Of a stretch of DNA of 16,502 bases, positions 1 to 16,502 are shown in pieces; within the stretch, counting starts at the first letter, position 1; each line of letters begins with the position of its first letter. The position numbers were made by a program, and so were the translations under genes. Origin of the DNA: a virus (lineage: Duplodnaviria; Heunggongvirae; Uroviricota; Caudoviricetes); the IMG/VR virus record IMGVR_UViG_2648501669_000019; one strand, 5' to 3'. The notes beneath the pieces are model-generated. The model did not search any database and had not been told where the DNA came from. It worked only from the letters and a program-made list of their open reading frames with translations.

Positions 1-20
1 GTTTTAGTTGACCACAACAG

Positions 21-1016
21 ATGATAGAAGAGGGGTTATGGCGTGAACGCCGTCGTAAAATTGCCCGTATATATCAACGCCGCATGCGACGACCATCTTA
101 CGGTGAACTGATCCAGATTGATGGCTCACCTCATGACTGGTTTGAAAATCGAGGCCCCAGATGTACACTGATCGTTTTCATTGATGATGCCACCAGTGCG
201 TTGATGGCGTTGCGTTTTGTGCCTGCTGAAACAACCCGGGCTTACATGGAAACCCTCCGGGGTTACCTTAATGATCATGGCGTACCGCTCGCTCTCTACT
301 CTGATAGACACAGTATATTCAGGGTAAATAACCCAGAGCGGGAAGGTGAGCTGACCCAGTTCACTCGTGCGATAAAGACACTGGGCATCGAGCCAATCCA
401 TGCCAACAGCCCGCAGGCAAAAGGGCGGGTAGAGCGCGCCAATCAGACACTACAGGACAGGCTGGTCAAAGAAATGCGGCTTCAGAATATCAGTGATATT
501 GAAACAGCAAATGCATGGTTGCCGACCTTTATTGAAGCCTATAACAACCGGTTCGCTACGTCGCCTCGTACTACTGATAATGCTCATCTTGATGTGCACC
601 ATTCTGAAGAGGAACTGGGTTATATCTTCAGCCTACAGGCGAAGCGCGTTCTGTCTAAAAATCTCACTTTCCAGTACAAAAGCAGTGCGTTTCAGGTACG
701 CAGTGAGGGCCGGGGATATCGACTTAGGCATTCGGTTGTTACTGTATGCGAGAACTTTGACGGTGAAATTAACGTTCTGTATGACGGGAAAGCGCTGGGC
801 TGGGAAAAGTATGTTGATGGCCCGGAGCCTATACCACTGGATGATGAAAAGAGTGTCCATGAACGAGTGGATAATGCCCGTATTGATTTACGCTCAAAAT
901 ACTATGTTAAACCTAAAGCTGACCATCCCTGGCTTACGCGCCGAACGCAAAGTCATCAGCAAGTTAAGCCCCCGAAGTTACCTAAAAAGAAGCCTGATCC
1001 CGATAAAAAAGATTGA
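21..1016 (+). CDS. DDE transposase / integrase-core (rve-type) protein, 331 aa, lacking an N-terminal DNA-binding domain; likely an IS-derived fragment
   Basis: Translation carries a D..D..E catalytic layout: 'QIDGSPHDW', 'LYSDRHSIF', 'NSPQAKGRVERANQTL'. In-frame stop at 9-11 means the ORF starts inside the window at ATG 21, leaving only about 30 aa before the first catalytic Asp. Family not assigned. Confidence 0.55.
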   Translation: MIEEGLWRERRRKIARIYQRRMRRPSYGELIQIDGSPHDWFENRGPRCTLIVFIDDATSALMALRFVPAETTRAYMETLRGYLNDHGVPLALYSDRHSIFRVNNPEREGELTQFTRAIKTLGIEPIHANSPQAKGRVERANQTLQDRLVKEMRLQNISDIETANAWLPTFIEAYNNRFATSPRTTDNAHLDVHHSEEELGYIFSLQAKRVLSKNLTFQYKSSAFQVRSEGRGYRLRHSVVTVCENFDGEINVLYDGKALGWEKYVDGPEPIPLDDEKSVHERVDNARIDLRSKYYVKPKADHPWLTRRTQSHQQVKPPKLPKKKPDPDKKD

Positions 1017-1070
1017 AACCAAGATCGATTCGGTTGAGTGCATATCCATTCATAGGGTAGATTCTTAAGT

Positions 1071-1136
1071 CGCGTTTCTGGTGTTCATTTTCGGGTGGTT
1101 TGTTACTTGTTTTACCGGGGATATGCCAGAAACGCG
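1071..1136. repeat. Perfect 11-bp inverted repeat (cgcgtttctgg at 1071-1081, ccagaaacgcg at 1126-1136) with a 44-bp spacer
   Basis: Seen directly in the sequence, 55 bp downstream of the transposase stop. Function unknown; could be an IS terminal structure or a hairpin. Confidence 0.5.
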
Positions 1137-1419
1137 CTGAGTCAGTCTGGGCGGTGCGCGTAATGAGGCGTTATGGTAAATAGCCTATGCTAATGTCCGC
1201 TAAGAGCAAGAAGCGGAAGTTGGCAGTTTTGTGGACTGTCCCCACAAAAGTGACTACAGAAATAGTTGCAATTCATAATTGATCATGGGTTGTCAGTTAA
1301 ACTCGTGGCGATTTAAATAGACTAATTGGGAGTGCGTCCATTACTTATATCTTGTAATGTTAACTATCAGAAATGATACAAAGATAATATGTCTTTAAAG
1401 AAAAGGCTGATGGCGAAAA

Positions 1420-1438
1420 GTGGCCCGATGAGGGCCAC
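1420..1438 (-). terminator. Candidate hairpin terminator downstream of flxA
   Basis: gtggccc-gatga-gggccac stem-loop 15 nt after the flxA stop; on the minus strand it is followed by an imperfect T-rich tract (tttcgcc...ttttcttt). Confidence 0.3.
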
Positions 1439-1452
1439 AATACGGCTGTCAC

Positions 1453-1785
1453 TTAGACGTAAATATCAATGGTGCCAGCGGTATTTGTATCGTCTTTTTT
1501 CTCTTCTTTTTTATCAGGCTGAACTGTCGCGTCTTCATTCTTTTTCTCTGCCTGCTGCCTTAACAACTGCTCCAGTTGAGCCCAGAGGCTTTCAATTTGC
1601 TTCTGTACCAATGCAGCCATTTCTTTTTTCTGCTGTGTCGTCATCCCCTCTTCCGATGAGATTTTCCCAAGCTTTTCAGTCAGCACCTGAATTTGTCTTG
1701 TGATTTTGGCTATTTCTGATGTTCCTTCCGGGGCGGAGTTGTTTGAAATAACGGTTGAGGTATTTCCCTGAATTGTGACAGACAT
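1453..1785 (-). CDS. flxA: FlxA, FliA-dependent protein (110 aa)
   Basis: 110-aa translation (MSVTIQGNTSTVISNNSAPEG...) matches FlxA as I remember it; a sigma-28 consensus promoter lies immediately upstream. Confidence 0.8.
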   Translation of the reverse strand: MSVTIQGNTSTVISNNSAPEGTSEIAKITRQIQVLTEKLGKISSEEGMTTQQKKEMAALVQKQIESLWAQLEQLLRQQAEKKNEDATVQPDKKEEKKDDTNTAGTIDIYV

Positions 1786-1808
1786 AGATTTCTCCTTTTA
1801 AAAAAGCA

Positions 1809-1835
1809 CTATCGGCATGCACAAAAAAATCTTTA
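1809..1835 (-). promoter_or_regulatory. Sigma-28 (FliA) promoter for flxA
   Basis: Minus strand reads TAAAGATT - 11 nt - GCCGATAG, against the consensus TAAAGTTT-N11-GCCGATAA, about 25 nt upstream of the flxA start. Confidence 0.7.
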
Positions 1836-1987
1836 ATCGTATTTCTTGTGTCATTAATTGTTTGATGTTCAGATTGTTTTCCTCGCGGGCTGGCGCGCCT
1901 CAGAAAGTAAAGCTTGTTGACAGGGGTAAACGTTCGGCAATAATTTTCTGCCGCATGCGGGTGTTGCATAAAACGTGTTACGTTCCT

Positions 1988-2293
1988 TTATCGACAGGTC
2001 AGGTCACCGCTCACCCGCCGACGAGAAAGCAACACTGACATGCTAAAGCAAAAAATAGATGAATAAGTTGAGTTGTGCATATGTAGCCTGACCGTCACAA
2101 AGTATATGGTGTCTGTACCAGTAAGATGATGGCCGGACTCTTTAAAAACGAGCTGACCTGCACAATACAGGATGGACTTAGCAATGGCTGCTCCTGGCAC
2201 AAAGCGGACAGTGATCACCGTTCTTACGACTACTTTCTGACTTCCTTCGTGACTTGCCCTAAGCATGTTGTAGTGCGATACTTGTAATGACAT
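1988..2293 (-). CDS. ydfV: Hypothetical 101-aa ORF in the position and size of ydfV; coding status doubtful
   Basis: Only size and position between flxA and relB support it. Low-complexity translation; its 5' end abuts the relB promoter/operator. Confidence 0.3.
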   Translation of the reverse strand: MSLQVSHYNMLRASHEGSQKVVVRTVITVRFVPGAAIAKSILYCAGQLVFKESGHHLTGTDTIYFVTVRLHMHNSTYSSIFCFSMSVLLSRRRVSGDLTCR

Positions 2294-2306
2294 TTGTAAT
2301 TACAAG
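2254..2306 (+). promoter_or_regulatory. relBE promoter and operator
   Basis: -35 TTGCCC (2254-2259), 17-bp spacer, -10 GATACT (2277-2282), followed by TTGTAAT repeats including the perfect palindrome ttgtaattacaa (2294-2305) just upstream of the relB start. Confidence 0.7.
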
Positions 2307-2317
2307 AGGTGTAAGAC

Positions 2318-2557
2318 ATGGGTAGCATTAACCTGCGTATTGACGATGAACTTAAAGCGCGTTCTTACGCCGCGCTTGAAAAAATGGGTGTAACTCCTTC
2401 TGAAGCGCTTCGTCTCATGCTCGAGTATATCGCTGACAATGAACGCTTGCCGTTCAAACAGACACTCCTGAGTGATGAAGATGCTGAACTTGTGGAGATA
2501 GTGAAAGAACGGCTTCGTAATCCTAAGCCAGTACGTGTGACGCTGGATGAACTCTGA
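2318..2557 (+). CDS. relB: RelB antitoxin (type II TA, ribbon-helix-helix), 79 aa
   Basis: Translation MGSINLRIDDELKARSYAALEKMGVTPSEALRL... matches RelB; its stop overlaps the relE start (TGATG). Confidence 0.95.
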   Translation: MGSINLRIDDELKARSYAALEKMGVTPSEALRLMLEYIADNERLPFKQTLLSDEDAELVEIVKERLRNPKPVRVTLDEL

Positions 2558-2844
2558 TGGCGTATTTTCTGGATTTTGACGAGCGGGCACTAAAGGAATG
2601 GCGAAAGCTGGGCTCGACGGTACGTGAACAGTTGAAAAAGAAGCTGGTTGAAGTACTTGAGTCACCCCGGATTGAAGCAAACAAGCTCCGTGGTATGCCT
2701 GATTGTTACAAGATTAAGCTCCGGTCTTCAGGCTATCGCCTTGTATACCAGGTTATAGACGAGAAAGTTGTCGTTTTCGTGATTTCTGTTGGGAAAAGAG
2801 AACGCTCGGAAGTATATAGCGAGGCGGTCAAACGCATTCTCTGA
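2557..2844 (+). CDS. relE: RelE toxin (ribosome-dependent mRNA endonuclease), 95 aa
   Basis: Translation MAYFLDFDERALKEWRKLGSTVREQLKKKL... matches RelE; translationally coupled to relB. Confidence 0.95.
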   Translation: MAYFLDFDERALKEWRKLGSTVREQLKKKLVEVLESPRIEANKLRGMPDCYKIKLRSSGYRLVYQVIDEKVVVFVISVGKRERSEVYSEAVKRIL

Positions 2845-2915
2845 ACCAAAGCATGACATCTCTGTTTCGCACCGAAGGTGACACTTCTGCTTTGCGTTGA
2901 CAGGAGAAGCAGGCT

Positions 2916-3071
2916 ATGAAGCAGCAAAAGGCGATGTTAATCGCCCTGATCGTCATCTGTTTAACCGTCATAGTGACGGCACTGGTAACGAGGAAAGACC
3001 TCTGCGAGGTACGAATCCGAACCGGCCAGACGGAGGTCGCTGTCTTCACAGCTTACGAACCTGAGGAGTAA
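2916..3071 (+). CDS. hokD: HokD (RelF), Hok-family membrane toxin, 51 aa
   Basis: ATG at 2916 gives MKQQKAMLIALIVICLTVIVTALVTRKDLCEVRIRTGQTEVAVFTAYEPEE, a Hok-family peptide with a single TM helix. Below the 60-aa cutoff of the ORF track. Confidence 0.9.
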   Translation: MKQQKAMLIALIVICLTVIVTALVTRKDLCEVRIRTGQTEVAVFTAYEPEE

Positions 3072-3140
3072 GAGACCCGGCGGGGGAGAAATCCCTCGCC
3101 ACCTCTGATGTGGCAGGCATCCTCAACGCACCCGCACTTA

Positions 3141-3166
3141 ACCCGCTTCGGCGGGTTTTTGTTTTT
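3141..3166 (+). terminator. Rho-independent terminator of the relB-relE-hokD operon
   Basis: acccgc-ttcg-gcgggt stem-loop followed by tttttgttttt. Confidence 0.6.
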
Positions 3167-3287
3167 ATTTTCAACGCGTTTGAAGTTCTGGACGGTGCCG
3201 GAATAGAATCAAAAATACTTAAGTAGCGCGCAGGGATAAGAGGGATGGTCCCTTAAAGGGGAGAGCTAATTATCCGGAAGGATTCTG

Positions 3288-3539
3288 ATGATGAACATCG
3301 AAGAACTGCGTAAAATTTTTTGTGAAGATGGCCTCTATGCTGTGTGCGTTGAAAATGGAAATCTTGTTAGTCATTACCGCATTATGTGTTTGCGAAAGAA
3401 TGGGGCTGCGTTAATTAATTTTGTGGATGCTCGGGTCACGGACGGATTTATCTTGCGCGAAGGTGAGTTTGTCACTTCATTACAGGCATTGAAAGAGATC
3501 GGAATAAAAGCTGGCTTTTCTGCTTTTTCAGGAGAATAA
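3288..3539 (+). CDS. rem: Rem, small prophage protein of unknown function (83 aa)
   Basis: 83-aa translation MMNIEELRKIFCEDGLYAVCVENGN... ; GGAAGG Shine-Dalgarno upstream. Confidence 0.8.
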   Translation: MMNIEELRKIFCEDGLYAVCVENGNLVSHYRIMCLRKNGAALINFVDARVTDGFILREGEFVTSLQALKEIGIKAGFSAFSGE

Positions 3540-3605
3540 ACTCATCTACAATCTTGCGCGGGGCTGAACTCCCGCTGAGTAACACCGTGCCACCGGAGAA
3601 AACCG

Positions 3606-3884
3606 ATGGCACGCAACGCAAAATATTACAATTCTGATAATTCGCCCGTTCTTGCCTGCACGCACGGGCGGTATTCTCACGCATTCAAGTCTGAATGGTT
3701 CCAGCACCCTCCATGCACTGCAGAACAGGCCGAATGGCTGATTCATTCTTACCGCAGGCGCGGGTTCGAGGTTAAGAAAGCTCTCAGTCTCGACTATCGG
3801 CACTGGATAATCTCTGTCAGGCTGCCTTATTCCGAACGCCCACCACGTGCGTCCCGCACTTTCCAGCAACGGATCTGGAGGTAA
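3606..3884 (+). CDS. Hypothetical 92-aa prophage protein, translationally coupled to ydfU
   Basis: ORF with a GGAG Shine-Dalgarno about 10 nt upstream; its stop (3882-3884) lies inside the ydfU ribosome-binding site. No family assigned. Confidence 0.45.
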   Translation: MARNAKYYNSDNSPVLACTHGRYSHAFKSEWFQHPPCTAEQAEWLIHSYRRRGFEVKKALSLDYRHWIISVRLPYSERPPRASRTFQQRIWR

Positions 3885-3885
3885 C

Positions 3886-4935
3886 GTGCGGGTATTACTT
3901 AGACCTGTTCTGGTGCCTGAGCTTGGGCTGGTGGTCCTTAAGCCGGGCCGTGAATCCATACAGATATTTCATAATCCTCGAGTGCTGGTGGAACCGGAAC
4001 CAAAAAGCATGCGTAATCTGCCATCCGGAGTCGTTCCTGCCGTTCGCCAGCCGCTGGCGGAAGACAAAACATTGCTGCCGTTTTTTAGTAACGAACGGGT
4101 GATTCGTGCTGCTGGCGGCGTTGGCGCATTGTCCGACTGGCTATTACGTCATGTTACATCCTGCCAGTGGCCTAATGGCGATTACCATCACACTGAAACA
4201 GTCATTCACCGTTATGGTACCGGCGCAATGGTGTTGTGCTGGCACTGCGACAACCAACTGCGTGACCAGACATCGGAATCACTGGAGCTGCTTGCTCAAC
4301 AAAATCTGACAGCATGGGTGATTGACGTCATCCGTCACGCAATAAGCGGTACGCAGGAGCGGGAATTATCTTTGGCTGAATTATCCTGGTGGGCGGTCTG
4401 CAATCAGGTGGTGGATGCACTACCTGAGGCTGTATCGCGTCGTTCGCTGGGATTACCAGCGGAAAAAATCTGCTCGGTGTACCGCGAAAGCGACATCGTA
4501 CCGGGAGAGCAGACCGCCACCAGCATATTGAAACAACGCACAAAAAATCTTGCACCGTTGCCTTACGCCCACCAGCAACAAAAATCACCACAGGAAAAGA
4601 CGGTGGTAAGCATCACCGTTGATCCAGAGTCTCCGGAATCTTTCATGAAGCTGCCTAAACGTCGCCGCTGGGTTAAGGAGAAATACACACGTTGGGTTAA
4701 GACACAGCCGTGTGCTTGCTGCGGTATGCCAGCCGACGATCCGCATCATCTGATTGGTCACGGGCAGGGCGGAATGGGAACAAAAGCACATGATCTCTTT
4801 GTGTTGCCTTTGTGCAGAAAGCATCACAACGAGCTGCATACGGATACAGTGGCATTTGAAGATAAGTATGGCTCCCAACTGGAGCTGATATTTCGTTTTA
4901 TCGATCGCGCGCTGGCAATTGGCGTACTGGCGTAA
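3886..4935 (+). CDS. ydfU: YdfU, DUF968-type protein with a C-terminal HNH-like zinc-binding nuclease motif (349 aa from GTG 3886; alternative GTG at 3847)
   Basis: GGAGGT Shine-Dalgarno 4 nt upstream of GTG 3886. C-terminus carries CACCGMPADDPHHLIGH...LCRKHHNELH (CxxC / HH / CxxHH arrangement typical of HNH nucleases). Confidence 0.75.
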   Translation: MRVLLRPVLVPELGLVVLKPGRESIQIFHNPRVLVEPEPKSMRNLPSGVVPAVRQPLAEDKTLLPFFSNERVIRAAGGVGALSDWLLRHVTSCQWPNGDYHHTETVIHRYGTGAMVLCWHCDNQLRDQTSESLELLAQQNLTAWVIDVIRHAISGTQERELSLAELSWWAVCNQVVDALPEAVSRRSLGLPAEKICSVYRESDIVPGEQTATSILKQRTKNLAPLPYAHQQQKSPQEKTVVSITVDPESPESFMKLPKRRRWVKEKYTRWVKTQPCACCGMPADDPHHLIGHGQGGMGTKAHDLFVLPLCRKHHNELHTDTVAFEDKYGSQLELIFRFIDRALAIGVLA

Positions 4936-4948
4936 GTGGAGAACGAGC

Positions 4949-5701
4949 ATGAACCTTGAAGCCTTACCAAAATATTACTCCCCAAAATCTCCAAAATTGA
5001 GCGATGACGCTCCAGCGACAGGCACCGGTTGTTTAACAATTACGGATGTAATGGCAGCGCAGGGGATGGTGCAGTCGAAAGCACCACTTGGGTTGGCCTT
5101 ATTTCTGGCAAAAGTTGGTGTTCAGGACCCTCAGTTTGCGATTGAAGGCCTGCTAAATTACGCGATGGCACTGGATAACCCGACATTGAACAAATTGAGT
5201 GAAGAAATCCGGTTACAGATTATTCCTTACCTCGTGAGTTTTGCCTTTGCTGATTACTCCAGGTCTGCGGCAAGTAAGGCTCGCTGTGAGCATTGTTCAG
5301 GTACGGGATTTTATAATGTATTGCGCGAAGTGGTGAAACACTACAGACGCGGGGAATCTGTAATCAAGGAAGAATGGGTGAAGGAACTATGTCAGCATTG
5401 CCATGGTAAGGGCGAAGCCAGCACAGCGTGCAGAGGGTGTAAGGGTAAAGGGATTGTTCTGGATGAAAAAAGAACCCGGTTTCATGGCGTACCGGTATAT
5501 AAGATTTGTGGGCGTTGTAATGGAAACCGGTTTAGTCGTTTACCGACCACGCTGGCACGACGTCATGTCCAGAAGCTGGTACCAGACCTGACCGATTATC
5601 AGTGGTATAAGGGGTATGCGGACGTCATTGGTAAACTGGTAACAAAGTGCTGGCAGGAAGAAGCATACGCGGAAGCGCAATTGAGGAAGGTGACGAGATA
5701 A
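4949..5701 (+). CDS. quuQ: Q-type late-gene antiterminator (250 aa)
   Basis: ATG at 4949 preceded by GGAG; Cys-rich zinc-binding motifs (CEHCSGTG, CQHCHGKG, CRGCKGKG, CGRCNG) typical of lambdoid Q proteins; followed by a promoter and short terminator as in lambda. Confidence 0.8.
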   Translation: MNLEALPKYYSPKSPKLSDDAPATGTGCLTITDVMAAQGMVQSKAPLGLALFLAKVGVQDPQFAIEGLLNYAMALDNPTLNKLSEEIRLQIIPYLVSFAFADYSRSAASKARCEHCSGTGFYNVLREVVKHYRRGESVIKEEWVKELCQHCHGKGEASTACRGCKGKGIVLDEKRTRFHGVPVYKICGRCNGNRFSRLPTTLARRHVQKLVPDLTDYQWYKGYADVIGKLVTKCWQEEAYAEAQLRKVTR

Positions 5702-5732
5702 ATGATTTTTGCTGAAGATGGCGACATGATGT

Positions 5733-5761
5733 TTGCATTTTTCAAAAAATATGGATAAAAT
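5733..5761 (+). promoter_or_regulatory. Candidate Q-dependent late promoter (pR'-like)
   Basis: -35 TTGCAT (5733-5738), exact 17-bp spacer, -10 TAAAAT (5756-5761), about 30 bp after the quuQ stop; a hairpin terminator lies about 45 nt downstream. Confidence 0.5.
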
Positions 5762-5808
5762 TTTTTCAACGATGGGCTTTGTATACCCGACGTTAAGAAA
5801 AAGTAGAA

Positions 5809-5832
5809 AACCCGCTGATGAGCGGGTTTTGT
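5809..5832 (+). terminator. Rho-independent terminator (tR'-like); possibly bidirectional
   Basis: aacccgct-gatg-agcgggtt stem-loop followed by ttgtgcttt; the minus-strand side is also followed by a T-rich stretch. Confidence 0.55.
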
Positions 5833-6122
5833 GCTTTAAATGGGGCAATGGTAATGTTGAATCTCATCCCGGGACTCATGTCTGTTAACTTATTATTTAG
5901 CTGGTGACTTGGTTATTTGCCTGATGTTTAAAATGTTTTCTTCCAGTACAATGTCCCTAAACACAATGAGTCTGCTTATTATATTATTAGCAGAGCTATT
6001 ACGGCCAAAGTACAGCATAAGCTTTTAAAGCCAATCAACCAGTCATCAAGACAGACGGGGTTATTCATAAAAACTCTCCATGTGTGATCCGATGGGGCCT
6101 GAAATTAAAGCTTTAATATAGC

Positions 6123-6335
6123 TCATGAAAGGTAAACATTGGCAGCTGAAGGGCCACGCAGACCATTTATCCGGCAAAATTCCACGCGTAATCCGGTGGT
6201 AATTTCTTCTGCATCGCGGAGATTGAGCGCTGAAACATGAAGCTGGACATCGATACGACCATCGGATGGGGTGATAAGACCCTTGCCGCTTTTGCCGTCA
6301 AAGGTTTTGACAATTCCTGTCATTTTACGGGACAA
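6123..6335 (-). CDS. cspF: Cold-shock-protein family paralog CspF (70 aa)
   Basis: Translation [33 protein letters not shown]... ; divergent from cspB. Confidence 0.85.
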
Positions 6336-6635
6336 AAAAATTCCTTAATACTGATAACTTGGCGCACTATACACACGTTCCTGAAGAAAGCTATAGTTTT
6401 TTGATGGGGTTGAAGATGGCTGGATGTCTAAAATAAACATTGCTTCATATGTTCAACTATGCGTTAATGATTGCGTCGGTTTGAAGAACAGACGATATAC
6501 GAAGTAGTTTACTAAAGCAGTTCTCATTTCAGGTGTTATTCACTTATTCCTTCTTTGAGTCTCTCCAATTAAGTACGAAGTCGTTTCTGTTATGCAAACC
6601 ATTTATGCCGAAAGGCTCAAGTTAAGGAATGTAGA

Positions 6636-6851
6636 ATGTCAAATAAAATGACTGGTTTAGTAAAATGGTTTAACGCTGATAAAGGTTTCGGCTTTATTTC
6701 TCCTGTTGATGGTAGTAAAGATGTGTTTGTGCATTTTTCTGCGATTCAGAATGATAATTATCGAACCTTATTTGAAGGTCAAAAGGTTACCTTCTCTATA
6801 GAGAGTGGTGCTAAAGGTCCTGCAGCAGCAAATGTCATCATTACTGATTAA
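6636..6851 (+). CDS. cspB: Cold-shock protein CspB (71 aa)
   Basis: Translation [38 protein letters not shown]... ; long AT-rich 5' leader with the CspA-type box gccgaaaggc (6606-6615). Confidence 0.9.
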
Positions 6852-7133
6852 AATTCATCGCTCGTCTGTATACGATAACGAAGAAGGCTGATGCCTGAGT
6901 AGAGATACGGACAGAGTAGTGAATATTGGATCTCTTTAATAAAAAGTAAGGAGGTCCAATACATGAAACAATGGCTAGCATATTTGGCAAAATCTTAATC
7001 AGGAAAAGTATGCTAACCATTGTGGTGAAGTGCAGGTTTGCTGCATGAATAGTTTTACAGCAGAAGCTAACTGCTGGCATGGCAAAACAAAGTGCGTAAG
7101 TGGATGACTCCCACAAAAAGCACCACAATCTCA

Positions 7134-7157
7134 AACCCGCTCAGGCGGGTTTTTTAT
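7134..7157 (+). terminator. Rho-independent terminator after cspB
   Basis: aacccgc-tcag-gcgggtt stem-loop followed by ttttttatt. Confidence 0.6.
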
Positions 7158-7214
7158 TATCTGCTTTAAATATATTATTAAAATATAAAAAATACTTGTT
7201 ACTAATAAAATCAA

Positions 7215-7385
7215 TCAGGCTACAGCTTTAAGATTTGTCTGGAATACTTTGTTGCAATGAGGGCAGATCAAAAGGGCACCTTTTTGTACTCTTGAAAAAC
7301 TGTGTTCTGACTCTTGGGTGCAGTTTGGGCAGGAACATTTAACGAGATAATTACGGCGTGATTTTGAGTTTTTACGTTCTGACAT
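7215..7385 (-). CDS. Small zinc-ribbon protein (56 aa from the internal ATG at 7385; the ORF track starts it at 7436)
   Basis: Two Cys pairs (CSCPNC ... CPHCNK) about 20 residues apart; an AGGA Shine-Dalgarno precedes the 7385 start and none precedes the 7436 start. Confidence 0.45.
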   Translation of the reverse strand: MSERKNSKSRRNYLVKCSCPNCTQESEHSFSRVQKGALLICPHCNKVFQTNLKAVA

Positions 7386-7604
7386 AGGCTTTTCCTGTAT
7401 AAATGGCCGTATACAGTACACTAAATATGAAAACATTTCTCGTATTATTATTTTATATATGACTTTCTTTCAAAATAATTACCCACATTTTTAATGTGTA
7501 TGTTTTTTTAGCGCCGTTGAGAACAACGTGTGCTGTCAAAACTACCCCGTAGACTCCGATCTTTTCAAACATATTGCACCATCCGTGTACATCGGGGTGA
7601 GGAT

Positions 7605-7820
7605 ATGAAATCAATGGATAAGTTAACAACAGGTGTTGCCTATGGCACATCGGCGGGTAATGCTGGTTTCTGGGCATTGCAGTTACTCGATAAAGTAACT
7701 CCGTCACAGTGGGCTGCAATCGGTGTGCTGGGTAGCCTGGTTTTTGGCCTGCTGACGTATCTGACAAATCTTTATTTCAAGATTAAAGAAGACAGGCGTA
7801 AGGCTGCGAGAGGAGAGTAA
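7605..7820 (+). CDS. essQ: Class II holin (phage 21 S-like pinholin), 71 aa, with a dual-start motif
   Basis: [28 protein letters not shown]...[13 protein letters not shown] resembles the phage 21 S holin; Met1-Lys-Ser-Met4 suggests antiholin/holin dual starts. The ORF track's upstream start at 7530 is probably spurious. Confidence 0.85.
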
Positions 7821-7824
7821 TCCA

Positions 7825-8132
7825 ATGACTCAAGACTATGAACTGGTTGTGAAAGGAGTCCGTAATTTTGAGAATAAAGTTACGGTAACTGTAGCCTTAC
7901 AGGACAAAGAACGCTTTGACGGTGAAATTTTTGACCTGGATGTCGCCATGGACCGTGTTGAAGGAGCTGCGCTGGAGTTTTATGAGGCAGCAGCCAGAAG
8001 GAGCGTCCGGCAAGTCTTCCTGGAAGTAGCAGAAAAATTGTCAGAAAAAGTTGAGTCTTATCTGCAGCATCAGTACTCCTTTAAGATTGAAAATCCTGCC
8101 AATAAGCACGAGCGTCCTCATCATAAATATCT

Positions 8133-8136
<4 letters not shown>
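7825..8136 (+). CDS. ydfR: YdfR (DUF1327), 103 aa, sitting between holin and endolysin
   Basis: 103-aa ORF placed 5 bp after the holin stop and overlapping the endolysin start. Confidence 0.75.
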
Positions 8137-9160
<1,024 letters not shown>

Positions 9161-9522
9161 GGTAATATTAAATCGGAACATTTACATCGCGGAATGTAAA
9201 ATTTAAATAAAAAGGACTCTTCCATGAGCCAAAATTCCTGAAATCTTAAGGGTAAGATAAAAGGTCTTAATCAGAATGACACGTTTTATTAATAAATAAA
9301 GCCATTCTTTCATTGCTGTGTTTTTCTTTACAAAAGTAATCCTTGCTATGGGTGGTTAATCATGCGTTAATGGTGTTCTGGTTTGTTACAAATTTATCTG
9401 AAGCAGTCATTGTTATAATTTTATTATTTGTACCTCTTGAGATTTCCTTGTTGGTTTTTCTCTCTGATATTTTTTTTCGGACCATTCTGCCCAAGGGCTA
9501 ATTTCTTCAAAAGGTAATAATT

Positions 9523-9735
9523 ATGTCTAACAAAATGACTGGTTTAGTGAAATGGTTTAACCCTGAAAAAGGTTTTGGTTTCATCACGCCGAAAGATGGC
9601 AGCAAAGATGTGTTTGTCCATTTCTCAGCAATTCAGAGCAACGATTTCAAAACATTAACTGAGAATCAGGAAGTTGAATTTGGTATTGAGAACGGACCTA
9701 AAGGTCCTGCCGCTGTTCATGTAGTGGCGCTTTGA
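9523..9735 (+). CDS. cspI: Cold-shock protein CspI (70 aa)
   Basis: Translation [38 protein letters not shown]... ; upstream leader shares the motif catgcgttaatg with the cspB leader. Confidence 0.9.
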
Positions 9736-9763
9736 GGTAGACAATATTACAAACCATATTCAC

Positions 9764-9934
9764 TTTAGATGCCCGTGTTGTCATGGTTCCCAGTATAGAA
9801 CATCATCTTTTGATGTTTCTGACATGAATCCTTTCGGGGCAAAATGTATCTTTTGTAAATCAATGATGATTACATTTGATAATATTTCACAATACTTAAA
9901 TGCCAGCCGTCTGTCGTTGGATTTAAAAAAGTGA
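9764..9934 (+). pseudogene. Zinc-ribbon ORF remnant with no canonical start codon upstream of its first Cys pair
   Basis: Frame open from 9725 to the TGA at 9932-9934 encodes ...HFRCPCCHGSQYRTSSFDVSDMNPFGAKCIFCKSMMITF... ; the only in-frame ATG (9824) lies after the first CxCC pair and no GTG/TTG precedes it. Confidence 0.35.
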
Positions 9935-9940
9935 AAATGA

Positions 9941-9963
9941 AGGCTCCTTCGGGAGCTTTTTTG
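9941..9963 (+). terminator. Rho-independent terminator
   Basis: aggctcc-ttcg-ggagctt stem-loop followed by ttttgc. Confidence 0.5.
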
Positions 9964-10006
9964 CTTGGTGTCTATTCGATGGATACTCACATACTACGGT
10001 AACATC

Positions 10007-10237
10007 ATGAAAAAAATCATAGTTTTTTTTAACTCTGAACCAGCAGTGGTAGTGCCAGCGATGACTGGAGTTAACACCATCATGCGTGAATATCCAAATG
10101 GCGAAAAAACACACCTTACTGTAATGGCCGCAGGGTTTCCATCTCTGACCGGAGATCATAAAGTCATTTATGTAGCCGCGGATCGACATGTTACTTCAGA
10201 AGAAATTCTGGAAGCAGCAATAAGGCTCTTGAGTTGA
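10007..10237 (+). CDS. Hypothetical small protein (76 aa from ATG 10007)
   Basis: ORF MKKIIVFFNSEPAVVVPAMTGVNTIM... between cspI and gnsB; weak ribosome-binding site; identity not recognised. Confidence 0.35.
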   Translation: MKKIIVFFNSEPAVVVPAMTGVNTIMREYPNGEKTHLTVMAAGFPSLTGDHKVIYVAADRHVTSEEILEAAIRLLS

Positions 10238-10408
10238 TTTGATGCTATTGCATTGATAATTCAGGAAAATTCTCTTTGTCTGTTTGTGTAAAATTTAGAC
10301 TATCGTATGTTGATTATTGCGATGTTTCATCTTATCTTTTACACGTTTGCACCATATAATCGACTTACTGTGTAACTGGAAAGTCATAACAGACTAAAAG
10401 AGGAAATG

Positions 10409-10582
10409 ATGAATATTGAAAACTTAAAAACAAAAGCAGAAGCAGATATTTCTGAATATATAACAAAAAAAATTATTGAACTTAAGAAAAAGACCGGGAA
10501 AGAAGTTACCAGTATTCAGTTTACCGCACGGGAAAAAATGACGGGTCTTGAAAGCTATGATGTCAAGATTAATTTAATCTGA
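10409..10582 (+). CDS. gnsB: GnsB (Gns family small protein, 57 aa)
   Basis: Translation MNIENLKTKAEADISEYITKKIIELKKKTGKEVTSIQFTAREKMTGLESYDVKINLI; AGGAAA Shine-Dalgarno upstream. Below the ORF-track cutoff. Confidence 0.85.
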   Translation: MNIENLKTKAEADISEYITKKIIELKKKTGKEVTSIQFTAREKMTGLESYDVKINLI

Positions 10583-10609
10583 TGTATTCAATAATAAAAT
10601 TTATCCATA

Positions 10610-10634
10610 AACCTCGTTTTTACGGGGTTTTGTT
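10610..10634 (+). terminator. Rho-independent terminator after gnsB
   Basis: aacctcg-ttttta-cggggtt stem (one G-U pair) followed by tttgtt. Confidence 0.5.
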
Positions 10635-10733
10635 ATATTTGAATGGTTCCGAATATCTAAATCACAATTGTTGATGGTTTTTATTAAACCAATGCAGTCC
10701 GGCTCAGGAGTGAGAGAAGCCGGACGTTATGGT

Positions 10734-11144
10734 TTAGCGTGGTAAGATCTGTGTAGTTTTCTGGATGCTTTCAGTAAATAGTAATGAATTATCAAAGGTA
10801 TAGTAATATCTTTTTTGTTCGTGGATATTTGTAACCCACCGAAAAACTCCTGCTTTAGCAAGGTTTCTTCTGTATTCCTGAAATGTGATCTCTCTGGATT
10901 TCAGCTTATTAGAGGTCGTTTCTATAAGATGCCTATCCTTTGAAAATTTGACAGACACAATGTTTTTTAGGCCCTTTAATAACACTGTATTATCATTTTT
11001 TAATACAATATGAACATTCTCTGTGGCTAAATAATAAATGTAATGTGAGACATTGTGACGTTTTAGCTCAGAATAAAACCATTGATAGTTTAAATCGTTT
11101 CGAACTTTATCAAATATTTGTTTAAAAATGACTACCTGATCCAT
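10734..11144 (-). CDS. ydfO: YdfO (DUF1398), 136 aa from the ATG at 11144 (ORF track start 11159)
   Basis: GGAAGG Shine-Dalgarno precedes the [13 protein letters not shown] start; lies 57 nt downstream of ynfO on the same strand. Confidence 0.8.
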
Positions 11145-11201
11145 AGATAAACCTTCCATGTGATATGAGGGGGCGTAGTCTGCACGATTATCTAAATTGC
11201 T

Positions 11202-11435
11202 TCAATCTGGTCTGACCTGTTTTCTGAGCAATTCAGTAATGTCACTCTTTTCTTTGTTTGCTTCAGAAGAAACTCTTTTTTCTGAGCACAGTCTCCGGCG
11301 GCAGGCTTCAATGACCCAGGCTGAGAAATTCCCGGACCCTTTTTGCTCAAGAGCGATGTTAATTTGTTCAATCATTTGGTTAGGAAAGCGGATGTTGCGG
11401 GTTGTTGTTCTGCGGGTTCTGTTCTTCGTTGACAT
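11202..11435 (-). CDS. ynfO: YnfO, small basic protein with a ribbon-helix-helix-like N-terminal region (77 aa)
   Basis: Translation MSTKNRTRRTTTRNIRFPNQMIEQINIALEQKGSGNFSAWVIEACRRRL... ; Arg-rich N-terminus and a beta-strand/helix pattern reminiscent of CopG/Arc-type DNA binders. Confidence 0.65.
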   Translation of the reverse strand: MSTKNRTRRTTTRNIRFPNQMIEQINIALEQKGSGNFSAWVIEACRRRLCSEKRVSSEANKEKSDITELLRKQVRPD

Positions 11436-11559
11436 GAGGTTGCCCCGTATTCAGTATCGCTGATTTGTATTGTCTGAAGTTGTTTTTACGTTAAGTTGAT
11501 GCAGATCAATTAATACGATACCTGCGTCATAATTGATTATTTGACGTGGTTTGATGGCC

Positions 11560-11820
11560 TCCACGCACGTTGTGATATGTAGATGATAATCATTATCACT
11601 TTACGGGTCCTTTCCGGTGATCCGACAGGTTACGGGGCGGCGACCTCGCGGGTTTTCGCTATTTATGAAAATTTTCCGGTTTAAGGTGTTTCCGTTCTTC
11701 TTCGTCGTAACTTAATGTTTTTATTTAAAATACCCCCTGAAAAGAAAGGAAACGACAGGTGCTGAAAGCGGGCTTTTTGGCCTTTGTCGTTTCCTTTCTC
11801 TGTTTTTGTCCGTGGAATGA
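11560..11820 (+). other. Lambda-type cos site: cosQ-like region, cosN (11635-11646, GGGCGGCGACCT) and cosB upstream of the Nu1 homolog
   Basis: Near-identical to the phage lambda genome ends as I remember them (...GATCCGACAGGTTACG | GGGCGGCGACCTCGCGGGTTTTCGCTATTTATGAAAATTTTCCGG...), continuing into the Nu1 start. Confidence 0.8.
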
Positions 11821-11823
11821 ACA

Positions 11824-12081
11824 ATGGAAGTCAACAAAAAGCAGCTGGCTGACATTTTCGGTGCGAGTATCCGTACCATTCAGAACTGGCAGGAACAGGG
11901 AATGCCCGTTCTGCGAGGCGGTGGCAAGGGTAATGAGGTGCTTTATGATTCTGCCGCCGTCATAAAATGGTATGCCGAAAGGGATGCTGAAATTGAGAAC
12001 GAAAAGCTGCGCCGGGAAGTTGAAGAACTGCGGCAGGCCAGCGAGACAGATCTCCAGCCACCCGCGCTACGGCATGGGTAA
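11824..12081 (+). pseudogene. nohQ: Truncated terminase small-subunit (Nu1) homolog: the N-terminal ~80 residues only
   Basis: MEVNKKQLADIFGASIRTIQNWQEQGMPVLRGGGKGNEVLYDSAAVIKWYAERDAEIENEKLRREVEELRQASE matches the lambda Nu1 N-terminus; homology stops near 12063 and the frame ends after a few unrelated codons. Confidence 0.8.
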
Positions 12082-13339
12082 ACGTCTTGGTGCGGCAGAT
12101 GTGGATAAATGGGCGCTGTATGTCATCGGCCAGTGTTGCGACCAGTCGGTGCCGGACGGTTTTGGCGGCACGGAGCCGCGCATCACCTGTAATGCCTGGC
12201 TGACCACACAGCGTAAGGCGTGGGATGTTCTCAGTGATTTCTGCTCGGCGATGCGCTGTATGCCGGTATGGAACGGGCAGACGCTGACGTTCGTGCAGGA
12301 CCGACCATCAGATAAGGTGTGGACCTATAACCGCAGTAATGTGGTGATGCCGGATGATGGCGCGCCGTTCCGCTACAGCTTCAGCGCCCTGAAGGACCGC
12401 CATAATGCCGTTGAGGTGAACTGGATTGACCCGGATAACGGCTGGGAGACGGCGACAGAGCTTGTGGAGGACACGCAGGCCATTGCCCGTTACGGTCGTA
12501 ACGTCACGAAGATGGATGCCTTTGGCTGTACCAGGCGGGGGCAGGCGCACCGAGCCGGGCTGTGGCTGATTAAAACGGAACTGCTGGAAACGCAGACCGT
12601 GGACTTCAGCGTGGGTGCCGAAGGGCTTCGCCATGTACCAGGTGATGTCATTGAAATCTGTGATGATGACTATGCGGGGATCAGCATCGGCGGGCGCGTG
12701 CTGGCGGTGAACAGCCAGACGCGGACACTGACGCTCGACCGTGAAATCACGCTGCCATCCTCCGGCACCACGCTGATAAGCCTGGTTGACGGGCAGGGTA
12801 ATCCGGTGAGCGTGGAGGTCCAGTCCGTCACCGACGGCGTGAAGGTGAAAGTGAGCCGGGTTCCTGACGGCGTTGCCGAGTACAGCGTGTGGGGGCTGAA
12901 GCTGCCGACGCTGCGTCAGCGCCTGTTCCGCTGTGTGAGTATCCGTGAGAACGATGACGGTACGTATGCCATCACTGCCGTGCAGCATGTACCGGAGAAA
13001 GAAGCCATCGTGGATAACGGGGCGCACTTTGACGGTGACCAGAGCGGCACGGTGAATGGTGTCACGCCGCCAGCAGTTCAGCACCTGACCGCAGAAGTCA
13101 CCGCAGACAGCGGGGAATACCAGGTGCTGGCGCGCTGGGACACGCCGAAGGTGGTGAAGGGGGTGAGCTTTATGCTTCGCCTGACCGTGGCAGCGGACGA
13201 CGGCAGTGAGCGGTTGGTCAGCACGGCCCGGACGACGGAAACCACATATCGCTTCACGCAGCTGGCGCTGGGAAATTACAGGCTGACAGTCCGGGCGGTA
13301 AATGCATGGGGACAGCCGGTGCACATACCCATTCGATGA
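12064..13339 (+). pseudogene. Internal fragment of a lambda J-like tail-tip protein (about 420 aa), fused out of frame to the Nu1 remnant
   Basis: The 455-aa ORF (11972-13339) matches the central part of lambda gpJ as I remember it (...DRPSDKVWTYNRSNVVMPDDGAPFRYSF...RAVNAWGQ). Its first ~30 codons are the Nu1 region read in another frame; it has neither the J N- nor C-terminus. Confidence 0.75.
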
Positions 13340-13614
13340 CATTTGTTTCAGGTGGTTCCAGTGGTGCTCCGGGAAGTGGATCACCTGATTATTCTAAATA
13401 CAGTGTTAACACTTCTTCTGCAGGCGCTCATACGCACTCTGTATCGGGTACTGCTGCAAGCGCAGGTGCACACGCATATACTGTCGGTATTGGTGCTCAT
13501 ACGCACTCCGTTGCGATTGGTTCACATGGACATACCATCACCGTTAACGCTGCTGGTAACGCGGAAAACACCGTCAAAAACATCGCATTTAACTATATTG
13601 TGAGGCTTGCGTAA
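13306..13614 (+). pseudogene. stfQ: C-terminal fragment of a side tail fibre (Stf) protein, joined out of frame to the J fragment
   Basis: Repeated GAHTHS / GAHAYT / GSHGHT motifs and the C-terminal ...[22 protein letters not shown] typical of lambda Stf; no N-terminal part; stop overlaps the tfaQ start. Symbol assigned by position and is uncertain. Confidence 0.65.
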
Positions 13615-14189
13615 TGGCATTCAGAATGAGTGAACAACCACGGACCATAAAAATTTATAATCTGCTGGCCGGAACTAATGAATTTATTGGTGAAGGTGAC
13701 GCATATATTCCGCCTCATACAGGTCTGCCAGCAAACAGTACCGATATTGCACCGCCAGATATTCCGGCAGGCTTCGTGGCTGTTTTCAACAGTGATGAGG
13801 CATCGTGGCATCTCGTTGAAGATCATCGGGGTAAAACGGTTTATGACGTGGCTTCCGGCGACGCGTTATTTATTTCTGAACTCGGTCCGTTACCGGAAAA
13901 TGTTACCTGGTTATCGCCGGGAGGGGAATATCAGAAGTGGAACGGCACAGCCTGGGTGAAGGATACGGAAGCAGAAAAACTGTTCCGGATCCGGGAGGCG
14001 GAAGAAACAAAAAACAGCCTGATGCAGATAGCCAGTGAGCATATAGCGCCGCTTCAGGATGCTGTGGATCTGGAGATCGCAACGGAGGAAGAAACCTTGT
14101 TGCTGGAAGCCTGGAAAAAGTATCGGGTGTTGCTGAACCGTGTTGATACATCAACTGCACCGGATATTGAATGGCCAGCACTGCCGTAG
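13614..14189 (+). CDS. tfaQ: Tail fibre assembly protein (191 aa)
   Basis: Translation [39 protein letters not shown]... ; start overlaps the stf fragment stop (TAATG). Confidence 0.85.
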
Positions 14190-14286
14190 GGTAAAACATA
14201 TAAATTCTATAATTAGATGTATCTCTCCATTTACGGCAAGGAAGGGGGCTTGGAAGACGTAAAGCATCTCACACCGAGATTATTTT

Positions 14287-14877
14287 TTATATGTCAGGTG
14301 TCTGAAGTTTTGCTTTGGCTCTTAAAATGGTTTGCCGCGAGGTTTTGAATTCCCGGGCAATGGCACTTATACTTACACCTGACTTAATTCGTTCGAATAC
14401 CACCTGTTTCTGTTCTTCATTTAACACAGGTGGTCGACCAAAACGTTTCCCTGCGCCGCGGGCTCTTACTATCCCGGAATGAGTGCGTTCAAGTAAAAGG
14501 TCTCGTTCAAATTCAGCGACTGCTGAAATTACGTGCATCATCATTTTTCCTGTTGGACTGGTCAGGTCAATGCCCCCCAATGCTAAGCAATGCACTCTGA
14601 TACCTGTTTCGGTCAGTTGTTCCACTGTTTTCCTGATATCCATTGCATTACAACCAAGGCGATCCAGTTTTGTCACAATCAATTGATCACCACATTTCAG
14701 GCGAGCAAGCAACCGGTTAAAACCAGGACGCTCACTGGTTGCTGCTGAGCCGCTAATGTGTTCTTCGATTATTTGCTGAGGTTTGATTTTAAAACCTGCA
14801 CTTTCGATTTCCCGGCGTTGATTTTCGGTGGTCTGATCCAGCGTTGATATCCGACAGTAAGCAAAAATTCGAGACAT
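14287..14877 (-). CDS. pinQ: Serine recombinase / DNA invertase of the Gin-Cin-Pin-Hin family (196 aa)
   Basis: N-terminal catalytic motif YCRISTLDQ and C-terminal helix-turn-helix; convergent with tfaQ. Confidence 0.9.
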
Positions 14878-15193
14878 AGTGAGACTCTATACGAAATTGG
14901 TGTTCATATCATAATGCATCTCAGAAAATAATTTTGATTATTTTTGTGCATATTTGTATGTACACGTTCGAAAATAAACGAATGCGTATGCAACCCCGTA
15001 ACTTTGGTGAGACCCAAAATCGATTTTGTGAAAAATGGCTTTAACTCGGTTTGTTTTTCGAGTTCCGGGCGGACTCAAGGAAGAAGAATAGTGTTGCGTG
15101 TTATTTTAACCAGATTTCAAGTTGTTTGGTCGTGGAAAAGTGGAGCAAAATGTTGTTAAAGTGGAAAAATGATAAAAAAGTAAGTTTATTATA

Positions 15194-15427
15194 TTACATT
15201 TTACCATTTAAATTTTGGTTGTCTTTAAGAACTGATATCGCTGTTTGTAATAATTCTTTGTTATCCAGCCATGATTTTTTCTTTATGTTTCCTTCAATGT
15301 AATCAAGCAATGTTCTGGTATTGATAGGTCTTCCCTGTTTTGCTACTTCCACTACAGCATCCCCTAGGATAATTCTGACTTCAGGAAGCTGCGCAGGGAA
15401 CCACTTTAGGGTGTCTTTTGATTTCAT
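15194..15427 (-). CDS. ydfK: YdfK-type small cold-shock-induced protein (77 aa from ATG 15427; ORF track start 15460)
   Basis: AAGGAA Shine-Dalgarno precedes the MKSKDTLKWFPAQLPEVRIILGD start; position next to pinQ. Confidence 0.7.
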   Translation of the reverse strand: MKSKDTLKWFPAQLPEVRIILGDAVVEVAKQGRPINTRTLLDYIEGNIKKKSWLDNKELLQTAISVLKDNQNLNGKM

Positions 15428-16167
15428 GAATATATTCCTTAAAATATTATTGATTTTCATTGCGATATTGTATGTCTGATTCAGGATATGTTGACTTATA
15501 CATCGGTTTTGTCTGGGTTATTGGATATGCCAATCCCTAATTTTATTAGAGCATGACTAAAAATGCTGAATATGATAAGGAGCGAAGTGATTATCAGTAT
15601 GCTGTTCATATAGCCTCGAATTAGTAATGTGTTATATATGATATAGTTGACAATTTTTATCCTGGGTGTTCTTAAAGTTCGTAGATAAACATTGTCGTTT
15701 CAGGTATACAGGAATGCTAACAGATGGCGGCAAAAATCAGGCGGTTTATGGCGCAAGCTGAAGTGGCAACTGCAAACTATCTTATGCAGAGACTCTACAC
15801 GGATTGGGTTTAAAAGTATACATAGATAACAGTTTTTATCTGAAGAAGAAAAATATCAAGGTGATATAGCCTATATGCCTTTGATGTGGAGGAATGAATG
15901 TGATGGGAGTGATGTATCTGAATAGTTGAAAAACCGCAGACACGCCTTATGCAAGAACGTGCTGCGGTTGGCTGGTAAATTTTTCGATAGTGCGAGTATT
16001 GAATGATTTCCAGCCGTTATTGATTTTACGCGTAACTCCATGAAAAAACTACTTATCTGTTGAGGAGTTTTTTTGGGGCATATATGGGACAGAAATGGGC
16101 CCCAGATAGACACTGAGATCGAACTTAGGATGCTTTTTAAAAAATGCAACTATCTGAAAAAACCTAG

Positions 16168-16502
<335 letters not shown>

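Follow-up and report, generated by a model that had tools for sequence, protein, structure and literature searches.

The window, by which we mean the whole 16,502-nt stretch of DNA analyzed here, is the late-region end of the Escherichia coli Qin cryptic lambdoid prophage. At positions 11560-13614 it very probably carries the scar of two deletions, in which three out-of-frame pseudogene fragments, derived from the small terminase gene Nu1, the tail-tip gene J and the side tail fibre gene stf, lie behind a lambda-type cos site that is intact in sequence. The stretch is a gutted Qin late region that has undergone ordinary passive prophage decay, and is a kind of feature that is already known. 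The initial annotation had already read it as a deletion scar. That reading holds, since the Qin prophage of strain ATCC 8739 contains, at the same locus, everything that is missing here. An ancestor like the ATCC 8739 Qin, possessing cos, Nu1, A, the head and tail genes, J, lom, stf, tfa and pin, would have lost its late region through two illegitimate, microhomology-mediated deletions of about 15.9 kb and about 4.8 kb. We infer the order and number of these events, the mechanism of recombination and the lack of function of the fragments. The features of the region are collected in Table 1.

Table 1. Features of the Qin late-region remnant and its immediate downstream context (window coordinates).
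Feature	Position	Strand	Basis
Lambda right-end homologue (lambda 48141-48502), including cosQ and the left half of cosN	11273..11634	+	Alignment, 98%
cosQ heptamer GGGTCCT	11605-11611	+	Identical to lambda
12-nt cohesive end GGGCGGCGACCT, cosN core (lambda bases 1-12)	11635..11646	+	Identical to lambda
cosB-type region with three R-box cores	11680..11805	+	Alignment with lambda
R3-like core (cosB)	about 11685-11700		Read from sequence
R2-like core, inverted (cosB)	about 11743-11758		Read from sequence
R1-like core (cosB)	about 11784-11799		Read from sequence
Truncated small terminase (nohA/nohQ, Nu1 homologue)	11824..12081	+	Pfam, PDB matches, PGAP
Junction 1, microhomology CCA	12058..12060	.	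Nu1 (…CTCCAGCCA/GGGACT) vs J (…CTGACCCA/CCCGCGC)
Internal fragment of tail-tip gene J, frame 2	12061..13312	+	Lambda/ATCC 8739 alignments, Pfam, PGAP
Junction 2, microhomology CAGC	13313..13316	.	J vs stf parental sequences
End of side tail fibre gene (stfQ-type, GAHTHS repeats), codons 908-1007, frame 1	13317..13614	+	
tfaQ, intact tail fibre assembly gene (downstream context, outside the scar)	13614..14189	+	Caudo_TAP E 2.4e-43, PGAP
pinQ serine invertase, 196-aa ORF (downstream context)	14287..14877	-	ORF list, PGAP

A Qin prophage and its undeleted relative

About half of sequenced strains carry Qin, whose size varies from 11 to 97 kb (PMC6379469). The assignment of the window to this prophage follows from near-identity and synteny with the Qin of K-12 MG1655 (ydfW ... 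essQ-ydfR-rrrQ-rzpQ ... nohA, tfaQ, pinQ, ydfK). Window positions 832-12060 (11.2 kb), which run from ydfW to Nu1 codon 79, share 99.87% identity with K-12 Qin, and positions 13423-16167 match MG1655 at 97.9%. In strain PK6, which carries an identical allele, the PGAP annotation gives the order ydfW, flxA, ydfV, relBE, hokD, rem, ydfU, ydfT, cspF, cspB, essD, ydfR, rrrQ, rzpQ, cspI, ynfN, gnsB, ydfO, ynfO, three partial pseudogenes, tfaQ, pinQ, ydfK, ynfT and a truncated ydfJ. Genomes with the same allele have the prophage at the Qin insertion point, between rspB and the 5'-truncated ydfJ; the window itself is ended before ydfJ by an IS5-family element at 16168. PGAP identifies the three partial pseudogenes, in genomes with identical sequence, as a terminase small subunit with its C-terminus missing, a TipJ family tail tip protein with both N- and C-terminus missing, and a tail fiber protein with its N-terminus missing. 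PinQ, encoded downstream of the scar, has been described previously (PMC12529663).

The structure of the scar is best seen by comparison with ATCC 8739 (NZ_CP033020, 2.286-2.310 Mb), whose Qin prophage lies at the same ydfJ locus and has the whole A-to-stf region, in the order nohA, A, W, B, C, D, E, FI, FII, Z, U, V, G, T, H, M, L, K, I, J, lom, stf (1007 codons), tfaQ, pinQ and ydfK, with only Z frameshifted. The two prophages share their insertion site, and their early and lysis genes are 99.6% identical, but ATCC 8739 retains nohA, A through J, lom and the 1007-aa stf, and with them both parental sequences of each junction. Its alignment with the window falls into three collinear blocks, with identities of 99.6% as far as 12060, 92.8% across the J piece and 98.6% from 13313 onward; the window is likewise collinear with lambda 1-427, 16347-17608 and 21824-22538. 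Identities of 92-100% over hundreds of bases exclude chance similarity. Relative to ATCC 8739, 15,918 bp are missing at the first junction, from Nu1 codon 80 through J codon 281, and approximately 4,836 bp at the second, from J codon 702 through stf codon 907. The missing DNA therefore amounts to 20.7 kb, not to one or two bases. The first of these gaps fits the proposal that the lambda span from A through I, roughly 15 kb, had been lost between Nu1 and J.

ATCC 8739 is nonetheless not the literal ancestor of the window allele in the J segment. The J piece diverges from ATCC 8739 J by 7%, against 0.4-1.4% for the flanking blocks, and Qin copies are therefore mosaic in J. Either the ancestral Qin in this lineage would have borne another J allele (the J piece is 98.4% identical to J of phage mEp460), or J would have been exchanged by recombination.

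The junctions and the retained fragments

The sequence upstream of the first junction tracks lambda, K-12 and ATCC 8739 as far as Nu1 codon 79, and all three homologies end at 12060. The resulting 85-aa ORF consists of Nu1 codons 1-79 followed by six foreign codons and a stop. It matches the Pfam family Phage_Nu1 over profile positions 1-81 of 164 (E 1.4e-48), and its residues 1-68 match PDB 1J9I (E 5e-41), so that the entire winged helix-turn-helix DNA-binding domain is retained. A further structure, 6HN7_B, is matched across query residues 1-83. The central oligomerisation part and the C-terminal part that binds TerL (gpA) are absent from this ORF, which departs from Nu1 after codon 79 of 181.

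Homology to J begins at 12058 (lambda 16347) and so overlaps the end of the Nu1 homology by 3 bp, CCA. The J fragment corresponds to approximately codons 282-701 of a gene of 1132 codons in lambda or 1159 in ATCC 8739. Across 12058-13319 it is 92.6% identical to lambda 16347-17608. Its Pfam matches are to Phage-tail_3 and Ig_J (PF13550, PF24421), and it lacks both the N-terminal part of the protein and the C-terminal receptor-binding part.

At the second junction the J frame reads ...AWGQ and then PVHIPIR before a stop codon. The microhomology extends to 6 of 7 bases if the parental sequences CAGCAGG (J) and CAGCCGG (stf) are compared. The Stf frame can be read directly as GAHTHS... from 13306, where an ATG forms the start of the mechanically called ORF for the stf piece. 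This piece comprises the last 100 codons of the 1007-codon gene, contains a Phage_fiber repeat by Pfam, and from 13313 matches the 3' end of complete stf genes in many genomes at 100% identity. With Nu1 in frame 1, J in frame 2 and Stf in frame 1, both junctions are out of frame. The overlaps CCA and CAGC are the signature of illegitimate, microhomology-mediated joining.

These results agree closely with what had been proposed from the letters of the sequence. The switch from Nu1 to the middle of a J-like gene in another frame had been placed at about 12063 and falls at 12058-12060, thus within 3 bp; the out-of-frame passage from J (...AWGQ) to the Stf C-terminus (GAHTHS...) had been placed at about 13315 and falls at 13313-13316. 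Alignment to lambda, which had been suggested as the way to fix the breakpoints and to look for microhomology, places both of them on a collinear path, and each has short microhomology between its parental sequences.

We searched 80-bp probes across each junction in 5,426 complete E. coli genomes. The first junction is present in 26 of these and the second in 91, and so neither is a sequencing error. A megablast search with 11560-13614 in the same set of 5,426 genomes found all 2,055 bases unchanged in about two dozen independent complete chromosomes, whose strains came from different hosts and countries. That the junctions might be assembly or sequencing artefacts, or simple frameshifts, has a negligible probability given this recurrence in independent genomes and the 20.7 kb of missing DNA; nothing spoke in its favour, and we reject it. 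Collinearity with an undeleted relative at the same locus, microhomology at each junction and recurrence in independent assemblies all point instead to large deletions.

The cos site and its potential for packaging

The retention of a lambda-like cos site, also noted in the initial annotation, is evident from the alignment of window 11273-12060 with lambda 48141-48502 plus 1-427, in which 774 of 789 positions are identical (98%) with one 1-bp gap. Positions 11560-11649 are identical both to lambda and to K-12 Qin. Both the cosQ heptamer and the 12-nt cohesive-end sequence of cosN, the hallmarks of a lambda-type cos, are present and unchanged from lambda; we placed cosQ by lambda coordinates 48473-48479, which we take to be its position. 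The cosB region is 98% identical to lambda, from which it differs at five positions (C>T at 11687, A>G at 11707, T>C at 11736, a 1-bp deletion at approximately 11771 and C>T at 11785); one of these changes borders R3. By direct reading, all three R-box cores, GTTTCC(G/T)TTCT, are intact. The exact limits of the cosB subsites in Table 1 are those we presume from lambda, and the architecture and subsite names (the TerS sites R3, R2 and R1, and the IHF site I1) follow the published description (PMC4669245).

The same stretch had been described as belonging to an element that cannot build a virion. In PK6, which carries this allele, the annotation of Qin contains neither head nor tail genes, so that a virion cannot be built. 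It had further been proposed that a helper phage with a matching terminase could still package this DNA, and this proposal is only half supported. In lambda-like phages packaging can begin with cosN and cosB alone, but to terminate it needs cosQ and cosN at a downstream site (PMC4669245). The signals for initiation are present in the sequence, making initiation plausible. No second cosN occurs within 64.9 kb downstream of the Qin cos in PK6, so that normal cos-to-cos packaging cannot finish, and we discard a second downstream cos as a means of completing it in this strain. A matching helper of lambda specificity could probably nick the cos and begin translocating toward tfaQ, pinQ and ydfJ without completing a normal particle, and a regular transducing particle would not be expected from a single chromosomal cos.

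Two known systems provide points of reference. Passive tandem prophages resemble the Qin remnant in that a helper terminase starts at a chromosomal cos in situ, as in packaging by a lambda helper, and the terminase can package the chromosomal DNA lying between the two cos sites of the tandem (PMC4669245). They differ in having that second cos one genome length downstream, whereas PK6 Qin has none within 65 kb. The cos-type phage-inducible chromosomal islands (PICIs), such as EcCICFT073, are also chromosomal, lack capsid genes and have a cos that is usable by a helper terminase (PMC9026076, PMC6739421). However, PICIs excise, replicate to concatemers and redirect the helper TerS with Rpp, whereas the Qin remnant has lambda's own cosB and a single chromosomal cos, and in PK6 is without the replication and immunity region. 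This region, from dicB and dicA through replication and immunity, has been deleted in PK6 by an exo::DUF977 fusion, although int and xis are annotated as intact, and its loss means that no concatemers are formed. The PK6 element is accordingly no PICI-like satellite, having neither replication to concatemers nor a second cos at packageable spacing, and there are no Rpp or capsid-remodelling genes among its PGAP gene names.

Most likely the fragments do nothing and are decaying pseudogenes. One could instead imagine that selection keeps the remnant, either because helper phages could begin packaging the adjacent chromosome from it or because the 85-aa Nu1 domain would act as a cosB decoy against lambda-type phages. 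The lambda-identical cosQ and cosN and the intact R-box cores would suit the first role, as would the finding that helper terminase packages chromosomal cos sites in situ if another cos lies beyond them (PMC4669245), and the complete winged helix-turn-helix domain, which resembles the isolated fragment of crystal structure PDB 1J9I, would suit the second. Yet the absence of a second cos within 65 kb and of concatemers in PK6 tells against such a role, and neither state is conserved among Qin alleles: strain 300709 has lost cos to an IS66-family element and other alleles retain full-length Nu1. We consider selection for the remnant very improbable. A literature search on nohA/stfQ and on packaging from the Qin cos returned nothing specific. 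The practical interest of the site is for lambda packaging genetics, as strains with this allele carry a chromosomal cos whose cosQ and cosN are identical to those of lambda and which can recombine with test phages.

Other alleles and the history of the deletions

Passive decay by two deletions can be set in order by comparison with Qin alleles that have been reduced to different extents. Strain 300709 retains Nu1, the 3' portion of A, W, fragments of B, C, G, T and H, and J codons 55-702. In BS74R-D, a full-length nohA runs into the final 300 bp of the window's J piece. Both strains have junction 2 in common with the window and are 99.9% identical to it from J onward, while their upstream deletions differ. 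Because junction 2 is common to Qin alleles with other upstream structures, the J::stf event is the older, and the Nu1::J junction would be younger and specific to a lineage.

The allele of FDAARGOS_1337 suggests a possible refinement of this history. Its Qin is the same as the window on both sides of the first junction (1 mismatch in 1,283 bp) and has junction 2, but contains 477 extra bp, in which Nu1 continues to ATCC 8739 position 18899 and is there joined to J from position 34331. The extra segment thus carries an older junction, between about codon 170 of Nu1 and codon 211 of J, and it is flanked by the same CCA microhomology. This intermediate-looking allele means that the two deletions may be three: junction 1 might be a 477-bp secondary deletion inside an older Nu1::J fusion, whose original junction would have been erased to leave the same end product. 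The identical flanks, the shared junction 2 and the flanking CCA all fit such a route, and small deletions are commoner than large ones. Against it, a junction of the FDAARGOS_1337 type is found at 100% identity in 1 of the 5,426 genomes, and the intermediate would therefore be rarer than its supposed descendant, which is found in 26. The other 65 matches to this junction have identities of only 97.5-98.8%; the one of these that we examined, in REL606, lies in the DLP12 prophage, and the B-lineage matches near 0.55 Mb appear to be at the same locus. An independent deletion from an ancestor with only junction 2 would moreover yield an identical sequence. The three-deletion route is thus a credible alternative, but one that we regard as somewhat less probable than direct formation of junction 1.

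The DLP12 prophage of E. coli B (REL606/BL21) is itself instructive. Like the window, it is a defective lambdoid prophage whose cos and Nu1 run directly into the interior of J, but it occupies another locus, its junction joins about codon 170 of Nu1 to codon 211 of J, its J runs on to the natural end of the gene, and it is 94-96% identical to the window. The identical Nu1::J junction thus occurs at two loci, in FDAARGOS_1337 Qin and in E. coli B DLP12, at 97% identity, and such scars either move between prophages or recur. We considered whether the J fragment, and possibly the junctions with it, could have entered the window allele through homologous recombination or gene conversion with a second defective lambdoid prophage, for instance DLP12. 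Both the doubly located junction and the lower identity of the J piece to ATCC 8739 Qin (92.8%, against 98.6-99.6% for the flanks) are in keeping with import. On the other hand, J in the window is 99.9% identical to J of the Qin allele in 300709, which retains more of J and other late genes, and just 94.5% identical to J of REL606 DLP12. Import is on balance unlikely, and whatever the donor, the fusion points would remain deletion junctions. Transfer of the Nu1::J junction from a B-type DLP12 into Qin likewise finds no support, as the 477 bp of FDAARGOS_1337 match 300709 at 100% and 99.8% and DLP12 at 97%.

K-12 MG1655 provides a further outcome of decay at the same locus. Its Qin is the same prophage with the same cos, has tfaQ, pinQ and ydfK downstream, and is also without all head and tail genes. 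In K-12, however, a single 21.1-kb deletion has joined lambda position 719, at the Nu1 end, to stf codon 707, forming the nohA (b1548)-stfQ (b1547) scar, in which a 189-aa NohA and a 320-aa StfQ remain without any J fragment. Since the K-12 and window alleles each retain DNA that is absent from the other, neither can be derived from the other by deletion, ruling out descent in either direction; the K-12 deletion would be independent of the two in the window. The closest analogues of the scar are this nohA-stfQ scar and the Nu1::J fusion in E. coli B DLP12.

In itself the scar adds an allele to a textbook cryptic prophage, and its three pseudogenes are already picked up by annotation pipelines. 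The wider value lies in the series formed by ATCC 8739, 300709, BS74R-D, FDAARGOS_1337, K-12 and the window, across which the Qin morphogenesis genes have been lost several times independently by microhomology deletions while the early, lysis, cold-shock and toxin-antitoxin cargo has been retained throughout.

A separate observation concerns the boundary between Nu1 and A. The left breakpoints of five alleles from two prophage loci (Qin and DLP12) fall within 5 bp of each other, in GAACTGA/TA/CC, and a probe for the Nu1/A boundary gave truncated matches that, in all five sampled, end at probe positions 58-66. On the right, this sequence is joined to A, to L, to J (at two positions) or to a tail-fibre gene. 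Pin-type site-specific recombination, considered through a by-eye comparison of the breakpoint with what we take to be the gix/hix half-sites, was rejected because the crossover points are spread over 5 bp and the sequences joined on the right are unrelated to one another. The breakpoint spot lies 8-16 bp upstream of the start codon of the terminase large-subunit gene A and 6-10 nt 3' of a Chi-like octamer, GCTGGATG, and the clustering suggests that a directed break or a stop to resection, rather than random deletion, may set the left end.

The J fragment and the packaging site in different Qin alleles

The internal J fragment of the scar (window 12058-13319) is 98.4% identical to the J gene of phage mEp460. 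Against the J gene of the complete Qin prophage in ATCC 8739 (L005 34543-35804) its identity falls to 92.8%, whereas the Qin DNA flanking the fragment matches ATCC 8739 at 98.6-99.6% identity. The J gene is thus mosaic among Qin copies.

Strain 300709 has a related Qin allele (L007 1-965) that is similar to the window only from window position 11771 rightward; directly to the left of this point are IS66-family genes. This allele has thus lost cosQ, cosN and part of cosB, and not every Qin remnant retains cos.

Further deletions in Qin and DLP12

Outside the window, one deletion breakpoint recurs in Qin and DLP12: in all of five distinct fusions, which join Nu1 to A, to L, to J (two positions) or to a tail fibre gene, the break lies within GAACTGA/TA/CC. 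A Chi-like GCTGGATG lies 6-10 nt to the 5' side of the breakpoint and the start codon of the terminase large-subunit gene is 8-16 bp downstream of it. One and the same Nu1::J junction is found at two chromosomal loci, with 97% sequence identity.

The Qin prophage of PK6, a strain with the same allele as the window, has a third large deletion (L013), in which a partial exonuclease gene is joined to a partial DUF977 gene and through which the dicB/dicA/dicC/replication region has been lost. Left of the window-equivalent part, int and xis are apparently intact (L013, PK6 2337312-2341174).

Insertion elements and cold-shock paralogues

The IS5-family element at the right end of the window is inserted at a CTAG target (16164-16167) and is absent from the corresponding site in K-12, PK6 and ATCC 8739. 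At the left end, bases 1-19 match no reference Qin copy, and the adjacent ISNCY-family transposase gene is missing from K-12 Qin. The window lacks the ISKox3 insertion of PK6, and the 8 bp flanking that insertion are present once (window 15492-15499).

Positions of insertion elements, cold-shock genes and the recurrent breakpoint
Feature	Location	Remark
ISNCY-family transposase	window 21-1016	3'-truncated
cspB	window 6636-6826	
cspI	window 9523-9713	
IS5-family element	window 16168-16502	terminal part (GGAAGGTGCGAATAAG…)
ISKox3 (ISL3-family) insertion	PK6, L001 17008-18228	between ydfK and ynfT
Recurrent breakpoint	ATCC 8739 Qin, L005 18895-18903	lambda about 695-703; equivalent positions in L006, L007, L010, L011, L014, L015

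The cold-shock paralogues cspB and cspI both lie within the prophage, and are 73% identical to each other at the DNA level.
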